DNA from: a virus
Virus record (IMG/VR): IMGVR_UViG_3300020538_000003
Coordinates: 1 to 64,000 of that record
Length of the DNA stretch: 64,000 bases
Reading direction: 5' to 3' (one strand)
Shown: positions 1 to 64,000 of the stretch, one piece after another
Position numbering within the stretch: the stretch's first letter is position 1
Layout of the letters: every line of letters starts with the position of its first letter
Program-made: the position numbers and the translations under genes
The notes under the pieces: generated by a model
Seen by the model: only the letters and a program-made list of their open reading frames with translations
The model's database searches: none
Told to the model about the DNA's origin: nothing

Positions 1-1
1 G

Positions 2-385
2 CGACTGCCCAAAGGTGCAAAGTTTGCTTCTCCAAGCAATGAAGAGAGAGAGAAAATTAACAAAACTTTTGCTGCACGTATTCGTAATATTGTAAGTACA
101 ATTGATAAAATTCTTTTTAATCGTCTAGATCTTTATATTGGAGTCTCTCCACCTTCTGTAACGATAGCTCAATACAAAGAAAAGTTTGGTACACTACGAA
201 TCTATCATGATGGTGGAGATGATAAGGTTGACGGCATGGTTCGCTATGCCGAACATCTTTCTTCACTTACTTGCCAAGATACTGGAAAGCGTGGGCAATT
301 GTGCAAGCGTGGAATGTGGTATGCTACATTGTGTGATCAAGAAGCACAGAAAGAAGGTTATAAGCCTGTTGATGAGGAACTTTAA
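2..385 (+). CDS. Conserved phage hypothetical protein, 5'-truncated by window edge
   Basis: Frame 2 is open from the window start to TAA at 383-385. It carries QYKEKFGTLRIY...LTCQDTGKRG...WYATLC, a motif common in phage proteins. Not in the ORF track because no start lies in the window. Confidence 0.75.
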   Translation, partial: RLPKGAKFASPSNEEREKINKTFAARIRNIVSTIDKILFNRLDLYIGVSPPSVTIAQYKEKFGTLRIYHDGGDDKVDGMVRYAEHLSSLTCQDTGKRGQLCKRGMWYATLCDQEAQKEGYKPVDEEL

Positions 386-397
386 TATAATAAAGAC

Positions 398-1069
398 ATG
401 AGTAAACCAATTTACATAGTAGGAGATATCCATGGTAAATGGGATCAATTATTTTTGAAAATAAAAGCATCAGAGATTCGTAACTTCACACTGATTGGTG
501 TGGGCGATTTGGGTATTGGATTTAAACTTGACAAACAACAATCTCGTCAGTTTGACTATATCAATAGCTTTTTTGGTGGCAAGGGCATTGACTTTATTGG
601 CATTCGTGGCAATCATGATGATCCATCTTATTTTGATGGAAGAGTAAGCATGAGTAATTTTAAACTATTGCCCGATTATACTTATCTAACGCTAAACGAC
701 AAAAAGTTTGGTTTTGTTGGTGGCGCAGTTAGCATTGATCGTCGTATGCGAGCAGAAGGTATCTCATACTGGAAAGATGAAAAGTTTGTTTTAGATCATT
801 CAAAGATTGAACGTTGTGATGTACTTGTAACACATAGCGCACCTACATGGAGTGGTTCATTTGACAAAGATGGAATTTCTAGTTGGTGTGATCGTGATGA
901 AACACTTTGGGATGAGTGTGTGCAAGAACGCAAAGATCATGATGTGTTAATCAAACTTTGTGGAGTATCTCGTCACTATTGCGGTCATTTTCATCAGTAT
1001 TCTGTAGTTGACTTTGATGGATGTGTGAGTACAATATTAGACGAACTAGAAATCAAAGAAATAAGATGA
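398..1069 (+). CDS. Calcineurin-like metallophosphoesterase
   Basis: Motifs GDIHG, GDLG, RGNHD, THSAP, GHFH. Confidence 0.9.
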   Translation: MSKPIYIVGDIHGKWDQLFLKIKASEIRNFTLIGVGDLGIGFKLDKQQSRQFDYINSFFGGKGIDFIGIRGNHDDPSYFDGRVSMSNFKLLPDYTYLTLNDKKFGFVGGAVSIDRRMRAEGISYWKDEKFVLDHSKIERCDVLVTHSAPTWSGSFDKDGISSWCDRDETLWDECVQERKDHDVLIKLCGVSRHYCGHFHQYSVVDFDGCVSTILDELEIKEIR

Positions 1070-1368
1070 ACAAACAACTCACCATTGAAGAACTAAATAA
1101 AATTTTAGATTCATATATTGCTTTAAAAAAAGTAATGGACAAAGCACATGATGCGGGGTTTATGGATATTAATGGTTTATTTTACAATACAGTTTGGAAA
1201 GCATTTGAAGATACAGTAGCTATCATTGATCCAGAAAGTTGGATTATGTGGTATATCTATGACAATGATATGGGAGAAAGAGGAATGCAGGTAAAAATTG
1301 CCGATAAAGAATTTTCTGTTAAAAACAGAAGAGATTTGCTGGAAGTTATGAACTCTTATTATGATTAA
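1066..1368 (+). CDS. Hypothetical protein
   Basis: ORF track; start moved to the ATG at 1066 (ATGA overlap with the upstream stop). Confidence 0.7.
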   Translation: MNKQLTIEELNKILDSYIALKKVMDKAHDAGFMDINGLFYNTVWKAFEDTVAIIDPESWIMWYIYDNDMGERGMQVKIADKEFSVKNRRDLLEVMNSYYD

Positions 1369-1558
1369 AAATACTATTATTATTATTCTATTGATTATTC
1401 ATACTTTCTTATGTATGATGGCAGGTTTTTATGCTGGCGTTGATGATACAGAAAGAAAAGCATATGAAAATGGTCATATGACTATTGAGCGTGTAGGTGA
1501 TAAAAGAAATTACCGTTGGATAGAAACTCATAAATTAGGATACGATTATGATGAATGA
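1361..1558 (+). CDS. Small membrane-anchored hypothetical protein
   Basis: Hydrophobic N-terminus; overlaps the upstream stop. Confidence 0.65.
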   Translation: MIKNTIIIILLIIHTFLCMMAGFYAGVDDTERKAYENGHMTIERVGDKRNYRWIETHKLGYDYDE

Positions 1559-1663
1559 AATAAATATTATTTTATACACTGCTTCAATGGTAATTTTTGG
1601 AATTGTTGCACTTATTCTTTTTGATAAATATGATGATGAATAAAAATTAAATTATAAAAATAT

Positions 1664-1918
1664 ATGAATGGTAAATTTTTTAAATGTGACTGCGGACATG
1701 GTGGACTTTATGTAAGTCATGATCCAGATTTTGGAACTGAATTCGCTCATTTTCAGTATGATATTTCCATTGGTTTTATCTTTAGAATTAAACAAGCGTG
1801 GTTGACTCTGCGGGGCAAACCTTATACTGATATGACCATTCTCAATGATCAAGAATTGGCAAATCTTGTTGATCACTTGGCAGAAATTCAAAACCTTAAA
1901 TATAAAAAAGATTATTAA
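1664..1918 (+). CDS. Hypothetical protein
   Basis: ORF in operon orientation; N-terminal CDC motif. Confidence 0.65.
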   Translation: MNGKFFKCDCGHGGLYVSHDPDFGTEFAHFQYDISIGFIFRIKQAWLTLRGKPYTDMTILNDQELANLVDHLAEIQNLKYKKDY

Positions 1919-1919
1919 T

Positions 1920-2129
1920 ATGATACACTCCCCAAAAGAACCAATTAAAATAACAATTGAAGGTGGTTTTCGTCCAGATAAAACTATTCAGTTGACACTT
2001 TGTCCAGGTGCTGATATAAATGATTGGATTGAAACATTTAAAACAATTTTAATTCACCAATCTTTTAGCGAAACAACTATCAAGGAGCTTTTTGAAGAAC
2101 CAGATTACAATGAATCATATGAGCTTTAA
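1920..2129 (+). CDS. Hypothetical protein
   Basis: Start moved to the ATG directly after the upstream stop. Confidence 0.6.
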   Translation: MIHSPKEPIKITIEGGFRPDKTIQLTLCPGADINDWIETFKTILIHQSFSETTIKELFEEPDYNESYEL

Positions 2130-2289
2130 GAATAAAAAAGAAGCAATTGTTTTTCTTGAATCATTTGAAGTTTTTGTTTCAGATGGAAACGACATTCTCC
2201 TGCCGAAGAAAAAACTTTTTGATGATGAGGTGCATGATGCAATTGATTATTTGATCGATGAGTGTGATTTTGGAATTAAATATTTTTAA
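2119..2289 (+). CDS. Hypothetical protein
   Basis: ORF track; start probably MSFKNKK. Confidence 0.55.
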   Translation: MSFKNKKEAIVFLESFEVFVSDGNDILLPKKKLFDDEVHDAIDYLIDECDFGIKYF

Positions 2290-2296
2290 TAAAAAA

Positions 2297-2324
2297 TTGA
2301 AGTTATTAAGGTAAATTTTATTAT
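2297..2324 (+). promoter_or_regulatory. Sigma70-like promoter
   Basis: TTGAAG(2297-2302)-16 bp-TATTAT(2319-2324), 5 nt before ATG 2330. Confidence 0.5.
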
Positions 2325-2329
2325 TTTGT

Positions 2330-2698
2330 ATGGAACCTTTATTTTTAACACCCGAACTTCATCAAAAGGGATGGGGTGATGAACTCTGGATTGTAAATAA
2401 TGACAAATATTGTGGGAAAATTTTAAGATTCAATAAGGGTTCGGAGTTTTCAATGCATTACCATATCTCAAAAGAAGAGACTTGGTTTGTAACTAATGGA
2501 AAATTAAAAATGATTTTCTTTGATTTAAAAACAGCAGAAAGAAAAGAAAAAATATTACAAACAGGCGATGTAGTTCATTTGAAACCATGCATACCTCATA
2601 AATTAATTGCAGAAGAAGATTCAATTATATTTGAAATAAGCACAACTCATCACGAAGAAGATTCTTACAGAGTAGAAAAAGGCAACTCTCAAAAATGA
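2330..2698 (+). CDS. Cupin-domain protein (sugar isomerase-like)
   Basis: KGWGDELW, SMHYH..KEETW, PCIPHKL, EIST cupin motifs; first gene of a heptose operon. Confidence 0.8.
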   Translation: MEPLFLTPELHQKGWGDELWIVNNDKYCGKILRFNKGSEFSMHYHISKEETWFVTNGKLKMIFFDLKTAERKEKILQTGDVVHLKPCIPHKLIAEEDSIIFEISTTHHEEDSYRVEKGNSQK

Positions 2699-3444
2699 AA
2701 GTATTACTTATAGGAGAAACATGTTTCGATACATTTATTTATGGTAAATGCGAAAGAATTTGCCCAGAAGCACCTATTCCAATTTTTTTACCAATTCATG
2801 AAAAAGTAACCAAGGGAATGGCGGCAAATGTTCTAGAAAACTTAAAGTCATTAGACAAAAAGTATAATAATAAAATTATTTTTGATTTTTGGACCAACAA
2901 ACAAGTTAATAAAAAAATTCGGTATGTTGACGAACAGTCTAATCAAATGATTTTAAGAGTTGATGAAGAACTTATTTATAGTTTTGAAGACAATGAATTA
3001 GATTGCGATATTCAAGATTACGATGCAGTTATTATTTCGGATTACAATAAAGGTTTACTGAGTGAATCTCAACTTATTGAAATTAGTTCCAAAGCAAAAT
3101 TATCATTTATAGATACAAAGAAAAAATATAATTACGAATGGGCTAAATATTTTAATTTTATAAAAATTAATAATAAAGAAGCAAATGAAAATGGGTTTTT
3201 AAATATAAAAGAAATATTTGATAAGATGATTGTTACTGCGGCTAGTGATGGTTGTTATTTTAAGGATAAACATTTTCCAATAAAAAATAAATCAGAAGTA
3301 AGAGATGTGTGTGGTGCTGGTGATACATTTTTAGCGGCATTCGCATATTCTATTATTTTAGGCCAAAACGTAGAAAGTGCTATTGACTTTGCTCAAGATT
3401 CATGTCAAACTGTTATTAGTAAAAGAGGAGTTGTTTCTGTATGA
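2695..3444 (+). CDS. D-glycero-D-manno-heptose-7-phosphate kinase (HldE/RfaE kinase domain, PfkB family)
   Basis: RICPEAPIP, GMAANV, ISDYNKG, DVCGAGDTF. Confidence 0.88.
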   Translation: MKVLLIGETCFDTFIYGKCERICPEAPIPIFLPIHEKVTKGMAANVLENLKSLDKKYNNKIIFDFWTNKQVNKKIRYVDEQSNQMILRVDEELIYSFEDNELDCDIQDYDAVIISDYNKGLLSESQLIEISSKAKLSFIDTKKKYNYEWAKYFNFIKINNKEANENGFLNIKEIFDKMIVTAASDGCYFKDKHFPIKNKSEVRDVCGAGDTFLAAFAYSIILGQNVESAIDFAQDSCQTVISKRGVVSV

Positions 3445-3932
3445 ATCATGAAAAAATTATATCATTAGATGGCTTAAAAAAATATTGGTTCGACTCATAT
3501 GAAAATGTTTTATTTACAAACGGTTGTTTCGACTTATTTCATGCTGGTCATGCTAAAGCGTTAAATGACATAAAAAAAGATTCGCAATCAAATTGTTTTT
3601 TAATTGTTGGGGTTAATAGTGATAAAAGCATAAAAAAGATAAAAGGTGAAAGTAGACCAATAATAAACCAAAATGAAAGAGCTTATGTAGTGGCTTGCCA
3701 TAGAGCTGTAGATATGGTTTTCATATTTGACGAAGAAAACGTTTCATCTTATATTAAGATGATTCGCCCTAATTTTTGGTATAAATCATCAGATTATGAT
3801 ATTAAGTCAATTAACCAAGAAGAAAGGCTAAGTATTGAAGAAGTTAATGGAGAAATTAAATTTATAAATTTGGTTGATGGAATCAGTACAAGTAAAATCA
3901 TTAATAAAATAGGAGGAATTTTCATTGAATAA
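3441..3932 (+). CDS. Heptose-1-phosphate adenylyltransferase (HldE/RfaE C-terminal domain)
   Basis: FTNGCFDLFHAGH, VGVNSDKSIKKIKGESRPI, GISTSKII. Confidence 0.9.
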   Translation: MNHEKIISLDGLKKYWFDSYENVLFTNGCFDLFHAGHAKALNDIKKDSQSNCFLIVGVNSDKSIKKIKGESRPIINQNERAYVVACHRAVDMVFIFDEENVSSYIKMIRPNFWYKSSDYDIKSINQEERLSIEEVNGEIKFINLVDGISTSKIINKIGGIFIE

Positions 3933-4239
3933 ATTTTTAATAGATATTGACGGGACAATCTGCAACAATACATATGGGGAATATGAAGAAGCTGTACCTG
4001 TTCAAGAAAGAATAGATTTTTTAAATCAATTATTTGACAAGGGTCATGAAATCATTTATTGGACGGCTCGTGGAGCGAATACTGGAAAAGATTGGAGTAA
4101 CTTAACGAAAAAACAATTAGATGATTGGGGTGTCAAAAGGCATGAGTTAAGAATGAACAAACCATCTTATGATTTTTGGATTGATGATAAAGCATTTAAT
4201 GCTGATCATTTTTTTGAAATTGTAAATAAAATAAATTAA
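3925..4239 (+). CDS. Small HAD-superfamily phosphatase
   Basis: DIDGTI, WTARG, KP, IDDK; TTG start. Confidence 0.8.
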   Translation: MNKFLIDIDGTICNNTYGEYEEAVPVQERIDFLNQLFDKGHEIIYWTARGANTGKDWSNLTKKQLDDWGVKRHELRMNKPSYDFWIDDKAFNADHFFEIVNKIN

Positions 4240-4243
4240 AAAA

Positions 4244-4615
4244 ATGAAATACATAATTATATTTATAATGCTTAATTTGATTATTTGTGGTAACTTGTTA
4301 GCAAATAATTATATCGCAAGAGTAACATACTATTGGGGCTGTAAAAACACTTCAACTGGAAACAAACCACTTTCTGGCAAAACAATTGCGGTTGATCCAA
4401 AAATTATTCCTTATGGATCAAAGATTATTATCCCACAAATGGGAAAAACTTTTATAGCTCATGACACAGGAAGCGCAGTTAAATCTCGTTTAGCTTCAAG
4501 AAAGCATGGGCGAAATAATATTGTTGTCGATATTTTTTGTCAGTCTGAATCTCAAGCAAGACAGTATATCAAGAAATATCCAATGTTCATGCCAATTAAA
4601 ATCATTAAAAAATGA
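4244..4615 (+). CDS. 3D-domain cell-wall hydrolase with signal or anchor
   Basis: IAVDPKIIPYGS, AHDTGSAVK, VDIF (three Asp motifs); hydrophobic N-terminus. Confidence 0.85.
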   Translation: MKYIIIFIMLNLIICGNLLANNYIARVTYYWGCKNTSTGNKPLSGKTIAVDPKIIPYGSKIIIPQMGKTFIAHDTGSAVKSRLASRKHGRNNIVVDIFCQSESQARQYIKKYPMFMPIKIIKK

Positions 4616-4764
4616 ACTTTGAAGATATAGTAGTTTTTTTAGCTTTTATTCTTTACTTAATCGTGGGAGTAAGCTACCTTATTAAAGGTGAATATGCTTG
4701 GTCACTTGTGTGGATGAGTTATTCAGTAGCAAATTTAGGATTAATTTTAGCAGCAAATAAATAA
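4612..4764 (+). CDS. 50-aa membrane protein
   Basis: Manually translated MNFEDIVVFLAFILYLIVGVSYLIKGEYAWSLVWMSYSVANLGLILAANK; fills the gap with an ATGA overlap. Confidence 0.6.
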   Translation: MNFEDIVVFLAFILYLIVGVSYLIKGEYAWSLVWMSYSVANLGLILAANK

Positions 4765-4765
4765 A

Positions 4766-5494
4766 ATGGGTATGTTCGATTACATAAGAATAGGAACAAC
4801 TCTACCAGAGTTGCCAGATGCGGTTATCTCTCATTGGGGAGATAAAGTAAGTGATATTGCCTTTCAAACGAAAGACACACCAAACCAAGCAATGTCAACC
4901 TATAGGATTGATGGTAATGGTCAATTGTGGTTTAAGAAGGTTGAAGGTCATTGGGAAAAGGGTAAAGAGGTTGCTGAAGACGCACCATTTAGCGAAAAGA
5001 TAGCTGCAATGGGTCACTTTGTGACTGATTCAGAGTGGTATGAGAAAGAATGTTTTAGCGGAAACATTTGCTTCTATGAAAGCTATAGTCATCCAGAATA
5101 TCACGAACTCGATGATCATGCTGGAAATAGCGATGAATGGATGAGATTCGTCCGTGGTTGGATAGAATATTCTGCACTTTTTAAAGACGGTAAGTTAATT
5201 GGTGATATCGAGTTAGTTAAACATGAAGAGCCACAAAAATTAACCGATGAAGAGCTTGCAGAAAGTAAAGCAAGGGTTGCCGCTCAACGCAAAGAAATGG
5301 AAGAGCGGTTCAGAGAGAATCGTAAAAAATATCCTACAGCTGAACAAAAGCTTATTGATAATATTGATAGAGAGACTAAACTTGTTGAAACTATTATGGA
5401 CGAGAGTGATTTTAGTTACGCAATAAGCAATATTAGAATTTTAATTAAAGAATATAGAGAAAAAACAGATACATGGTATGAACGAACTAAATAA
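4766..5494 (+). CDS. Conserved phage hypothetical protein
   Basis: MGMFD...FQTKD N-terminal signature; 242 aa. Confidence 0.75.
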   Translation: MGMFDYIRIGTTLPELPDAVISHWGDKVSDIAFQTKDTPNQAMSTYRIDGNGQLWFKKVEGHWEKGKEVAEDAPFSEKIAAMGHFVTDSEWYEKECFSGNICFYESYSHPEYHELDDHAGNSDEWMRFVRGWIEYSALFKDGKLIGDIELVKHEEPQKLTDEELAESKARVAAQRKEMEERFRENRKKYPTAEQKLIDNIDRETKLVETIMDESDFSYAISNIRILIKEYREKTDTWYERTK

Positions 5495-5681
5495 AGAGCA
5501 ACAAGAAAAACTTGAAATTGCACGACAAGCAGTTATTGAACTTCAAAAACAACAAACTATAATTTACGATAATCTTACAGAAGAAATTGGTGAGGATAAT
5601 GATTGGATTTTTGATTATATCTTCAATTGCGCCGAAGAAAGCGAATACACAAACACAGTTAGAAATCAAATTTTCGAATAG
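5478..5681 (+). CDS. Hypothetical protein
   Basis: ORF in operon. Confidence 0.6.
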   Translation: MNELNKEQQEKLEIARQAVIELQKQQTIIYDNLTEEIGEDNDWIFDYIFNCAEESEYTNTVRNQIFE

Positions 5682-6206
5682 ATGTTTTACAGAAACAAAT
5701 ACGATCAAACTGGCGAGTCTTCTCAAATGGGTGAATCTGCTGAATTACAATTCAAAAAAATAGCTGAAAAACTTGGTAATCAAGTGACAGACGCGACTTT
5801 TAGAGAACAGATTAGCCATATTGATTTTCACATTATCGATAAAAAAGGTGAAAAATATACAGTCGATGTAAAGTCAAGAAAAAAAGTCAAAAGAAAAGAT
5901 AATAATGTTGATGATGAAGTCATTTGGATTGAATTTAAAAATGTTCAAGGAAAAAAAGGATGGCTTTATGGAATGGCAAATTTTATTGCCTTTGAAAGAG
6001 AAGACTCTTTTTTAATGGTCAGTCGTCCTGCACTAGCAGGATTATGTGAAAAAATTGTTGATCTTGAAAAAATTAATGATAATATCAAATATCCTCTTTA
6101 TACAGGATACCAAAGATACGGTAGAAAAGATCTTCTTTCCTTAATTAAGATAGAAGATATTACAAATAATTTAAGTCACACATTTTTTAAAAAGAATGAA
6201 GATTAA
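5682..6206 (+). CDS. PD-(D/E)XK-like nuclease
   Basis: G..AE, IDF, VDVKSRK, WIEFKN..GKKGWLY. Confidence 0.65.
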   Translation: MFYRNKYDQTGESSQMGESAELQFKKIAEKLGNQVTDATFREQISHIDFHIIDKKGEKYTVDVKSRKKVKRKDNNVDDEVIWIEFKNVQGKKGWLYGMANFIAFEREDSFLMVSRPALAGLCEKIVDLEKINDNIKYPLYTGYQRYGRKDLLSLIKIEDITNNLSHTFFKKNED

Positions 6207-6420
6207 CGGTGAGTTAGAAATAAAATTATCTGATGAATCTAAAAAAGAAGTTTTTTACGCTTTAATGTGGGAGAAATTTGGATTCCATAAAGATTATTTT
6301 ATTGAAGGCGCTAGTGTTTATGAAATGAGATCGAATGGGGTTGGACAAGAACCTTACTTTCTCAAAAAAGCTAGTCCGTTGCAAATGTGTATTTTTGAAA
6401 TATTTAAACAATTAAAATGA
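6196..6420 (+). CDS. Hypothetical protein
   Basis: ORF in operon. Confidence 0.6.
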   Translation: MKINGELEIKLSDESKKEVFYALMWEKFGFHKDYFIEGASVYEMRSNGVGQEPYFLKKASPLQMCIFEIFKQLK

Positions 6421-7067
6421 TTAAGGTAGAGTTTATTGATAAAATGGGATCGGATATTTCTGTGGTTAATGCCGCAAGAGTTTCTTTCAATAAGAATTCT
6501 GATTATAATGAAGACGGAAGTTTCAAAGAAGGTGATGAAAAACTTATTGCTTTCTTAGCGAGAGAAAATCATTGGACTCCATTTGGTCACGCTTCACTTT
6601 CTTTTCATATTAAAGCGCCAATCTTTGTTGCTAGACAACTAGTAAAACATACAGTAGGGCTTGTATGGAATGAAGTTAGTCGCCGCTATGTAGATTCAGA
6701 ACCAGAAATCTATTATCCAGATAATTGGCGTAAAAAGAATGAAGATAAAAAACAAGGATCTCATGAAGATCAATTTGTAGATGTATCTTTTGGAGATGAC
6801 TGTAGTATTTATGCAAGTTGTGAAATTGCTGTAGCAACTTATAAAAGTCTTCTCGCCGCTGGTGTTTGCGCCGAACAAGCTAGAATGGTTTTGCCACAGA
6901 GCCTCATGACAGAATGGTATTGGTCTGGATCGCTTTTTGCTTTTGCTCGTGTGTGTAATTTACGCTGCAAGAAAGACACTCAAAAAGAAACTAGAGATGT
7001 CGCAAATGAAATTGATGAAATCGCTAAAGAACATTTTCCTGTTAGTTGGAAATATTTGAGACAATGA
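6417..7067 (+). CDS. thyX: FAD-dependent thymidylate synthase
   Basis: VNAARVSF, HWTPFGH, ARQLVKH...NEVSRRY, EQARMVLP. Confidence 0.95.
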   Translation: MIKVEFIDKMGSDISVVNAARVSFNKNSDYNEDGSFKEGDEKLIAFLARENHWTPFGHASLSFHIKAPIFVARQLVKHTVGLVWNEVSRRYVDSEPEIYYPDNWRKKNEDKKQGSHEDQFVDVSFGDDCSIYASCEIAVATYKSLLAAGVCAEQARMVLPQSLMTEWYWSGSLFAFARVCNLRCKKDTQKETRDVANEIDEIAKEHFPVSWKYLRQ

Positions 7068-7636
7068 ATATTGTAACATCGCAATGTAAAACAACACTTT
7101 TGCTTAATAATGCTTGGCAACCAATCAATGCTATTACAGCAAGAGCAGCATTCTCACATTTGTTGAAGGGTCATATTACTGCGCTCGATAAAAACAATAA
7201 TGTTTTTCATTCTTTAGATAGATGGAATAAAGATGCTGAGTTTTATGAAGATCAACCTGTATTGAGAAGTGCTAAAGGTGTTTGGCCTATTCCAACTGTT
7301 ATCATCGTAACGAGTAAATTTTTTCGTCGCCCAAGGAAAAAGAAATTGACCACCTTGGAGATGGCAAAGATTTATAACTTTACTTGCCAGTATTGTTTAA
7401 ATAAATTTAAAATCGCTGATTTAACAATTGATCACATCAACCCCAAAAGTAAAGGGGGAACTGATGATCATGAAAATAGAACGTTGGCATGTAAACCTTG
7501 CAACACAAGAAAGGCTAGTAAGTTTCCATTTTTTAATGTTAAAAATGAACCAGTTACTGCGCCAGAAATTCCTGCTTTAATGTTAAACACAAGTAAGGTT
7601 AGAGAAGAGTGGGAATATTTTTTAGGTTCTGTGTAA
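7064..7636 (+). CDS. HNH endonuclease (McrA-like)
   Basis: CQYC...LTIDHINPKSKGG...EN...ACKPCNTRK; start likely at the ATGA overlap, 7064. Confidence 0.9.
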   Translation: MNIVTSQCKTTLLLNNAWQPINAITARAAFSHLLKGHITALDKNNNVFHSLDRWNKDAEFYEDQPVLRSAKGVWPIPTVIIVTSKFFRRPRKKKLTTLEMAKIYNFTCQYCLNKFKIADLTIDHINPKSKGGTDDHENRTLACKPCNTRKASKFPFFNVKNEPVTAPEIPALMLNTSKVREEWEYFLGSV

Positions 7637-7643
7637 ATCCATG

Positions 7644-7671
7644 TTGACAAAAACACAAATTTGATTAAAAT
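7644..7671 (+). promoter_or_regulatory. Sigma70-like promoter driving the RNA island
   Basis: TTGACA(7644-7649)-16 bp-TAAAAT(7666-7671). Confidence 0.7.
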
Positions 7672-7764
7672 AAAAATTGAGGGTAGTAAACACCAGAAGT
7701 TACTAAGGTCCGAAAGGGAGATTGGGTTGAGATAAACCTACTAATTAGAAAGTTTTATATACTT

Positions 7765-7877
7765 TGCCTTTAGAGGGGTTAAAGGGCTTCATGCCCTGTA
7801 CTATAATGTAGATGACATGCAGGACTGCGTATGCGGGTGCGTATGGGAATATATTATAGTCGCCTCTCTAACAGGCA
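7765..7877 (+). ncRNA. Unassigned structured RNA (113-nt rod with side hairpin)
   Basis: TGCC/GGCA closing stem; 7770-7778/7863-7871; hairpin 7784-7796; 7800-7810/7850-7860 (with G-U pairs). Confidence 0.6.
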
Positions 7878-7889
7878 TCAATTTTCAAT

Positions 7890-7966
7890 CGCGGGGCAGT
7901 CAGTAGTGGTGCTGAACTAGTCTCATAAGCTAGGATTCGCTGTGAGTTCGACTCTCACCTCCGCAA
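7890..7966 (+). tRNA. tRNA-Met(CAT), initiator-like
   Basis: CGCGGGG/CTCCGCA with C1xA72 mismatch; CTCATAA loop; GTTCGACT T-loop; no encoded CCA. Confidence 0.85.
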
Positions 7967-7973
7967 TTTTTAT

Positions 7974-8059
7974 GGGTAGATACCCAAGTGGCTAAAGGGG
8001 GCAGACTGTAAATCTGCTGATGTATGTCTACGTTGGTTCGAATCCAACTCTGCCCACCA
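7974..8059 (+). tRNA. tRNA-Tyr(GTA)
   Basis: GGGTAGA/TCTGCCC, CTGTAAA loop, long variable arm, CCA. Confidence 0.95.
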
Positions 8060-8064
8060 TTTTC

Positions 8065-8138
8065 GCGGGATTTGTATAATGGCAATACGCCATCCTTCCA
8101 AGTTGGAGTCATCAGTTCGATTCTGATATCCCGCACCA
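8065..8138 (+). tRNA. tRNA-Gly(TCC)
   Basis: GCGGGAT/ATCCCGC, CTTCCAA loop, CCA. Confidence 0.92.
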
Positions 8139-8140
8139 AT

Positions 8141-8333
8141 TTTTCCCTGCCATTGTGGGCGATGATCCTACAATGAGCATTAAGGCTAAAGGCGGGTTAG
8201 CAACCCGATGATGCTAAATGTAATCCGACATAAATTAAAGTAGGCTTGGAGTCGCTACCAAGATGAAATAGTCACTGTGTTTCTTCAAATTGGTCAAAGC
8301 TCCGCTTGGCTAATTAATCGGTAGTGGGGAAAA
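8141..8333 (+). ncRNA. Unassigned multibranch structured RNA (about 193 nt)
   Basis: Closing stem TTTTCCCT/GGGGAAAA plus hairpins 8151-8175, 8176-8215 (inner 8193-8207), 8245-8262 and 8288-8315. Confidence 0.65.
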
Positions 8334-8338
8334 TACTT

Positions 8339-8409
8339 TGCGAGAGGGATCATGCGGAGATCGCTAGGCCCATAGTCTAGAGTGGAGGTTAAATTCCCTC
8401 CCCTCGCAA
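8339..8409 (+). tRNA. Degenerate tRNA-like gene, anticodon CAT
   Basis: TGCGAG/CTCGCA acceptor, GATC/GATC D-stem, CTAGG/TCTAG stem with loop CCCATAG, atypical T-loop TTAAATTC. Confidence 0.6.
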
Positions 8410-8410
8410 T

Positions 8411-8505
8411 TCGTATTCATACGCGATCAAAGTATGACGTTGCTAGGAGCGGTTCCCTAGATAGTCACAGCCCTTGATGAGTCGTAGGCCGAAATGCTAT
8501 GGGCA
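8411..8505 (+). ncRNA. Structured element with an imperfect hammerhead-like core
   Basis: Hairpins 8417-8437 and 8443-8460; GCCC-TTGATGA-stem-GAAA...GGGC at 8470-8504. Confidence 0.3.
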
Positions 8506-8521
8506 AATCATTTTCTATGTT

Positions 8522-8659
8522 TTTCTATTGTGGTCTTTATCGCCCGAAGTATGTTGGGAAAGCAGATTGGAAATCTCCGACGAGCCTCTACTAGCAGAAA
8601 AGTGACAGAAGGATAAACGAGTGGTGTCTTTAAGACCAAAGCTTCTTCAGCAATAGAAA
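8522..8659 (+). ncRNA. Unassigned structured RNA (about 138 nt)
   Basis: TTTCTATTG/CAATAGAAA and TGGTCTT/AAGACCA nested stems, with internal hairpins. Confidence 0.55.
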
Positions 8660-8670
8660 GTATTTTTAAC

Positions 8671-8692
8671 TCCAAAGTAGCTCAGTTAGTAG
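8671..8692 (+). pseudogene. 5' remnant of a tRNA gene (Asn-like start)
   Basis: TCCAAAGTAGCTCAGTTAGTAG is an acceptor 5' strand plus D-arm start; it is cut off by the antisense HNH gene. Confidence 0.55.
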
Positions 8693-9230
8693 TATTTAAA
8701 TTTATTAATTTAAGTCTTTTTCTAATAGATGTTTCAGAAACATTTAAAATTTTTGAAATTTTTATATTTGATAAATTTTGTTTCTTTAATTCAAGAAGAT
8801 CTTCATCTGTGAATTTTCTTTTGTTGTTATTATAACAAAGTGTGCAATAATTTGCGCTTGGATCTTTTTGATTACCACAAACACATTTTCTTTTATTAGT
8901 TATTATTAATTTTTGCTCTTTTAAAAAATCATCATTAAATTGATAAAAATTTGTTGGTAAATCAACATAATTATTATGCACTTCTCTATGACAATTTGCA
9001 CAAAGCAAAATACATTTTTTCAATTCTGGTACGACAACATTATCCCAACTTTTTGGATTTGCGCGAATATTTGCTAATCCAATATCTTTTTTAGATGGAT
9101 CTAAATGATGAAATTCTAAAGATGCATTGCATTTGTTGTAACCGCAAATCTGACAACATCCACCCATACACTTAATCATTTTATCTTTATTATTTTTTCT
9201 CCACTCTTTTACTTTTTCTTTACTCATCAT
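8682..9230 (-). CDS. HNH homing endonuclease with C-terminal HTH
   Basis: GGCCQICGYNKC..SLEFHHLDP..K...KCILLCANCHREVH; C-terminal SNIKISKILNVSETSIRKRL. Confidence 0.88.
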   Translation of the reverse strand: MMSKEKVKEWRKNNKDKMIKCMGGCCQICGYNKCNASLEFHHLDPSKKDIGLANIRANPKSWDNVVVPELKKCILLCANCHREVHNNYVDLPTNFYQFNDDFLKEQKLIITNKRKCVCGNQKDPSANYCTLCYNNNKRKFTDEDLLELKKQNLSNIKISKILNVSETSIRKRLKLINLNTTN

Positions 9231-9233
9231 GTA

Positions 9234-9297
9234 ATAATAAGTTTTTAAGTTCGAATTTCAAATTAAACTTTGACAAAAAAATATTTTAACATATAAT
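9234..9297. promoter_or_regulatory. Back-to-back promoters (HNH leftward, tRNA array rightward)
   Basis: Minus strand: TTGAAA(9261-9256)-16-TATTAT(9239-9234). Plus strand: TTGACA(9270-9275)-16-TATAAT(9292-9297). Confidence 0.7.
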
Positions 9298-9312
9298 AAA
9301 ACATAATTTTAA

Positions 9313-9387
9313 TGTAGAGTGGCAGACTAGCAATGCATTCGCCTGTTAAGCGAAACTATGTGGGAGCGTAACCCACCTCTACAGCCA
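9313..9387 (+). tRNA. tRNA-Asn(GTT) with atypical T-loop
   Basis: TGTAGAG/CTCTACA, G73, CTGTTAA loop, T-loop AGCGTAA, CCA. Confidence 0.88.
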
Positions 9388-9393
9388 TTTTTA

Positions 9394-9468
9394 GCCGATT
9401 TAGCACAGTGGTAGTGCAACTCATTTGTAATGAGTAGGTCGTTGGTTCGAATCCGACAATCGGCTCCA
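9394..9468 (+). tRNA. tRNA-Thr(TGT)
   Basis: GCCGATT/AATCGGC, TTTGTAA loop, CCA. Confidence 0.95.
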
Positions 9469-9476
9469 TAATTTCC

Positions 9477-9550
9477 CGCACGTTGGCAGAGAAGTCATGC
9501 AGTGGTCTGCAAAACCGCATAGTCCAGAGCGTTACTGGAACGTGCGTCCA
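9477..9550 (+). tRNA. tRNA-Cys(GCA) with atypical T-loop
   Basis: CGCACGT/ACGTGCG, U73, CTGCAAA loop, T-loop AGCGTTA, CCA. Confidence 0.88.
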
Positions 9551-9552
9551 AT

Positions 9553-9625
9553 GGGGAGTTAGCACAGCGGTAGTTGCGTCTGCTTTACACGCAGAATGTC
9601 GGGGGTTCGAATCCCTCACTCCCTA
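9553..9625 (+). tRNA. tRNA-Val(TAC)
   Basis: GGGGAGT/ACTCCCT, TTTACAC loop, canonical T-loop; no encoded CCA. Confidence 0.9.
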
Positions 9626-9628
9626 TTT

Positions 9629-10975
9629 TTATCTACTTACTTCTTCCCAATCCATTGAGGCGAGAACTTTTGCAGGATTTCCTCCTGTTGCGGTTCCAGC
9701 AGAAATAGCTAATGTTAATTCTTGAGCAGCACCAGTTAAACCATTTCTTTCTAATTGGAATTTGAAAAGAGCTTCTTTTAAGATGTCGAGAGTTGCACTT
9801 GCTTGATTTGTTTGGCTAATAAATCCTGCGGCAAGTATTCTACCACCAGAAATGGTTGTGGCATCTTTTTTATATTCTACAGCAGAATTTGCTCCAGCAG
9901 AAATCCAGTCTCCACTTCCACCACTTGTTGTCCCGTTTGCAATTATTTTCCATTTAAAATTACCAGTTGTTGTTGGTAAAATAGAAAGCGCAGTAAGAAT
10001 TACTATTGCGTCTAATCTTGTTGACTTTAATTTAATAGTAATTACTGGGTAGTCAGTATTTACCGTTGTTATTAACTCGTAAGGGGCATTGACATCTTGA
10101 CTTACTGCTTGTTGTAATCCTCTCAATTCATATCCACCTTCCGAAATAACAGAAGAACAAATTTGTTTTAATGTGCTGCTGTCAGTAGTTGCGGCAGTAT
10201 TTGCTATTTCATATCTCAGCGGCAAAGAAGCTGTAGTAATATAAGTAGAAGTAATAATATTAGCGTGATGAAAAGTATGACAAAGAATAAATTGTCCATT
10301 AATAACAAACCCCATTCTTACTGAACCTAATCCCAACCATTCAATATCCATCCACAAAATTTGGGCTTTAGTGATATCTAAAGTAAAACCAGAAGCGCCA
10401 GTTCCATCTAGCTTGTCCCCATTCCAATTTGCTTTAGATACTCTTATTTCTGTAGCAGGAGATCCATTGACCAAAGAACGTTCAACAAAACTTAAAGTAG
10501 AACCATCGAGTTCTAAATACATTCCATTATCAGCGCCAAAATAACCCACTCTTTGTCTTAAACCAGTTTTTGCTGGTGACATTACAAAAGTATTTAAGGT
10601 TAATAATGATTTTCCTGGTTGATAAGCAAAAACTTTCGTTGTTTCTCTAGTAACGAATGAACCAGAAGCGTTTGTTACAGTCAAATCAACCAATCCTTGA
10701 TTTTGATTAAAAGAACCACTACCACTAACACCACTAGCAGTAGACCAAAGACCATTGTCAGCATACCTATGACTTGAATCAAATAAAGTCAATGGAGAAG
10801 AAATTCTCATGCGACCAAACGCATCAAAAGCAGTAGAACTAGCAGAATTGGCAAAACTTAAATCGCTTTGCTCTAAGGGTCTGTACACATCGTTTGCGCG
10901 ATCATATATACAAGGAATTTGTCCTGCTGTATGCGACAATTGACCAAGATTTTGGAAAGTATAGAGATCTGCCAT
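9629..10975 (-). CDS. Probable virion-associated protein inserted antisense in the tRNA array
   Basis: 448 aa, beta-rich, DAFGRMRIS and DIEWLGLG motifs; preceded by the GTGTAA motif. Confidence 0.7.
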   Translation of the reverse strand: MADLYTFQNLGQLSHTAGQIPCIYDRANDVYRPLEQSDLSFANSASSTAFDAFGRMRISSPLTLFDSSHRYADNGLWSTASGVSGSGSFNQNQGLVDLTVTNASGSFVTRETTKVFAYQPGKSLLTLNTFVMSPAKTGLRQRVGYFGADNGMYLELDGSTLSFVERSLVNGSPATEIRVSKANWNGDKLDGTGASGFTLDITKAQILWMDIEWLGLGSVRMGFVINGQFILCHTFHHANIITSTYITTASLPLRYEIANTAATTDSSTLKQICSSVISEGGYELRGLQQAVSQDVNAPYELITTVNTDYPVITIKLKSTRLDAIVILTALSILPTTTGNFKWKIIANGTTSGGSGDWISAGANSAVEYKKDATTISGGRILAAGFISQTNQASATLDILKEALFKFQLERNGLTGAAQELTLAISAGTATGGNPAKVLASMDWEEVSR

Positions 10976-11019
10976 CCATTTATTTACACTTTTAATTCGA
11001 AAACTTTCTGAAATTTATC

Positions 11020-11047
11020 TTGACCCCAAGTGAATGTGTGTTATACT
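11020..11047 (+). promoter_or_regulatory. Sigma70-like promoter with extended -10
   Basis: TTGACC(11020-11025)-16-TATACT(11042-11047), with TG at 11039-11040. Confidence 0.7.
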
Positions 11048-11072
11048 AATTTCACAGTCGAGAGATTGCAAT

Positions 11073-11156
11073 GGCCGTGTGGTGAAATTGGTAAACACTG
11101 CGGACTTAAAATCCGTTGCCTTTATCGGCTTGTCGGTTCGAGTCCGACCACGGCTA
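11073..11156 (+). tRNA. tRNA-Leu(TAA)
   Basis: GGCCGTG/CACGGCT, CTTAAAA loop, variable arm; no encoded CCA. Confidence 0.92.
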
Positions 11157-11240
11157 GAGACAGAAATCACACTACTTCCACGTAGTCTGTCTTGGATGCT
11201 TATAATTTAGAAGTAACTAAATGTGTGATGATAATTAAAA

Positions 11241-11324
11241 ACGCTTGTGCGCAGAATGGTTAATGCCGCCGACTCATAATCGGTTCGCCTTCGGGGGTTA
11301 CAGGTTCGAATCCTGTCGGGCGTA
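11241..11324 (+). tRNA. tRNA(CAT), Met or Ile2, with long variable arm
   Basis: ACGCTTG/CGGGCGT, CTCATAA loop, variable arm with CTTCGG hairpin, canonical T-arm. Confidence 0.85.
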
Positions 11325-11342
11325 TTAAATTTTCTACATATT

Positions 11343-11434
11343 CCATCAGTGACCAGAATCGGTAATGGCCTTTCTTTATAAGGGAGCATGGGTGTGAAAA
11401 CCCTTTGTGAGTTCAAGTCTCACCTGATGGACCA
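11343..11434 (+). tRNA. tRNA(TAT), nominally Ile, with long variable arm
   Basis: CCATCAG/CTGATGG, A73-CCA, TTTATAA loop, variable arm GGGT-GTGAAA-ACCC. Confidence 0.85.
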
Positions 11435-11446
11435 ATTTCTAACAAT

Positions 11447-11572
11447 ATGAACAAAAAAGAACAAAAAACAAAACACAAGAAAATTAAACGTCCTGGAGTT
11501 CATGCAAAAAGCAAAACTTCTCATTTGAAACAATCTAAAAATTATAGAAAAAAATATAAAGGGCAAGGATAA
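11447..11572 (+). CDS. 41-aa highly basic peptide
   Basis: Manually translated MNKKEQKTKHKKIKRPGVHAKSKTSHLKQSKNYRKKYKGQG. Confidence 0.65.
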   Translation: MNKKEQKTKHKKIKRPGVHAKSKTSHLKQSKNYRKKYKGQG

Positions 11573-11598
11573 TTTTATTATAATAAGTATTGTTAAAT

Positions 11599-11689
11599 GG
11601 GTAGATGACAGAGCGGTTTATTGTGCAGATCTTGAAAATCTGAGAGGGTGATGAATCCTCCGTGGGTTCGAATCCTACTCTACCCGCCA
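11599..11689 (+). tRNA. tRNA-Ser(TGA)
   Basis: GGGTAGA/TCTACCC, G73-CCA, CTTGAAA loop, long variable arm. Confidence 0.95.
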
Positions 11690-11723
11690 ATTTTTAGTGT
11701 AATAATATAAAATAGACAAAACG

Positions 11724-12221
11724 ATGCCTTTACCAAAACCAAAAAATAAAGAAAAGAAGAGCGACTTTATTGGTCGTTGTGTATCTGAAGTAGCAAAAGA
11801 TCCAAAATTTGAAGATAATAAACAACGTGTCGCAATTTGCTATACTCAATTTGACGAATCAAAATCAGAAGCTTCTATCGTTGGTGAAATCGACGGAGAA
11901 GAATTTCTTATTTTTTCAGAGCTAAAAGAAAAAGAGCATAAAGTTGGGATATCACAAGCTCAAGAAATTGATATGAATGCTCCAGAAATGGAACAAGAAA
12001 CTCCAGAACAAGAACTTCAAGAAACAAATAAAGATCTTTATGAAATGGCAGTTGGTTCAATCACATCAATTAAAGCTCATGCAGATAATATTTTAAATGC
12101 CTTGAATGACCTTAAAGTTCAAGAAAATCTTACAGAAACATGGATGCAGGGAAAGCTTGCTATTGCTGAAGATTATTTAGTTACTGTTCATAACTATGTT
12201 ATGTTCAATAAAGAAAATTAA
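11724..12221 (+). CDS. Hypothetical protein (possibly head-associated)
   Basis: MPLPKPK..E.KSDFIGRC...QRVAICY N-terminal motif; upstream GTGTAA. Confidence 0.65.
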   Translation: MPLPKPKNKEKKSDFIGRCVSEVAKDPKFEDNKQRVAICYTQFDESKSEASIVGEIDGEEFLIFSELKEKEHKVGISQAQEIDMNAPEMEQETPEQELQETNKDLYEMAVGSITSIKAHADNILNALNDLKVQENLTETWMQGKLAIAEDYLVTVHNYVMFNKEN

Positions 12222-12289
12222 GGGTGCGATTATTGGTTTCGACATGACGCTTGTCGTGGAATGAGGTTCGATCCCTCACGCATCCACCA
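12222..12289 (+). ncRNA. Minimal tmRNA: tRNA-like domain only, no tag ORF
   Basis: GGGTGCG-ATTATTGGTTTCGA-CATGAC(GCTT)GTCGTG-GAA-TGAGG(TTCGATC)CCTCA-CGCATCC-ACCA; G3:U70, A73, stemless D-loop. Confidence 0.8.
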
Positions 12290-12291
12290 TT

Positions 12292-12381
12292 GGTGAGATG
12301 GCTGAGTGGTTTAAAGCACTCCCTTGCTAAGGGAACGTAGTAGAAATATTACCAAGGGTTCAAATCCCTTTCTCACCGCCA
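12292..12381 (+). tRNA. tRNA-Ser(GCT)
   Basis: GGTGAGA/TCTCACC, G73-CCA, TTGCTAA loop, long variable arm. Confidence 0.95.
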
Positions 12382-12423
12382 TTTTTTTATTTTTTTTAAA
12401 TCTTTTTCGGTGTAAAAAGATAC

Positions 12424-12663
12424 ATGGGACCAAGGTTTCTTCAATCTCAAATACATTCTGATTATTCTACAGGTTCAAATACTTGGACTCAGTATAGAAG
12501 TGATATTAAATCAATGTATGATTTATCTACTTCTAAAGTAGACTTTAATGATCATCTTATCCGCGAATATAATAGAAAGATTGATGGGCTAAATCAAGAA
12601 ACAGGATTATATATTGTGCCATTTGACGCAGGTTTCAGATTTATTGGAAATAATATTATTTAA
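12424..12663 (+). CDS. Hypothetical protein
   Basis: ORF track; GTGTAA 8 nt upstream. Confidence 0.65.
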   Translation: MGPRFLQSQIHSDYSTGSNTWTQYRSDIKSMYDLSTSKVDFNDHLIREYNRKIDGLNQETGLYIVPFDAGFRFIGNNII

Positions 12664-12674
12664 TTTTTAAAAAT

Positions 12675-13304
12675 ATGCAATTCAAAGGCAAATCAGATCT
12701 AGTAAAAAAAGTCCAAAAATCTTTAGGTTTAAAAGTAGATGGAGAAGATGGACCAATGACATGGAATGCAATTTTAAATAAATTAGGTATAGTTTCATCA
12801 GATGAAACCGAAACAAAAAAAGGAACTCTTGCCGAAAAACTTGTTGCTTTAGCAAGAAAAGAAGTTGGCGTTGAAGAAATCAATGGAACTAATTGTGGTC
12901 CTAGAGTTAATGAATACAAATCTACTACTTGGTTAGATTCAACAAAGTCGTGGCCATGGTGCGCGGCTTTTATTTGTTGGTTATTTAGGGAAGCCATGAA
13001 AGATGGCAAATATAGTTTCAAAAGACCCCAAACAGCAGGTGCATATGATTTTGAAAACTGGTGCAGAGAGCAAGATACACATGTTCTTTTAAAGAAACCT
13101 CATGGTGGCGACATTAAAGCGGGGGATGTAGTTATCTTTAATTTTTCTCATATTGGTTTGGCAATTAGTGAACCAGATGAATCTGGTTATGTAACAACTA
13201 TTGAAGGAAATACAGATGGTCATGGATCAAGAGAAGGTGGCGCAGTATTGATTAAAAAACGTAAACTTTCTTCTATTAGAAGTAGGATAAGAATCATGAT
13301 TTAG
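12675..13304 (+). CDS. Endolysin: peptidoglycan-binding domain plus CHAP-type amidase
   Basis: VKKVQKSLGLKVDGEDGPMTW; PWCAAF, SHIGL, TIEGNT. Confidence 0.88.
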   Translation: MQFKGKSDLVKKVQKSLGLKVDGEDGPMTWNAILNKLGIVSSDETETKKGTLAEKLVALARKEVGVEEINGTNCGPRVNEYKSTTWLDSTKSWPWCAAFICWLFREAMKDGKYSFKRPQTAGAYDFENWCREQDTHVLLKKPHGGDIKAGDVVIFNFSHIGLAISEPDESGYVTTIEGNTDGHGSREGGAVLIKKRKLSSIRSRIRIMI

Positions 13305-13317
13305 TGTAATCAAAATC

Positions 13318-13635
13318 ATGGATACAGAGAGATCTCTCTTAAAAGAATTTTTAGATGGGGGCTGGATGATTCCTATGATTGGTGCTGGCGCTATGATAGC
13401 TAGATTATTAAGCACTGATTCAAAATTAAGTTTAATTGATCAGTTTAAAAAAATTCTTACAGCAGCTATTGCCGCTGGAATCTCTTGGTTTGTTTTAGAG
13501 CAAACAGATATATCTTCTTTGTATAAAGCAGTTACTTACGGTATTATAGGTGTGATATCTCCAGAAGTAATTGATGGAATAATAAAATTAGCGAAAAAGT
13601 TTTCAGAAAAACCAGAAAAATTTTTCAAAAAATGA
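13318..13635 (+). CDS. Putative holin
   Basis: 105 aa, about 3 hydrophobic segments, basic C-terminus, next to the endolysin. Confidence 0.55.
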   Translation: MDTERSLLKEFLDGGWMIPMIGAGAMIARLLSTDSKLSLIDQFKKILTAAIAAGISWFVLEQTDISSLYKAVTYGIIGVISPEVIDGIIKLAKKFSEKPEKFFKK

Positions 13636-13916
13636 ATAACAAACTATTAATATTATTAATATGTTGCATAACTAGTTTGTTTATATTAAATGGAGTTTAT
13701 TTAATAAACGATTTAAAAGAAATTGTTGAATACAACAACAATCTTGCAGTTAAACTTGATCAGTTTAATAATTTTTTGTATATAATTGGCTCTCTAACAT
13801 TAGTTTTTTTTACATCTTTGTTCGCCAAGAAGAATATTCAAAAAGAAAAAATGAATGATATTTCGAGAATAAAAAAAATTAAATCTCGCGCAATTATTGA
13901 AGAAAAAAGTATTTGA
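13632..13916 (+). CDS. Membrane protein (lysis-cassette neighbour)
   Basis: Two hydrophobic segments. Confidence 0.5.
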   Translation: MNNKLLILLICCITSLFILNGVYLINDLKEIVEYNNNLAVKLDQFNNFLYIIGSLTLVFFTSLFAKKNIQKEKMNDISRIKKIKSRAIIEEKSI

Positions 13917-13941
13917 CAATTGACTTTATTATTGATAATAT
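13913..13941 (+). promoter_or_regulatory. Sigma70-like promoter
   Basis: TTGACA(13913-13918)-17-TAATAT(13936-13941) with TG extension, 6 nt before ATG 13948. Confidence 0.6.
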
Positions 13942-13947
13942 TTTTTC

Positions 13948-14193
13948 ATGAAAAAAATATTAGTTATTGCATTTGTTTTTTTGATGTCTTTGAAGATCTT
14001 GGCAAAAGACGGTAGGCATGTTTTTCCAACTACATGCAATGCATTATCTCTTTCGTCATCTAGCATTTATTCTTATGAAGACGCTATGAATAAATTTTCT
14101 AAAACTAAGCCAAATAATTATGTAATTGAATCAATCAATTACTTTAAAAGTAATGGAAAATATTTTGTTCAAGTGCGTTTAAGAAAAATTTGA
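13948..14193 (+). CDS. Small secreted hypothetical protein
   Basis: Signal-peptide-like N-terminus. Confidence 0.6.
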   Translation: MKKILVIAFVFLMSLKILAKDGRHVFPTTCNALSLSSSSIYSYEDAMNKFSKTKPNNYVIESINYFKSNGKYFVQVRLRKI

Positions 14194-14194
14194 T

Positions 14195-15205
14195 TTAAAT
14201 TTCAAAATTAAATTTACTTGAGCTTGCTACAGTAAAATCTACACTAAAAGCACCAGCGGACTCTTCTTTAGGTTCATATATGTAAGAAGTATTTCCATAG
14301 CTATCTCCTGTAGCAACTCTTTCGAGCACACTAACCTGCTGATCTCCCCATATTTCTAGTGGTTTCACGTCATAAAATTTAAAATCACCAATTTTTTTAA
14401 AATTAGGAAATGAGGGATTTAAGCCTGGGGATTTTGGATAAGCTCTAAATGAAGCGGAATATCTAATAATTCTTTCACTCTCTTCTGACTCTTGACCTTC
14501 TTGATAATAAAAGAATCCTCCGAAGTTGACAGGAGAAAAATAATATTTGTCTGTTTGTTCAAATTTGTCGGTTTCAGGGTTTATTTTGATAATGTTAAAT
14601 GCAGCAAAGGGTGTCCCAACAGGCGCTATTTTTTTATCTGTAGCATAAAAACTAGTGGTTGTACCAAAATCAAAAGATGCCTCATATCGAGTTACTGGTT
14701 GTGCGCCTTGCATTTCTTCTTGACTTGCTTCTTTTTTTATTTGAATAGGATTGGTACATAAACCTTTAGCTAAAAAATTATCTCCTGTAGCAACTTGACA
14801 AGTAGCAGTTACATAACTAATTAAAGCTTTTCTAGGATCAGAATCATTTAATTCTCCAAGAGATTCTCTATCCTCTTCATTTAAGAAAAGGTCACCAAAA
14901 CCAACACCCTGCTCTATTATTGTTGGAGTCAAATATGCTCTTTTCTGACCTTTTCTTTGAACTGATGTATATGAATTCTTAGTTCCACCTTTATTTACTC
15001 CGCCATATTTACTTGTTAAAGAGAAGGTGTATGAATATTCTTTTGTCCAATATATATCGAATAATTGTTTTCTGGTTACTGGTCCTGGAATAGCATAAGC
15101 GCCTACGCCCAATATTTCTCTATTTACAAGTCTATCGTAGTTTTCTTGTGTTGTTCCTTCAATTTGAATTGGAATATCTGGAAATGTCGTAAATTTTTCA
15201 GCCAT
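14195..15205 (-). CDS. Hypothetical protein (tail region)
   Basis: 336-aa ORF in the structural operon. Confidence 0.7.
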   Translation of the reverse strand: MAEKFTTFPDIPIQIEGTTQENYDRLVNREILGVGAYAIPGPVTRKQLFDIYWTKEYSYTFSLTSKYGGVNKGGTKNSYTSVQRKGQKRAYLTPTIIEQGVGFGDLFLNEEDRESLGELNDSDPRKALISYVTATCQVATGDNFLAKGLCTNPIQIKKEASQEEMQGAQPVTRYEASFDFGTTTSFYATDKKIAPVGTPFAAFNIIKINPETDKFEQTDKYYFSPVNFGGFFYYQEGQESEESERIIRYSASFRAYPKSPGLNPSFPNFKKIGDFKFYDVKPLEIWGDQQVSVLERVATGDSYGNTSYIYEPKEESAGAFSVDFTVASSSKFNFEI

Positions 15206-15706
15206 TTATTTACTAGTGTTTTCTTGTACTAGTGAAGCTAAGAAAGTATATTGAGCACTAGCACCACCATCATCTAAAACCCAAAATTTCTTATTTCCAC
15301 CACCCCAAATTATATTTTCACGCAAAACATATTTTTGAACAATATTATCTGATACTTCGCAAACAAGATATATTTTATCAGTATCTGGTAATTTTTCACC
15401 TTCTCCATCTGGAATTCTAGCAATTTCAGCGCTTTTTATAACTCTTTTATCTTCTTTATCGCTAAAATCTGTACGCATTATAACTTTAACATACCATTTG
15501 CTATTTGGTTGATTTGCATACTCTGGCTCTTCACATTTTTCTACTTCAACTATACTTGGAATTTTTGGCGCTAAATCAATTACATAACCTTTATTAAATG
15601 AAATATTATATGTTTCACCAACTTGAGTTATGGTTGGAAAAAATGGAATCCCATTTGGGACACTTAAATTATTGAGTGGAAAATGAAAAGCTCCGATATT
15701 AGCCAT
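15206..15706 (-). CDS. Hypothetical protein (tail region)
   Basis: 166-aa ORF abutting the next gene. Confidence 0.7.
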   Translation of the reverse strand: MANIGAFHFPLNNLSVPNGIPFFPTITQVGETYNISFNKGYVIDLAPKIPSIVEVEKCEEPEYANQPNSKWYVKVIMRTDFSDKEDKRVIKSAEIARIPDGEGEKLPDTDKIYLVCEVSDNIVQKYVLRENIIWGGGNKKFWVLDDGGASAQYTFLASLVQENTSK

Positions 15707-15724
15707 ATATTTTATTTAAAAAAA

Positions 15725-17644
15725 TTAAAAATTACTTACAGCAACTCTGCCCCAAAGATTTTGTCCTGTACATAAGTATAAATTATTTCCGCTATAAGCG
15801 ATTTGTCCTGGGTTGCCATTTTGTGCAGAAGGTCCAGTGAATTGTTTTATAAAAAGAGAATTAAATGATCCAGTTAAAGCGTTTCCAGAGACTACGCCAG
15901 AAATTGTAATTCCATTTTTTAAATTCATTACTGCATTAGATTGATTTATAACCAATATGTCTGAAACGGAAGCGGAACCATATACTCCAGTTTTGTAAAT
16001 TGTTATTGAACTTGGAAATTGTTTATCTCCTGGATTACCAAAATATGGATTAATAATTATATCTCCATCTAAAGTAATATCTCCTTTACCTTGACCAGCT
16101 CTTAAAGAAATATCACCTGGAAGCATTCCCGTGCCAGCTAATATAGCTACACTTCCCCCTTGAGCTGGAGAACCGCCAAAACTATTTGCAGCTATTATAC
16201 TTACCGAACCTCCTAATGAGTAACTTGGACCCCCTATTCCAGAGACACTGCCGCCTGATATGATTACTGAGCCTCCATTCCCCGATATGTTATTTCCACC
16301 TGCTATGTTTACTGTACCTCCTCCTCTTGCTCCCGACCCCATTGAGCCAATAATAGAAATGTTGGATGCAGTTCCTGTATTAATTACTTGACTTGAAATT
16401 GTATTTAAGAAAGCTGTTCCACTAATATAAGCATTAGTGTTTGCGTATATATTATCGGAATAAAGTGATCCTTGAATATATTCATCTGTTTCTGATGTAT
16501 AAATTTGACCAAATGCAAAAATTACTGTTATATATTTGCCATTATCACTTATTGCAATTCCATTGAAATATCCGCTATATCCAGTAATTACTTTTTCAGA
16601 CCAAGATAAACCATAATTAGTTGAAACAAATAATTTAGTATTAGACTTAACTACTTGATATTTGCCATTACCATTCATGACAATTTTGTTCAAAGTGCTA
16701 GAACCAATTGTTTTTTGTTGAAAATTAAATCCATTGTCAAAAGATACATATATTTTATTGCTTTCAGTGAGTGTTATATATTTACCATTAGCGCTTATTG
16801 CAACACTTTCCCATGAAAGAGCGCTAGAAAGTACTGATATTACGCCCCAAGTTTGACCATAATTACGTGATATCATTGGAGATCCATTATATCTAACTGC
16901 AACTATATATTTACCATCGCTACTTATTGAAACATCCGTTAAGAGCGTTGAACCAACTGTACTAAACTGCCAAGAATCTCCATAATCCTTTGATATGTAT
17001 ATAAAACTTTGTCCTGAATCATAACGATTGTCTAATAAAACTTGATATTTACCATCGCTACTTATTGAAATATTTGTATATCTATCACCACCTCTATTAC
17101 TTATAGTTTTTTCGGTCCAAGTGCTACCATAATCTTGAGATACATAAAGCTTTGTACCAACCGCCGATTGATATTGACCATCACTGCTCATTGCACATAT
17201 TGATGCAATAATAGTGTCTAAATTCCTCCAAGTTTTACCAAAATCATTTGACGTATGTATATTAGCAGCACCCGCTGTTTGATGTTTTCCATCGCTACTC
17301 ATTGATATACTCACCCACTGTCTATTAACATTTCTAGCAGTCCAAGATGAACCAAAAGAACTATCTATTAATACGCTATTATTTTGAGAAAATTTAGTTT
17401 TACCTAAGAAAAAAGAATCTGTATAAATTCCAGAAGCTGTTGTAAGTGGCAATTCACTTAATGGATATGTTGGTTGACTTGAAAAGAATAAGTGATCTTC
17501 AAATACACTTGGTTGTGTGAAGTTTGTTGTTCCAGTTATTGTTTGATTGCCGCTAGTATAAATAATATTTTTTGCAAAAATATTTTCAGAAGCATAAATA
17601 TTCCCACTAACCGCTAAATCGTTATATAATGTTTGTTGTCCCAT
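15725..17644 (-). CDS. Tail fibre or spike with Asp-box (BNR) beta-propeller repeats
   Basis: Repeated S.D.G.TW and ISSDGKY units; Gly-rich GG.V.I.GG region. Confidence 0.75.
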   Translation of the reverse strand: MGQQTLYNDLAVSGNIYASENIFAKNIIYTSGNQTITGTTNFTQPSVFEDHLFFSSQPTYPLSELPLTTASGIYTDSFFLGKTKFSQNNSVLIDSSFGSSWTARNVNRQWVSISMSSDGKHQTAGAANIHTSNDFGKTWRNLDTIIASICAMSSDGQYQSAVGTKLYVSQDYGSTWTEKTISNRGGDRYTNISISSDGKYQVLLDNRYDSGQSFIYISKDYGDSWQFSTVGSTLLTDVSISSDGKYIVAVRYNGSPMISRNYGQTWGVISVLSSALSWESVAISANGKYITLTESNKIYVSFDNGFNFQQKTIGSSTLNKIVMNGNGKYQVVKSNTKLFVSTNYGLSWSEKVITGYSGYFNGIAISDNGKYITVIFAFGQIYTSETDEYIQGSLYSDNIYANTNAYISGTAFLNTISSQVINTGTASNISIIGSMGSGARGGGTVNIAGGNNISGNGGSVIISGGSVSGIGGPSYSLGGSVSIIAANSFGGSPAQGGSVAILAGTGMLPGDISLRAGQGKGDITLDGDIIINPYFGNPGDKQFPSSITIYKTGVYGSASVSDILVINQSNAVMNLKNGITISGVVSGNALTGSFNSLFIKQFTGPSAQNGNPGQIAYSGNNLYLCTGQNLWGRVAVSNF

Positions 17645-17659
17645 GTGTTTATTTATCTA

Positions 17660-19351
17660 TTAGTAAGCATTTACGTCTGCATCTACTGTGAATGAACCAA
17701 TCTTAAATGTAATGTTAGATGTTGCTGGCACTGATGCAAATGTACCATGTGTTGCTACATTTATAGCCCTATTAGAGCTTAAACTGTTTGTCGTTGCATA
17801 TCGCATTATATTTGTTTGGTCTAATCTGATAATTTTGTTAGTTGTTGAAGCAGAAGAAGTAAATGTTATATTCGGTTGACCAGCCAAACTACCCCAAGTA
17901 ATTCCTCGGAAAACATGAGATTCTAATGTGGTATTTTCTGTCCAACTTAATGCAGCACCTACACCAACATGATTATAATTAACTATTCTAAAGCTAGTAG
18001 TAATTAACCTTAGATTCATACCAGCAGTTGCGTTATATGTTACCAAAGTCCAAACGTCAGCATTTATCTGAGCACGAGCACCATTACCTGGAAAAGCTGT
18101 ACCAGAACCATTAACAAATCTTCCACAATATACATATGGAATTCTTGCTGCAACATCTCCAGTGCCAGTAATATTAAATACAGTAGCATTTGAAGCAGTA
18201 AATGTATTTGTCATTGCTATAGTTTTAGCATCAACAGACAATACTCCGTTCACAATATTAAAAAGCGTACCATTGGCGGCATCTGGACCAGTAATACTAT
18301 TACATTCAAATGCAACAATAGGTGGTGAAAAAGTATTAATTGAAGCGGGTATTGTTAGTATTCCTGCTGAACCAGTTAATACAAAATCAGCAGATCCTTG
18401 AATACGTATTGAATTAGCTGCTGGAAAATTATTTGTAGCTTGATTAAAAGAAAATCCCGTAACATTATTTGTTATATTAACGGTTGCTCCAGGTTCAAAA
18501 TATAGGCTTCCTTCATTGTTAAGATCGATCTGAGAATTAATTGCATATGTTCCTGCGCGAACATAAATTAAATCACCAGTCGCTGAGGCAGCAGCTGCGC
18601 CAGAAATAGTTGTAAATGGTTTTGACATATCATACTGACTAAGTGAGGTTCTAGTATCTGTACCCACGCTTGAGTCAACATAAAGAGTTTTACTTGTTAT
18701 GATATCTCCACCACCGCCACCTAATTGTTCAATTTTTACATTATTTACATAAACTCCACTAGCAAAATCTAAATGTAATGTATGTTCGCCTTTTGATACG
18801 TGATCTCTATTTTGACCATCAGACATAACCATTGCTCCTGAATGAGATCCAGAAATAATTGATCTTCTTCCAATTATGTTTGAAAATGGAGCTAACGCTT
18901 GATTTGATAATCCACCAAATATATTTGAAAATGCGCCACTTGAATAATTTCCTGAACCACCAGCTATAAATGAATAAGATTCTCCAGAGATTCGATTTAA
19001 ATCACCTCCAATAATTGAAGAACTATTTGATTTTATATCATTTTTATAACCTCCACCAATAAAAGAATAATTACTATCTATTAAAATATTAGATTCTCCA
19101 CCACCAATTAAAGAATAATTTCCTGTGTTAGCATTTCTTAGTCCGCCTAAAATACTACAATGACTGCCTAAAATTATATTAAATCTGCCACCACCAATAA
19201 AAGATGAATAGCTTAAATTTTGATTTGCATCGCCACCAGCAATAGAAGAAAATGCCCCAAAATCAAATAAATTTCTATTTATATTTGTGTTTGCTTGCGA
19301 AAGCACAGTATTGATTTGGGACGCAGTATTGCTTAAAATATAGTTTGGCAT
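17660..19351 (-). CDS. Tail fibre or spike with SxIxGG beta-roll repeats and a pectin-lyase-like domain
   Basis: SFIGGG..N repeats; YVDSS.G.D...PFTTISGA...GDLIYVRAGTY. Confidence 0.75.
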   Translation of the reverse strand: MPNYILSNTASQINTVLSQANTNINRNLFDFGAFSSIAGGDANQNLSYSSFIGGGRFNIILGSHCSILGGLRNANTGNYSLIGGGESNILIDSNYSFIGGGYKNDIKSNSSSIIGGDLNRISGESYSFIAGGSGNYSSGAFSNIFGGLSNQALAPFSNIIGRRSIISGSHSGAMVMSDGQNRDHVSKGEHTLHLDFASGVYVNNVKIEQLGGGGGDIITSKTLYVDSSVGTDTRTSLSQYDMSKPFTTISGAAAASATGDLIYVRAGTYAINSQIDLNNEGSLYFEPGATVNITNNVTGFSFNQATNNFPAANSIRIQGSADFVLTGSAGILTIPASINTFSPPIVAFECNSITGPDAANGTLFNIVNGVLSVDAKTIAMTNTFTASNATVFNITGTGDVAARIPYVYCGRFVNGSGTAFPGNGARAQINADVWTLVTYNATAGMNLRLITTSFRIVNYNHVGVGAALSWTENTTLESHVFRGITWGSLAGQPNITFTSSASTTNKIIRLDQTNIMRYATTNSLSSNRAINVATHGTFASVPATSNITFKIGSFTVDADVNAY

Positions 19352-19383
19352 TTATTTCTATTACACTTCTATTATAAGATATT

Positions 19384-19560
19384 TTAATTTTTATTCAAGA
19401 CTTCCATAGCCTCCTCTTCACTATCAAACCAAACCCATCCATCTACTGGATAGTCATATTGATCTTTGTCTTGAGCTACTAACACGAACCCATTTCCTTC
19501 TACTATGTTTGGAGCATAGAAAAGTTCCTCATTATCTTTTTTGTAAAATCCTGATGTCAT
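19384..19560 (-). CDS. 58-aa protein downstream of the repeat protein
   Basis: Manually translated MTSGFYKKDNEELFYAPN...YDYPVDGWVWFDSEEEA; below the ORF-track cutoff. Confidence 0.7.
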   Translation of the reverse strand: MTSGFYKKDNEELFYAPNIVEGNGFVLVAQDKDQYDYPVDGWVWFDSEEEAMEVLNKN

Positions 19561-19572
19561 AAAATTATGCTG

Positions 19573-22092
19573 TTAAATTACTGCCCAGCCTTTTAATAGG
19601 GCTGTTCCAGTTCTTAATTGTCTAAATGTTAAACTATTTGCACCCCCCGCAGCCATTTGTCGTGATACTGTGATGCTTACGTTGGGGTTAATTGATACAA
19701 CCTGCGTTCTATAGCGTAAAGTTCCAGAACCGTTTGTAGTTAATGCTAGTGGCACTAGACCACCCAATGTTGCCGCTACTTGAAATGTTCCAGCTGTAGC
19801 ATTGACTACATAATAAATTCTATTAGTAACAATACCAGTCGTTGTTACTATAGTTGCAAAAGAAACTTCATCCCCATTACTTAATCCATGACTTGCAAGG
19901 TTGACTAAATCACCTGCGTCTGTGAATGTCACAGCTCTAAATGTTGTAAGAGGGGAACCAGTACCAGTAATTTGCATACCTACAACAATACCAGTTGTAT
20001 TTGCCATACTTATTGTCGTACTACCGACAGTTGTAGTTCCTGTAAGAGTTACAGGTGTCGGCGCTCCCCAATTGTTTGTTACTGTTATTTGTTGAGAAAC
20101 AGTACCTATTGTGTCTAGATAATTGAATATAGATTCTAATTCTTCTTTTGATAATTTACAACCACTATAACTTATTGAATATTCAGATCCGCTTAATGCT
20201 GCTCTTGTAAGTGATATACAACTTGTAAAAATACTACCAAACTTTCCTGTACTTGTTCCAGCACCTGAAATTAATAACGGTACAGTTGTAAGAGAAGAGC
20301 AACCACTAAACATAGAACTCATATTAGTAACAGCTGCTGTATTGAATAACGGTACACTTGCAAGAGAAGAGCAACCACTAAACATACTAACCATATTAGT
20401 AACAGCAGCTGTATTAAACAGTGGTACAGTTGTAAGAGAAGTACAACTATTAAACATACCACCCATATTAGTAACAGCTGCTGTATTAAACAGTGGTACG
20501 CTTGTAAGAGAAGAGCAACCACTAAACATACTACTCATATCAGTAACAGCCCCTGTATTGAATAACGGTACACTTGTAAGAGAAGTACAACTACTAAACA
20601 TACTATTCATACTAGTAACAGCTGCTGTATTAAACAGTGGTACAGTTGTAAGAGAAGTACAACTATTAAACATAGAACTCGTGAATTGCACAGCCCCTGT
20701 ATTGAATAACGGTACACTTGCAAGAGAAGAGCAACCACTAAACATACTAACCATATTAGTAACAGCAGCTGTATTAAACAGAGGTACAGTTGTAAGAGAA
20801 GTACAACCACTAAACATACTAACCATATTAGTAACAGCTATTGTATTAAAAAGCGGTACACTTGTAAGAGAAGTACAACTAAAAAACATACTACCCATAC
20901 TAGTAACAGCTGCTGTATTGAATAGTGGTACACTTGTAAGTGATCTACAGCTAAAAAACATTCCTTCTGGTGGAATATTACCTCCCATAGTAGTAACATT
21001 TTGCGTGTTAAATAATGGTACAGTCTGAAGACGGGAACAAGAGGCAAACATACTATTCATATTAGTAACAGCCCCTGTATTGAATAGTGGAACACTTGTA
21101 AGAGAAGAGCAACCACTAAACATAGAACTCATATTAGTAACAGCTGCTGTATTGAATAACGGTACACTTGTAAGAGAAGTACAACTACTAAACATACTAT
21201 TCATACTAGTAACAGCTGCTGTATTAAACAGTGGTACGCTTGTAAGAGAAGTACAACTACTAAACATACCACTCATAGTAGTAACAGCTGCTGTATTGAA
21301 TAATGGTACAGTATTAAGAGACCTGCAATTATTAAACATACTAGTCATATTAGTAACACTTCCTGTATCAGACAATGATACACTTATAAGACTAGAACAA
21401 CCACTAAATGCACTTGTCATATTAGTAACGTTAGTAGTACCGCTGAGGGATATATTTTTTAATGAAGTTAAATTGGCAAATGAATTAGATAAGTTAGTTA
21501 ATAATCCCATATTGACTCCAGTGAAACTAACTAAATTTTTACAAAAAGCCAAAGAAGCGGTTGCATTACCAAGAGTTAAACCTGTTAAACTTGGGCAAGA
21601 TAAAACTATTTCTAATATAGGAGAAGAATCAGGAAATGTAGATCCCGTTAATGCATATTTTTGGTTAAAGTCTACACTTGTTATATTTTGACCAGCTTGA
21701 GGAGTAATGACTACAACTGCCATTTTATAACCATCACTTGTAACGGTGGCATTTAAATCTGGGTCGGTATAAGAGTATTCATGTTGAGCCTTAACACCAG
21801 ATGCAACATTTTCTGTTACACCATCACCCCAATCAACTGTATATGCTCCAGATATTGTAAAAGCGAGAAAGTTAGATTGTTGCGGAAACACTGGCATCAA
21901 CAAAGCTATTTTTTGCTCTGAAGATATTATAGTCGGCATTGTTAGCCAATCAGCTGGACGTGTCCAAGTACTTGATGTTGAGCTAGTAGGTGATGGTTGT
22001 TTAATACGCAGTCGATCAAATCTATCCTTTTTAAAAAAAGAAGACTTACGTGAGACTAACGGTCCAACTTTATTTCCGTAACGAATACTCAT
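19573..22092 (-). CDS. BspA/DUF285-type repeat protein, probable receptor-binding or virion protein
   Basis: 14 VPLFNT..VT.M..MF..C.SL units; N-terminal WTRPADW and VDWGDG. Confidence 0.85.
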   Translation of the reverse strand: MSIRYGNKVGPLVSRKSSFFKKDRFDRLRIKQPSPTSSTSSTWTRPADWLTMPTIISSEQKIALLMPVFPQQSNFLAFTISGAYTVDWGDGVTENVASGVKAQHEYSYTDPDLNATVTSDGYKMAVVVITPQAGQNITSVDFNQKYALTGSTFPDSSPILEIVLSCPSLTGLTLGNATASLAFCKNLVSFTGVNMGLLTNLSNSFANLTSLKNISLSGTTNVTNMTSAFSGCSSLISVSLSDTGSVTNMTSMFNNCRSLNTVPLFNTAAVTTMSGMFSSCTSLTSVPLFNTAAVTSMNSMFSSCTSLTSVPLFNTAAVTNMSSMFSGCSSLTSVPLFNTGAVTNMNSMFASCSRLQTVPLFNTQNVTTMGGNIPPEGMFFSCRSLTSVPLFNTAAVTSMGSMFFSCTSLTSVPLFNTIAVTNMVSMFSGCTSLTTVPLFNTAAVTNMVSMFSGCSSLASVPLFNTGAVQFTSSMFNSCTSLTTVPLFNTAAVTSMNSMFSSCTSLTSVPLFNTGAVTDMSSMFSGCSSLTSVPLFNTAAVTNMGGMFNSCTSLTTVPLFNTAAVTNMVSMFSGCSSLASVPLFNTAAVTNMSSMFSGCSSLTTVPLLISGAGTSTGKFGSIFTSCISLTRAALSGSEYSISYSGCKLSKEELESIFNYLDTIGTVSQQITVTNNWGAPTPVTLTGTTTVGSTTISMANTTGIVVGMQITGTGSPLTTFRAVTFTDAGDLVNLASHGLSNGDEVSFATIVTTTGIVTNRIYYVVNATAGTFQVAATLGGLVPLALTTNGSGTLRYRTQVVSINPNVSITVSRQMAAGGANSLTFRQLRTGTALLKGWAVI
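20270..21440 (-). repeat. 72-bp tandem coding repeat (about 15-17 units)
   Basis: CTGTATTGAATAACGGTACAC recurs at 20337 and 20697 (5x72 apart); one unit has a short insertion. Confidence 0.9.
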
Positions 22093-22093
22093 A

Positions 22094-22459
22094 TTAACTT
22101 ATCCTATTTACATAGCCAAAAACATTAATGCCACTCAATACACTAGCATTTCCATATATAGAAGATCCTGTAGTTCCATCTCCTTGTAAAATTAAACCAG
22201 GGCAGATTAATGTATTTCCAGCATAAGCCTCAATAACACCTTCAAATAAAATATCAGTTGAAAAATTTGTACCACCATATAATAAATTAAACATTATATC
22301 TGATGCTGTAGAGTTTGTAGCATACAACCACACTTCATCCATTATGCCTGATGATGCTTGTGTTGTGTGTATTGTTGTAGTGTTAGCACCACTGGCAGCT
22401 ATAACAATAGACTTGCCATTTGTGCTTTGTGATAATAATTGCTTTGTATATGTTGCCAT
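22094..22459 (-). CDS. Small virion-type protein
   Basis: 121 aa, beta-rich, ends FGYVNRIS. Confidence 0.7.
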   Translation of the reverse strand: MATYTKQLLSQSTNGKSIVIAASGANTTTIHTTQASSGIMDEVWLYATNSTASDIMFNLLYGGTNFSTDILFEGVIEAYAGNTLICPGLILQGDGTTGSSIYGNASVLSGINVFGYVNRIS

Positions 22460-22474
22460 GATTTTATTTATTTT

Positions 22475-23020
22475 TTATAAAAAGATTGAAAGACCTATGA
22501 TTGTGTTTGAGTTTTCTACTAAAGAGTTTATTTGAGTTTGTAATTCACCACTTATTCCAGTTACATAAGTTTGAGTAGTATAAGAGGATAAATCGACTCC
22601 AGTAATAAACCCACTAGGATTAGAATTTGCGTAAAATTGTCCAGTTTGAGAATTAGTAATAAAATTACCAGTTTCTGATTTTAAAGCATAATTTCCTGTC
22701 GCATTGTTTAGCGTAGAAATTTGTGTTTGTAAACCGCCACTAATTCCTGTAACATAACCAGTGGCGGCATAACCGCTTGGATTATTAGATGAATAAAATT
22801 GCCCAGTTTCACTTGGGCGAACTACATCACCAGTAGTTAAATTAAAATATTGTCCAGAAGAAAGATGATAAAATTGATTATTTACACCTCCTTGCAAATT
22901 TGATAGATTATTGTGATCAACAATCGTTAATCGTTGAGATAAAAGCGAAATTGAACTTACTACGTTTGTTGAAACAGTAATTATATTTCTACCAGTATTT
23001 GAATTTACAATTATTGACAT
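22475..23020 (-). CDS. Tail-fibre-like protein
   Basis: HNNLSNLQGG..NQFYHL; duplicated TGQFY..NPSG...YVTGISG.LQTQI. Confidence 0.7.
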   Translation of the reverse strand: MSIIVNSNTGRNIITVSTNVVSSISLLSQRLTIVDHNNLSNLQGGVNNQFYHLSSGQYFNLTTGDVVRPSETGQFYSSNNPSGYAATGYVTGISGGLQTQISTLNNATGNYALKSETGNFITNSQTGQFYANSNPSGFITGVDLSSYTTQTYVTGISGELQTQINSLVENSNTIIGLSIFL

Positions 23021-23358
23021 GAAATATTTTCCGTGCTAGATTCAGATGTTGTTATTGTGCCTTGCATTAATCTTTCTGTAACTCCATTGGTATTTAATAT
23101 AACATCATAATAACATTCTCCAAATGGTAATTTTTTTGTACCCTCTTCATTTAAACTAAGGATAACACCACTTGGTAAAACTTCGGAAACACTAAATCCA
23201 GTAATTGGAGAAAGACCATAAAATTCAACAATTTCAGATTTTACACAAACATTTGAGTTTGTTAAATCAACGAAAGTGCCATCTGTTTTTTGCAAAACTA
23301 AAGAAATTGAAAAATCAACACCCTTTTCTATTGTGAAGTTATAGATTGCCGCTGCCAT
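23011..23358 (-). CDS. Tail or baseplate adaptor-like Ig-fold protein
   Basis: YNFTIEKG.DF...YYDVIL...RLMQG pattern. Confidence 0.6.
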   Translation of the reverse strand: MAAAIYNFTIEKGVDFSISLVLQKTDGTFVDLTNSNVCVKSEIVEFYGLSPITGFSVSEVLPSGVILSLNEEGTKKLPFGECYYDVILNTNGVTERLMQGTITTSESSTENISCQ

Positions 23359-23360
23359 TT

Positions 23361-24002
23361 TTAAACTTTACACTCATTTTGACTTATTGAATAAAACCAT
23401 GCATTACTATCTTCGGTTGTCCATTTATCGTAACTCTCACAATTCCAAATTTTAGAATTTCCTTTGTAATCTGGTTTTTCTGGGAACGGTTTTGTTATAA
23501 AACTTGGATCTCTCCATTTTAAACGGTTATTAGGTTGTAAAACAAAACACCCATTATCTAATTCAATAAAATGAGAAGATTTATGCTCAAATGGATCAGC
23601 AGCTAAAGTTAAATCTATTCCATGAGAGTAATCTGGACCCCATTGGAACGTCCATAAATAAGTGCCACTTTCCCAGTTTCCATTTTTTAATTTTACGTCT
23701 ACTTTTAAACCAGACAAATAATTAATTGAAATTATTGAAAAATTGGCAGAAAAACAATTCCAAAGCTGTAAATGATGAAATGGTATTTCTGGTGCATTTT
23801 TATCTGTTACGAATGCATGAATTGGAAGTTTATCACGTAAAACACCATTTTCCATTAAAACTTGAAATAGCATTCCTGAACCACAAACAGATCTTGCGCT
23901 AACAATTATACCTCTATCAAATTCACCAAACCCTTTTTCTAAATCATATTGAAACTCTTTTTTAACCCAAACTTTTATAGGTGGAGTGCTTACCTCATGC
24001 AT
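23361..24002 (-). CDS. Conserved phage hypothetical protein
   Basis: LQLWNCFS, YLWT, EHK, QPNNR. Start moved to 24002: GTGTAA lies 8 nt upstream and the longer start overlaps a terminator. Confidence 0.75.
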   Translation of the reverse strand: MHEVSTPPIKVWVKKEFQYDLEKGFGEFDRGIIVSARSVCGSGMLFQVLMENGVLRDKLPIHAFVTDKNAPEIPFHHLQLWNCFSANFSIISINYLSGLKVDVKLKNGNWESGTYLWTFQWGPDYSHGIDLTLAADPFEHKSSHFIELDNGCFVLQPNNRLKWRDPSFITKPFPEKPDYKGNSKIWNCESYDKWTTEDSNAWFYSISQNECKV

Positions 24003-24016
24003 AATAAAATTTACAC

Positions 24017-24046
24017 AAAAAAACCCCCTTGTTTCCAAGGAGGTTT
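24017..24046 (-). terminator. Intrinsic terminator
   Basis: AAACCTCCTTG-GAAA-CAAGGGGGTTT followed by a T run on the minus strand. Confidence 0.75.
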
Positions 24047-24065
24047 AGTTGATATTTAAATTTTA

Positions 24066-24272
24066 TTATTCTCCAGTTTGTTTTGCTTTGCCAACATTAA
24101 TGGCAAGAATATCTATTACCTTATAAGCCTTAGACAAAAATGTACCTTTTTTAGGCGTTGGAGTTATTGCAGAAATTGCTGAAGCTGTGGCAATAACTGA
24201 TGAAATAACACCAAACCAAGGATATTGTTTCATTATTTCTAATGCTGTTTGAATTATGAATAAAGTGTTCAT
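24066..24272 (-). CDS. Small membrane protein (holin-like)
   Basis: Hydrophobic helix followed by ASAISAITPTPK. Confidence 0.55.
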   Translation of the reverse strand: MNTLFIIQTALEIMKQYPWFGVISSVIATASAISAITPTPKKGTFLSKAYKVIDILAINVGKAKQTGE

Positions 24273-24286
24273 ACCTAATGATACAC

Positions 24287-24466
24287 TTATTTTTTCAAAA
24301 ATTCATTTTTTTTGATTAACGCTTCATATGCCCCAGTTCTAATAATTCTTTCTCTTTCGGCCATTGCTTGATCTAAATTATTTAAATTATTTTTTATAAA
24401 AAATAATGGTCCATTTTTTTCGAAACGATATTCAATGTAATATTGACTGTTAAATTTATTTTTCAT
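24287..24466 (-). CDS. 59-aa hypothetical protein
   Basis: Manually found ORF filling the gap, ATGA overlap with hldD. Confidence 0.5.
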   Translation of the reverse strand: MKNKFNSQYYIEYRFEKNGPLFFIKNNLNNLDQAMAERERIIRTGAYEALIKKNEFLKK

Positions 24467-25284
24467 AAATTAATTTTAACCCATTCCTCAACGCTTTTCC
24501 ATTTAAAATCTCCAATATCTTTAACTAATTTATTAGAATTAGAACAAGTAAATGTTTGATACTGTTTTTTTAAATCTTCGGGAAAAGGTATTTCGGTAAT
24601 TTTGCAATTAATTTTATTTTGGATAATTTTAGCAACATCTAAAAAAGATATTGGTTTTCCAGTTCCTAAATTCCAAATTCCATTTAAATGTGGACTTTTA
24701 AGAAATTTGAGATGCATTTCGCAAATATCATCGACTGAAACAAAATCTCTTAAATAGAGGTTGCTGTTTTTAAAAATTTTAATTTCACTTGTATCTTTTG
24801 CTTGTTTATAGAATTTACTTATTGGACTAGCTTGATCACCCTTCTTTTCCTCGTTTTTTCCATAAACATTAAAGTATCTAAATCCTTGATAACCAACTCC
24901 ATATAAAGATAAAAAATTGTCAAACATATACTTGCTATATGCATATGGATTTAATGGTTTGCAAAATTCATTTTCACAAAAATTACTTTCAAGACCATAA
25001 ACAGATGCGCTGCTTGCATATTGAAATTTTACATTATGTATTAAACACTGATTGTAAAGCTTGAAAGAGAAATCAAAATTTTGTATCAAAATTTTATTCA
25101 AATCTTTTTCTGTCGTATTTGAATTTGCCCCAAGATGAATAACCCAATCATAATTCTTTATATCAGGAAGTTCTTTATTAGATTCAATTAAATCAAATCC
25201 ATCTACATGGTATCCATTTTTAATTAAAAATGGCATTAAATTTTGGCCAATAAAACCAAGATGACCAGTAAGTAAAATTCTCAT
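24463..25284 (-). CDS. hldD: ADP-L-glycero-D-manno-heptose 6-epimerase
   Basis: TGHLGFIG, HLGANSNTTE, YASSASVYG, YAYSK, GFRYFNVYG..E.KK, RDFVSVDD. Confidence 0.85.
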   Translation of the reverse strand: MRILLTGHLGFIGQNLMPFLIKNGYHVDGFDLIESNKELPDIKNYDWVIHLGANSNTTEKDLNKILIQNFDFSFKLYNQCLIHNVKFQYASSASVYGLESNFCENEFCKPLNPYAYSKYMFDNFLSLYGVGYQGFRYFNVYGKNEEKKGDQASPISKFYKQAKDTSEIKIFKNSNLYLRDFVSVDDICEMHLKFLKSPHLNGIWNLGTGKPISFLDVAKIIQNKINCKITEIPFPEDLKKQYQTFTCSNSNKLVKDIGDFKWKSVEEWVKINL

Positions 25285-25289
25285 GCCAA

Positions 25290-25317
25290 ATTATAGACGC
25301 AAGAACAATAAAGTCAA
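25290..25317 (-). promoter_or_regulatory. Sigma70-like promoter for hldD
   Basis: TTGACT-16-TATAAT, 5 nt before the ATG. Confidence 0.7.
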
Positions 25318-26510
25318 GGACTATAAGCCCAATTCTTAAGAGAAATATCTCTTTTCGATGGACATTTTTGATCATCTGGGCCATTTACTGGCTCGCCTTG
25401 TTCAGCGCCACGCATTCTGGATACAAATGAAATCGTTCTATTAGCAGAACGAACATCTGCCATTGTCCAATCTTCTTTCTTTTTGGAAAGAAGATTTAAA
25501 TTACGATTTATCGGTGCGCGTGACAATGAAGCTGCGCGACTACAAGCATTCTCACTCCACTTCTTTAAAGAAGAGTAACTCATATTTACTGTGTCGTGAT
25601 ATTTTTTATAAACCTCGTCTATTTTATCTTGTGTTGTTTTTTTAGCTTGAATCACCATTGATCCAATATGCTCTTCTACAAGATTATTATTATCAATGTC
25701 ATCGTTCAAAAAATCTAAAATAACATCTTCGTTAAATTCTGAATCATAAATTGCTGCTAAAATTATATCTAAATCTTGATCTCCAGTGTCTGAATCGATA
25801 TGCGATTTAGAAAAATAATTAAAGTTATCTTTATATTCAATATTTTCAATTAAATCAATAATGTACTCTCCATTAATAATTTTTTTATTGATAGAGTACG
25901 ACACTCTATTTCTTTCAAAAACTTCTTCTTCAAAGAATTCATCATCAATGTCGTCTATAAACTCATCAACTTGTTTAGATTGAAGGGAAAGAATAAATTC
26001 GTTATCTTTAATTTCATAAGAAAAAACAGATTGATCTATTATGTCTTCATCAGCTTTTCTATAAGAGTCTTTGACCTCTTCTCCCTTAGCCATTTTAAGG
26101 AACATGTTAACTCTAGCCATTGCTAATTGTTGATTGCTTGCATTTAAGCGATTAGAATTTGAAAAAGCTCCCATACCTCTCCTATAGACTTTTTTTAATT
26201 GAGTCAACGTTATTTTATTATTTGATTTAACGTTATGTTGCTTGACCTTATTTTTTAATGATTCTATGATCTCATCATTAAATGCAACCGCATTTTCATC
26301 AAGATTGGCATTATTAAAGGTATAATCATGGGATTTTTGCGCAAAAGAAGAAATTTTATTTTCATCTTTGATCAAGGTAATTTCACCATTTCTCTGCTTA
26401 TATTCTTTAATAATCCAAATTCTTTTTTCGTAAGAATCTTCTTCTCCAAAAAGAAAATTTGCATTAGAGACGATGCTTTCGTATTTCTTTTGACTGAGAA
26501 AAATTAACAT
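25314..26510 (-). CDS. Hypothetical multidomain protein (DUF3140-like C-terminus)
   Basis: LKKVYRRGMGAF..AMARVNMFL; VNMS...W...SLKNWAYSP. Confidence 0.65.
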   Translation of the reverse strand: MLIFLSQKKYESIVSNANFLFGEEDSYEKRIWIIKEYKQRNGEITLIKDENKISSFAQKSHDYTFNNANLDENAVAFNDEIIESLKNKVKQHNVKSNNKITLTQLKKVYRRGMGAFSNSNRLNASNQQLAMARVNMFLKMAKGEEVKDSYRKADEDIIDQSVFSYEIKDNEFILSLQSKQVDEFIDDIDDEFFEEEVFERNRVSYSINKKIINGEYIIDLIENIEYKDNFNYFSKSHIDSDTGDQDLDIILAAIYDSEFNEDVILDFLNDDIDNNNLVEEHIGSMVIQAKKTTQDKIDEVYKKYHDTVNMSYSSLKKWSENACSRAASLSRAPINRNLNLLSKKKEDWTMADVRSANRTISFVSRMRGAEQGEPVNGPDDQKCPSKRDISLKNWAYSP

Positions 26511-26559
26511 GATTAAATATTTATTAATATAAAATATCTACACTTTTTTACAAAAAAAG

Positions 26560-26742
26560 TTAAGATTCAAATAAATCTTTATAAACTTTGTGTTTTTCTT
26601 CTTCTTTCATCTCTGAAAGAATTTTTTCAGCTTCGTTTTCTGCAATTTTAGAAATAATATTAATTGTTTCAGCGAAAGTGATTGATGAAAATAATTTTTC
26701 CGTTATTGCGGATTTGATTTTTAATTCCTGTTCTTCTGTCAT
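26560..26742 (-). CDS. Hypothetical protein
   Basis: ORF in operon. Confidence 0.6.
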   Translation of the reverse strand: MTEEQELKIKSAITEKLFSSITFAETINIISKIAENEAEKILSEMKEEEKHKVYKDLFES

Positions 26743-26936
26743 TGTTCCTTGCTTTCGTAAATTCTCAAATCAGGTTGATTGGACGATTTGTCCTTTTTAT
26801 CATTAAGGAAGACAACAATTTTTCTTTTCTTGCCAGATTCCTTATCTAGGATCTCGCCGCTGTAAAACGATTGTTTGCCTCCATTTACGCGCCAAAGTGC
26901 GCCTAGTTCTCTTTGTTTCCAGTCGTTATTGTTCAT
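26739..26936 (-). CDS. Small DUF736-like protein
   Basis: ELGALW...YSGEI...NQPDLRIY. Confidence 0.6.
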   Translation of the reverse strand: MNNNDWKQRELGALWRVNGGKQSFYSGEILDKESGKKRKIVVFLNDKKDKSSNQPDLRIYESKEQ

Positions 26937-27099
26937 TTAATTGTAGTTTTAAATTGTGCATGAATGATTGTTTGTCCATGCAACTTAATTTACTATAAGC
27001 CTTCTTTAGTCTTCTGTAAAGTCTTTTCTGAATTAAATTTGGATTTTTTAAATCTAAATTAATTAATTTTCTAAGTTCCTTTGCTTTAGTAGCTCTCAT
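26926..27099 (-). CDS. 57-aa basic hypothetical protein
   Basis: Manually translated MRATKAKELRK...RLYRRLKKAY. Confidence 0.5.
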   Translation of the reverse strand: MRATKAKELRKLINLDLKNPNLIQKRLYRRLKKAYSKLSCMDKQSFMHNLKLQLNEQ

Positions 27100-27152
27100 T
27101 AAAATATGATGAATTTAAATTCAATAAATTCAATAAAAATTTTACAAAAAGG

Positions 27153-27180
27153 TTGACTTCAACGATATTTATGGTAATAT
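27153..27180 (+). promoter_or_regulatory. Sigma70-like promoter
   Basis: TTGACT-16-TAATAT with TG extension, 7 nt before ATG 27188. Confidence 0.7.
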
Positions 27181-27187
27181 TCAATTC

Positions 27188-27397
27188 ATGAAGACACTAA
27201 ATAAGAACCAAATTAGCGCACTTAATGCGATTCGTAACTCAAAGGGCCGTTTTTTCGGTCTTTACACAACCCAAGGCCGAGTAATTAATGCTCAATTTAT
27301 TGGGGAGACAGATAGTTACATTCGTGTTTATGATCGCAATGAGCGTGTTGATAGAACTGTAGCAAAGTCTAGTGTTGATCGAGTTACGCTTCGCTAA
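27188..27397 (+). CDS. Small monocistronic hypothetical protein
   Basis: Has its own promoter and terminator. Confidence 0.75.
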   Translation: MKTLNKNQISALNAIRNSKGRFFGLYTTQGRVINAQFIGETDSYIRVYDRNERVDRTVAKSSVDRVTLR

Positions 27398-27416
27398 TTA
27401 TAGGTTAGCAATAAAG

Positions 27417-27450
27417 AAAAAGGCTAGTCCATTGGACTAGCCTTTTTTTT
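27417..27450. terminator. Bidirectional intrinsic terminator
   Basis: AAAAAGGCTAGTCC-ATT-GGACTAGCCTTTTTTTT between convergent genes. Confidence 0.9.
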
Positions 27451-27464
27451 GTTTAAATTCTACC

Positions 27465-29804
27465 TTAATTAAAAATTAAGGTAGAATTGCCATTAATAAT
27501 TTCATTAGAAATATCTGGAATTAATTTTGACTCTATGGCTAAGTTTAAATTTTCTATAGAGTTATCTTCGGAACAATTTTTATCAACGAAACTCTTAATA
27601 AAATTAAAATTAAAATTTAATTTTATATCTTTTATAATTAAATTATTTTGAATTTTTTTCAATCTATTAAAAAGTATTCTTCTCAAATCTTTTTGTTTTA
27701 ATAAACTAAATTCAATTTTCTCTGTTATTAAATCTAAAATTTGTTTTTCAATTGTTGGTTCATTTGATTGATTCTTGTCTATATTAAACCCCATGCTTTT
27801 TGCATTAGCTTTACCACTGCATGTTAAGAAGATTTTGCAATTTGAAAAATCCGCAATATCTCCATTGTTCATTTGTAAGCGACCTTCTTTTAAGATTTGA
27901 CAAAACAAGCCAAAGCAAGATCTATCAACTTTATCAAAATCATCAATGATGATCACACTATTTGGATGTATGCATATTTTTTCAGCTAATGACGTATTGT
28001 TGTTTAAATCAGAAATAATCTTATAAGGAGCAAATGAATCAGAAAACTCTATACCATTATAACTTATAACATTAGTTCCCGTTTTTTGAAGTTCGTCTTT
28101 AATCAATTGACAAAAAAGGGTTTTTCCAACTAGTTTATTTCCATAAATTAATAAGCAATCTGGTTTATTGAAACTAGATTTAGCGCTCAAATTAAGATTT
28201 AATATACTTAATACGTTAAGTATTTTTTTAAGCGCGATGTTTTGCCCCACTAAATCTTTTTTAATATTACTAAAAATAATTTTGTTATTTTCAGTTCGAT
28301 TCATCGGATTTGTTTTTTTATCAAAAAATGTTTTTAGATGATCTAATTTAACATGAGCTTCTGTTTTTATTAGGTTTTTTTCCCAAGCTTCTATTCTCTC
28401 ATTCATTTCTTCTATCATTTCTTTTTCAAAATGACCATTCTTTTCTATGTATTCAAAAATCTCTTTTTGTTTGGTTTTGATTGATTCATCTACTTCCCAA
28501 AAATTAACTTTTGCTTGAGCGCCACAATGATCAATAACATCAATAGCTTTATCTGGATAAAATTTATTTGGAGTAAATCTTTCGCAAAAATTAATAACAT
28601 TTTCAACAAACTCTTCTGAATATTTAACATTATGAAAATCTGCATAATAATCAATTATTTGTGGCAAGATTTCATTCATTTGAAATTTAGATGGTTCTTT
28701 TACGATTACTCTTTCAAATCTTCTATCAAGAGCGGAATCTTTCTTAATTGTATTTGTATATTCAATAATAGTTGTAGCTCCTATACAACTAATTGTGCCA
28801 CGCGCAAGCTCTGGTTTTAAAATATTAGAAGCTTCAAGGGAGTGATTTTGTCCACCACCAGCACCAACTAAAGTATGAATCTCATCAATAAATAAAATTA
28901 AATTACTATATTTTTTTGCTTCCTCAACAAAATCTTGAAGTCTTTTTTCAAATTGACCACGATATTCTGTTCCAGCAACCATTGTTGCTAAATTAATTGA
29001 ATAAATAACTTTATTAGAAAGTAATTCTGGAGCTTCTCCTCTAATAATTTTTAAAGCAAGACCTTCTACTAATGAAGTTTTTCCAGTTCCAGCTGGGCCA
29101 ACCAAAATAGCATTTGGTTTTTTCTTTCTACATAAAATTGTAGCAAGTTCATCGATTTTATTATCGAAATCAATTATTTTGTCAAATTTGCCTTGCGCGG
29201 CTTTTATGTTAAGATTTTCTGCAAATTTTGAAAGAATTGGATTGTCAACAAACATATCAATCCAATCATCTATTTTATGATTTGGATTTTTATCATTTTC
29301 TTTGTCTTCTAAAAAATTAGAAGGAACACAAAAATCTTTACAGAAAATTAAAGTTTCTGATAAAAGTTCATTTATTATTTCATTATCTAATAATTGTTCG
29401 CTTTTTTTAATATCAAAATATTTATATACTGCTTTTGGCGTAAACTCTTCAGAAATAAAACAAATAATTAATGATTCTGGCGATATATAATCAATATTTA
29501 ATTGATCTTCGCAAATATTTTCTGCTAAAATAAAAAATCTTTTTAAATCTGGAAGAAAATGATCTGATGGTATTTTGCTTTTACCTTTTTTAACAAAAGA
29601 TAATGCAGTCTGTGTAAGCTTAACTGTATCTATATCACATCTTGAAAAAATATTAAAAGAAGATAAGTTTATCTTATTCATAAAACAATAAAAGAATAAA
29701 TCCAAATCAATTCCACTTTTATTTAAATTAATGGATAATAATTTGCAATCTTCTATTATTCCTTGTAAATGTGGTGTTATGGGAAGTTTAATCATTTTTT
29801 GCAT
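27465..29804 (-). CDS. ClpA/ClpC-like AAA+ ATPase
   Basis: GPAGTGKT, AGTEYRGQFE, FIDEIH, DSALDRRF, PDKAIDVID; divergent second AAA domain. Confidence 0.9.
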   Translation of the reverse strand: MQKMIKLPITPHLQGIIEDCKLLSINLNKSGIDLDLFFYCFMNKINLSSFNIFSRCDIDTVKLTQTALSFVKKGKSKIPSDHFLPDLKRFFILAENICEDQLNIDYISPESLIICFISEEFTPKAVYKYFDIKKSEQLLDNEIINELLSETLIFCKDFCVPSNFLEDKENDKNPNHKIDDWIDMFVDNPILSKFAENLNIKAAQGKFDKIIDFDNKIDELATILCRKKKPNAILVGPAGTGKTSLVEGLALKIIRGEAPELLSNKVIYSINLATMVAGTEYRGQFEKRLQDFVEEAKKYSNLILFIDEIHTLVGAGGGQNHSLEASNILKPELARGTISCIGATTIIEYTNTIKKDSALDRRFERVIVKEPSKFQMNEILPQIIDYYADFHNVKYSEEFVENVINFCERFTPNKFYPDKAIDVIDHCGAQAKVNFWEVDESIKTKQKEIFEYIEKNGHFEKEMIEEMNERIEAWEKNLIKTEAHVKLDHLKTFFDKKTNPMNRTENNKIIFSNIKKDLVGQNIALKKILNVLSILNLNLSAKSSFNKPDCLLIYGNKLVGKTLFCQLIKDELQKTGTNVISYNGIEFSDSFAPYKIISDLNNNTSLAEKICIHPNSVIIIDDFDKVDRSCFGLFCQILKEGRLQMNNGDIADFSNCKIFLTCSGKANAKSMGFNIDKNQSNEPTIEKQILDLITEKIEFSLLKQKDLRRILFNRLKKIQNNLIIKDIKLNFNFNFIKSFVDKNCSEDNSIENLNLAIESKLIPDISNEIINGNSTLIFN

Positions 29805-32355
29805 CTCTTAGTTTCATGTAAATTTTACTATCAATAATTTTAACATTATCTACAAATAATGTATCAGAACTTTTAGTTCCAGACAATATCAAAATATCTC
29901 CTTTTTGTACTTTATTATTTTCTGTGAAATTTGTTAATTTTGCTTCTCTTCTATTATCCATGAATAGAAACTTTTGATTTGCTTTATTGTCTGACAACAT
30001 AATCATCATATACTTATTGCCATTTGAACTAATTCTAATAAATGAATCCTTAACTTGACCAACAACTTTAAACTCACTTCTATCGACAAAATCATTAATG
30101 CTCTGAAGATCATCAAGAGTTCCAAATTCATCTTCAAAACATTCTTTTAATTCATGAGAATAACTATAGCCAAGCAAATAGTTTTCGTACCACCATTTAG
30201 AAAATTTATCATGCTTTTTGTTATGAGAATAAATTTCTTTATATTTTGAAAAATTATTTTTAAAAGTAATGAATCTTTTTTCAGAAATTACGAGTTTGTT
30301 GTCATCTCCAATAATTTTTTTCTCTACAACTTCTGCAATAGAGTTTAAAATATCAAAACCAAATCTATCACCTATCTTTACAAAATTACGTTTTTCTCGT
30401 TCCGTTAAAAGATTAAATGCTTGAGCTTCAAGAACAAGCCTACTTCTATCTGGAGAAGAATCAGACATTGTACCAGCCTGAATTAATGCTGATAATACTG
30501 AGATATTAATGCCAGCATTTTTAGCTGCGGTAAATACTTCATATTTGTTATTGAACGACAATCCTCTAAAATCAATTAAAGCTTCCAACGCCTTTACAGA
30601 AATACCTTTAATGCTGTTCAGACCATAACGAATATCATTACCCTCAATGCAAAAATTCATTTGAGAATGCTCTAAGGATGGGGGTAATAATTTTATTCCA
30701 AAATTAATTAATTCTTTACTAATGGTAGAAATATTTTCTAATGGATCTGGTTCAAATTCTGCGCATTCAAGAATGGAAACAAAAAATTCTTTAGGATATT
30801 TGTGCTTAAGATAAATTGTTTTAGCCGCCAACGTTGCATAAGCAAAACTATGAGATTTATTAAAAGAATAATCTGCAGATGCTTGAAGCGCATTCCAATA
30901 GAAGTCACTTATTTTTTCATCTAAGTTTTGTTGTTCTCCAGCTTTATAAATTTTTTCTTTCCATGCTGGCATATCATCAACTTTTTTCTTACCAACAATT
31001 CTTCTTAGAACTTCAGCTTCTTCAAGAGTTAATCCAAATACTTTATTAGCAATTTGCATAAGTTGTTCTTGATAAAGAATAACGTTCTTTGACCAAGAAA
31101 GAATTTTATCTAAATCGTCATGTAAGTTTAATTGACTTGGGTTTTGTTTTTGATCTTTATAAATTGAAACAAATTGTAATGCTCCAGGTCTAGCTAAAGC
31201 AATTACATCAGACAATTCATTTAAATTATTTGGTTTAATATCTTGACATACCTTAAAATTTGTATCCGCAGAAATCTGAAATAATCCCATTGGGTAATTA
31301 AAATTTTGAAGAACCTCGTAAATAAATTTATCATTTGGATCAATTTCATTTATATCAATGCCTACCTTTGAACATGTTTTATGAGCAATGGTTAATGTTC
31401 TAAGACCCAAGATATCGAACTTAACCATAAGGTCACTAACATCATTCATGTCATAACCAGTTACGATATCTCCATCTTTTGTTTTTTGAAGAGGAACTAC
31501 ATTACTAATTTTTTGAGAGCAGATTGCAATTCCTGATGGATGGACTCCAGTATTTTTATTTAAATTCTCTATTTTAAGAGCGTTTTCAAATGTTTTTTTA
31601 TGCTTCTTAATCCATTGATCAAATTTTTCATTTTCAGATCTAGCATTAGTTAAACTAAAAACTTTTCCATGCGCTTTAGGAATCATATCGCTAATCTCAT
31701 TAGCCTCTTCCTCTTTTGCTTCGTCAAAATATTTTGTAGCCTCTCTAATGCAAAGCTTTGAACTAAATGTATTAAATGTTAATATTTTTGCTGTTCTTCC
31801 AAGATGCTTTTTTTCAATATAATCTATAACTTTCTGTCTTTGATCATAAGAAATATCTGAATCAACGTCTGGAAGTAAACTTCCAACCAGATATTCTTTG
31901 CCTAATTTATCATAAACTTTTTGTGCGCGAGATTTGGAAACAAATCTTTCAAAGAAAAGATCATGGGGTATTGGGTCAATATTAGTTACGCCAAGCAAAT
32001 ACAAAACAAGACTACCAGCAGCAGAACCTCTTCCAGCGCCAGTTGGAATACTGTTAGTATGACAAAAATTTAAAATATCCCAGTTTAATAAAATATAATC
32101 AGTGAATCCAAGTTCATTAAATGTATCTAACTCTTGCTTCGCTCTATCATAGTATTTATCTTTATTCGTTTTTTTAGTTATACCTTTTTCTCTCAAAGCA
32201 TTTCTAACAAGAGATTTAAGCAGATCAAAACTAGAACTTTCATTATTAAGAGAAGCGTCTATTTTTTTTAACACTGACTCTTCGACAGAAATCTTTGGCA
32301 AATCTACACCTACTGGTTCACAATTATCGTAATTATAAAAATCTTTAAAAATCAT
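29788..32355 (-). CDS. dnaE: DNA polymerase III alpha catalytic core lacking the PHP domain
   Basis: GRGSAAGSLV, FFERF, PDVDSD, HPSG, KFDILGL, YQEQ, YSFNKSH, C-terminal OB fold. Confidence 0.95.
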   Translation of the reverse strand: MIFKDFYNYDNCEPVGVDLPKISVEESVLKKIDASLNNESSSFDLLKSLVRNALREKGITKKTNKDKYYDRAKQELDTFNELGFTDYILLNWDILNFCHTNSIPTGAGRGSAAGSLVLYLLGVTNIDPIPHDLFFERFVSKSRAQKVYDKLGKEYLVGSLLPDVDSDISYDQRQKVIDYIEKKHLGRTAKILTFNTFSSKLCIREATKYFDEAKEEEANEISDMIPKAHGKVFSLTNARSENEKFDQWIKKHKKTFENALKIENLNKNTGVHPSGIAICSQKISNVVPLQKTKDGDIVTGYDMNDVSDLMVKFDILGLRTLTIAHKTCSKVGIDINEIDPNDKFIYEVLQNFNYPMGLFQISADTNFKVCQDIKPNNLNELSDVIALARPGALQFVSIYKDQKQNPSQLNLHDDLDKILSWSKNVILYQEQLMQIANKVFGLTLEEAEVLRRIVGKKKVDDMPAWKEKIYKAGEQQNLDEKISDFYWNALQASADYSFNKSHSFAYATLAAKTIYLKHKYPKEFFVSILECAEFEPDPLENISTISKELINFGIKLLPPSLEHSQMNFCIEGNDIRYGLNSIKGISVKALEALIDFRGLSFNNKYEVFTAAKNAGINISVLSALIQAGTMSDSSPDRSRLVLEAQAFNLLTEREKRNFVKIGDRFGFDILNSIAEVVEKKIIGDDNKLVISEKRFITFKNNFSKYKEIYSHNKKHDKFSKWWYENYLLGYSYSHELKECFEDEFGTLDDLQSINDFVDRSEFKVVGQVKDSFIRISSNGNKYMMIMLSDNKANQKFLFMDNRREAKLTNFTENNKVQKGDILILSGTKSSDTLFVDNVKIIDSKIYMKLRDAKND

Positions 32356-32966
32356 AGTTCCATATTTTTTTTAATTTCTAGAAAAATCTTGAAGCACATT
32401 TCGCAATCATAAACAGCTTCATGCAGTTTCTTTTCGTCAAATTCAATGCCAAAAAATTTCAATTGTTGAATTTGAGATACTTTTGATTTTAATGACCTAT
32501 CATGCATTATTTTATATTGCCATGATAAGAAATCATGTTTAGGTTTATCAAGCTTTTCTCTAAAAGCTTTACCCAAACATCTTGTGTCATAAATTCTATT
32601 TAAATAAGAATAATCTGGTTTTTCGCCAAGCAATTTTTGCAAAACAGCTATCATATAAACATCAAAACCAAGAATATTCTGTCCTACAATTATATAATCA
32701 TCATTATATAAGTAGTTTTTAAATTTCTCCCATACCTCTTTTGGTTTTTTCTTTTTCTTATTATAAGAATCTAAATTAAATCCAGTTAATTTAATTACTG
32801 TATCATTAAGCTTTAAATCTGGATATGAAATGTATTCATCATGTTTCTCAATAACGCGATTACCTTGACAAACAATCCAAGCTAGTTGCCAAGGTCTTGA
32901 TGATGATAAATTTAACCCTTCAGTTTCTGTATCAAATACGATATATTTTTGATTATATGGGAGCAT
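32352..32966 (-). CDS. DnaQ-like DEDDh 3'-5' exonuclease
   Basis: FDTETEG, GQN..GFD, HEAVYD. Confidence 0.88.
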   Translation of the reverse strand: MLPYNQKYIVFDTETEGLNLSSSRPWQLAWIVCQGNRVIEKHDEYISYPDLKLNDTVIKLTGFNLDSYNKKKKKPKEVWEKFKNYLYNDDYIIVGQNILGFDVYMIAVLQKLLGEKPDYSYLNRIYDTRCLGKAFREKLDKPKHDFLSWQYKIMHDRSLKSKVSQIQQLKFFGIEFDEKKLHEAVYDCEMCFKIFLEIKKNMEL

Positions 32967-33672
32967 GATTTTCTAGATATGATTGCCAGCAAAACTCATT
33001 TGAGCAAAAATGATTTAAATTTGGATTTGAATAAGATGGATTTTTTCCATTTGAGCGATTACAAATTGCTTTATACATTTGAAACGCTTCAAAATCTTCT
33101 TTATTTTTATAATAAATTGATTTTGCATTTTGAATTGGTTGTTTAGATCCATTCATTGTAACTCTATTGACTTGATTTTTTATAAAGAAATCAAATGGAT
33201 GATTATTGTCCTCAATAAAATAAAAATGATCAAATTTGGATAGTTCCAAATGAGACAAACCGAAATAAAATAAATTATTATAAATATAAGAGTCGTAAAA
33301 TGGAACTCCTATTTTAACATTATTGAAGAATAATTCATCTACTTCAGACAAGTTTAAAACAATTTCTTTATTTTCAAAAGTTTTTGAATAGAGGGCTTTT
33401 ATATTATTTATGCCATCATTGTTTTTTGCAAAGAAAATTAATTTACTAGGAAGTTCGGAAAATGAATTTTCAACAACTGATAATCTTATTCCAAAGATTA
33501 ATTTAATACCAAGTTCTTGAGCAACATTATTAATACTCCTAAAGCCATAAAAAGAGTCTTCAACAACAACAATTTCACTAAGATTATATTCTGATTTAAT
33601 ATCAAATATATCTTTTGGCTGCAAAATGGATCGCCCAATACTAAAGTGAGTTTTAAAAAGAGGTATTGCCAC
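32953..33672 (-). CDS. Stand-alone PHP domain of DnaE
   Basis: THFSIGRS, IKLIFG, FAKNNDGINNI match the DnaE N-terminus. Confidence 0.75.
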   Translation of the reverse strand: MAIPLFKTHFSIGRSILQPKDIFDIKSEYNLSEIVVVEDSFYGFRSINNVAQELGIKLIFGIRLSVVENSFSELPSKLIFFAKNNDGINNIKALYSKTFENKEIVLNLSEVDELFFNNVKIGVPFYDSYIYNNLFYFGLSHLELSKFDHFYFIEDNNHPFDFFIKNQVNRVTMNGSKQPIQNAKSIYYKNKEDFEAFQMYKAICNRSNGKNPSYSNPNLNHFCSNEFCWQSYLENHAPI

Positions 33673-33681
33673 TAGATAAGT

Positions 33682-34728
33682 TTATAACAATTCATTGATA
33701 TTGTCAAATCTAAAAGCTGGACATCCAGAATATTTTCTCTTTTCTATAGAGAAGCCAAGTCCATTTTTTCTTTTTTTGTTTAATTCTTCTTTAACATAAG
33801 AGGAGGATATAATATTTTTATCTTCGTCTAATAAAACAAAATAGTCAAATGGAAATTTAAATGGACAATGCCACATTAAAGTTCCATCTTTTTTTAATTG
33901 ACCTTTATATTCAGCTCTTCCACATACAACCCTCCCGCTAAACCCCTCTTCTTTAGAGGGGAATCCTTTATTATAGGCAAGACCATCAATAGCAGATTTT
34001 TCATTAAAATTATTAATTATTGATTGAATTTGTGTTAAAAAATATTCAAAGCCTTCTAGTTCATCTTCTGCCACTTCGCTCATTTCAAGAAGACCTTCGT
34101 TTTTACAATCAAATTTCAGAAACAAAAACTCCATATCTCTTTTTAAGAAATCTGGATATAAATATTTAACAGCAAGACAATACATTAAATTTTGCATATT
34201 ATCTTCAACTTCTTGACCGCTAAAAATTTGCTTAGATGTTTTGAAATCTCTTATTAATGCTATTCTTTTTTTCTTGAATAAGAATAATTTATCTATAAAC
34301 CCAAGAATTCTATAATTCTTTTGACCATTATTGACCTCTATATCAAAATCCTTTTCGCTAATAGATTCTGTTGGTTTGCCGTATTTATTGCCAAAAAAAT
34401 CATAATTGAGACCCTCCATAATCATTTGATTAATTAATTCAAGATTATCAAAATCATCAATTTTATTCTTTCTTGCAAAAGAATTAACCATACGATTAAT
34501 TGGTTTAGATGATTTTATATCTTGATGTTTTACTAATTGATCATAATGATGTTTATGTCTTGGATCGCCAAGAACCTCAAAAACTGCATGACATATACTT
34601 CCTCTTAGACTCCCTTCATTTGTTGTGTCTGGAAGCTTTAAATGATATTTGCACCAATATTGCCAAGAACATGTTTGTAATGTTTTAATTCTTGATGCCG
34701 AAAGTGGTTTATTCACTAATTCACTCAT
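33682..34728 (-). CDS. PD-(D/E)XK RecB/Cas4-like exonuclease
   Basis: LSASRI...C, G..CH...E, GFIDK, RDFKTS. Confidence 0.85.
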   Translation of the reverse strand: MSELVNKPLSASRIKTLQTCSWQYWCKYHLKLPDTTNEGSLRGSICHAVFEVLGDPRHKHHYDQLVKHQDIKSSKPINRMVNSFARKNKIDDFDNLELINQMIMEGLNYDFFGNKYGKPTESISEKDFDIEVNNGQKNYRILGFIDKLFLFKKKRIALIRDFKTSKQIFSGQEVEDNMQNLMYCLAVKYLYPDFLKRDMEFLFLKFDCKNEGLLEMSEVAEDELEGFEYFLTQIQSIINNFNEKSAIDGLAYNKGFPSKEEGFSGRVVCGRAEYKGQLKKDGTLMWHCPFKFPFDYFVLLDEDKNIISSSYVKEELNKKRKNGLGFSIEKRKYSGCPAFRFDNINELL

Positions 34729-35767
34729 AGTTAAATTTATAAAGTTTTTTAAGTTTTTTGAGAGAATCAGAAAAAGATTTATTTGTTTTTAATGTAGACT
34801 CCATTTTTTCTGCTATTGAAATAACCATTTCAATAGACTCCTTGTGACTTATATCATCGACTTTTTTAAGATAGATTTCCAAATCATTCTTTGACATTTG
34901 TCCAAAATCATTTAAATCTGGCGGTATAAAATAAATATGTTTAAAATCTATTGTATCAATAAGTTTAAATATAGACTTAATCGCACCTTCAAAACCGCGA
35001 TTTCTATCAGAGAGATAATCATTGTTAAAACAAACAATGATTTTTTTAACAGGCATTAAACTAAGTTTAGATATAAATTTAGACGAAATATTTAAACCAA
35101 AACTAACTAAATTATTTTTAATGCCTTTATCAAATAAAGATAACGAGTCTCCGATAGACTCTACAATAAAAACCTTCTCTGAATTAAAAATAGAATTCCT
35201 GCATTCTTCGATAGAATAAAATGGATAAAACCAATCTGCAACTCTTCCAATATGCAGCCATTTTGGTTTATTTTCATCTAGGTCAGCTTTTCTGCCAGAA
35301 AAACCATGTATCTTTTTATCTTTGCTAAAGATTGGGAAAATTGTTCTTTGATACATTTTGCCAGATGTAGAAAAGCCACATTGATATTTCTTAAGAGTTC
35401 CAATAGAAATATTCTTATCTAAATAAAAATCATAATGCGGCAAAAGTCTTTGAAGTGATGTGATTGGATATGTTTTTTCTTCTTTCAAAAATGTTTTTTC
35501 TTTAATTATATTTACACCCTTTTGTATGTCTTTCAAATAACTCTTAATTATATTATTATCATTTGTATTTAATGTACGAGACAACAACGCCTCAAATGGC
35601 ATAAAAGTACTGTCCTCTACATAGTCTTTCCATACTCCAGTGTCCTTGTAAATTTGAAGTGCCGTAGTGTTATCTCCAGATCTATATACAGCATTTGTCC
35701 TCCAATATTGACCATGGTCTTTTAGATTATATCCTAGGCTTTCTAAAATTTCTCTATACTTACTCAT
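34721..35767 (-). CDS. dnaG: DNA primase (TOPRIM)
   Basis: RTIFPI, GFSGR, KW, VESIGD, FNND, DFG. Confidence 0.8.
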   Translation of the reverse strand: MSKYREILESLGYNLKDHGQYWRTNAVYRSGDNTTALQIYKDTGVWKDYVEDSTFMPFEALLSRTLNTNDNNIIKSYLKDIQKGVNIIKEKTFLKEEKTYPITSLQRLLPHYDFYLDKNISIGTLKKYQCGFSTSGKMYQRTIFPIFSKDKKIHGFSGRKADLDENKPKWLHIGRVADWFYPFYSIEECRNSIFNSEKVFIVESIGDSLSLFDKGIKNNLVSFGLNISSKFISKLSLMPVKKIIVCFNNDYLSDRNRGFEGAIKSIFKLIDTIDFKHIYFIPPDLNDFGQMSKNDLEIYLKKVDDISHKESIEMVISIAEKMESTLKTNKSFSDSLKKLKKLYKFNYE

Positions 35768-37305
35768 TGTGAAAAAATCATTGGAATGGAGTTATCTTCG
35801 TCATCTTCTTCAAGATGAACGTCTTCATTATTCATAGAACGAACAATGTCATTCAAGTCGCCTTTTTCTGTGATGCAGAAGTTTTCAAATTCAAGATTAA
35901 TGAAATTAGATTTTTTACTTCCATCTGGCATTTCAACTGGATTGATTGCTCTTAATGGATCTTTGCCAAGATGCCTTGCTTTAAGATTGACTAATTTGTG
36001 AGAGCCAAATCTATTTCCCTCAGAATGAATTTCCTCAGCAATCTTTTTGCGCAACAAGAAAAGATGTGAGCAAAATTGAGTAATTCCATCAGAGAGAGAT
36101 ACGACACTTTCATCATCAACAATTGAATCTGCACTCCTGTTATTTGTAATTCCAAGTCTATTTGATTGAACAGATGTGATCATTGAAACACATGGTTTTC
36201 CATCAAAACAAAGATCTCTGTGGATAGTTTGTTTAAACTTATGAACCATATATGAAACTTGTTGCCAACCATCAACTTTTCCAATAGATCCGAAATCACT
36301 TTTGATATAATCAAAACTAAAAATCAATGGATTACCTCTACCTATCTTAGAATAATAAAATCTTTTCAAAAGAGATGCCATTTCATCTGGACTCATGCCA
36401 GCAACATTCTCGTAATAAAATTCCATATTCTTAATTGTTTTAAAAGTAGACCTCACTTTCGCCACAACCTGTTCAGGAGTCATTCCTTTATAAGAAGATG
36501 TTCTCCATTTACCTGTTTGCAAAAGCCAGACTGGTATTCCAGTCATTGCCGAACATTGACGAAAGATCAATTCTTCTTCACTCATTTCTCCATTGTCAAA
36601 ATGAAGAACTGGAACATCATGCGTTGCAGATACCTTTGTTGTGTAATCCATACAAAATTGCGTCTTACCAACTCCAGATCGAGCGACAATAACAGTTATG
36701 TTTCCAGGCAATAATAAAGATCCATACATATCGTTAATTTTATCGTGTGGACCCATAAGTCCAAATGTATCAACTGGATTGTTACCACGTTCTTCGACAA
36801 CCTCTTCCATAATCTCGAAAAGATTAATTGGGCCAGATTCATTTATTTCAAAATCTTTTATACTCTTATTGTAGATTTGGTCTGCCTTTTCTACAATTTC
36901 GCTATATTTTAAACTTGGATCTATATTCTTGACAAAAGATGCCACATCTTTGCATGTTGCATAAATTTCTCTTCTGGCTGTAAATTTCTTTAATTCACGA
37001 ACTGATGATTCAAAAACGTCTTCGCTAATTTTAAAAAAGGCAAGAGAATAAATGTATTCCGAAACATCTATACTATCTGGAAAACTAACCTTTAGTTGAT
37101 TTATTCTTTGAATCAAAATTGTTTCATCGATTAATTCAGCATTGTCCAATGCGTTTTTAAGCAACTTAAATATGGATATATTTACCTTAGAGCTTTCGGT
37201 ATAAAAATCATTGTCCTTTAAAAATGATGATACTTCAGCCCATTTTTTAGGATGTTGAATAATTCCGCTTAATACTTTTTTTTCTAATTCGTATGAAAAA
37301 ATCAT
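35764..37305 (-). CDS. dnaB: Replicative helicase
   Basis: ARSGVGKT, GEM, DYIK, QSNR, K.R. Confidence 0.88.
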   Translation of the reverse strand: MIFSYELEKKVLSGIIQHPKKWAEVSSFLKDNDFYTESSKVNISIFKLLKNALDNAELIDETILIQRINQLKVSFPDSIDVSEYIYSLAFFKISEDVFESSVRELKKFTARREIYATCKDVASFVKNIDPSLKYSEIVEKADQIYNKSIKDFEINESGPINLFEIMEEVVEERGNNPVDTFGLMGPHDKINDMYGSLLLPGNITVIVARSGVGKTQFCMDYTTKVSATHDVPVLHFDNGEMSEEELIFRQCSAMTGIPVWLLQTGKWRTSSYKGMTPEQVVAKVRSTFKTIKNMEFYYENVAGMSPDEMASLLKRFYYSKIGRGNPLIFSFDYIKSDFGSIGKVDGWQQVSYMVHKFKQTIHRDLCFDGKPCVSMITSVQSNRLGITNNRSADSIVDDESVVSLSDGITQFCSHLFLLRKKIAEEIHSEGNRFGSHKLVNLKARHLGKDPLRAINPVEMPDGSKKSNFINLEFENFCITEKGDLNDIVRSMNNEDVHLEEDDEDNSIPMIFSQ

Positions 37306-37526
37306 AGTGATATATTGTCTTCGTTGTCTTCAATAAAAAGTTCAATTGTTTTCTTAAGAGCCATGTTTACACACATGTTATCAAATTTATTTAAAATAGA
37401 TGGAATGCCATCTGAATTAACATAAGCAAGAATAAAGCCTTTCGTTCCAGATGATGATGTACCTGTAAGATCATAAAGTTTATGGACTATTGATTCTGGT
37501 AATGTAAATGGTTCATTTTCCTTCAT
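37302..37526 (-). CDS. Hypothetical protein
   Basis: ORF in replication operon. Confidence 0.65.
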   Translation of the reverse strand: MKENEPFTLPESIVHKLYDLTGTSSSGTKGFILAYVNSDGIPSILNKFDNMCVNMALKKTIELFIEDNEDNISL

Positions 37527-37930
37527 AAGATTTCTAAATTCTTTAAGAGTTCCTCGTCTAGTTTATCCGATTCCAATATTCTTACAAGCTTAATATTGTT
37601 GACATCGCAAAAAAGTTCCTTTTTTTCATCTCTTTGTAATTGGGCTAAAAAATTTTGTCTTGAATTTGAGTGAAAAAATTTATTAAATTTATAATGTTGA
37701 TTTCCGTCTACTTCAATAGCAATTTTTTTATTTGCATTATAAAAATCAATTGTTAATCTTGTGCTAATAACTGGCATTTCTTCAAAAACAATATCTGCAA
37801 TCCAGTATTTTTTTAATAAATCTTTAACTCTTTTTTGAATTTTACTTTTACATGTACTATTCCACTTTATTAAATAACGAGTTGAGTTTTTTAATTTTAC
37901 TGATTTACCTGATGTCGATAAAAATATCAT
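37523..37930 (-). CDS. DUF559/Vsr-like endonuclease
   Basis: DFY...AIEVDGNQH...RDEKK...C...I.LVRI. Confidence 0.85.
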   Translation of the reverse strand: MIFLSTSGKSVKLKNSTRYLIKWNSTCKSKIQKRVKDLLKKYWIADIVFEEMPVISTRLTIDFYNANKKIAIEVDGNQHYKFNKFFHSNSRQNFLAQLQRDEKKELFCDVNNIKLVRILESDKLDEELLKNLEIL

Positions 37931-39039
37931 TTTGATAGAAAATTATCTTTAACAAACTTTGCCAATGCAATTGTTACTTCTTCATTTTCTTCAAGAAAAT
38001 CGTAAATAGATTGCATTCCTTGAAATTTATCTTTAATTGATAAATTTTGTGATTCCAGATAAGTTTTAACTTCGGGGTCAATAGCAAACCAAGATCCAGA
38101 TTTTTCTACTAACCCCCACATTGTCATCATTTCGACAACCTCTCTCTCAACCCAAATAGACTTACCATTTGAGCGACCATGTTTAATGGGGTATTTTACC
38201 ACCTGACCAGTTGATTCATTTGTCGATTTGCAGATAAGAATTTTCGCCATATGGCCAAAAATTTTATTATCGACTCCAATTTGTTGATTTGGTTTTTCAA
38301 GAATTTTGTCTGATTTGTTTTGTTTTTGAAATTCAAGAATCCAATCTGGATAATGCAATAATGCATTCCCACCACTTGAGTTTGTTTGGTTATTTGGATC
38401 TCCTTTAGCATAAGGATTAATGTCAACCTTTGCTCTAACTTGAGAGATCATGATGCACATATGCCCAAATTTTGACATTCCAAGACTAACTCTTTTAAGA
38501 AAATCTGAACTCATTAATGCGCCAGCGGCAACTTTTGCAGCTTCACTTGTGGATTTTTCTAATTCTGCTTTTGGAAGTAAACCATCCATGCTATCTACAA
38601 CAATACAAAACTTTTCTTTATCTGGATTATTCCTAAGCAAACCTCTTAAAAAATCAAAAACAGTATCGTACACATTGCACTCAAACACCAAACATGTGCC
38701 GATAACCCATTCTTCAGCATTAAAAACAAAATTAAGACCAGATCTTTCACGGACATCTTTTGAAAGTCTGCCTTCTGCTTTAATGTAAAGACCTTTTGAA
38801 TCACCAACACTTTTTAACATATTAAGCATGACATGAAGAGCTTCATTTGTTTTGCCGCCTTCGTTTGCTCCAATAAATCTATGCATTCCACTTCCAAACC
38901 CCCCTCCAAGATAAGAGTCTAAAATCATACTACCACTTGAGACTAAATAGTCTTCTGCGGTATTTTCTAAATTATAATGAAATTCCTTGTTGCTTTTAAG
39001 GAATTCTTTCGTGTAGTCTATTGTGTTTATTTTACTCAT
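37927..39039 (-). CDS. RecA/UvsX-like recombinase
   Basis: SSGS..LD..LGGG, GANEGGKT, VVDS, ISQVR, SGGNAL, EKSGSWF. Confidence 0.88.
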   Translation of the reverse strand: MSKINTIDYTKEFLKSNKEFHYNLENTAEDYLVSSGSMILDSYLGGGFGSGMHRFIGANEGGKTNEALHVMLNMLKSVGDSKGLYIKAEGRLSKDVRERSGLNFVFNAEEWVIGTCLVFECNVYDTVFDFLRGLLRNNPDKEKFCIVVDSMDGLLPKAELEKSTSEAAKVAAGALMSSDFLKRVSLGMSKFGHMCIMISQVRAKVDINPYAKGDPNNQTNSSGGNALLHYPDWILEFQKQNKSDKILEKPNQQIGVDNKIFGHMAKILICKSTNESTGQVVKYPIKHGRSNGKSIWVEREVVEMMTMWGLVEKSGSWFAIDPEVKTYLESQNLSIKDKFQGMQSIYDFLEENEEVTIALAKFVKDNFLSK

Positions 39040-39412
39040 TATCTAAAAATTGTCTTATTGTTCTTTTTTTATTTTGTATAACATCATCTCCAACTTTCTC
39101 ACCCAAGTCTATTGCACTTTCAATTTTTTTAGGCTTATATTTAAATTCCTTATATTTTAAATCAAGAAATTTAACGCCATCTTTAGTAAGAAACCATTTT
39201 ATACTTGCCTCCATTTTAAATAATGGTTTAACCTTTGAAAGGAAATCAACATCATTGTCAAATCTTTCAAAGATTTGAGTGGCAATTTTCATATCTAAAG
39301 CAATATTGCTGGATTTTTTATTATCCAGCAATCTTTTAACAAATTCCTTTCTCTCCTTAAAAAAGGGTTTAGGAGCTTTTTTGGGCTTAGCTGTTTTTTT
39401 ACTTTGCGCCAT
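39032..39412 (-). CDS. Hypothetical protein
   Basis: Start moved to MAQSKK (39412). Confidence 0.65.
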   Translation of the reverse strand: MAQSKKTAKPKKAPKPFFKERKEFVKRLLDNKKSSNIALDMKIATQIFERFDNDVDFLSKVKPLFKMEASIKWFLTKDGVKFLDLKYKEFKYKPKKIESAIDLGEKVGDDVIQNKKRTIRQFLDNE

Positions 39413-40475
39413 TAAACTCTTTATAATAGAGATTAATGTCATTGTCAACCATTTTTCTAACCAATTTATCAAAAGACGTTTTGGGCATCCATTTTAATTC
39501 TTTCCGAGCTTTCGTGGAATCCCCTAAAAGCAAATCAACTTCTGCGGGGCGATAAAATTTTTGATCAATTTGAACTAATTTTAATTCTGGAACACCTGCA
39601 AAATCATTTAAGTAATTTGGCAGTAAATATAAAGTATCTAAGTTTTCGCCAACCCAAATACCATCAATGCCAGCAGCCTTAAAAGCTAACTCCACAAATT
39701 CTTTTATTGTGTGAGTTTCATTAGAGGATAGCACATATTCTTTAGGTTCGTCTTGATTTAACATTAACCATACACCCTCTACGAAATCTTCAGCATCGCT
39801 CCAATCTCTTTTAGAATCTAAATTACCAAGTCTGAGTGTTTCAAATGGAATTTGATTTTCAATAGCGTGTTTGATTCTAGCAACATTTTTTGTAATTTTG
39901 CGCGTTACAAATTCTTCGCCACGGCGAGTTCCTTCGTGGTTAAACAACCAACCCTGAATAGCATAAAGGTTATAAGACTCACGGTAAACTTTAACAAGAT
40001 GTCTTGCTGAGGCTTTAGATGCTCCATATGGACTTCTAGGGCGCAATGGATGTTCCTCCGTTTGAGGGGCAACTATTACGTCACCAAACTCTTCTGAAGA
40101 TCCAGCATTATAATAACGACATTGTGGGGCAAATTTTCTGATAGCTTCTAATTGATATAAAACTGCCATACAATTAGTATTCATATGATTTACTGGCATA
40201 GTCCAACTATTACCAACAAATGAATTTGCCGCAAAGTTAATAAAATAATCTGGATTTTCTTCTTGAATAACTCTGTCCACATTGGATTGGTCAGTTATAT
40301 CAAGATCAATTAATTTAAATCTTGAATTATTAATAAGATGTTCAATGTTTTGATGATTTTTAACGCTCAGTCTTCTAACTCCAGCAACAATAGTATGGTC
40401 TGTTTCTTTTAAAAGAAAATCGGCCATAAAACTTCCATCTTGTCCAGTTATTCCAGTTATTAATACTTTTTTCAT
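39399..40475 (-). CDS. gmd: GDP-mannose 4,6-dehydratase
   Basis: ITGITGQDGS, SFV, SSEEFG, PRSPYGASK, FNHE..RRGEEFVTRK, RPAEVDLLLGD; start MKKVL. Confidence 0.95.
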   Translation of the reverse strand: MKKVLITGITGQDGSFMADFLLKETDHTIVAGVRRLSVKNHQNIEHLINNSRFKLIDLDITDQSNVDRVIQEENPDYFINFAANSFVGNSWTMPVNHMNTNCMAVLYQLEAIRKFAPQCRYYNAGSSEEFGDVIVAPQTEEHPLRPRSPYGASKASARHLVKVYRESYNLYAIQGWLFNHEGTRRGEEFVTRKITKNVARIKHAIENQIPFETLRLGNLDSKRDWSDAEDFVEGVWLMLNQDEPKEYVLSSNETHTIKEFVELAFKAAGIDGIWVGENLDTLYLLPNYLNDFAGVPELKLVQIDQKFYRPAEVDLLLGDSTKARKELKWMPKTSFDKLVRKMVDNDINLYYKEFNGAK

Positions 40476-40492
40476 AAAAAAATAAACATTAT

Positions 40493-41251
40493 TTATTGAT
40501 TTGGATTTCCTCCAATATGTGTGCAATCAACATATTCTTGATTAAAAAATGCAAAATGATTTTCGCTTGATGTTAAATGTTTAAAGCCCCATCCAGATTG
40601 CAACTCTATATGCATATTTTTAATATGCTCATAATATTGACTAATAAATTTATATGCAAGCCATGCATCTCTAGTTCTAACTATATTTGGCTGAAAAGTA
40701 AAAGTTGATCCATATGGAGTTGATTTATCTGTTTGTATAAAATAAATATCTTTATCTATATTAACATCTTTATTTACTTCAGATATTTCATGATTAAATC
40801 TAAAACAAAGTAGATCTTTATTAAGGTTTAACTCTTTGATTGCATAATTAATATAATATTCTAAATCATATTTTTTTATATTTATAATCCAATCGTCCTC
40901 CAACCATAAGGAATATGGTTGAGAATGTAGTCTGTTATTGCTAAATGATTTTATTATATCTTGCGTATAACCAATCGCATGGCTTTCTTTATCATGACTC
41001 CAAGCACCAATTGTTTTATCAACTAAAAAATTAAATGACAAAAGAATCTTTTCCATCTGTTCAGCAATATGCTCTTCATTTGGAGAAACTTTAATATGAG
41101 CGTATTTAAAAAATAAATTTGGATTTATCTTTTTAAATAAATCCTCAATAGTCTTTTGATAAATTTCTTTATTACCAAAGTGACCTTTCGTAGTAGTAAA
41201 TAAAACTAAATTAATCATTGTTCTTTCATAGATATTTTTTATTAAACCCAC
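40493..41251 (-). CDS. GT-A-fold glycosyltransferase-like protein
   Basis: LWLEDDW, FTFQP, HIGG. Confidence 0.7.
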   Translation of the reverse strand: MGLIKNIYERTMINLVLFTTTKGHFGNKEIYQKTIEDLFKKINPNLFFKYAHIKVSPNEEHIAEQMEKILLSFNFLVDKTIGAWSHDKESHAIGYTQDIIKSFSNNRLHSQPYSLWLEDDWIINIKKYDLEYYINYAIKELNLNKDLLCFRFNHEISEVNKDVNIDKDIYFIQTDKSTPYGSTFTFQPNIVRTRDAWLAYKFISQYYEHIKNMHIELQSGWGFKHLTSSENHFAFFNQEYVDCTHIGGNPNQ

Positions 41252-42003
41252 CAGTTTAAAATATAATCTTCTCTTCCATCATAATTCGGAAAATCTAATT
41301 TGTCAATTGGATATTCATTTTTGTCTAATTTAAATAATGGATAATCTTTTCTTAAAAAAGAAATTTCTAAAGAATCTGGAAAATCTATATATCTTGGAGA
41401 GTGATTATTAGCATGAATATGAATAATATTATAATATTGGCAAATTTTTTTAAAGAATTCTTGTTTTATATGTTTATCTTTTTTTATGGATGAAATTGGT
41501 TCTTCTATGGTCCATTTTTCAGGAATCTCTTCAATAAGTCCATGAATTTCAATTGAAATTTGATCAAAGTGCTTGCTTATAAAATCAATATCATTATTAA
41601 TGACTTCATATTCATAACCTTCAATATCCATTTTTAAAATCATGTTTTTTTCATTTTCATGATTATTTTCTTTGATGTGATTTTTGATTAAACTTTTAAA
41701 TAAAAATTCTGACTTAAAAATAAAATTTGGATGATTTACTGGTGGATTATTTATTGATCCATCATACATATAAACATTTTTATTTTGATCAGCGCAATCT
41801 AAATCAAAACGCAATCCTTGTGGATCAGATCCAATACCATACGAATAAACTATATTTGACTTATCAAATAATTCTTGTAAAAAAACATAACTTCCATCTT
41901 TAAATCCTCCGTATCTTTTTTTAGTAAAATCACTTAGATATGGATATATTATTTTTTTTAAAAAATTATATTTATTTGGTTCTCTTGGATCAAAGAATAT
42001 CAT
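41242..42003 (-). CDS. FkbM-like SAM-dependent methyltransferase
   Basis: RYG...DG.Y, YSYGIG, LKMDIEGYE, QISIEIH, HANN. Confidence 0.85.
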   Translation of the reverse strand: MIFFDPREPNKYNFLKKIIYPYLSDFTKKRYGGFKDGSYVFLQELFDKSNIVYSYGIGSDPQGLRFDLDCADQNKNVYMYDGSINNPPVNHPNFIFKSEFLFKSLIKNHIKENNHENEKNMILKMDIEGYEYEVINNDIDFISKHFDQISIEIHGLIEEIPEKWTIEEPISSIKKDKHIKQEFFKKICQYYNIIHIHANNHSPRYIDFPDSLEISFLRKDYPLFKLDKNEYPIDKLDFPNYDGREDYILNWWV

Positions 42004-42754
42004 GAATTTTTGGAATTTCCGTGCATGTCATTTTATAGAATTCTTGATTAAATTCAAGTTGATTTTCTTTTTCGTTCCATTTATAAGAACAAATGCCATT
42101 ATATCTTTTGAGTTGATAATTAACTTTCGCTTTAAGAAATTCTGAATCTCCACACCAAGAATAATGTATTGGATTGCATATTTCTTTCGGTACTTCTAAA
42201 ATTGGAAGTTGTTTATAGTCTATTAATTCATTATTAATATTATATGCTATATCATTTTCATAATAAAAATGGCTTATTGTTTTTTTACCATTAGCATTAA
42301 CAGCAAATATTCTAGGAGGATTGAATCCTTCTATATATGTTTTTTCTGAAAAAACAAAATTTTTAAAATTTATTTTATATGTGCAAATATTTTGATTATT
42401 TTTAATAAAGTCAATTGTCTTATTTATTTCCTGTTCGGAATATATTTCATCTTGATCAAGTAACCATATATAATCTATATCATGGGTTAGTAAATGATTT
42501 AAAGGAGAATTCCTTGAGAAAGAATCATTAGATTGTTTTCCCAAACAAATATAATCAATAAAATCTCTATGCTCTGTCAATAATTGTATTGGAGTTTCTG
42601 TGTCATCAACATCCCAACCACATTCAGCATAATCTTGATATTTATAACTTGATACAGCAACACATGAGATTTCTTTAATATTTTTCCATGCAGCTAATAC
42701 TTTACTTGTATATTGCGGAAATCCATAAAAATTACAAAGAAGACCTATTTTCAT
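41990..42754 (-). CDS. GT2-like glycosyltransferase
   Basis: WLLDQDE DXD motif, HYSW. Confidence 0.7.
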   Translation of the reverse strand: MKIGLLCNFYGFPQYTSKVLAAWKNIKEISCVAVSSYKYQDYAECGWDVDDTETPIQLLTEHRDFIDYICLGKQSNDSFSRNSPLNHLLTHDIDYIWLLDQDEIYSEQEINKTIDFIKNNQNICTYKINFKNFVFSEKTYIEGFNPPRIFAVNANGKKTISHFYYENDIAYNINNELIDYKQLPILEVPKEICNPIHYSWCGDSEFLKAKVNYQLKRYNGICSYKWNEKENQLEFNQEFYKMTCTEIPKIHDIL

Positions 42755-42758
42755 ATTT

Positions 42759-43550
42759 TTAAATTGTTGGCCATAATGGTTGTGAAAAATTATGTTTGTA
42801 TTTATTTATTGAATTAAATTCATTTGGATCAATAAATATATCGTTTGCTTCTATTTTTTTGTTTTGAGATAAACTTTTTCTTTCACTCCAAATATCTTTC
42901 CAAAAATTTTTATTTAATTGCGATCTTCTGTTTAAGTCAAGGAATCCTAAATGAAATATTTTTATAGAATCATCTGTTGCATTCAAACAGCCTAAACAAT
43001 TAATTAAATTGCCATCTTTGTCTATTAATTCACATGTATCAGATTTTTCGGGATCAAATACTTCATTATTTATTTTAGAAAAATTTACAGCACCTCTATA
43101 GCAATCTTTTTTTGTATGAATATACCATTTTTGTCCTATATTTTTATAATGATCCAAATCAAAAAATAAATCAATACTTTTTAACATAAAACTACATGAT
43201 TTATTTTGACTTATTAAAATATTATATAAATTTATTAAAGAATTTTTGCTGCCAGAGACCCTTTCATCTAAATCTATTTGAAATACAATTTCATTTGAAC
43301 AATTTTGTAGACTATGATTTTTTAGAATTCCATCCCAATATAAATTATTAAAATCAATATCTACATCAACAATTTTTATTTTTTCAAAAAATTTATAATT
43401 TTTTATTTCTTGTTGTATATCTTCTAGGTCTTTAGTTACCGTACAAATAACTACTTCGTCAAAATAATAAAACCAGTTATCTAAAGCTTCAATTAATGAT
43501 AATTGAATATTTTTTAAATTAAAAACAGTTGTGTAAGCACTAATTTTCAT
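42759..43550 (-). CDS. GT2-like glycosyltransferase
   Basis: KISAYT..N, QIDLDE, FHLG. Confidence 0.75.
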   Translation of the reverse strand: MKISAYTTVFNLKNIQLSLIEALDNWFYYFDEVVICTVTKDLEDIQQEIKNYKFFEKIKIVDVDIDFNNLYWDGILKNHSLQNCSNEIVFQIDLDERVSGSKNSLINLYNILISQNKSCSFMLKSIDLFFDLDHYKNIGQKWYIHTKKDCYRGAVNFSKINNEVFDPEKSDTCELIDKDGNLINCLGCLNATDDSIKIFHLGFLDLNRRSQLNKNFWKDIWSERKSLSQNKKIEANDIFIDPNEFNSINKYKHNFSQPLWPTI

Positions 43551-44383
43551 ATTTTTATGATTAAAGAGAAGTCATGTTTGTCTATCTGATCTCTTGCGCC
43601 AAGAAATTCATATCTATACCAGTCGTTGAGTATTTTTTCACTATTAACAGATTCTTTTAAAATTTCTGTTAAGCCAATTGTTTTAATACATTCTTTTATT
43701 GAATTAAGGTCAAGTTGATTATAACCTAACCGCATAATTTCATTAAAAAATTTATATCTAATTTCATATCTTTGATTTATAAAATCAGCATCATGTTCAA
43801 AATGCAAAACTAAATGATTGCTTTGTGGAAACAAATAATATTTCATAAATGCATTAACCCAATGTAGAGATTCTCTTAATTTAGGGCGTAAATTTTCAAA
43901 ATATGAATCTTTCCAAAATTCTGTTTGAGTTAATTCAATAGGTTTTTGAGAACCTTTAATTCCTTCATGTGGATTTCCAACAAATTCATTATATTCATTA
44001 AATCTAAACATAAATCTTTTATTGTACAAATAAACTCCATCAATATCATTAATGTTTAATATTTTAATTAAATCTTTTAATGAGGATGTAAATTCTGGAG
44101 ATAGTTTTTCTAAAGTATCAATAACAACAAACCAATCTCCTATTCTCATCGGACCTTGAAACAAACAATGATTTCTACTGAAATGCAATCTATTGCACCA
44201 TTTTGTGTATATTATTTCTCCATCACCTTTTACTGATTCTAAATATTCAGAACCCTCATCTTTCGGATAATGAAATGTCCAAATTAATCCATCAAAATCA
44301 TCTTTAATTGGATCAATTAAAGATTTTAAATTTTCTAAATTTCCACTAGATGTTAATCCAGTGAGCCATAGTTTGTTTTGCAT
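43547..44383 (-). CDS. GT2-like glycosyltransferase
   Basis: D...EYL, FSRN, WFVVIDTLE, PHE. Confidence 0.6.
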   Translation of the reverse strand: MQNKLWLTGLTSSGNLENLKSLIDPIKDDFDGLIWTFHYPKDEGSEYLESVKGDGEIIYTKWCNRLHFSRNHCLFQGPMRIGDWFVVIDTLEKLSPEFTSSLKDLIKILNINDIDGVYLYNKRFMFRFNEYNEFVGNPHEGIKGSQKPIELTQTEFWKDSYFENLRPKLRESLHWVNAFMKYYLFPQSNHLVLHFEHDADFINQRYEIRYKFFNEIMRLGYNQLDLNSIKECIKTIGLTEILKESVNSEKILNDWYRYEFLGARDQIDKHDFSLIIKI

Positions 44384-44439
44384 TTGGACTATTTTATCAA
44401 ATAAAGTAAATGTTTTCTATTTTTTTTATTTAAAAAATT

Positions 44440-45207
44440 TTATTGCCAATAAGTAAAGCTATGTTTTTTTTCTTTTTCTGGTATTTGTCCATCAATCCAA
44501 CCATTATTTAGTACAAGCTCCCATTCTTCATCATTAAAATATGGAAAATCAAATTTTTCAGTTGGTTTTTTTATCATCCACAATTCTTTTGTATCTGTTC
44601 TGTGTTTCCACATACTTCCATCTGGATTACTTCTATGACTCCATTTGCCATTATTAAAAAATATTGGAATATTTGAATTAAAATAAACACTTTGGTAAGT
44701 TAATTTATTTTCAATGATATAATTTTGTATACATTCTTCGGTCCATTTAATTTTATGCCATGGCCCTGGACCTCCAATTGATTTTGGTATTGAATTATAA
44801 AATTCAACAGAAATAAATTGCGCTCTTTCAGAATATTTACCATGACATTGATCTCCCGCTAAATCAACATAAGAAAATCCTTTCTCTTCTATTAAATCAA
44901 TAAAAATTTCAATATGTTCATTATTTAGTTCTGCGGCTAAAATATGATCTGACTGAATATAAAAAGCATATTTACTTTGACATTGAGCAAATAATTGAAT
45001 TGTTCCTGCACCACACCCTACATTAACATCATTTAAAATTAACTTATTAATTAAACCTTGTTCTTTTAATTTTTTAGCATAATCTTGTCTTCCGCCATTT
45101 GAAAGAAAAGTTACAATATATGGAAATTTACTATATTGTTTAATGCTATTTAAGAGAAGGGTCGCCTCTTCTTCTCTTTCGTAATCTAAAATTAAATATT
45201 CTATCAT
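44440..45207 (-). CDS. GT2-like glycosyltransferase
   Basis: LLNSI, NVGCGAG, YIQSDH. Confidence 0.6.
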   Translation of the reverse strand: MIEYLILDYEREEEATLLLNSIKQYSKFPYIVTFLSNGGRQDYAKKLKEQGLINKLILNDVNVGCGAGTIQLFAQCQSKYAFYIQSDHILAAELNNEHIEIFIDLIEEKGFSYVDLAGDQCHGKYSERAQFISVEFYNSIPKSIGGPGPWHKIKWTEECIQNYIIENKLTYQSVYFNSNIPIFFNNGKWSHRSNPDGSMWKHRTDTKELWMIKKPTEKFDFPYFNDEEWELVLNNGWIDGQIPEKEKKHSFTYWQ

Positions 45208-45238
45208 AAAAAACCTCTGAGTTAAAAACCCAGAGGTT
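45208..45238 (-). terminator. Hairpin or terminator downstream of the Hsp20 gene
   Basis: AACCTCTGGGTT-TTT-AACTCAGAGGTT plus a T run. Confidence 0.6.
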
Positions 45239-45257
45239 CAAGTTTATTGAACAATGG

Positions 45258-45689
45258 TTACTTAACTTTTATAGTTATATCTCTTTTTTGTTCTTTTTCA
45301 AGAGGTATTTTAATAGAAAGTAAACCATTTTTATATGATGCGTCAATTGCATCTTTATCAACATTATCATGCAAAGTAAATTGCTTTTTAATGCTACGGC
45401 GAGATATTTTTTGATGATAAACCTCACCCTTGTTGGTTTTTTCTTTTGCTAATGCTTCAACTTTTAATGTTTGTCCAGAAACAAATACTTTGATGTCTTC
45501 TTGTTCTAGCCCAACTAGGGCGAATTCAAGAATAATATTTCCATCTTTATCCTTATAGATATCATAAGGATCAGAGGTCCAAATATCATTTTCATGATTT
45601 GTTTCAAGATAATTAAACATTTTCTTGAAAATATCCCCTTCAAAAATAAAGGGGGACGATAGGTTGTTGTATTTTAATGTCATAGTCAT
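45258..45689 (-). CDS. Small heat-shock protein (Hsp20)
   Basis: PYDIY, LEFALVG...DI, FTL, ASYKNGLLSIKIP. Confidence 0.9.
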   Translation of the reverse strand: MTMTLKYNNLSSPFIFEGDIFKKMFNYLETNHENDIWTSDPYDIYKDKDGNIILEFALVGLEQEDIKVFVSGQTLKVEALAKEKTNKGEVYHQKISRRSIKKQFTLHDNVDKDAIDASYKNGLLSIKIPLEKEQKRDITIKVK

Positions 45690-45749
45690 ACTACTTTTTA
45701 GTTAGTTTGTTTTTTTAATGCATCCATTTAGGTATGCAGTAAAAATTTT

Positions 45750-45908
45750 TTATAAAAAGAGTTCTTTTTCAGTTTCTTGATCAAAGAATTCTTTTTTAAT
45801 TCTACCAATTATAAAATTCAAAGTTTCATCTTCTATTTTTTCTCCTTGGTTTTCGTCAAAAAAAACATTAGATTCTTTTACTTCAGAGTCTGTAGGTAGA
45901 AAAATCAT
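45750..45908 (-). CDS. 52-aa acidic hypothetical protein
   Basis: Manually found ORF between nrdA and the Hsp20 gene. Confidence 0.4.
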   Translation of the reverse strand: MIFLPTDSEVKESNVFFDENQGEKIEDETLNFIIGRIKKEFFDQETEKELFL

Positions 45909-45946
45909 TGCTTATGTATATACAAGCAAAAATTAATTTTGGGAAA

Positions 45947-47611
45947 TTAAGATTCACATGTTGAACATGATAAGATTGATCTACTAAGCTCTTGAGCTGG
46001 ATTGCTTGAGCGTTGATAATATAATCCTTTAATTCCTTGCTCCCAAGCAAAGATCATTAATTCATTAACCTCTTTAGGTTTTGTGTTTGGCGGAATCATT
46101 AAATTAAGAGATTGTCCTTGATCAATATACTTTTGTCTTTGTGCGGCCTGTATTACAATTTCTTTTTGTGAGATTTCTCCAAAAGTTTTAAAAATATTTT
46201 TTTCTTCTGTAGTAAGAAAATCTAAATGTTGAACAGATCCACCATGGGTAAGAATATCTTTCCATGTATCTTGATCATTTTTACCTTTTTCTTTAAGAAG
46301 CTTCTCAAGATATGGATTACGATATGTAAACTTACCTTTAGCAAGATCTTTAACAAAGTAATTACTATTTAGTGGTTCAATAGATGGTGATACTTGACCA
46401 AGAATAAATGAACTGCTGGTAGTAGGTGCTACTGCAAGAGTGGTTGAATTACGACGACTATATCCCTTTAACATAAATGGCTCTCCAAAGATATCTGCAA
46501 GTTCAGATGTAGCTTTATCAGATCTTTCTCTAATAGTTTTCCAAATTTGACTATTAAGTAATTTAGCATCAATTGATTCAAATGAAATCAATTTTGATTG
46601 AAGTAGTGAATGCCACCCAAGAACACCAACGCCAAGAGCGCGTTGATTAATAGCAAATTTACGAGGCGCTCGCATAAATTTATCTGTATTTAATCCAGAT
46701 CCAGTTTTAAGAATAAATTCAGACATTACTGCATCAAGGAAGTAAACAAGAGTTTCGACCGCATCTGTTTCAGCAATCTCATCCCATTTTTCAAGATTAA
46801 GTGATGAAAGATTACAAACAAATGATTCATCTTCTGAATTGGAAAGCATAATTTCATTGCAAAGATTTGAATTATTAATTTTTAATCCTTGATCTTTATA
46901 CATTTGTGGAGCTTGGTTGTTAGCGTTATCAGAGAAAAAGATATAAGGATATCCAGACTCAAAACGCTTTTTAATAACAAGACCCCATATTTTACGAGCC
47001 TCTTTATCTCCATTGATCATTTTATTCATCCATTCATCAGAAACACAAACCCCGATTGACATCTCTTGAATTTCATGACCTTCACCACGAATTTTAAGAA
47101 ACTCTTCAATATCTGGATGATCAATTGGAAGATATGCGGCAAAAGAACCTCTACGAACATTTCCTTGAGAAACAACATTCATTAACTTATCATAAAGCTC
47201 CATGAAGTGAACTGAACCAGTAGACTTGCCACCAGATGAAATCTCTGCGCCTCTGCCACGTAATGCTCCAAAATATGCACTTGTTCCACCTCCGCATTTA
47301 GTCATTTGACCCACTTCCGCTATCTTTTCAAGAATAGAAGACATTTCATCAGCGATAAAACTGCCAAAACAAGAAATTGGCAAACCTCTTTCACGGCCAA
47401 AGTTACTCCAGATTGGACTTGATAAAGAGTAAAAACCTTTGGCCATATAATCATAGAACTTATCTGAAAATCCATCCATGTCACCCAATAAATATTGTGC
47501 CTTATCAGCTACATCTTTAATTCTCTGCTCTGGGGTTTCACCTTCAAGTAGATAACCTCTTTCAAGAAACTTTCTTGAATCTTTATTTAACCAATATATT
47601 TCGCTCTTCAT
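45947..47611 (-). CDS. nrdA: Ribonucleotide reductase class I alpha subunit (short, no ATP cone)
   Basis: PISCF, GGG, NLCNE, APTTSSS, YY, C-terminal CSTCES. Confidence 0.95.
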   Translation of the reverse strand: MKSEIYWLNKDSRKFLERGYLLEGETPEQRIKDVADKAQYLLGDMDGFSDKFYDYMAKGFYSLSSPIWSNFGRERGLPISCFGSFIADEMSSILEKIAEVGQMTKCGGGTSAYFGALRGRGAEISSGGKSTGSVHFMELYDKLMNVVSQGNVRRGSFAAYLPIDHPDIEEFLKIRGEGHEIQEMSIGVCVSDEWMNKMINGDKEARKIWGLVIKKRFESGYPYIFFSDNANNQAPQMYKDQGLKINNSNLCNEIMLSNSEDESFVCNLSSLNLEKWDEIAETDAVETLVYFLDAVMSEFILKTGSGLNTDKFMRAPRKFAINQRALGVGVLGWHSLLQSKLISFESIDAKLLNSQIWKTIRERSDKATSELADIFGEPFMLKGYSRRNSTTLAVAPTTSSSFILGQVSPSIEPLNSNYFVKDLAKGKFTYRNPYLEKLLKEKGKNDQDTWKDILTHGGSVQHLDFLTTEEKNIFKTFGEISQKEIVIQAAQRQKYIDQGQSLNLMIPPNTKPKEVNELMIFAWEQGIKGLYYQRSSNPAQELSRSILSCSTCES

Positions 47612-47614
47612 AAA

Positions 47615-48586
47615 TTAAAACAAATCGTCTTCACTGAATGATTGATTCTTCTTGCTGTATTCCACTGGTCTTGAGTGAAAGAAATCAGTCATGTTGTTGC
47701 CTAAAAGTTCTTCATCAAACCATGTTGTAGATGATATAAGATTTTGATCAATTTTAAATACTTTTGGGAAATTAATTTGAGATAAAGATTCATTAATTCT
47801 ATTTTTAATAAATTCTTTTAAGATATCTGCGGATAATCCGTCTTGATTAATTTCGTTAATCATCCAATCAACAATTTTTGATTCTGATTTAAAAGCTTCT
47901 TCAGCTTCGTGTAGAATCCTTTCCTGGAGTTCTTCATCAAAAAGCTCTGGATGTTCGTCACGGATAGTATTAATAATTTTAATACCAACTAAAGCATGAA
48001 TATTCTCTTCGTTGCGAGTATATTTTACCTGTTGATCTGTATCCTTCAGAACATTTTTAAATCTCGCAAACCAGTTAATAACATAGAATTGCGAGAACAA
48101 AGAAACGTTTTCAACAAATAACGTAAATAGAATCAAAGCATAAAGATATTGTTTCTTAGAGTCTTTATAAAATTTATGAGTATACTTTTTTAGGTATTTT
48201 ACTCTTCCTTGAATCCATTCAAGTTTAAGGTTTTCATCAAAAACGTCTTCTAAATCAAGGATGCTAATAAGTCTTTCGTATGCGTTATTATGAATAACTT
48301 CGATATTAGCCATTACATAACCAAGATCTTGAAGAGATGGGTGTGGCAGATTTTCGCCAAGCTTAGCCCAAAATGTTTTTACCGCTACTTCAATTTGACC
48401 AATTGCCGATAAAGTACGAATAATTGTTTCTCTTTCTTGATCTGTTAGTTCTGTTTTAAACTGTTGCACGTCAGCCTTAAATGAAAACTCTTTATCTGTC
48501 CAAAAACCATTATGCATAGCCTCGATAAATTGTTCCGTCCAAGGATATTTGTTTGGTTTGCGAGAAATTTGCTCTTCGAATATCAT
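47615..48586 (-). CDS. nrdB: Ribonucleotide reductase class I beta subunit
   Basis: EVIHNNAY, EENIH, DFFHSRPVEY. Confidence 0.95.
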   Translation of the reverse strand: MIFEEQISRKPNKYPWTEQFIEAMHNGFWTDKEFSFKADVQQFKTELTDQERETIIRTLSAIGQIEVAVKTFWAKLGENLPHPSLQDLGYVMANIEVIHNNAYERLISILDLEDVFDENLKLEWIQGRVKYLKKYTHKFYKDSKKQYLYALILFTLFVENVSLFSQFYVINWFARFKNVLKDTDQQVKYTRNEENIHALVGIKIINTIRDEHPELFDEELQERILHEAEEAFKSESKIVDWMINEINQDGLSADILKEFIKNRINESLSQINFPKVFKIDQNLISSTTWFDEELLGNNMTDFFHSRPVEYSKKNQSFSEDDLF

Positions 48587-48658
48587 AGTTAATTTTACAC
48601 AGTCTATGGGATCATGAATATTTTAGCAAGCAAATTTTTCTTAAATAATTTTTTTCCC

Positions 48659-48733
48659 ATATTATTACGAACGTAGTGAGTAATAATATTACGTAACCTT
48701 TACTCTTTATTCTTTACTTAACCTTTACTCTTT
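48659..48733. repeat. Inverted plus direct repeats (candidate origin or regulatory RNA)
   Basis: ATATTATTAC/GTAATAATAT 10-bp inverted repeat; TAACCTTTACTCTTT at 48694 and 48719. Confidence 0.6.
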
Positions 48734-48762
48734 TACGAAACCTCAAAAAGCGAACCCTTTAC

Positions 48763-48832
48763 ATTATAGGGTTATTTAAAAATCTGTCAAGATAAAAAAA
48801 ACTATTGACAAAAAAAATATTTTTGTTAAACT
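48763..48832. promoter_or_regulatory. Divergent sigma70-like promoter pair
   Basis: Minus strand: TTGACA(48790-48785)-16-TATAAT(48768-48763). Plus strand: TTGACA(48805-48810)-16-TAAACT(48827-48832). Confidence 0.75.
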
Positions 48833-48839
48833 AGTTGAT

Positions 48840-49346
48840 ATGTTAGATACTGTGAATGTTTCAAATTTTTACTCTATAATCTCGCCTCAGAATAAAGGAG
48901 ATTCTGGTTATGATATAATTGCGAGTTCAGAACCCTCAATTCAAGGAATTGAATTAGATGGTGATGGAAATTATCTTTCGATTGACTTTATTGAATACGA
49001 AACAAATTTAATTATTCAGCCTCAAGAGGGATATCATACATATATCTTTCCAAGGTCTTCGATTTCAAAATATAATCTTGTTTTAGCCAATTCCATTGGT
49101 TTAATAGACAACGGCTATCGTGGGACACTTAAACTTAGATTTAAATATATTGCTCAACCAATTGATTATAAAATTTACGAAAATAATAAGTTATGCATTA
49201 ACATAAATAAGAACAAAATTTACAAAATGAAAGATAAAATAGCGCAATTAGTTTTTGGTGAGAGTATTACACCTATTCTTAAAGAGGTAAATGAATTCCA
49301 TGATACTGAAAGAAATATTTTAGGTTTTGGAAGCACTGGCGTATGA
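48840..49346 (+). CDS. dut: Trimeric dUTPase
   Basis: DSGYD, PRSS, GLIDNGYRG, IAQL, R...GFGSTG. Confidence 0.92.
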   Translation: MLDTVNVSNFYSIISPQNKGDSGYDIIASSEPSIQGIELDGDGNYLSIDFIEYETNLIIQPQEGYHTYIFPRSSISKYNLVLANSIGLIDNGYRGTLKLRFKYIAQPIDYKIYENNKLCININKNKIYKMKDKIAQLVFGESITPILKEVNEFHDTERNILGFGSTGV

Positions 49347-49957
49347 AAGTTATAGCTATATCAGGAATCGCTCGGTCTGGCAAAGATACAATTGCAGATA
49401 AACTTTCAGAAGTCATCTCTGAAATGAACCCTGGCTTAAAAATTTCTAGAGAAAGTTTCGCTTCAATTTTAAAGCAAGAGATGTCTACGTTTATTTACGA
49501 AAAATTTAATAAAGACATCTTTAGCCTAGAAGGACAAGACAAAGAGAATTTAAGACCACTTTTAGTTGCATACGGTTCAGCAAAAAGAAATCTTAGCAAT
49601 GGTAGATATTTTATAGAAGCATTGCAAAAAAAGATTAGTATAGAAAACAATGATTTATGCATCATTTCAGACTTGAGATACGCTGATAAAGATTTTGACG
49701 AGCTTCATTGGCTTAAAAATGAAATGGGCGGTAAATTAATCCATATCAAAAGGTATAGCGTTATAGATAATCAAAAAAAACAAAAAAAGTTTCTTTTGCC
49801 GCCAAATGAAGATGAAAAAAGAAATGATCCAGTTTTAAATAAAAACTCTGATTTCAATATTATTTGGCCATCTGCTAAAAATGATATCGAGTTAAACGAA
49901 ATGGCTAGAAATTTTTGTGAAGATTTTTACTATAAAAATATATCATATCTTATCTAA
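49343..49957 (+). CDS. Deoxynucleoside monophosphate kinase
   Basis: GIARSGKDT, SFA..LK, RPLL..YG, ISDLRY. Confidence 0.8.
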   Translation: MKVIAISGIARSGKDTIADKLSEVISEMNPGLKISRESFASILKQEMSTFIYEKFNKDIFSLEGQDKENLRPLLVAYGSAKRNLSNGRYFIEALQKKISIENNDLCIISDLRYADKDFDELHWLKNEMGGKLIHIKRYSVIDNQKKQKKFLLPPNEDEKRNDPVLNKNSDFNIIWPSAKNDIELNEMARNFCEDFYYKNISYLI

Positions 49958-50547
49958 TGCAACCATCTGATCCATTATTAGCCAATTTAGTAAAAGAGTC
50001 CAATGATGAGGGCGCTTTAAAAGAACTTATTTCTCGTCATTCTGGAATATACCTTGATATGATCAAAAAATTTGGATCTAGATCTTTGAGTAGTAATCAA
50101 ATAAGTGATATGGTAGAAGATAAAAACTATCAAATTTATAAAGCCGCGCTTGAATATGATGAAAGCAAGAGCAAGTTTTCAACCTACCTGGCGCTAAAAA
50201 CTAAATATCTTTGCTTGACAAATAAAACAAACAATAAGAAAAATTCTAATATTGTTAATTTTGATGAAATTGAATTTACTCAAGAATACAAGGGTTTCGA
50301 CCCAAGTGAAGAATCTTCTAGAAATGAATCATTTTTAAAAATTTATAATTTAATAAATAACCATTACGATGAAAGAATAAAGATTATATTTAGAGAAAGA
50401 TATTTTTCAAACACAAATGGATCTTTAAAACCATGGAAGCAAATAGCGTCAAAAGTTGGACTGTCAATCCAAGGATGCATCAACATACACAATAAAACAA
50501 TAAAAGAATTTCAAGAAAAAATAACAAATGAACAACTTAATTTTTGA
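49957..50547 (+). CDS. Sigma70-family RNA polymerase sigma factor
   Basis: A.KELI.RH, YDESKSKFSTY, C-terminal HTH WKQIASKVGLSIQG. Confidence 0.8.
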   Translation: MQPSDPLLANLVKESNDEGALKELISRHSGIYLDMIKKFGSRSLSSNQISDMVEDKNYQIYKAALEYDESKSKFSTYLALKTKYLCLTNKTNNKKNSNIVNFDEIEFTQEYKGFDPSEESSRNESFLKIYNLINNHYDERIKIIFRERYFSNTNGSLKPWKQIASKVGLSIQGCINIHNKTIKEFQEKITNEQLNF

Positions 50548-51616
50548 CGGACCAATTAACCAACTCAGTCTTGGTAATGTATCTTATAATTTTCTAAAAG
50601 AAATATGGAAAAGAAATGTAAAAACAAGTATTTTTCCAGTTGGCAACTCGGCTAATTTTGATTCTTTTGATAGAGCTAATCAAGATTTTTTAGAATGGAT
50701 TAAATTTAATTCTTTTAATAGGCTAAAAACCTTTAATCATGAAACTCCAGTTTTGAAAAATTGGCATATAAATGGATCTGAATCAAGATTTTCTAAAAGA
50801 CAATATTTGTATACATTTTACGAAGTAGACTCTCCAACAGAAGAGGAGATTAATATAGTTTCAAATCAAGAACACGTATTTTTTTCATCATCAGAATCTT
50901 GCGATATTTTTAAATCTAAAGGTTGCGATAATGTATCTTATGTGCCACTCGGTTTTGATGAAGATTTTTTTGAAACAAATAAAAGCTATCTTGATAATGG
51001 TGTGATTCATTTTGGACTAATTGGAAAACTTGAACACAGAAAGAATACGCAAAGAATAATTCAACTTTGGTTAAAGAAGTATGGAGATAATCCAAGATAT
51101 CAATTAACATGTTTAATCAATAATCCGTTTTTTAAACCAGAAGATTTTGCTCAAATTATAAATCAAACCGTTTCTAATAGAAAATGGAAAAATATTAATT
51201 TTCTTCCATTTCTTAAAACAAATTCTGAAGTTAATGAGTTAATGAATGCTATAGACATTGATTTATCTGGTATATCCAATGGCGAAGGATGGAACTTGCC
51301 AGCATTTAACGCCACAGCATTAGGCAAATGGTCTGTTGTCTCAAATTGCTCTTCTCATAAAGATTGGGCCACAAGAGAAAATTCTATTTTAATTGAAGCT
51401 AACAACAAACAACCTTGTTATGATAATTTCTTTTTTAGACAAGGAGCGCCATTTAATCAAGGTAATTATTATCTTATAAAAGACGAATCAATTATCGATG
51501 GATTTGAAAGAGCTGAAAAACTTGCAAAAACAGTAAATGAAGAAGGAAAAAAACTTAAAAATATATTTACTTATTCAAAATCTATAGATAAAATTTTTGA
51601 AACTATAAAACAATAA
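50528..51616 (+). CDS. GT4-like glycosyltransferase
   Basis: VPLG.D, GKLEHRKN, GEGWNLP. Confidence 0.8.
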   Translation: MNNLIFDGPINQLSLGNVSYNFLKEIWKRNVKTSIFPVGNSANFDSFDRANQDFLEWIKFNSFNRLKTFNHETPVLKNWHINGSESRFSKRQYLYTFYEVDSPTEEEINIVSNQEHVFFSSSESCDIFKSKGCDNVSYVPLGFDEDFFETNKSYLDNGVIHFGLIGKLEHRKNTQRIIQLWLKKYGDNPRYQLTCLINNPFFKPEDFAQIINQTVSNRKWKNINFLPFLKTNSEVNELMNAIDIDLSGISNGEGWNLPAFNATALGKWSVVSNCSSHKDWATRENSILIEANNKQPCYDNFFFRQGAPFNQGNYYLIKDESIIDGFERAEKLAKTVNEEGKKLKNIFTYSKSIDKIFETIKQ

Positions 51617-51996
51617 TGCCTACTTATATTTACAAACATCCAAATGATGAAATTTACAAAGAAATCGTTCAGACTATGAATGAAGCTCATGTTTATTTCG
51701 AAGATGATGTTGAATGGAAAAGAGTCTTTACTATACCTCAGGCTTCAATTGACTCTCATGTGGACCCATTTTCATCAAAAGAGTTTGTCGAAAAAACTGG
51801 TAAAATGAAAGGCACATATGGCGATCTAATCGACTACTCTTCAGAAATGTCAAATAAAAGAGAGGAAAAATGTGGCACAGAAGATCCGATAAAAAGAAAA
51901 TATTTTAACGAATATAAAAAGAAAAATAAAGTAAAACACGTGCAAGATAAACCAAAAATTATTGAAAATAATAATTTTCGAATAGATTTACCTTAA
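51616..51996 (+). CDS. FmdB-like small protein (Cys ligands lost)
   Basis: MPTYIY...E..QTM...WKRVFTIP. Confidence 0.55.
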   Translation: MPTYIYKHPNDEIYKEIVQTMNEAHVYFEDDVEWKRVFTIPQASIDSHVDPFSSKEFVEKTGKMKGTYGDLIDYSSEMSNKREEKCGTEDPIKRKYFNEYKKKNKVKHVQDKPKIIENNNFRIDLP

Positions 51997-52008
51997 TACA
52001 TATTTTAT

Positions 52009-55000
52009 TTATACGTATGGACCTTTATAATTAACTGGAAGTGGAGTTTGATTTCTTTTAATTCCAGTTTTATTTTCATAACCTGTTGGAAATGATGTTA
52101 ATATTCCAGACATAAACTCACCTCTTTGCTTATCGTTTTTGAAAGTATCTCTTCCTTCATGATAACGGATTGGTTGACCATTTGGGAAATATCCATTATA
52201 TCCACCGTACAGATGAGCTGAATGCCAATTAACACCTTTTTTTAATGGAAGGTTACTTATTTTGCTTTTATTTAGATAACCTAAAAAATTCTTTTCGGGA
52301 ATGGTAAGTTGTGCATATGCTAAATTATCTGCAATAAGATTATTATTCGGATAAATAAATGACAAGCCTGAAAAATTTGAAGTTGGTTCGACACTAGAAT
52401 TAATGACTACAAATCCCGTCCCTATATTAAGATCACGCTGATTAATCTCTATTTTACTTGGAATATACCTTCTTTCTAGTTTAAATCTGTTGCCGCTAAT
52501 TTCATGTGGATAATAATCAACCCAATCAAAAATATTATTATCTGATATAGGCTCCGTAATATATATTTTATGTCCAGAATTTAATGCATTTGCAATTCCA
52601 GTTCCGTTTATTCCAGTTTCAGCAACACTATATGTAAATTCTTTTGTTTCTATATCATAAGAAAGAAGTCCACTTATAAAACCAGTACATTTATATGAAA
52701 TAAAATCATACTCTTCAATTAATGAAGCATCAACAAGATTAATAATATTATTAATCGGAGGATTAGCATTTATTCTAGCAACAAGTGGATGTGCAAATGT
52801 TGTTATCCACCATGGACCTTCTTTCCAAAAAGCAGCCCCTGTTCTTTTGCTAAGAAAAATTCGTTCTGCACCAGTAAAAGGATGTGTAATCAAAGATTCA
52901 GAATATGGATTATTGCCACCTGTTCCAGTATTGCCCCAATCCCATCCATTTTGGTCCGAAATAGGGTAACTTTTGCCCCCAGAGAAGAATAAGTATGCTC
53001 CAGTTTGACCTGTGTTAGGAGTAAATTTAATTGGCCATGAACCCAAACAATCTTTTTTGTATTTATATGGTATTATGTTAGTGAATTGTATTTCAAATTC
53101 TCCCATACCTGGACACGAATAAGCATTTCGAGTAAATGGCCCATCAAAAGCCATGACATTATTAACGCTACTATCATCCGTAGTAAAATACATCTCTGGA
53201 ATTATGTTACAAAATTTTAATTGTGATGCATTTCTCATCCATTGATTTTCTAAATTCGCAGTTCCAACATTCCAAGTAAAATCAAAATCTAAAGGTAGTT
53301 GTTTTAGTATTCGACCTTCTTTACTATCAAAATAAACCATACGAACGTTATTAAAACAACCAACAAATTTACCCCTTGGCTTCTTTTCTTCAAAAATATT
53401 AACATCTCTGTTTAGGTCTCTTTCTATAATAACATCAAATTCTGAAGGATCGTCTTGATAAACAGCGCATGAAGAATCAGCACTGGGAAAATTTTCATTT
53501 ACATAACTAAGATTTGTATCTGCTATATTTATAGAACCATAACCTTGTGCAAAATGGTTATCTTTTAAATACAAATTACATGCATTAAAATTATCTGTGA
53601 TCTTTAGATGCTCAGGAGCGTAAATATGACGCATCCAATCTTGCGGTTGAGTTGATATTTTTCTTTGAAATTCATCTACCCATGGAAAATCAGCAAATTC
53701 TTCAAAAGAATAATCTCTACATCTAGAAGATGGTGGATCATATCCCAGGATTTGCCAATCATAAGGACAATATTCTTTTATTTTATGCAAATGAATTCTT
53801 AGTATTTCTATTGTAACCAATGTTCCCTTCGCGGAAATCTGAGTTTTGTCTATTGGAAGAATTAACTCCCAATATGACTCCATTTCACCATATTCATTTG
53901 TGATACATTGAGCGTCAGTAAATAGTTTTTTAATTGGAACTGTTGTTATTGGAGTAATAAATTTTGGAACTCCATTATAACTAGGTCTTATGGATGCAGA
54001 ATACTCTAATTGAGGTATGCTAGTACTTATTTTTAACACAACCTTTAAATAATCCGTGTCATTTGATACCATAAAATTAATAGATGGATATCTATTTGGA
54101 TCAACATGAATATTTACTCCTGGAGTCCAGTAAAATGATCCATATTTATCTACTCCATGAAGTCCTACAATTTTACTTATTTTGCCGAAATTTTCATTAT
54201 CATAAGAGCCAGAAAAATTATTAAGACTGTAATATAATTCATTTAAAAGATTAAAATTCTCTTTAGATCTTGAATCATCACCTAGTATAAATGAATCTTC
54301 AACGAAATCAGAAGAAATGTTAAATGTGCCATAATACAACTGTATTCTTTCTCTAAAGTTATTAGAAGAAATATCTTTATTTACAAATGAATCAAATACT
54401 ACTTTAGAATCATTCTCATAAGAATTTGGAAAAAATAAAAATGGCATGTCAATTCCATTTGGACTAAAATAAAATTGATCTGGTGTATAAGGAATGTAAC
54501 CATTGTTGCTATAATAGCCACTCCATCCACTTATAGACATTCCAATTGTTCCAGTTTGACTTGGAAAAAATCCAGTAGTGGGCGCATTAAAATTCTCAAC
54601 ATATTTTCCGTTATCAAATTCATAAAGTGTTTTGCTGGTAAAGTCAAGACTAAAAGTGCGCCAAAAGGCATCTCTCATCATGTCTTCATTGATATAAAAA
54701 TCTGTATATATGCCTGTATAATCAGGTAATGTTCTCCCAGTAATATACGATTTATCATACACTGCTTTAATTTTAATTTCTTGAAACCACCGATCTGGTT
54801 GTCCATAACCTAGAGAAGCATAACCGCTATTCATATCTAGTCCTTTTATAATATAGTCTCCAGTTTCATTGAAAACAATATCAAAACCTGACCATGTTGA
54901 TTGTGGAACAACAAAACGATTAATATTCTTGAATTGGTTGTTGCCAGAATTTTTGTAAACTTCTATCCAAAGCCCACTTTCTCTAGGAATAACATATGGT

Positions 55001-55707
55001 TCAACACATTGAACTTCGTCATAGCGTCTATAGTTAAAACTAACTTCACCACTCCATGAATTTCCTGATAAATTATTTGTATAATTTCCTGTTGTTTGTA
55101 AAAAAACAAGTGATTTGCCAAATTTATTATATTTATCAGCTCTTTCAATTTTAATTATTGATCTATCTAAACCAATGCTGGAAGCATAATATTTATCAGA
55201 AAGTCCATATTGAAATCCAGGTTCCCATCCACCAACATTATATTCCCAGAATCCATCATTATCCCACATTGCCGCAAATTTTTCTCTATACCAAAGAGTA
55301 ACATATCCCATCAAATTTATTGGCTCCCAAGGAAAAACAGTATCATTAAGATCAACTGTTGGCCTCCAATATGGTTTTGGACCATTAAAAAATACACAAT
55401 TTATTTTTTTACAATTATTAAACTCTCTATTTAAACCTGTAACATCTTTACCTATAAAAACATTTCGTGTCGAGATTGGAAAAAAACCACTAGAGATACT
55501 GCCATTTACTCCATCTGAAATTACAACTTCTGTAATTGTTTGTGGTAAAGCTGTGTTTTGAAGTTCGTAACTAGTAACATGATAGCCGTCTACGCTTGGA
55601 GGTAAAGTTATTCCCTGTACCGACATCGAACCTCTATAATTAATTATTTTAGCATAATCATTGCTTAAAATATTATATTCCCATTTATTTCCCGAATCTA
55701 TTGGCAT
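52009..55707 (-). CDS. Large probable virion protein with short N-terminal BspA-like segment
   Basis: 1232 aa; LPPSVDGYHVT...ITEVVISDGV; SG/TG-rich. Confidence 0.7.
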   Translation of the reverse strand: MPIDSGNKWEYNILSNDYAKIINYRGSMSVQGITLPPSVDGYHVTSYELQNTALPQTITEVVISDGVNGSISSGFFPISTRNVFIGKDVTGLNREFNNCKKINCVFFNGPKPYWRPTVDLNDTVFPWEPINLMGYVTLWYREKFAAMWDNDGFWEYNVGGWEPGFQYGLSDKYYASSIGLDRSIIKIERADKYNKFGKSLVFLQTTGNYTNNLSGNSWSGEVSFNYRRYDEVQCVEPYVIPRESGLWIEVYKNSGNNQFKNINRFVVPQSTWSGFDIVFNETGDYIIKGLDMNSGYASLGYGQPDRWFQEIKIKAVYDKSYITGRTLPDYTGIYTDFYINEDMMRDAFWRTFSLDFTSKTLYEFDNGKYVENFNAPTTGFFPSQTGTIGMSISGWSGYYSNNGYIPYTPDQFYFSPNGIDMPFLFFPNSYENDSKVVFDSFVNKDISSNNFRERIQLYYGTFNISSDFVEDSFILGDDSRSKENFNLLNELYYSLNNFSGSYDNENFGKISKIVGLHGVDKYGSFYWTPGVNIHVDPNRYPSINFMVSNDTDYLKVVLKISTSIPQLEYSASIRPSYNGVPKFITPITTVPIKKLFTDAQCITNEYGEMESYWELILPIDKTQISAKGTLVTIEILRIHLHKIKEYCPYDWQILGYDPPSSRCRDYSFEEFADFPWVDEFQRKISTQPQDWMRHIYAPEHLKITDNFNACNLYLKDNHFAQGYGSINIADTNLSYVNENFPSADSSCAVYQDDPSEFDVIIERDLNRDVNIFEEKKPRGKFVGCFNNVRMVYFDSKEGRILKQLPLDFDFTWNVGTANLENQWMRNASQLKFCNIIPEMYFTTDDSSVNNVMAFDGPFTRNAYSCPGMGEFEIQFTNIIPYKYKKDCLGSWPIKFTPNTGQTGAYLFFSGGKSYPISDQNGWDWGNTGTGGNNPYSESLITHPFTGAERIFLSKRTGAAFWKEGPWWITTFAHPLVARINANPPINNIINLVDASLIEEYDFISYKCTGFISGLLSYDIETKEFTYSVAETGINGTGIANALNSGHKIYITEPISDNNIFDWVDYYPHEISGNRFKLERRYIPSKIEINQRDLNIGTGFVVINSSVEPTSNFSGLSFIYPNNNLIADNLAYAQLTIPEKNFLGYLNKSKISNLPLKKGVNWHSAHLYGGYNGYFPNGQPIRYHEGRDTFKNDKQRGEFMSGILTSFPTGYENKTGIKRNQTPLPVNYKGPYV

Positions 55708-55712
55708 AAAAA

Positions 55713-58460
55713 TTATCTACATAAAAATATTTTTGTCTGCAAAGCTCCATATTCATCAACAAAAGAAAATGATTGTTCAGAATAAAAAACCCCTGTTGAA
55801 ACAATAAGAAATTGACCACTTACATTTACTGTTGGAATTTTATCAAAATTCTTTTGTCCGCTAATTATCTGATTGCCATTTGTCATTACAAAATCAGCAT
55901 TTCCACTAACATCAGGAATTCGATAAACTCTATTTGCCGCAATTGGATTCTCAAAATTTACTGATATAGAATTTGATGAAATATTACTTTTAAATATAAG
56001 TCCAGTTAAATTTGAATTTATTATTTGAAGTTGTTGGTTAAATATTTTTGATCCACTAATTAATTGATCTCCAGATGTCATTACAAAACTAGCATTGCCA
56101 CCAATATCAGGAATTGTATAAACTCTATTGCCACTAATTAAAGGTGCTGAAATATTAATTGCGCTTCCAGATTGACCTGTTCTAAAAGATAACTGGTTTC
56201 CAGTTGATTGAAATATACCTGTTGCTTGAAATATAGTTGGACTTAAAAAATTCTTAATTCCACTAATTGACTGATCTCCTTGAGTCATTACAAAATTAGC
56301 ATCTACGCTAACATCGGGGATTCCATAAACCCTATTTCCACTAATTAAAGGTGCTGAAATATCAATTTTATTTCCAGCATCACCAGTTCTAAAGGTTAAT
56401 TGATTCCCTGTTGCTTGAAATATAGCCCCACTTAAAAAAGTTTTGCTTCCACTTATATTTTGACTCCCAGTGACGATAACAGCATTACTTATACTACTTC
56501 CCCCTTCTCCTGAAAGCAAAACCCCAGTTCCATTTACAAATGGTCGCGTTGTAAAAGTTTTTATTCCACCAATCGCCTGATCGCCAGTTGTCATTACAAA
56601 ACTACCATCTCCGTTAACATCGGGAATTGTATAAATTCTACTACCACTAATTAATGGTGCTGAAATATTAATGAAACTCCCAGCATCACCAGTTCTAAAA
56701 GTTAATTGATTTTGCGTTCTTTGAAATACAGCTCCACTTAAAAAAGTTTTACTTCCACTTATATTTTGACTTCCAGAAGTATAAATTACATCGCCAATTA
56801 TTAAACTTCTTTCGAAAGTTCCAGTATTTGTTACAAGACCATTATCCCATGAAATTATTGATTCATTATTTAATTTAAATAAACCGCTTTTACCATTACC
56901 AAACCCAGTTATATTTCCACTTAAAGCTGCTTCAAAATTTCCTTCAGTAGTAATTAAACCATTTCTCCATTCAACGTATTGTAAACTACCAAGTGAAGTT
57001 GGTATAGATAAACTGCCATTTGTACCAAATTCTGGGAAACTTGTAATTTGATTATCTCCCTCTAATGTAGAACTCAATACGCCATTATCCCATGAAATTA
57101 TATTATCAATGGTTTCAGAACCACCAAGATCAATTTGTCTTTTTTGCAAAGACCCTATATTACTATTATTAAATTGATCCCACGCACCATTATTACCAAT
57201 AAATTTAACCCACTTGCCATTATTGTGTAAAAATAAATTATTATCTAAAAATTCAATTTGACCTTTTGCGCCATCATCTTCGCTATTGAGTGGATGATCA
57301 TTAGTTCCATTAATAGCGTCTCCATTTTTAATAAAAAGTCTGTCTAAAAAAATAGTTTCATTTGCAAAACTTTTTTTTCCATTTATAGTCTGATCTCCTG
57401 TTAATGTGACTATATCTGTATAATCAATAATGCCAGTACCGCCACCGCCACCGCCACCTAAATCTAATCCATTTACTTCTCCCCAAAAATTAACTGGCCC
57501 ATAAAAATCTGTAACTGAATCTTCTTGTAAAGAAAGATAGCCTCCATTTATCGACAAGGCTCCTCCAGTCATATTTAACGCAAGTCCGCTATTAATATTA
57601 ATACCTTGATTATCAAAAATAATACGATCATTGCCAATATTAAGACTAGCGGAATTAAGACTACCCAGTGTATTAACTACGCCAGAGAAATTGGAAGTAG
57701 AATTTGAATGCGTGGAAAATTGTCTTGCGCTTTTGATTGTTAAATTTGTATTTAAATCTAAAGCGCCAGCTATGTCCAAATTACCAGAAAAAATACCAGA
57801 AGCGCCAGTTGCTAGATATAAATTTTTATTATTTTTTATTGTTAAGCTTGAATTTAAGTCTAAATCACCAAAAAAACCAACATGGCCAGAAAAAATACCA
57901 GAAGAATTTTCTCCCAAGTAAAGTATTGTTTCGTCTATTAGCAAATCATTATTTACTACAATATCTCCATTAATATCTATTCCGTTTTCAAAATTTATAT
58001 ATAATTTATTAGAAGTATCTGCAATGATTGTATCATTTGTTATATCTGAAATTATTACAGAGCCACTTATATTTTCATTTATAATAGAGTTTTTACCAGC
58101 TAACACTGTACAAAATCTAGAACCTTTTTCAAAAATAGATCCATCACAGTTTAAATCTAAATTTTGAAAACCAGAAACGTTAGAGTTTATAGAATTAATG
58201 ATTGCATTGCCAGTGCCAATGATTCTATTATTTTGACCGCCCAAAATAACATTTCTAACATCTCCAAATATATTAGAGGAGTCTGTTGTATAAACTTTAG
58301 AGCCATTTAAAGTTAAACCACCAGTAATACTAAAATTTCCAGCTAAACTCCTATTTAAGTTTCCATGAACATAATTTGTACCTTGTTGGAAGAAAATATC
58401 TCCACTAGGACTTGAAAAAGTATGAATTTCAATTTGTTCTGGTTGAATTTTGTTGTACAT
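55713..58460 (-). CDS. Long tail fibre protein
   Basis: GDQ.I.G.K.F shaft repeats, poly-Gly hinge, 4 internal modules. Confidence 0.8.
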   Translation of the reverse strand: MYNKIQPEQIEIHTFSSPSGDIFFQQGTNYVHGNLNRSLAGNFSITGGLTLNGSKVYTTDSSNIFGDVRNVILGGQNNRIIGTGNAIINSINSNVSGFQNLDLNCDGSIFEKGSRFCTVLAGKNSIINENISGSVIISDITNDTIIADTSNKLYINFENGIDINGDIVVNNDLLIDETILYLGENSSGIFSGHVGFFGDLDLNSSLTIKNNKNLYLATGASGIFSGNLDIAGALDLNTNLTIKSARQFSTHSNSTSNFSGVVNTLGSLNSASLNIGNDRIIFDNQGININSGLALNMTGGALSINGGYLSLQEDSVTDFYGPVNFWGEVNGLDLGGGGGGGTGIIDYTDIVTLTGDQTINGKKSFANETIFLDRLFIKNGDAINGTNDHPLNSEDDGAKGQIEFLDNNLFLHNNGKWVKFIGNNGAWDQFNNSNIGSLQKRQIDLGGSETIDNIISWDNGVLSSTLEGDNQITSFPEFGTNGSLSIPTSLGSLQYVEWRNGLITTEGNFEAALSGNITGFGNGKSGLFKLNNESIISWDNGLVTNTGTFERSLIIGDVIYTSGSQNISGSKTFLSGAVFQRTQNQLTFRTGDAGSFINISAPLISGSRIYTIPDVNGDGSFVMTTGDQAIGGIKTFTTRPFVNGTGVLLSGEGGSSISNAVIVTGSQNISGSKTFLSGAIFQATGNQLTFRTGDAGNKIDISAPLISGNRVYGIPDVSVDANFVMTQGDQSISGIKNFLSPTIFQATGIFQSTGNQLSFRTGQSGSAINISAPLISGNRVYTIPDIGGNASFVMTSGDQLISGSKIFNQQLQIINSNLTGLIFKSNISSNSISVNFENPIAANRVYRIPDVSGNADFVMTNGNQIISGQKNFDKIPTVNVSGQFLIVSTGVFYSEQSFSFVDEYGALQTKIFLCR

Positions 58461-58500
58461 TCTTTACTATAAGTTATCAATAAAAATTACACCATTTCAA

Positions 58501-59085
58501 ATGAAATATACTTTATATAAACCTAATTCAAAAAATACTGGTTCAGCTTTTAGTTTCGAGATTGGGACTTCAAAGAATGGAGAGACCGCACTTTATGTAT
58601 CAATGATCCAACAACATAGTTGGAACGATGTAACAAAAAATGGATCTTTTAAAGAAAATTCTAAAAATCCAGAAAAATCAGCCTCAATTAAAATTTCCGT
58701 AACAGAAGCTGGAGAATTTCTTTCTTCTTTTAAAACCAGAATACCTTACACGGCTTTTCATAAAACAAAAGAGGATAGCACAATAATTAAATTAAATCCA
58801 TGGGACAAAGTTAGAAAAATCAAAGAAATGGATGGAGAAAAATCTTATAATTCGCCAGCATTTGGTTTTTCTGTTTCTAGAAATTCAAATCAAAATTTTA
58901 AACTTCCGCTTGAAGCTGGAGAGGTTGAAGTATTAGCGCAGCTTTTAATTGAATACATCAAAACATCTTTTACCTTTTCAAGAAAGCAGGAAAATAATAA
59001 TCAAAACACATATCAACAAAACAAACAATACCCATCAAAGCCAAAATCCGAACAAGTTGAATTAGAGGACGATGCCCCATTCTAA
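58501..59085 (+). CDS. Putative single-stranded DNA-binding protein
   Basis: Beta-rich core, Q/N linker, C-terminal EDDAPF; start moved to MKYTL. Confidence 0.55.
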   Translation: MKYTLYKPNSKNTGSAFSFEIGTSKNGETALYVSMIQQHSWNDVTKNGSFKENSKNPEKSASIKISVTEAGEFLSSFKTRIPYTAFHKTKEDSTIIKLNPWDKVRKIKEMDGEKSYNSPAFGFSVSRNSNQNFKLPLEAGEVEVLAQLLIEYIKTSFTFSRKQENNNQNTYQQNKQYPSKPKSEQVELEDDAPF

Positions 59086-60787
59086 AATTAAAATTCTTTT
59101 TCATTCTAATTATAGTAGAATGGTAACTGGATTTGGCAAAAATATGCGAAATCTATTACTTGCGCTACATAATGATCCAGATATAGAAGTTATTGAAGCC
59201 GCTAATGGTGTTCCATATGGGGCTGATGTTAAAACTCCATGGAAATGCTATGGAACAGCTCCTTCTGATCCTAATTTAATGAATGAAATAGGAAATGATG
59301 GAATGAAGCAAAGAATGGCTTCATATGGTTATTATTGTATTGATAAAATTATTGAAGAATGTAAGCCAGACATATATTTGGGTATTGAAGATATTTGGGC
59401 ATTCAAAGATTTTGAGAAAAAACCATGGTGGAATACTTTGCGCACAATAATTTGGACTACACTTGATAGTGTTCCAATTTTACCAGACGCATTTCATATT
59501 GCGCCTAAATGTGATGAATTTATTGTATGGGCATCTTTTGCAGAACAGGAAATGAAAAAAAATGGTTTTCAAAATGTCAAAACTATTCATGGAGCTATTG
59601 ATTATTCAGATTTTAAACCTCTTGCAGAAAGAGATCAAATTAGGTCAAAGTTCAATATAAACGAAGATTTTGTAATTGGCTTTGTTTTTAAAAATCAATT
59701 AAGAAAATCTGTTCCAAATCTTTTAGATGGATTTAGACTATTTAAAGAAAAGAATCCAAAGTTAAAAACCAAATTACTTCTTCATACAGATTGGTCTGAA
59801 GTTAATCATGGATGGGATATTCCAAGATATATTAAAGAAAAAAACATAAATGAAGATGATGTTTTAGCTTCTTACATATGTCATCAATGTGGAGAATTCT
59901 TTTTGCACAAATACATTGGAGAAAAGAAAGATTGCCCTTCTTGTGGAGCTAAGGAAAGAGTTCATACAAAAAACAGTGGACTTGGGGTTTCCGAAGATCA
60001 ATTGAATCAAATATATTCTTGCATGGATGTTTATTGTCATCCATTTACAAGTGGTGGTCAAGAACTTCCAATTCAAGAAGCAAAAGCTGCTGGATTAATT
60101 ACATTGGTTACAGAGTATTCATGCGGAACAGATTCTTGTTATCCTCATCAAGGTGGACTGCCTTTAAAGTGGAATGAATACAGGGAACCCCATACTCAAT
60201 TCATTAAAGCAACAACCTGTCCACAAGATATTTGTGAAAAACTTGATAAAGTACTTAAAATGAGTTTTGATGAAAAACAATCTTTAATTCAAAATGGCAA
60301 GAAAACAGTTAGTGAAAAATTTTCTGTACAAAAAATTACAAATGATTTAAAAAACTTATTTATTGAATTAAAACAAAAGCAGAAGCCTTTTGCAGAAAAT
60401 ATAGAAAAAAATAACGATCAAAAACCAATAACATTAGAAGATCTTTTAGATAAAGATGACGCTGGAAAAAGAATTGCTGTCGTTATGCCAGAATCTGCTG
60501 GTGATGTATTGATGATAAATTCTTTATTAGATAATTTAAAATTAACATATCCAGACTACAATATATATGTAATAACAAAGCCGTCATATTATGATATGAT
60601 AGAAGATAATGAAAATGTACATAAATTAATACCGTATCAAAATGGAATAGATAACTTATTATTTTTAGAAGGTCAAGGTCATCATCAAGGTTATTTTGAA
60701 ATAGCATTTTTACCAAATATTGGCACTCAAAAATATTTGAACTACTTGCACAACGGAAAAGATAAAATACAATTTAATATAAAATGA
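59072..60787 (+). CDS. GT4 glycosyltransferase with Zn-ribbon insert, fused to a GT9-like N-terminal domain
   Basis: TGFG, KNQLRKS, CHQC..CPSC, GGQELPIQEA; C-terminal ESAGDVLM...LK..YPDYNIYV. Confidence 0.8.
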   Translation: MPHSKIKILFHSNYSRMVTGFGKNMRNLLLALHNDPDIEVIEAANGVPYGADVKTPWKCYGTAPSDPNLMNEIGNDGMKQRMASYGYYCIDKIIEECKPDIYLGIEDIWAFKDFEKKPWWNTLRTIIWTTLDSVPILPDAFHIAPKCDEFIVWASFAEQEMKKNGFQNVKTIHGAIDYSDFKPLAERDQIRSKFNINEDFVIGFVFKNQLRKSVPNLLDGFRLFKEKNPKLKTKLLLHTDWSEVNHGWDIPRYIKEKNINEDDVLASYICHQCGEFFLHKYIGEKKDCPSCGAKERVHTKNSGLGVSEDQLNQIYSCMDVYCHPFTSGGQELPIQEAKAAGLITLVTEYSCGTDSCYPHQGGLPLKWNEYREPHTQFIKATTCPQDICEKLDKVLKMSFDEKQSLIQNGKKTVSEKFSVQKITNDLKNLFIELKQKQKPFAENIEKNNDQKPITLEDLLDKDDAGKRIAVVMPESAGDVLMINSLLDNLKLTYPDYNIYVITKPSYYDMIEDNENVHKLIPYQNGIDNLLFLEGQGHHQGYFEIAFLPNIGTQKYLNYLHNGKDKIQFNIK

Positions 60788-61917
60788 GTCACTTAGTAGA
60801 AGAATACGCAAAGTCTTGTGGGGTAAAAATTGGTATACCAAAAATTAATCCTCATTTTTTTCCTGTTGTCGAAGATAGGTACATTACCATTCATAATGAT
60901 AAAAAAGTTGAATCAAAAGAATATTCTTATTGGCCGCAAGTAATAGAATTGATAAAACCTATTTTGTCAAAGAAAAATATTAAAATAATTCAAATTGGAT
61001 CTAGTGGAGAAGCTACTATTAATGGCGTAGATAAACATATTGTCACAAATACATTGAAACAATGTTCTTTCATCATAAAGAATTCTTTGGCTCATGTTGG
61101 TATTGATAGCGTACCTGTTCATATAGCAAGCGCCTTTGATAAACCAATTGTTTCAATATATTCACATACATATGCTGCAACATGCAAACCTTATTGGAAT
61201 AAAAAATCAAAAACTATATGTATAGAGTCTCATAGGGGAGGCAATAAGCCATCTTTTTCTATAAAGGAAAGTATTCAAACAATTAACTTTATTTATCCAG
61301 AAAAAATCGCCAATTCTTTATTGGAGGTATTGGATATAAATGAAAAGATTAATTTTGAAACAATTCTTATTGGCGAAAGATTTAATCAAAAATTTTTAGA
61401 TGTGATTCCATCAAAAAAAACCTTAATATTTAATGAGACAATTAATGTAAGAATGGATCACTGTCACAATGAAGATGTTTTAGAAGATCTATTGTTAAGA
61501 AATAATGTAGAGATAACTACAAATAAAATCATTAATGATAGAATTTTAAATTCTAAAAAAATACGATGTATTAATTATATTGCAGATGAATTCGATGTTG
61601 ATTTTGTTAAAAAAATTAAAAAATTAGGAATCAATCATATTTTATTATGTTCTAAAGAGGAAAACCTTTCTGACGAAAGAAAAAAACTTTTTGACTTTCA
61701 AATAAATTCTTTTAATCAAAAAGAAATAATAGAGTCAAATAAATTAAAATTAAAAAATGTTGATTTAAACAAAGTAAAATTTTATTCAAATAAAAAAATT
61801 ATTTGTGGAGATCAAGTTTACGATTCTTTGTTTGAATTTTATAATAAAAGAAATGATAGCGATTTTTTTATTGACTTAGATTGGTTTTATGTTTATAATG
61901 AAAATTATGAACGATGA
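60784..61917 (+). CDS. GT9 (heptosyltransferase-like) C-terminal domain protein
   Basis: HLVEEY, YITIH, KEY..W, IQIG, HVGIDSVPVHIASAFDKP. Confidence 0.8.
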   Translation: MSHLVEEYAKSCGVKIGIPKINPHFFPVVEDRYITIHNDKKVESKEYSYWPQVIELIKPILSKKNIKIIQIGSSGEATINGVDKHIVTNTLKQCSFIIKNSLAHVGIDSVPVHIASAFDKPIVSIYSHTYAATCKPYWNKKSKTICIESHRGGNKPSFSIKESIQTINFIYPEKIANSLLEVLDINEKINFETILIGERFNQKFLDVIPSKKTLIFNETINVRMDHCHNEDVLEDLLLRNNVEITTNKIINDRILNSKKIRCINYIADEFDVDFVKKIKKLGINHILLCSKEENLSDERKKLFDFQINSFNQKEIIESNKLKLKNVDLNKVKFYSNKKIICGDQVYDSLFEFYNKRNDSDFFIDLDWFYVYNENYER

Positions 61918-62674
61918 AAAATCACAAGTTACTCCATTTGAAAAATTTCAAAGAAATGAATTTGGTTTAATTAAAAGTATTAATTACTCTTTTAACGAAG
62001 ATGGTTCGATTAATTGGAGAGACATGATTAAATCAGAGTTCCTTTATCCAAATAAGGGATGGTTTGACATTAGAAATCAAAGTGTTCCAAATTCAATGGA
62101 TGGCTTGAATGATAAACAATTGCTTATTATGTTGGGTGGCATCAAGGAATTAGCTAAATTGCGCGGGTTTACTGATGTGGCATATCAAGTTTCCCACATT
62201 AAAGAAGATTATGTTGTGGCTAAGTGTCAGATTACGTGGATTGGAAACTATGAGACAAATGATAGATCTGTTCTTTTTGAAGATGTGGCTAATGCCACAG
62301 CGAATAATACGGATGATTTTTGTATTAAATTTTTAGAAACTATTGCTTGCAATAGAGCGTTTGTCCGTTGTGTGCGTAACTTTTTAAATATTCATATTGT
62401 TGGTGCAGACGAAATTGATCGCTCTAAAAATAATTTATATTCATCGGAATCTCCAGAAAATGTAGATGACCTTACAGTGCTAAAGCCAAGTGGTCTTTTA
62501 GAAAAAATTGTTTCTGAAAAAGGCATGAAATCGTTTGATGATTTTGTTGTTTGGCTTAGGGATCAATGGACATCTAATTTATATAGAAATGAAGATGTAA
62601 AAAATTGGGTTCAATATAAAGACATCCCAGCGAAAGAATGTAGAAAATTAATTGTTTTGTTAAAAAAGCATTAA
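61907..62674 (+). CDS. Putative single-strand annealing protein-like
   Basis: GGIKELA, VVAKC.I, ETIA.NRAF.R..R..LNI..VGADE pattern. Confidence 0.4.
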   Translation: MNDEKSQVTPFEKFQRNEFGLIKSINYSFNEDGSINWRDMIKSEFLYPNKGWFDIRNQSVPNSMDGLNDKQLLIMLGGIKELAKLRGFTDVAYQVSHIKEDYVVAKCQITWIGNYETNDRSVLFEDVANATANNTDDFCIKFLETIACNRAFVRCVRNFLNIHIVGADEIDRSKNNLYSSESPENVDDLTVLKPSGLLEKIVSEKGMKSFDDFVVWLRDQWTSNLYRNEDVKNWVQYKDIPAKECRKLIVLLKKH

Positions 62675-63999
62675 TTAATTTTTAAGAAATTTTTAGTTCC
62701 AGCGCTAAATATCTTACTAACAGCTTGTGTATTTGTAATAGAAATATTTGAATTAGTTAAGAAATTAGATTGATCTGGAGGTAAGAAAGCTTTGTTGCTT
62801 TTACTTATTGTTGTGCTAACACCATCACTAGATACACTTAAAGAAATAGAATCAATGTCAATAGTTATACTATTTGGTATTTCAAAATCATAATAAGTAA
62901 CAGAAGACGATTTTATAGCGCTAGGATTCGCTCCATTTAAACTAGTAAAATTTGCTGCAAGAGTTTTTGATTCTGAGTAAGATGCATTATAGGATTTTAA
63001 TTCACTTTTGTTAAAGTCATTTGGTTTTTGAGATTTTATTTGAGAATAAACTTGTTGATAGTCTATTTCTTCTTCTTCTTCTTGGTCATCTTGGTCATCT
63101 TCTTCGTCATCTGGAGGCGAGACATCTACCTTTGCTAATGTTATATGATTTTTTAAATTTCCTAATGCTTTTGAATATAATTTTTTTGAACTATTTAAAT
63201 TTTTTGTCAAACCAGTTTTTACTGATTCGTCTTGCACACCAATAAATGGATTATTACTATATGTAAAATAATCAACTTTTTGCGAAAGATCATCAAAATT
63301 ATCGACAGAATCTTCTGGCATTAATTGTTTTTTTGTTATAGCTATAAAATAATTCTGTCCTTTCGCCATACCAGCATAATCAGCCAATGTTGCTACTGTA
63401 GGAATAGTAAAACCCTTGCTTTGTAAAAGATCAACGATATCTGCAAAAAAACCTATTTGACTTATTTTTGTATTACCTTTATATGGTCCATCAACTGTAA
63501 CACCATCTGAAGAAAGTAATGTTGCTTTTTTTACAAATATATTGCTATAACCCCTAGAGATAAAAACAGTTCCAAAAGTGTTATAATATCCTTTCAATAA
63601 GGTATAAAGTGGCGTTTCGCTTGCTTTAGCCATAACTTTATCATCCGTATCTAATAAAAGAAAAAAAGAAGCGCCATCTCCCAATAAACTTCTTGTTTTA
63701 GAGGTTTTATATGCATTGGTATCTGTTCCAACAATATTGCTTATTTTTCTTGATGTTTTATTTTTGGGTTTTTGCGGATAATAAGTGCCGCCATCAAAAG
63801 CTCCATAAAAACAAGAAGAGCAATAAATTAACTTATCAAAACTTCCTGGAGAATTTGCATGTGGAGAGCAAAAAAATGAATAAAAACATTCAATAAGAGC
63901 TGGTGATAAGCTTGATTGTAAAGCTGAAAAAAGTTTATTGAAATCTACTCTCTTTAGTTGTTTTTTTCTTAATTGCGCACCAGTCCCGCTAGTATTCAT
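62671..63999 (-). CDS. C-terminal part of a large hypothetical protein (likely continues beyond the window)
   Basis: Open frame reaches the window edge; acidic stretch near the C-terminus. Confidence 0.7.
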   Translation of the reverse strand: MNTSGTGAQLRKKQLKRVDFNKLFSALQSSLSPALIECFYSFFCSPHANSPGSFDKLIYCSSCFYGAFDGGTYYPQKPKNKTSRKISNIVGTDTNAYKTSKTRSLLGDGASFFLLLDTDDKVMAKASETPLYTLLKGYYNTFGTVFISRGYSNIFVKKATLLSSDGVTVDGPYKGNTKISQIGFFADIVDLLQSKGFTIPTVATLADYAGMAKGQNYFIAITKKQLMPEDSVDNFDDLSQKVDYFTYSNNPFIGVQDESVKTGLTKNLNSSKKLYSKALGNLKNHITLAKVDVSPPDDEEDDQDDQEEEEEIDYQQVYSQIKSQKPNDFNKSELKSYNASYSESKTLAANFTSLNGANPSAIKSSSVTYYDFEIPNSITIDIDSISLSVSSDGVSTTISKSNKAFLPPDQSNFLTNSNISITNTQAVSKIFSAGTKNFLKIN

Positions 64000-64000
64000 A

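Follow-up and report, generated by a model that had tools for sequence, protein, structure and literature searches.

The stretch at 8141–8333 on the plus strand of the window (the whole 64,000 nt of viral DNA analysed here) is almost certainly a genuine structured RNA gene. Our best overall explanation, held with moderate confidence, is that 8145–8330 (+) is the gene for a member of an undescribed family of compact noncoding RNAs found in the tRNA operons of freshwater T4-like myoviruses; that the RNA binds a protein is a more tentative guess. Non-tRNA RNAs in phage tRNA clusters are a known kind of element; this family, its fold and its distribution appear to be undescribed. An initial annotation had suggested a new class of noncoding RNA at this site, and the suggestion has held up: no Rfam 15 family matches, deposited phage records show nothing beyond tRNAs, and homologues with extensive compensatory change occur in many independent phage contigs.

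Genomic setting

The window is AT-rich phage DNA with a G+C content of 30.8%. A promoter-like site is followed by an ORF-free stretch of about 1 kb with 45% G+C, the non-coding block at 7680–8660. The block contains, in order, a leader, tRNA-Met, -Tyr and -Gly (7889–8138), the candidate RNA (8141–8333), a weak tRNA-like element (8340–8408) and a structured tail. The features of the block and its surroundings are as follows.

6417–7067, coding: ThyX gene
7046–7636, plus strand: HNH endonuclease gene
7644–7671, plus strand: sigma-70-like promoter (TTGACA, 16 nt, TAAAAT), matching the consensus at 11 of 12 positions and identified by consensus match only
8065–8138, plus strand: tRNA-Gly(UCC) with encoded CCA, the upstream neighbour (60.6 bits)
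8139–8144, plus strand: spacer AUUUUU between the CCA end and helix P1, with a conserved U-run
8340–8408, plus strand: weak tRNA-like element with a CAU anticodon, the downstream neighbour (Rfam tRNA, 22.5 bits)
8682–9230, minus strand: HNH endonuclease gene
9629–10975, minus strand: virion structural protein, approximately 65% identical to that of T4-like cyanomyoviruses (Kyanoviridae)

The candidate had been described as GC-rich and devoid of a plausible ORF. Its G+C content is indeed 43%, against 30.8% for the whole window, and no ORF of at least 40 aa lies inside it on either strand. The sole ORF that runs into it (8024–8176, plus strand) starts inside tRNA-Tyr, and a minus-strand ORF at 7930–8139 stops just short. 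The RNA is also delimited like a gene within the operon, as had been proposed, with tRNA-Gly ending at 8138 and the tRNA-like element starting at 8340. U-rich spacers like that at 8139–8144 separate ordinary tRNAs of the same array as well. The promoter-like site at 7644–7671 is the nearest strong one upstream of the RNA on the plus strand, and a 9/12 match lies inside the RNA itself.

Several observations concern the array as a whole. HNH genes border the RNA block, and the downstream one is missing in the relative L001, where tRNA-Asn, -Thr and -Pro follow directly; this fits insertion of the homing type into the array. A hairpin-rich insert of 133 nt in the operon leader (7747–7879) is missing from the 98%-identical L001 and is skipped in one contig from an RNA library (joint 7757 to 7970). 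The same GGGCUUCAUGCCC hairpin occurs in this insert and in a different insert of L001 (5299–5390). Between its tRNA-Gly and the RNA, L001 carries a 760-nt insertion (5299–6058) that has its own promoter-like site and a 177-aa ORF (5421–5954) and ends in CCCGCUCACCAA, which resembles the 3′ end of a tRNA. Inserts of similar size occur in L123, L101 and L100.

Other structured units recur in these arrays. At 8440–8500, a conserved module (AGCCCUUGAUGAG...GCUAUGGGCAAAU, then a U-run) is found independently of the candidate RNA in many related tRNA arrays, including L087 (11500–11550), L153, L152, L183, L150 and L118. In sequence it is reminiscent of a hammerhead core (CUGAUGAG...CGAAA) or of a leaky terminator, and no Rfam model matches it. 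A separate RNA unit of approximately 100 nt, absent from the window, lies between tRNA-Gly and the candidate-family RNA in L118 (~3350–3450) and also in L110, L099, L097 and L184. An acceptor-like stem is present and the CCA is encoded (GGGGUGAAGC...CCCCACCA); the unit looks like another conserved non-tRNA family.

Secondary structure

Members of the family range from 155 to 190 nt and follow two architectures: type A, which includes the window copy and occurs with or without helix P6, and type B, in which the P5 domain is remodelled. With 8139 counted as position 1, the helices are P1 (7–12/186–191), P2 (13–37), P3 (39–83), P4 (87–90/180–183), P4b (91–94/138–141), P5 (107–124) and P6 (150–177). 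We place the RNA on the plus strand, the same as the tRNAs, because it has many conserved G-U pairs. Its parts are listed below in window coordinates.

8145–8150, plus strand: P1 5′ strand, CCCUGC; pairs with 8324–8329 in 100% of alignment cells, with exchanges of C-G to G-C and A-U in type B
8151–8175, plus strand: P2 hairpin of 9 bp with a variable loop; double compensatory changes in 8 of 9 pairs
8177–8221, plus strand: P3 arm with three helical segments, a purine-rich internal loop (UAAAGG/AUGAU) and the 7-nt loop L3
8198–8201, plus strand: UAGC, the L3 half of the kissing loop; pairs with 8254–8257
8222–8232, plus strand: junction and 5′ strands of P4 and P4b (AAU CCGA CAUA); GUAAUCCGAC is conserved in 17 clusters
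8233–8244, plus strand: 5′ side of the large internal loop, AAUUAAAGUAGG; conserved in type A
8245–8262, plus strand: P5 hairpin with loop L5; 4–5 of 5 pairs covary, and GCUA at 8254–8257 is the other kissing half
8263–8279, plus strand: 3′ side of the internal loop, AUGAAAUAGUCAC, and P4b 3′ strand UGUG; conserved
8288–8315, plus strand: P6, an optional variable hairpin with three length variants and compensatory changes
8318–8330, plus strand: 3′ segment UCGG UA GUGGGG A, comprising the P4 3′ strand, a 2-nt linker, the P1 3′ strand and an unpaired A

The terminal helix P1 has 6–7 bp across the family and is followed by the unpaired A. The initial annotation had described paired ends, and they do pair as described, but only CCCUGC (8145–8150) with GUGGGG (8324–8329) is conserved; the UUUU/AAAA extension is specific to the subgroup of the window copy. 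Five helices are enclosed by P1 (P2, P3, P4/P4b, P5 and P6), where at least four hairpins had been predicted. Extending from a four-way junction are hairpin P2, the P3 arm, which is bent, and a composite arm made up of P4, P4b and P5. In P3, whose segment lengths vary between subtypes, all pairs show double compensatory changes except a conserved G-U at the base (alignments A6 and A7, described below). P4 is invariant, and P4b has two covarying pairs. A GACAUA/UGUGUU helix obtained in the first RNAalifold run was dropped for P4 plus P4b, which we prefer because the combination is compatible with all subtypes. P6 is absent from 15 of 32 aligned sequences, namely the short type A forms (e.g., L006, L087, L091, L153 and L190) and all of type B. 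Type B also has an extra helix plus UAAGG in place of the AAUUAAAGUAGG side of the internal loop.

All near-invariant letters (GCC, AUGAGC, GUAAUCCGAC and UCGGUAGUG) lie at the four-way junction and P4. The last of these, UCGGUAGUG, is identical in all members, while the 5′ partner strand of P1 varies with pairing kept. A constant 3′ strand with a changing partner points to a sequence-specific role of the P1 3′ strand beyond pairing. By eye, neither the K-turn, the 11-nt receptor nor the sarcin-ricin motif (AGUA/GAA) fits the internal loops of all members; several have ACUA where the sarcin-ricin motif needs AGUA.

Covariation and a loop–loop contact

The fold is upheld by three alignments, compared in each case with the pairing obtained when partners are slid. 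In A5, a MAFFT alignment blind to structure, 95.5% of cells are paired against 30–44% for slid partners, and 28 of 56 pairs show double changes. The two model-fitted alignments give 96.6% against 32–45% with double changes in 33 pairs (A6, 20 sequences), and 94.9% against 31–41% with double changes in 32 pairs (A7, 32 sequences). For both A6 and A7, none of 500 shuffles reaches the observed values. Dozens of compensatory changes over 17 clusters, together with an invariant junction, indicate purifying selection on the fold. The candidate itself has a minimum free energy of −59.8 kcal/mol (z = −3.08), and one in 200 dinucleotide shuffles folds as well.

Loops L3 and L5 form a further pairing that lies outside every covariance model. 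It holds in 96–97% of cells in A5 and A6, comprises 4–6 bp, and is represented in the family by at least eight different complementary loop pairs. Written as L3/L5, these are UAGC/GCUA, UGGC/GCCA, UCGC/GCGA, GUCGCU/AGCGAC, UCACGA/UCGUGG, GGCGA/UCGCC, GGUCA/UGACC and AGCCA/UGGCU. Complementarity of L3 to the L5 of the same RNA averages 4.38, compared with 3.11 for shuffled loops, and none of 2000 shuffles is as high. The subgroup of L005, L185 and L163 has no obvious L3–L5 complement. For an alternative L2–L5 pseudoknot the corresponding values are 3.19 and 2.83, with 4.7% of shuffles as high.

Relatives and distribution

Homologues in viral metagenomes, which the initial annotation had proposed to look for by nhmmer and similar searches, were found, and they covary as set out above. 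Approximately 55 copies are present in contigs of uncultivated freshwater phages and lake metagenomes (~33 IMG/VR contigs and 23 metagenome contigs) and fall into 17 clusters below 90% identity. Three approaches yielded the first four: nhmmer, a search for an exact 31-mer, and a scan of the surroundings of structural-protein homologues. More were picked up by pattern scans on two invariant segments (TCCGAC ... TCGGTAGTG), filtered with the covariance models R1 and R2. The RNA is present at one copy per genome: a single copy occurs in each of the three large phage records, of which one is 97% complete. DNA carrying the stretch of the window comes from lake and freshwater metagenomes of at least 11 studies.

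Elsewhere, searches gave no further members. In blastn of 7600–8700 against 50,697 deposited phage records, only tRNAs matched. Two pattern scans of 185,579 prokaryote genomes returned 0 and 8 matches, with patterns strict enough to miss diverged copies, and the eight fail model R2 and are ascribed to chance. There is no copy in the cultured T4-like phages S-RIM12, S-CRM01, S-WAM2, S-H9-1 and T4, a 15-bit match in S-CRM01 lying inside the gp5 baseplate gene and so counting as chance. The nearest record (G001) also yields no copy, but at 58% completeness this absence carries no weight.

The carriers belong to the T4-like lineage. One relative (G002; 173.8 kb, 97% complete) has structural proteins nearest to those of Kyanoviridae cyanophages, and psbA (PF00124) was not found in it. 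The T4-like carriers may infect freshwater hosts other than cyanobacteria.

The family occupies a consistent place in the arrays. At all loci but one, a CCA-ended tRNA or tRNA-like RNA lies directly upstream, and the RNA starts 6 nt after the CCA; in the exception (L164) no tRNA precedes it and the RNA is the first unit after a coding region. Five upstream partners occur: tRNA-Gly(UCC), which is the commonest, tRNA-Trp, tRNA-Lys, a Gly-like tRNA and the ~100-nt CCA-ended RNA. In the short forms (155–165 nt, compared with ~185 nt for the window form), the next tRNA (Cys, His or Pro) begins approximately 8–11 nt after P1, and ordinary tRNA spacers here measure 5–6 nt. TRNA-like spacers on both sides imply that the RNA occupies a tRNA slot. 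Almost every long-form copy examined (L118, L099, L097, L184 and L164) has the CAU tRNA-like element after the RNA, and in L110 it comes only beyond an insert of ~83 nt. This element is degenerate with a poor T-arm, and scores 29.4 bits in L001. The surrounding protein genes include no conserved one that would suggest a partner of the RNA.

Comparison with known RNA families

The Rfam comparison that had been proposed as a check gave no match, so the outcome of a known family did not arise. Among the 4227 models of Rfam 15, nothing reached the gathering score, or even E<=10, on either 2 kb or 205 nt (8136–8340, both strands), and a search of the 64-kb window placed no family over the candidate. 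The initial annotation had recognised no RNase P, 6S, tmRNA or group I/II core, in agreement with ARAGORN and Rfam. We found no description of the family in the literature, a comparison that leaves aside the unnamed candidates of a survey of 10,006 candidate viral RNAs (PMC10690425).

Individual look-alikes were rejected on the following grounds. For a tRNA, ARAGORN and RF00005 are silent within 8141–8333 and there is no T-loop of the GTTCRA type. For a group I intron, RF00028 is absent, the flanking units are complete and the ends of the RNA pair together; the letters AUAGUC alone recall the group I J8/7-P7 element. RNase P RNA is marked by the P4 pseudoknot and the CR-I/CR-V consensus (..GAAAGUCC.. 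/ ..ACAGAA..GGCUUA), whereas the candidate's P4 (CCGA/UCGG) is nested, it has no ACAGAA, and no model matches. Neither tmRNA, 6S nor SRP RNA has a covariance-model match, and ARAGORN reports no tmRNA. Y RNA and YrlA have no Rfam match, and the TROVE/Ro60 gene is absent from G002–G004 in a search that detected it in control genomes. GOLLD and ROOL match neither through RF01998 nor RF03087, and measure 500–800+ nt compared with 155–190 nt. Homology to T4 RNA C and D was sought in T4 68500–74500 using model R2 without filters, which gave no significant match; the best score (7.3 bits) fell elsewhere in that stretch. No Rfam model for self-cleaving ribozymes (hammerhead, hairpin, twister-sister, HDV-like and others) matches, a result that speaks to the known classes and leaves a new one as a minor possibility.

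A copy of the GTPase-associated centre of 23S rRNA would have a self-closed top of H42 and a three-way junction with H43 and H44, with the conserved loops 1065–1073 and 1093–1098. In the P5 domain (8233–8275), AUUAAAG and GAAAUAGUCACUG resemble E. coli 23S 1080–1107 in order and sequence when compared by eye with a verified 58-mer. The domain closed by P4b has one hairpin rather than the H43/H44 junction, and no LSU model matches; the 23S-like letters are limited to type A. Likenesses in letters to 5S rRNA and human Y4 (GGUAGUG...) and to the SRP Alu domain (UGUAAUCC) are attributed to chance, as those letters pair differently there and no model matches. The candidate's GGUAGUGGG also occurs in human Y4 RNA, presumably a chance-level match.

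Several known systems resemble the family in part. The stable T4 RNAs C and D have no assigned role (PMC3014915, PMC9697503). These species 1 and 2 RNAs of 119–139 nt directly follow tRNA-Arg in the T4 tRNA cluster and lie head to tail with the tRNAs, 1–6 nt apart, which is the same genomic logic as here. The candidate is larger, has a four-way junction and a kissing loop, and lacks the canonical T-arm sequence of RNA C, so that context alone is common to them, with no homology. GOLLD and ROOL (RF01998, RF03087) are phage and prophage RNAs, often near tRNA islands, with pseudoknots and kissing loops that form nanocages (PMC12286853). They are 3–4 times longer, and their kissing loops are intermolecular, whereas the L3–L5 contact of the candidate may be intra- or intermolecular. 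manA (RF01745), an RNA of less than 200 nt in T4-like aquatic phages, has covarying loop–loop pairs and multi-stem junctions, and RNAs below 200 nt, including the cyanophage manA, form 60-mers through intermolecular kissing loops (bioRxiv 10.64898/2026.07.01.735769). It resides in the 5′ UTRs of protein genes (in cyanophages and Photobacterium), in contrast to the tRNA slot of the candidate, which has no Rfam match to it. Bacterial Y RNAs and YrlA, partners of Ro60 (Rsr), are similar in having paired 5′ and 3′ ends and a tRNA-like module and in occurring in phages among tRNAs; unlike them, the candidate has no T-loop. The natural four-way-junction form of the hairpin ribozyme is a likeness of architecture only, with a conserved internal loop on each of two adjacent arms. 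In the hairpin-ribozyme design, two internal loops on adjacent arms of the four-way junction dock. The arms of the candidate are far longer, a kissing loop clamps them, and RF00173 is not matched.

Possible expression and release, and a proposed mechanism

Four freshwater metatranscriptome runs (three studies) contain contigs that span 8140–8347 at 88–99% identity, and one of these contigs is 190 nt long with 2 mismatches. This coverage is weakly consistent with expression of the RNA; assembled contigs are also compatible with DNA carry-over, and termini cannot be read from them. The protein-coding flanks at 7600–7673 and 8525–8700 have no cover in the same four runs, which is not evidence of transcript ends.

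Excision of the RNA by tRNA processing is probable, and the product is most likely a stable, trans-acting RNA cut out along with the tRNAs. In the mechanism we propose, the candidate would be co-transcribed with the tRNAs from the promoter at 7644–7671. RNase P cleavage would free the 5′ end of the following tRNA and might also occur at the acceptor-like P1, although the lack of a CCA, T-loop, D-loop or tRNA model score makes recognition of P1 itself conjecture. Trimming by 3′ exonucleases would bring the precursor back to P1, and a stable RNA of ~185 nt (155–165 nt in the short forms) would accumulate. If P1 stacks on P4 and P2 stacks on P3, the long arms could lie side by side, their tips clamped by the L3–L5 kiss. 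This would leave the invariant junction, together with the pair of conserved internal loops, exposed as a working surface, which may bind a protein of translation or tRNA metabolism in trans, as a scaffold or decoy.

Alternative explanations

Whether the RNA acts as a protein-binding scaffold or decoy, rather than as a ribozyme or a self-assembling RNA, is a tentative assignment that falls short of probable. The two alternatives it is set against, an active ribozyme or ligand-binding RNA and a short RNA that self-assembles through intermolecular L3–L5 pairing, are together unlikely. Self-assembly would join individual copies in RNA-only particles shaped as rings or cages, as known for ROOL, GOLLD and manA, and we regard it as rather improbable. 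Covariation cannot separate pairing within a molecule from pairing between molecules, and precedents exist in the ROOL and GOLLD nanocages (PMC12286853) and the manA 60-mers (bioRxiv 10.64898/2026.07.01.735769). However, arms of like length that are adjacent on a four-way junction make an intramolecular kiss geometrically simple, the candidate has a single complementary loop pair where the known cages use several interfaces, and it has no homology to any of the three. In the catalytic or ligand-binding reading, the junction and the L3–L5 clamp would bring the internal loops together as an active site or a binding pocket, which might serve, for instance, in cleaving the polycistronic tRNA precursor. 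The concentration of invariant letters at the junction and internal loops, among helices that covary freely, suits this idea, as do a size and complexity typical of ribozymes and riboswitch aptamers and a position within a transcript that must be cut; and a layout of two conserved internal loops on adjacent arms of a four-way junction, as in the hairpin ribozyme, suits a catalytic or ligand-binding RNA no less than a scaffold or decoy. It is nevertheless a doubtful prospect. Even at E<=10, none of the known ribozyme or riboswitch models is matched. The P5-domain loop is remodelled from type A to type B, as is unusual in an active site; processing arrays of this sort needs nothing beyond the RNase P and exonucleases of the cell; and the RNA is followed by no expression platform.

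Mimicry of a translation RNA, either as a tRNA-shaped decoy for host nucleases that target tRNAs or as a copy of an rRNA site (uL11/GTPase-associated centre), is no less doubtful. P1 with its unpaired A resembles an acceptor stem with a discriminator, most members have U as the second nucleotide of the 7-nt loop L3, and AUUAAAG and GAAAUAGUCACUG are like the 23S segment. Against this, L3 is taken up by the kiss, the features that mark a tRNA (T-loop, D-loop, CCA and model score) are lacking, and the P5 domain has one hairpin in place of the H43/H44 three-way junction; type B lacks the 23S-like letters, and the LSU rRNA models of Rfam give no local match. The RNA might, lastly, be functionless, as a decayed tRNA, a remnant of an intron or mobile element, or a structured spacer. 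Such an origin could be read from the mosaic region, in which the block lies between HNH endonuclease genes and relatives have indels and an inserted ORF beside the RNA. It is hardly credible in view of the compensatory changes over 17 clusters with an invariant junction, the maintenance of the RNA as a single-copy unit behind different neighbours, the silence of the group I/II intron models and the intact flanking tRNAs. Judged from the sequences, a functionless RNA appears essentially excluded by covariation, and this reading can be considered largely refuted. The 17 clusters below 90% identity also contradict the idea that the alignment merely gathers recent copies of one sequence.

Significance

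Few RNAs of 150–200 nt have maintained over evolution a multi-helix junction together with conserved internal loops and a distant loop–loop pairing. Those that have done so proved to be ribozymes, riboswitches, scaffolds for proteins or, lately, self-assembling RNA cages. The present family is a well-defined and easily synthesised addition to the few enigmatic RNAs of phage tRNA operons, among them GOLLD, ROOL and T4 RNA C and D (for which 50 years have brought no explanation), and as a candidate family it belongs to the T4-like lineage itself. Its alignment and structure suffice for an Rfam-grade model and for the design of experiments by probing, cleavage, oligomerisation and pull-down. Neighbouring arrays contain several other conserved non-tRNA modules, and phage tRNA islands may therefore be general cassettes of RNA genes; these cassettes may use the tRNA-processing enzymes of the host as their release system.

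Follow-up and report, generated by a model that had tools for sequence, protein, structure and literature searches.

The question raised by this locus is whether a tailed phage encodes a tmRNA of which only the tRNA-like domain (TLD) is left and, if so, what such an RNA may do during infection. The initial annotation, made from the letters of the sequence, had read a 68-nt element at positions 12222–12289 (plus strand) of the window, i.e., of the whole 64,000-nt stretch of viral DNA analyzed here, as a natural tag-less mini-tmRNA. The window is a low-GC (~30%) tailed-phage genome, and its phage nature is shown by genes of the virion, lysis, and replication. The genes of replication and nucleotide metabolism encode a split Pol III alpha subunit, primase, DnaB, RecA, ribonucleotide reductase, ThyX, and dUTPase, and the other genes encode a Lon-like protease, an endolysin, glycosyltransferases, and structural proteins. 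The window ORFs scanned yielded neither an integrase nor a translation factor. Pol III alpha (29788–33672, minus strand) is seemingly divided among three adjacent ORFs corresponding to the PHP domain, an RNase T-like exonuclease, and the polymerase core. An 839-aa protein (19573–22092, minus strand) contains six DUF285 repeats, a Mycoplasma-type repeat family.

A direct reading of the sequence matched the description of the element base for base (Table 1). Its minimum free energy fold was the same as the centroid fold and as the described structure (−22.3 kcal/mol). The folding-energy z-score of −1.47 was unremarkable taken alone, and the case against chance was therefore built on homology. 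The features typical of the TLD of tmRNA were all present: GG and UUC in the D-loop, the tandem G.A/A.G, GGA-N before the T arm, and the T arm with a UUCGAnU-type loop. A D stem and an anticodon arm with a 7-nt loop, as expected of a tRNA, were absent; the helix after UUCGA opens with the tandem G.A/A.G and is closed by a 4-nt loop. Only GCUU lies between the strands of this helix, and neither a resume codon nor a tag reading frame nor a stop codon is present. The linker GAA of the initial annotation is correct as a sequence but, according to the RF00023 alignment, should rather be divided into the 3′ half of the tandem and a one-base linker.

Table 1. Features of the mini-tmRNA and of its immediate surroundings in the window.
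Feature	Position	Strand	Basis
tRNA island of 10–11 tRNA genes, with the mini-tmRNA second-to-last	7889–12381	+	ARAGORN, Rfam
Co-oriented 165-aa ORF, TAA stop abutting the first base of the mini-tmRNA	11724–12221	+	Sequence
TLD-only (tag-less) tmRNA gene, whole, 68 nt	12222–12289	+	Sequence, fold, RF00023, family model R1
Acceptor stem (7 bp), 5′ strand GGGUGCG, G3 paired with U70	12222–12228	+	Pairs with 12279–12285
Stemless D-loop analogue AUUAUUGGUUUC, GG and UUC as in tmRNA	12229–12240	+	RF00023 alignment
Tandem G.A/A.G	GA 12241–12242 with GA 12259–12260	+	Fold, RF00023 alignment
6-bp helix CAUGAC/GUCGUG	CAUGAC 12243–12248, GUCGUG 12253–12258	+	Fold, RF00023 alignment
GCUU tetraloop in place of pseudoknots and tag frame	12249–12252	+	Fold, RF00023 alignment
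One-base linker A (tmRNA consensus: C)	12261	+	RF00023 alignment
T arm	UGAGG 12262–12266, UUCGAUC 12267–12273, CCUCA 12274–12278	+	Fold, RF00023 alignment
Acceptor stem 3′ strand CGCAUCC, discriminator A73, genome-encoded CCA	12279–12285, 12286, 12287–12289	+	Sequence
tRNA-Ser(GCU), 2 nt downstream of the mini-tmRNA, followed by a T run	12292–12381	+	ARAGORN; Rfam 58.3 bits

The Rfam tmRNA model (RF00023), proposed as a check in the initial annotation, covered the mini-tmRNA end to end (model positions 1–374), with 312 internal positions, including pseudoknots PK1–PK4, replaced by 4 nt. The score was 39.1 bits for the element cut out exactly and 47.7 bits when 4.9 kb were searched, and thus straddled the gathering score of 47. 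The D-loop was aligned to the tmRNA consensus 'GAucuGGaUUC', and in clan competition the tmRNA model outscored the tRNA model (RF00005). The mini-tmRNA was not reported when the whole 64-kb window was searched with Rfam at the gathering threshold with fast filters. ARAGORN called neither a tmRNA nor a tRNA at this position and no tmRNA anywhere in the window; this program depends on the tag frame to call a tmRNA, and it also overlooked those relatives of the mini-tmRNA that were scanned with it. A separate mRNA-like or tag domain was sought across the tRNA island by Rfam and ARAGORN, and none was found. The sole match of the mascRNA model (RF01684) in the region was a weak one (16.8 bits) to the neighboring tRNA-Ser.

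Relatives were gathered by three motif scans of IMG/VR viral contigs, a pattern search that had likewise been suggested in the initial annotation; all counts are lower bounds. At least 97 viral loci were obtained, representing at least 65 distinct relatives of 62–84 nt which share the architecture of the window mini-tmRNA. The relatives listed fall into two length classes, a short one of ~62–70 nt that includes the window gene and a long one of ~76–84 nt. RF00023 matched the relatives end to end with 47.6–75.3 bits, over its gathering score of 47. The identical 68 nt were found in three other metagenome contigs. Two of them (L026 and L052) showed 97% identity to the window across 6–7 kb. In the third (L045), the flanks were 88–92% identical, i.e., 8–12% different, yet the mini-tmRNA was the same, which argues for selection on it. 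The occurrence of one sequence in independent contigs, together with relatives that carry the mini form and not a full ssrA, rules out both an assembly collapse of a full-length gene and a one-off deletion, the two possibilities that the initial annotation had named. No match was obtained by blastn against GenBank phages with the window mini-tmRNA and one marine-type relative as queries, and the nearest virus record (G001) contained no copy of the mini-tmRNA.

A scan of viral contigs with a pattern one N longer before TCCACCA returned eight loci, of which seven were TLD-only genes with one extra base. The same pattern applied to prokaryote genomes returned six loci, none of them a mini-tmRNA. 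In a sub-group of mini-tmRNAs, located on six contigs (L177, L178, L179, and L181–L183), the stretch from the T loop to the 3′ end is longer by one base. Two different mini-tmRNAs are located on L181, at 1562–1638 and 5108–5183; one of them has the T loop UCCGAUU and was found only by the family covariance model R1.

Model R1 was built from ten 66-nt members with the window gene excluded. It scored the window gene at 66.2 bits (E 1e-12) and the TLD-only gene of Mycobacterium phage DS6A, considered below, at 41.1 bits. Covariation was measured on a 72-row alignment based on R1, since MAFFT misaligned the 5′ ends of the family. In this alignment, which is fitted to the model and hence favors the structure, 98.0% of the pair cells held standard pairs, vs. 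68.2% after shuffling and 47–58% with the partners slid; the covariation score was 0.712, vs. 0.141 and at most 0.115, respectively, and both sides changed in 13 of the 18 pairs. Register-based pair counts agreed with the model-fitted covariation. Among the members listed, T-stem pairs 1–3 were paired in all cases with 4–5 pair types across the family, the pairs of the central helix covaried, and the D-loop analogue varied from 9 to 14 nt in length. The 5′ half of the tandem G.A/A.G was present in 65 of 65 and the 3′ half in 62 of 65 of the matches listed. Since the last scan pattern fixed T70, C71, C72, A73, and CCA, the G3:U70 pair was counted only in the scan that did not fix it, where all of the matches listed (26/26) had it. 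Acceptor pairs 4–7 covaried among the members listed while G3:U70 was invariant. The pair was also present in the DS6A gene and in the copy on L181 detected solely by R1, the latter with A73 and CCA as well. Conservation was thus seen at positions that the search patterns did not impose, namely the 3′ GGA of the tandem (62/65 listed), T-stem pairs 1–3, and helix pairs 4–8. We are therefore highly confident that the mini-tmRNA is a TLD-only homologue of tmRNA under selection, and the initial annotation was borne out by the fold, RF00023, and R1 in that all TLD elements follow one another in the normal order, with a tetraloop in place of the pseudoknots and the tag frame.

In the window, the tRNA-Ser(GCU) gene following the mini-tmRNA is probably the last gene of its transcript. 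The 165-aa ORF preceding it had no PHROG or Pfam match, and its counterpart in L045 is shorter, with the stop codon 4 nt upstream of the mini-tmRNA. The surrounding 2.5 kb gave blastn matches to tRNA genes only. The location within a tRNA island is not general for the family: among the at least 65 distinct members, 12 had a tRNA gene within 1 kb and 50 had none within 4 kb. Most listed members being remote from tRNA genes, the mini-tmRNA is not a by-product of tRNA clusters. A co-oriented ORF ending 6–90 nt upstream was observed in many relatives. Clustering of the ORFs within 3 kb of the 65 listed members revealed only lineage-specific small proteins, none of them SmpB, and no protein family accompanying the mini-tmRNA across lineages.

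SmpB was searched for in the window in six frames with a profile of our own and was not found (best E 0.46); none was detected in the closest related records or in 15 other mini-tmRNA-bearing viral records, five of which are at least 90% complete. Any SmpB partner must therefore come from the host, judging by the DNA examined. In these 15 records, the mini form was the only tmRNA-like gene, and no full-length tmRNA was present.

Several other features of the tRNA island and of related contigs were observed. A virion structural protein is encoded antisense inside the island (9629–10975, minus strand); it is 65% identical to proteins of the T4-like cyanophages S-RIM12 and S-RIM8 and may reflect horizontal transfer, whereas other genes of the phage have no close cultured relatives. 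The tRNA-Ile(UAU) called by ARAGORN at 11343–11434 is 92 nt long vs. 73 nt for the L045 copy (473–545), has an extra hairpin of ~15 nt in the variable region, and was not reported by the Rfam tRNA model. A tRNA at 9313–9384 was detected by Rfam (46.8 bits) and not called by ARAGORN. A GC-rich non-coding stretch (8141–8660) gave no known family or tag frame by Rfam or ARAGORN; its sole match was a weak, sub-threshold tRNA-like one at 8340–8408 (22.5 bits). On contig L046, an ORF for an HNH endonuclease (1044–1591) is located between an intact 81-nt mini-tmRNA and tRNA-Ser(GCU), and directly before the tRNA-Ser, at the 2-nt spacing seen in the window, stands the remnant of a mini-tmRNA 3′ end (...TCCCCACGCTCCACCA, followed by TT). 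This arrangement suggests a homing insertion of the HNH ORF into an ancestral pair of mini-tmRNA and tRNA-Ser. Ahead of the mini form, this contig has ~250 nt of non-coding DNA that is GC-rich. A 489-nt 'tmRNA' called there by ARAGORN was rejected as spurious, as it starts inside an ORF and Rfam places the 81-nt mini form at its 3′ end.

Tag-less tmRNAs were known to the initial annotation only from some mitochondria and from engineered constructs. This statement is wrong, and the novelty was overstated, since a phage TLD-only tmRNA of this type is already on record: 'Mycobacterium phage DS6A (TLD only)' is listed by Hudson, Lau and Williams (PMC4131195), and the entry, according to which DS6A encodes little beyond the TLD, is repeated in the 2025 tmRNA database paper (PMC11915505). 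We located the DS6A gene at JN698994 28478–28560, with the architecture of the window gene. Both are phage-encoded, have the elements in the standard order with G3:U70, A73, a stemless D-loop, a closed helix, and a T arm, and lack a tag frame. Both also score near or below the RF00023 threshold (43.2 bits for DS6A vs. 39.1–47.7 bits) and are matched end to end by R1. The DS6A gene is longer (83 nt) and has a longer, loop-interrupted helix, whereas the 68-nt window gene has a plain 6-bp helix with a tetraloop. In DS6A, the motif GGUCGAC stands instead of UUCGAC and CCA is not fully encoded, unlike in the window. The DS6A gene stands alone in a temperate actinophage with an integrase; the window gene belongs to a tRNA island of a low-GC genome in which no integrase was found.

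The same comparison was extended to other tmRNA-like and tRNA-like RNAs. Bacterial tmRNA (SsrA, RF00023) shares with the window gene the whole TLD, i.e., G3:U70, A73, CCA, the GG..UUCGAC D-loop, the tandem G.A, GGA-N, and the T arm; its resume codon, tag frame, stop codon, and pseudoknots have no counterpart, 312 of the 374 model positions being reduced to 4 nt. Without an mRNA-like domain, the window gene product cannot serve as a messenger. CDS-less tmRNA genes of ~65 bp occur in plastids of Mallomonadaceae, and a part in dealing with incomplete mRNAs is ascribed to the CDS-less tmRNAs of some plastids and of jakobid mitochondria (PMC11915505). By their description, these organellar RNAs resemble the window gene in being naturally tag-less, of similar size, and presumed users of SmpB (PMC11915505). 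They are, however, organelle-encoded, rely on nuclear-encoded, imported SmpB, and are the cell's own rescue RNAs, whereas the window gene is viral and would act alongside a host tmRNA that is intact. Complete tmRNAs occur in ~2.3% of phage genomes (PMC9004378) and are also phage-borne homologues of ssrA, as in Melnitz (two-piece ssrA; PMC9004378) and the Bxz1-type mycobacteriophages (PMC4131195), but they keep a tag frame detectable by ARAGORN; the window gene has none and was not called. Elements of the mascRNA type (RF01684), like the window gene, are small and tRNA-like, have no decoding anticodon arm, and lie at the end of an upstream transcript; the tmRNA-type D-loop, the G.A tandem, and the alanine identity are found in the window gene and not in them.

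Trans-translation is the main bacterial ribosome-rescue pathway. In it, SmpB brings the tmRNA complex to the vacant A site; G3:U70 serves as the identity element for alanine. The tandem G.A/A.G of the mini-tmRNA corresponds to G19, A20, G333, and A334 of E. coli tmRNA, where point mutations are reported to impair SmpB binding. The TLD is the SmpB-binding region of tmRNA, and SmpB enhances its charging (PMC3022190). Against this background, an SmpB decoy and a tag-less rescue RNA are the two leading readings of the function suggested by the sequence, both of them raised in the initial annotation. We lean, with some reserve, toward the mini-tmRNA being an alanyl-chargeable, SmpB-binding competitor of the host tmRNA. 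The RNA would be transcribed together with the phage tRNA genes and then trimmed at both ends in the manner of a tRNA, CCA being already encoded. The host alanyl-tRNA synthetase would charge it via G3:U70 and A73, and host SmpB would bind its D-loop and G.A elbow. Having no resume codon or tag frame, the RNA would be unable to direct ssrA tagging; it would take SmpB, and probably also EF-Tu and stalled ribosomes, in competition with full-length host tmRNA, so that trans-translation and proteolytic tagging would be suppressed during infection. According to the passages on DS6A in PMC4131195 and PMC11915505, which cite Mao et al. (2009), a molecule like that of DS6A is a strong inhibitor of tmRNA whether or not it can be charged, perhaps through titration of SmpB; the inhibition was, by the same passages, obtained upon over-expression in E. 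coli. This reported effect of a similar RNA backs the competitor reading. Several phages, on the other hand, need or even encode complete tmRNAs (PMC9004378), and blocking trans-translation is thus not obviously beneficial to every phage.

A strict G3:U70 pair would be needless for pure titration of SmpB, which suggests that the charged form matters on the ribosome; this fits the other leading reading, productive rescue without a tag, equally well. In that case the alanyl-mini-tmRNA, with host SmpB and EF-Tu, would enter ribosomes that have stalled on non-stop or damaged mRNAs to accept the nascent chain, which would gain one or a few alanines and be released by drop-off and peptidyl-tRNA hydrolase or by an ArfB-type factor. 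Ribosomes would be freed quickly, and phage proteins would be spared the degradation tag. Charging appears to be under selection, as G3:U70 was retained in every member examined while the neighboring acceptor pairs covary, and the encoded CCA and the place among tRNA genes are consistent with a tRNA-like use. The role ascribed to the CDS-less organellar tmRNAs (PMC11915505) and the modeling of Ala-TLD with the SmpB body as a mimic of aminoacyl-tRNA in the A site (PMC3022190) point in the same direction. However, without a resume codon, the A site would be empty after translocation and a further release factor would be required; the window ORFs scanned yielded no release factor. The test of a similar RNA described in the DS6A passage of PMC4131195 gave inhibition whether or not the RNA was chargeable. 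Productive rescue is the main rival of the competitor reading, but we regard it as rather doubtful.

Two further explanations were considered. The element could be a punctuation mark of RNA processing, i.e., an RNase P signal that fixes where the upstream mRNA ends and parts it from tRNA-Ser, in the manner of mascRNA, which defines the 3′ end of MALAT1. The stop codon abutting the mini-tmRNA in the window and the co-oriented ORFs that end shortly upstream of many relatives agree with such a role, but in L045 the ORF does not abut the element, and 50 of the at least 65 distinct members have no tRNA gene within 4 kb. Alternatively, the element could be a relic with no function, left by the decay of an ssrA or a tRNA-Ala or by the capture of an attachment-site fragment. 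Elements that integrate into ssrA do carry 3′ fragments of this gene (PMC11590407, PMC9004378). The window gene, however, has both halves of the TLD, perfectly paired, and no integrase was detected among the window ORFs scanned; the tRNA model scores below the tmRNA model; the compensatory changes across the 65 listed sequences indicate selection on the fold; and the L045 gene has stayed identical while its flanks differ by 8–12%. The conservation is specific to tmRNA, and the D-loop, the G.A tandem, G3:U70, and CCA are needless for a processing signal. For this reason, a processing role seems very improbable to us, and a relic is hardly credible.

If the mini-tmRNA blocks or short-circuits trans-translation, it would offer a compact and transferable means of turning ssrA tagging off, and phages would be shown to manipulate translation quality control. 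The phage Lon-like ATP-dependent protease (27465–29804, minus strand; phrog_4871, E 1e-109) is of possible interest in a genome whose mini-tmRNA may affect proteolytic tagging. A more specific form of the rescue reading, which we offer tentatively and consider unlikely, is that the mini-tmRNA is a phage-supplied, alanine-charged, tag-free rescue RNA which, with host SmpB, releases untagged chains from ribosomes stalled by RNA-cutting host defenses or by the processing of phage mRNA. If so, phage proteins would escape ClpXP and Lon, ribosomes would be recycled faster than by full trans-translation, and the gene would represent a widespread phage counter-measure at the level of translation quality control. 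To our knowledge, there seems to be only one functional experiment on RNAs of this kind. To the DS6A-type kind, the family of which is poorly annotated, the window gene adds a member that is short, low in GC, and located within a tRNA operon, and it further supports the view that genes of this type occur commonly among uncultured phages.
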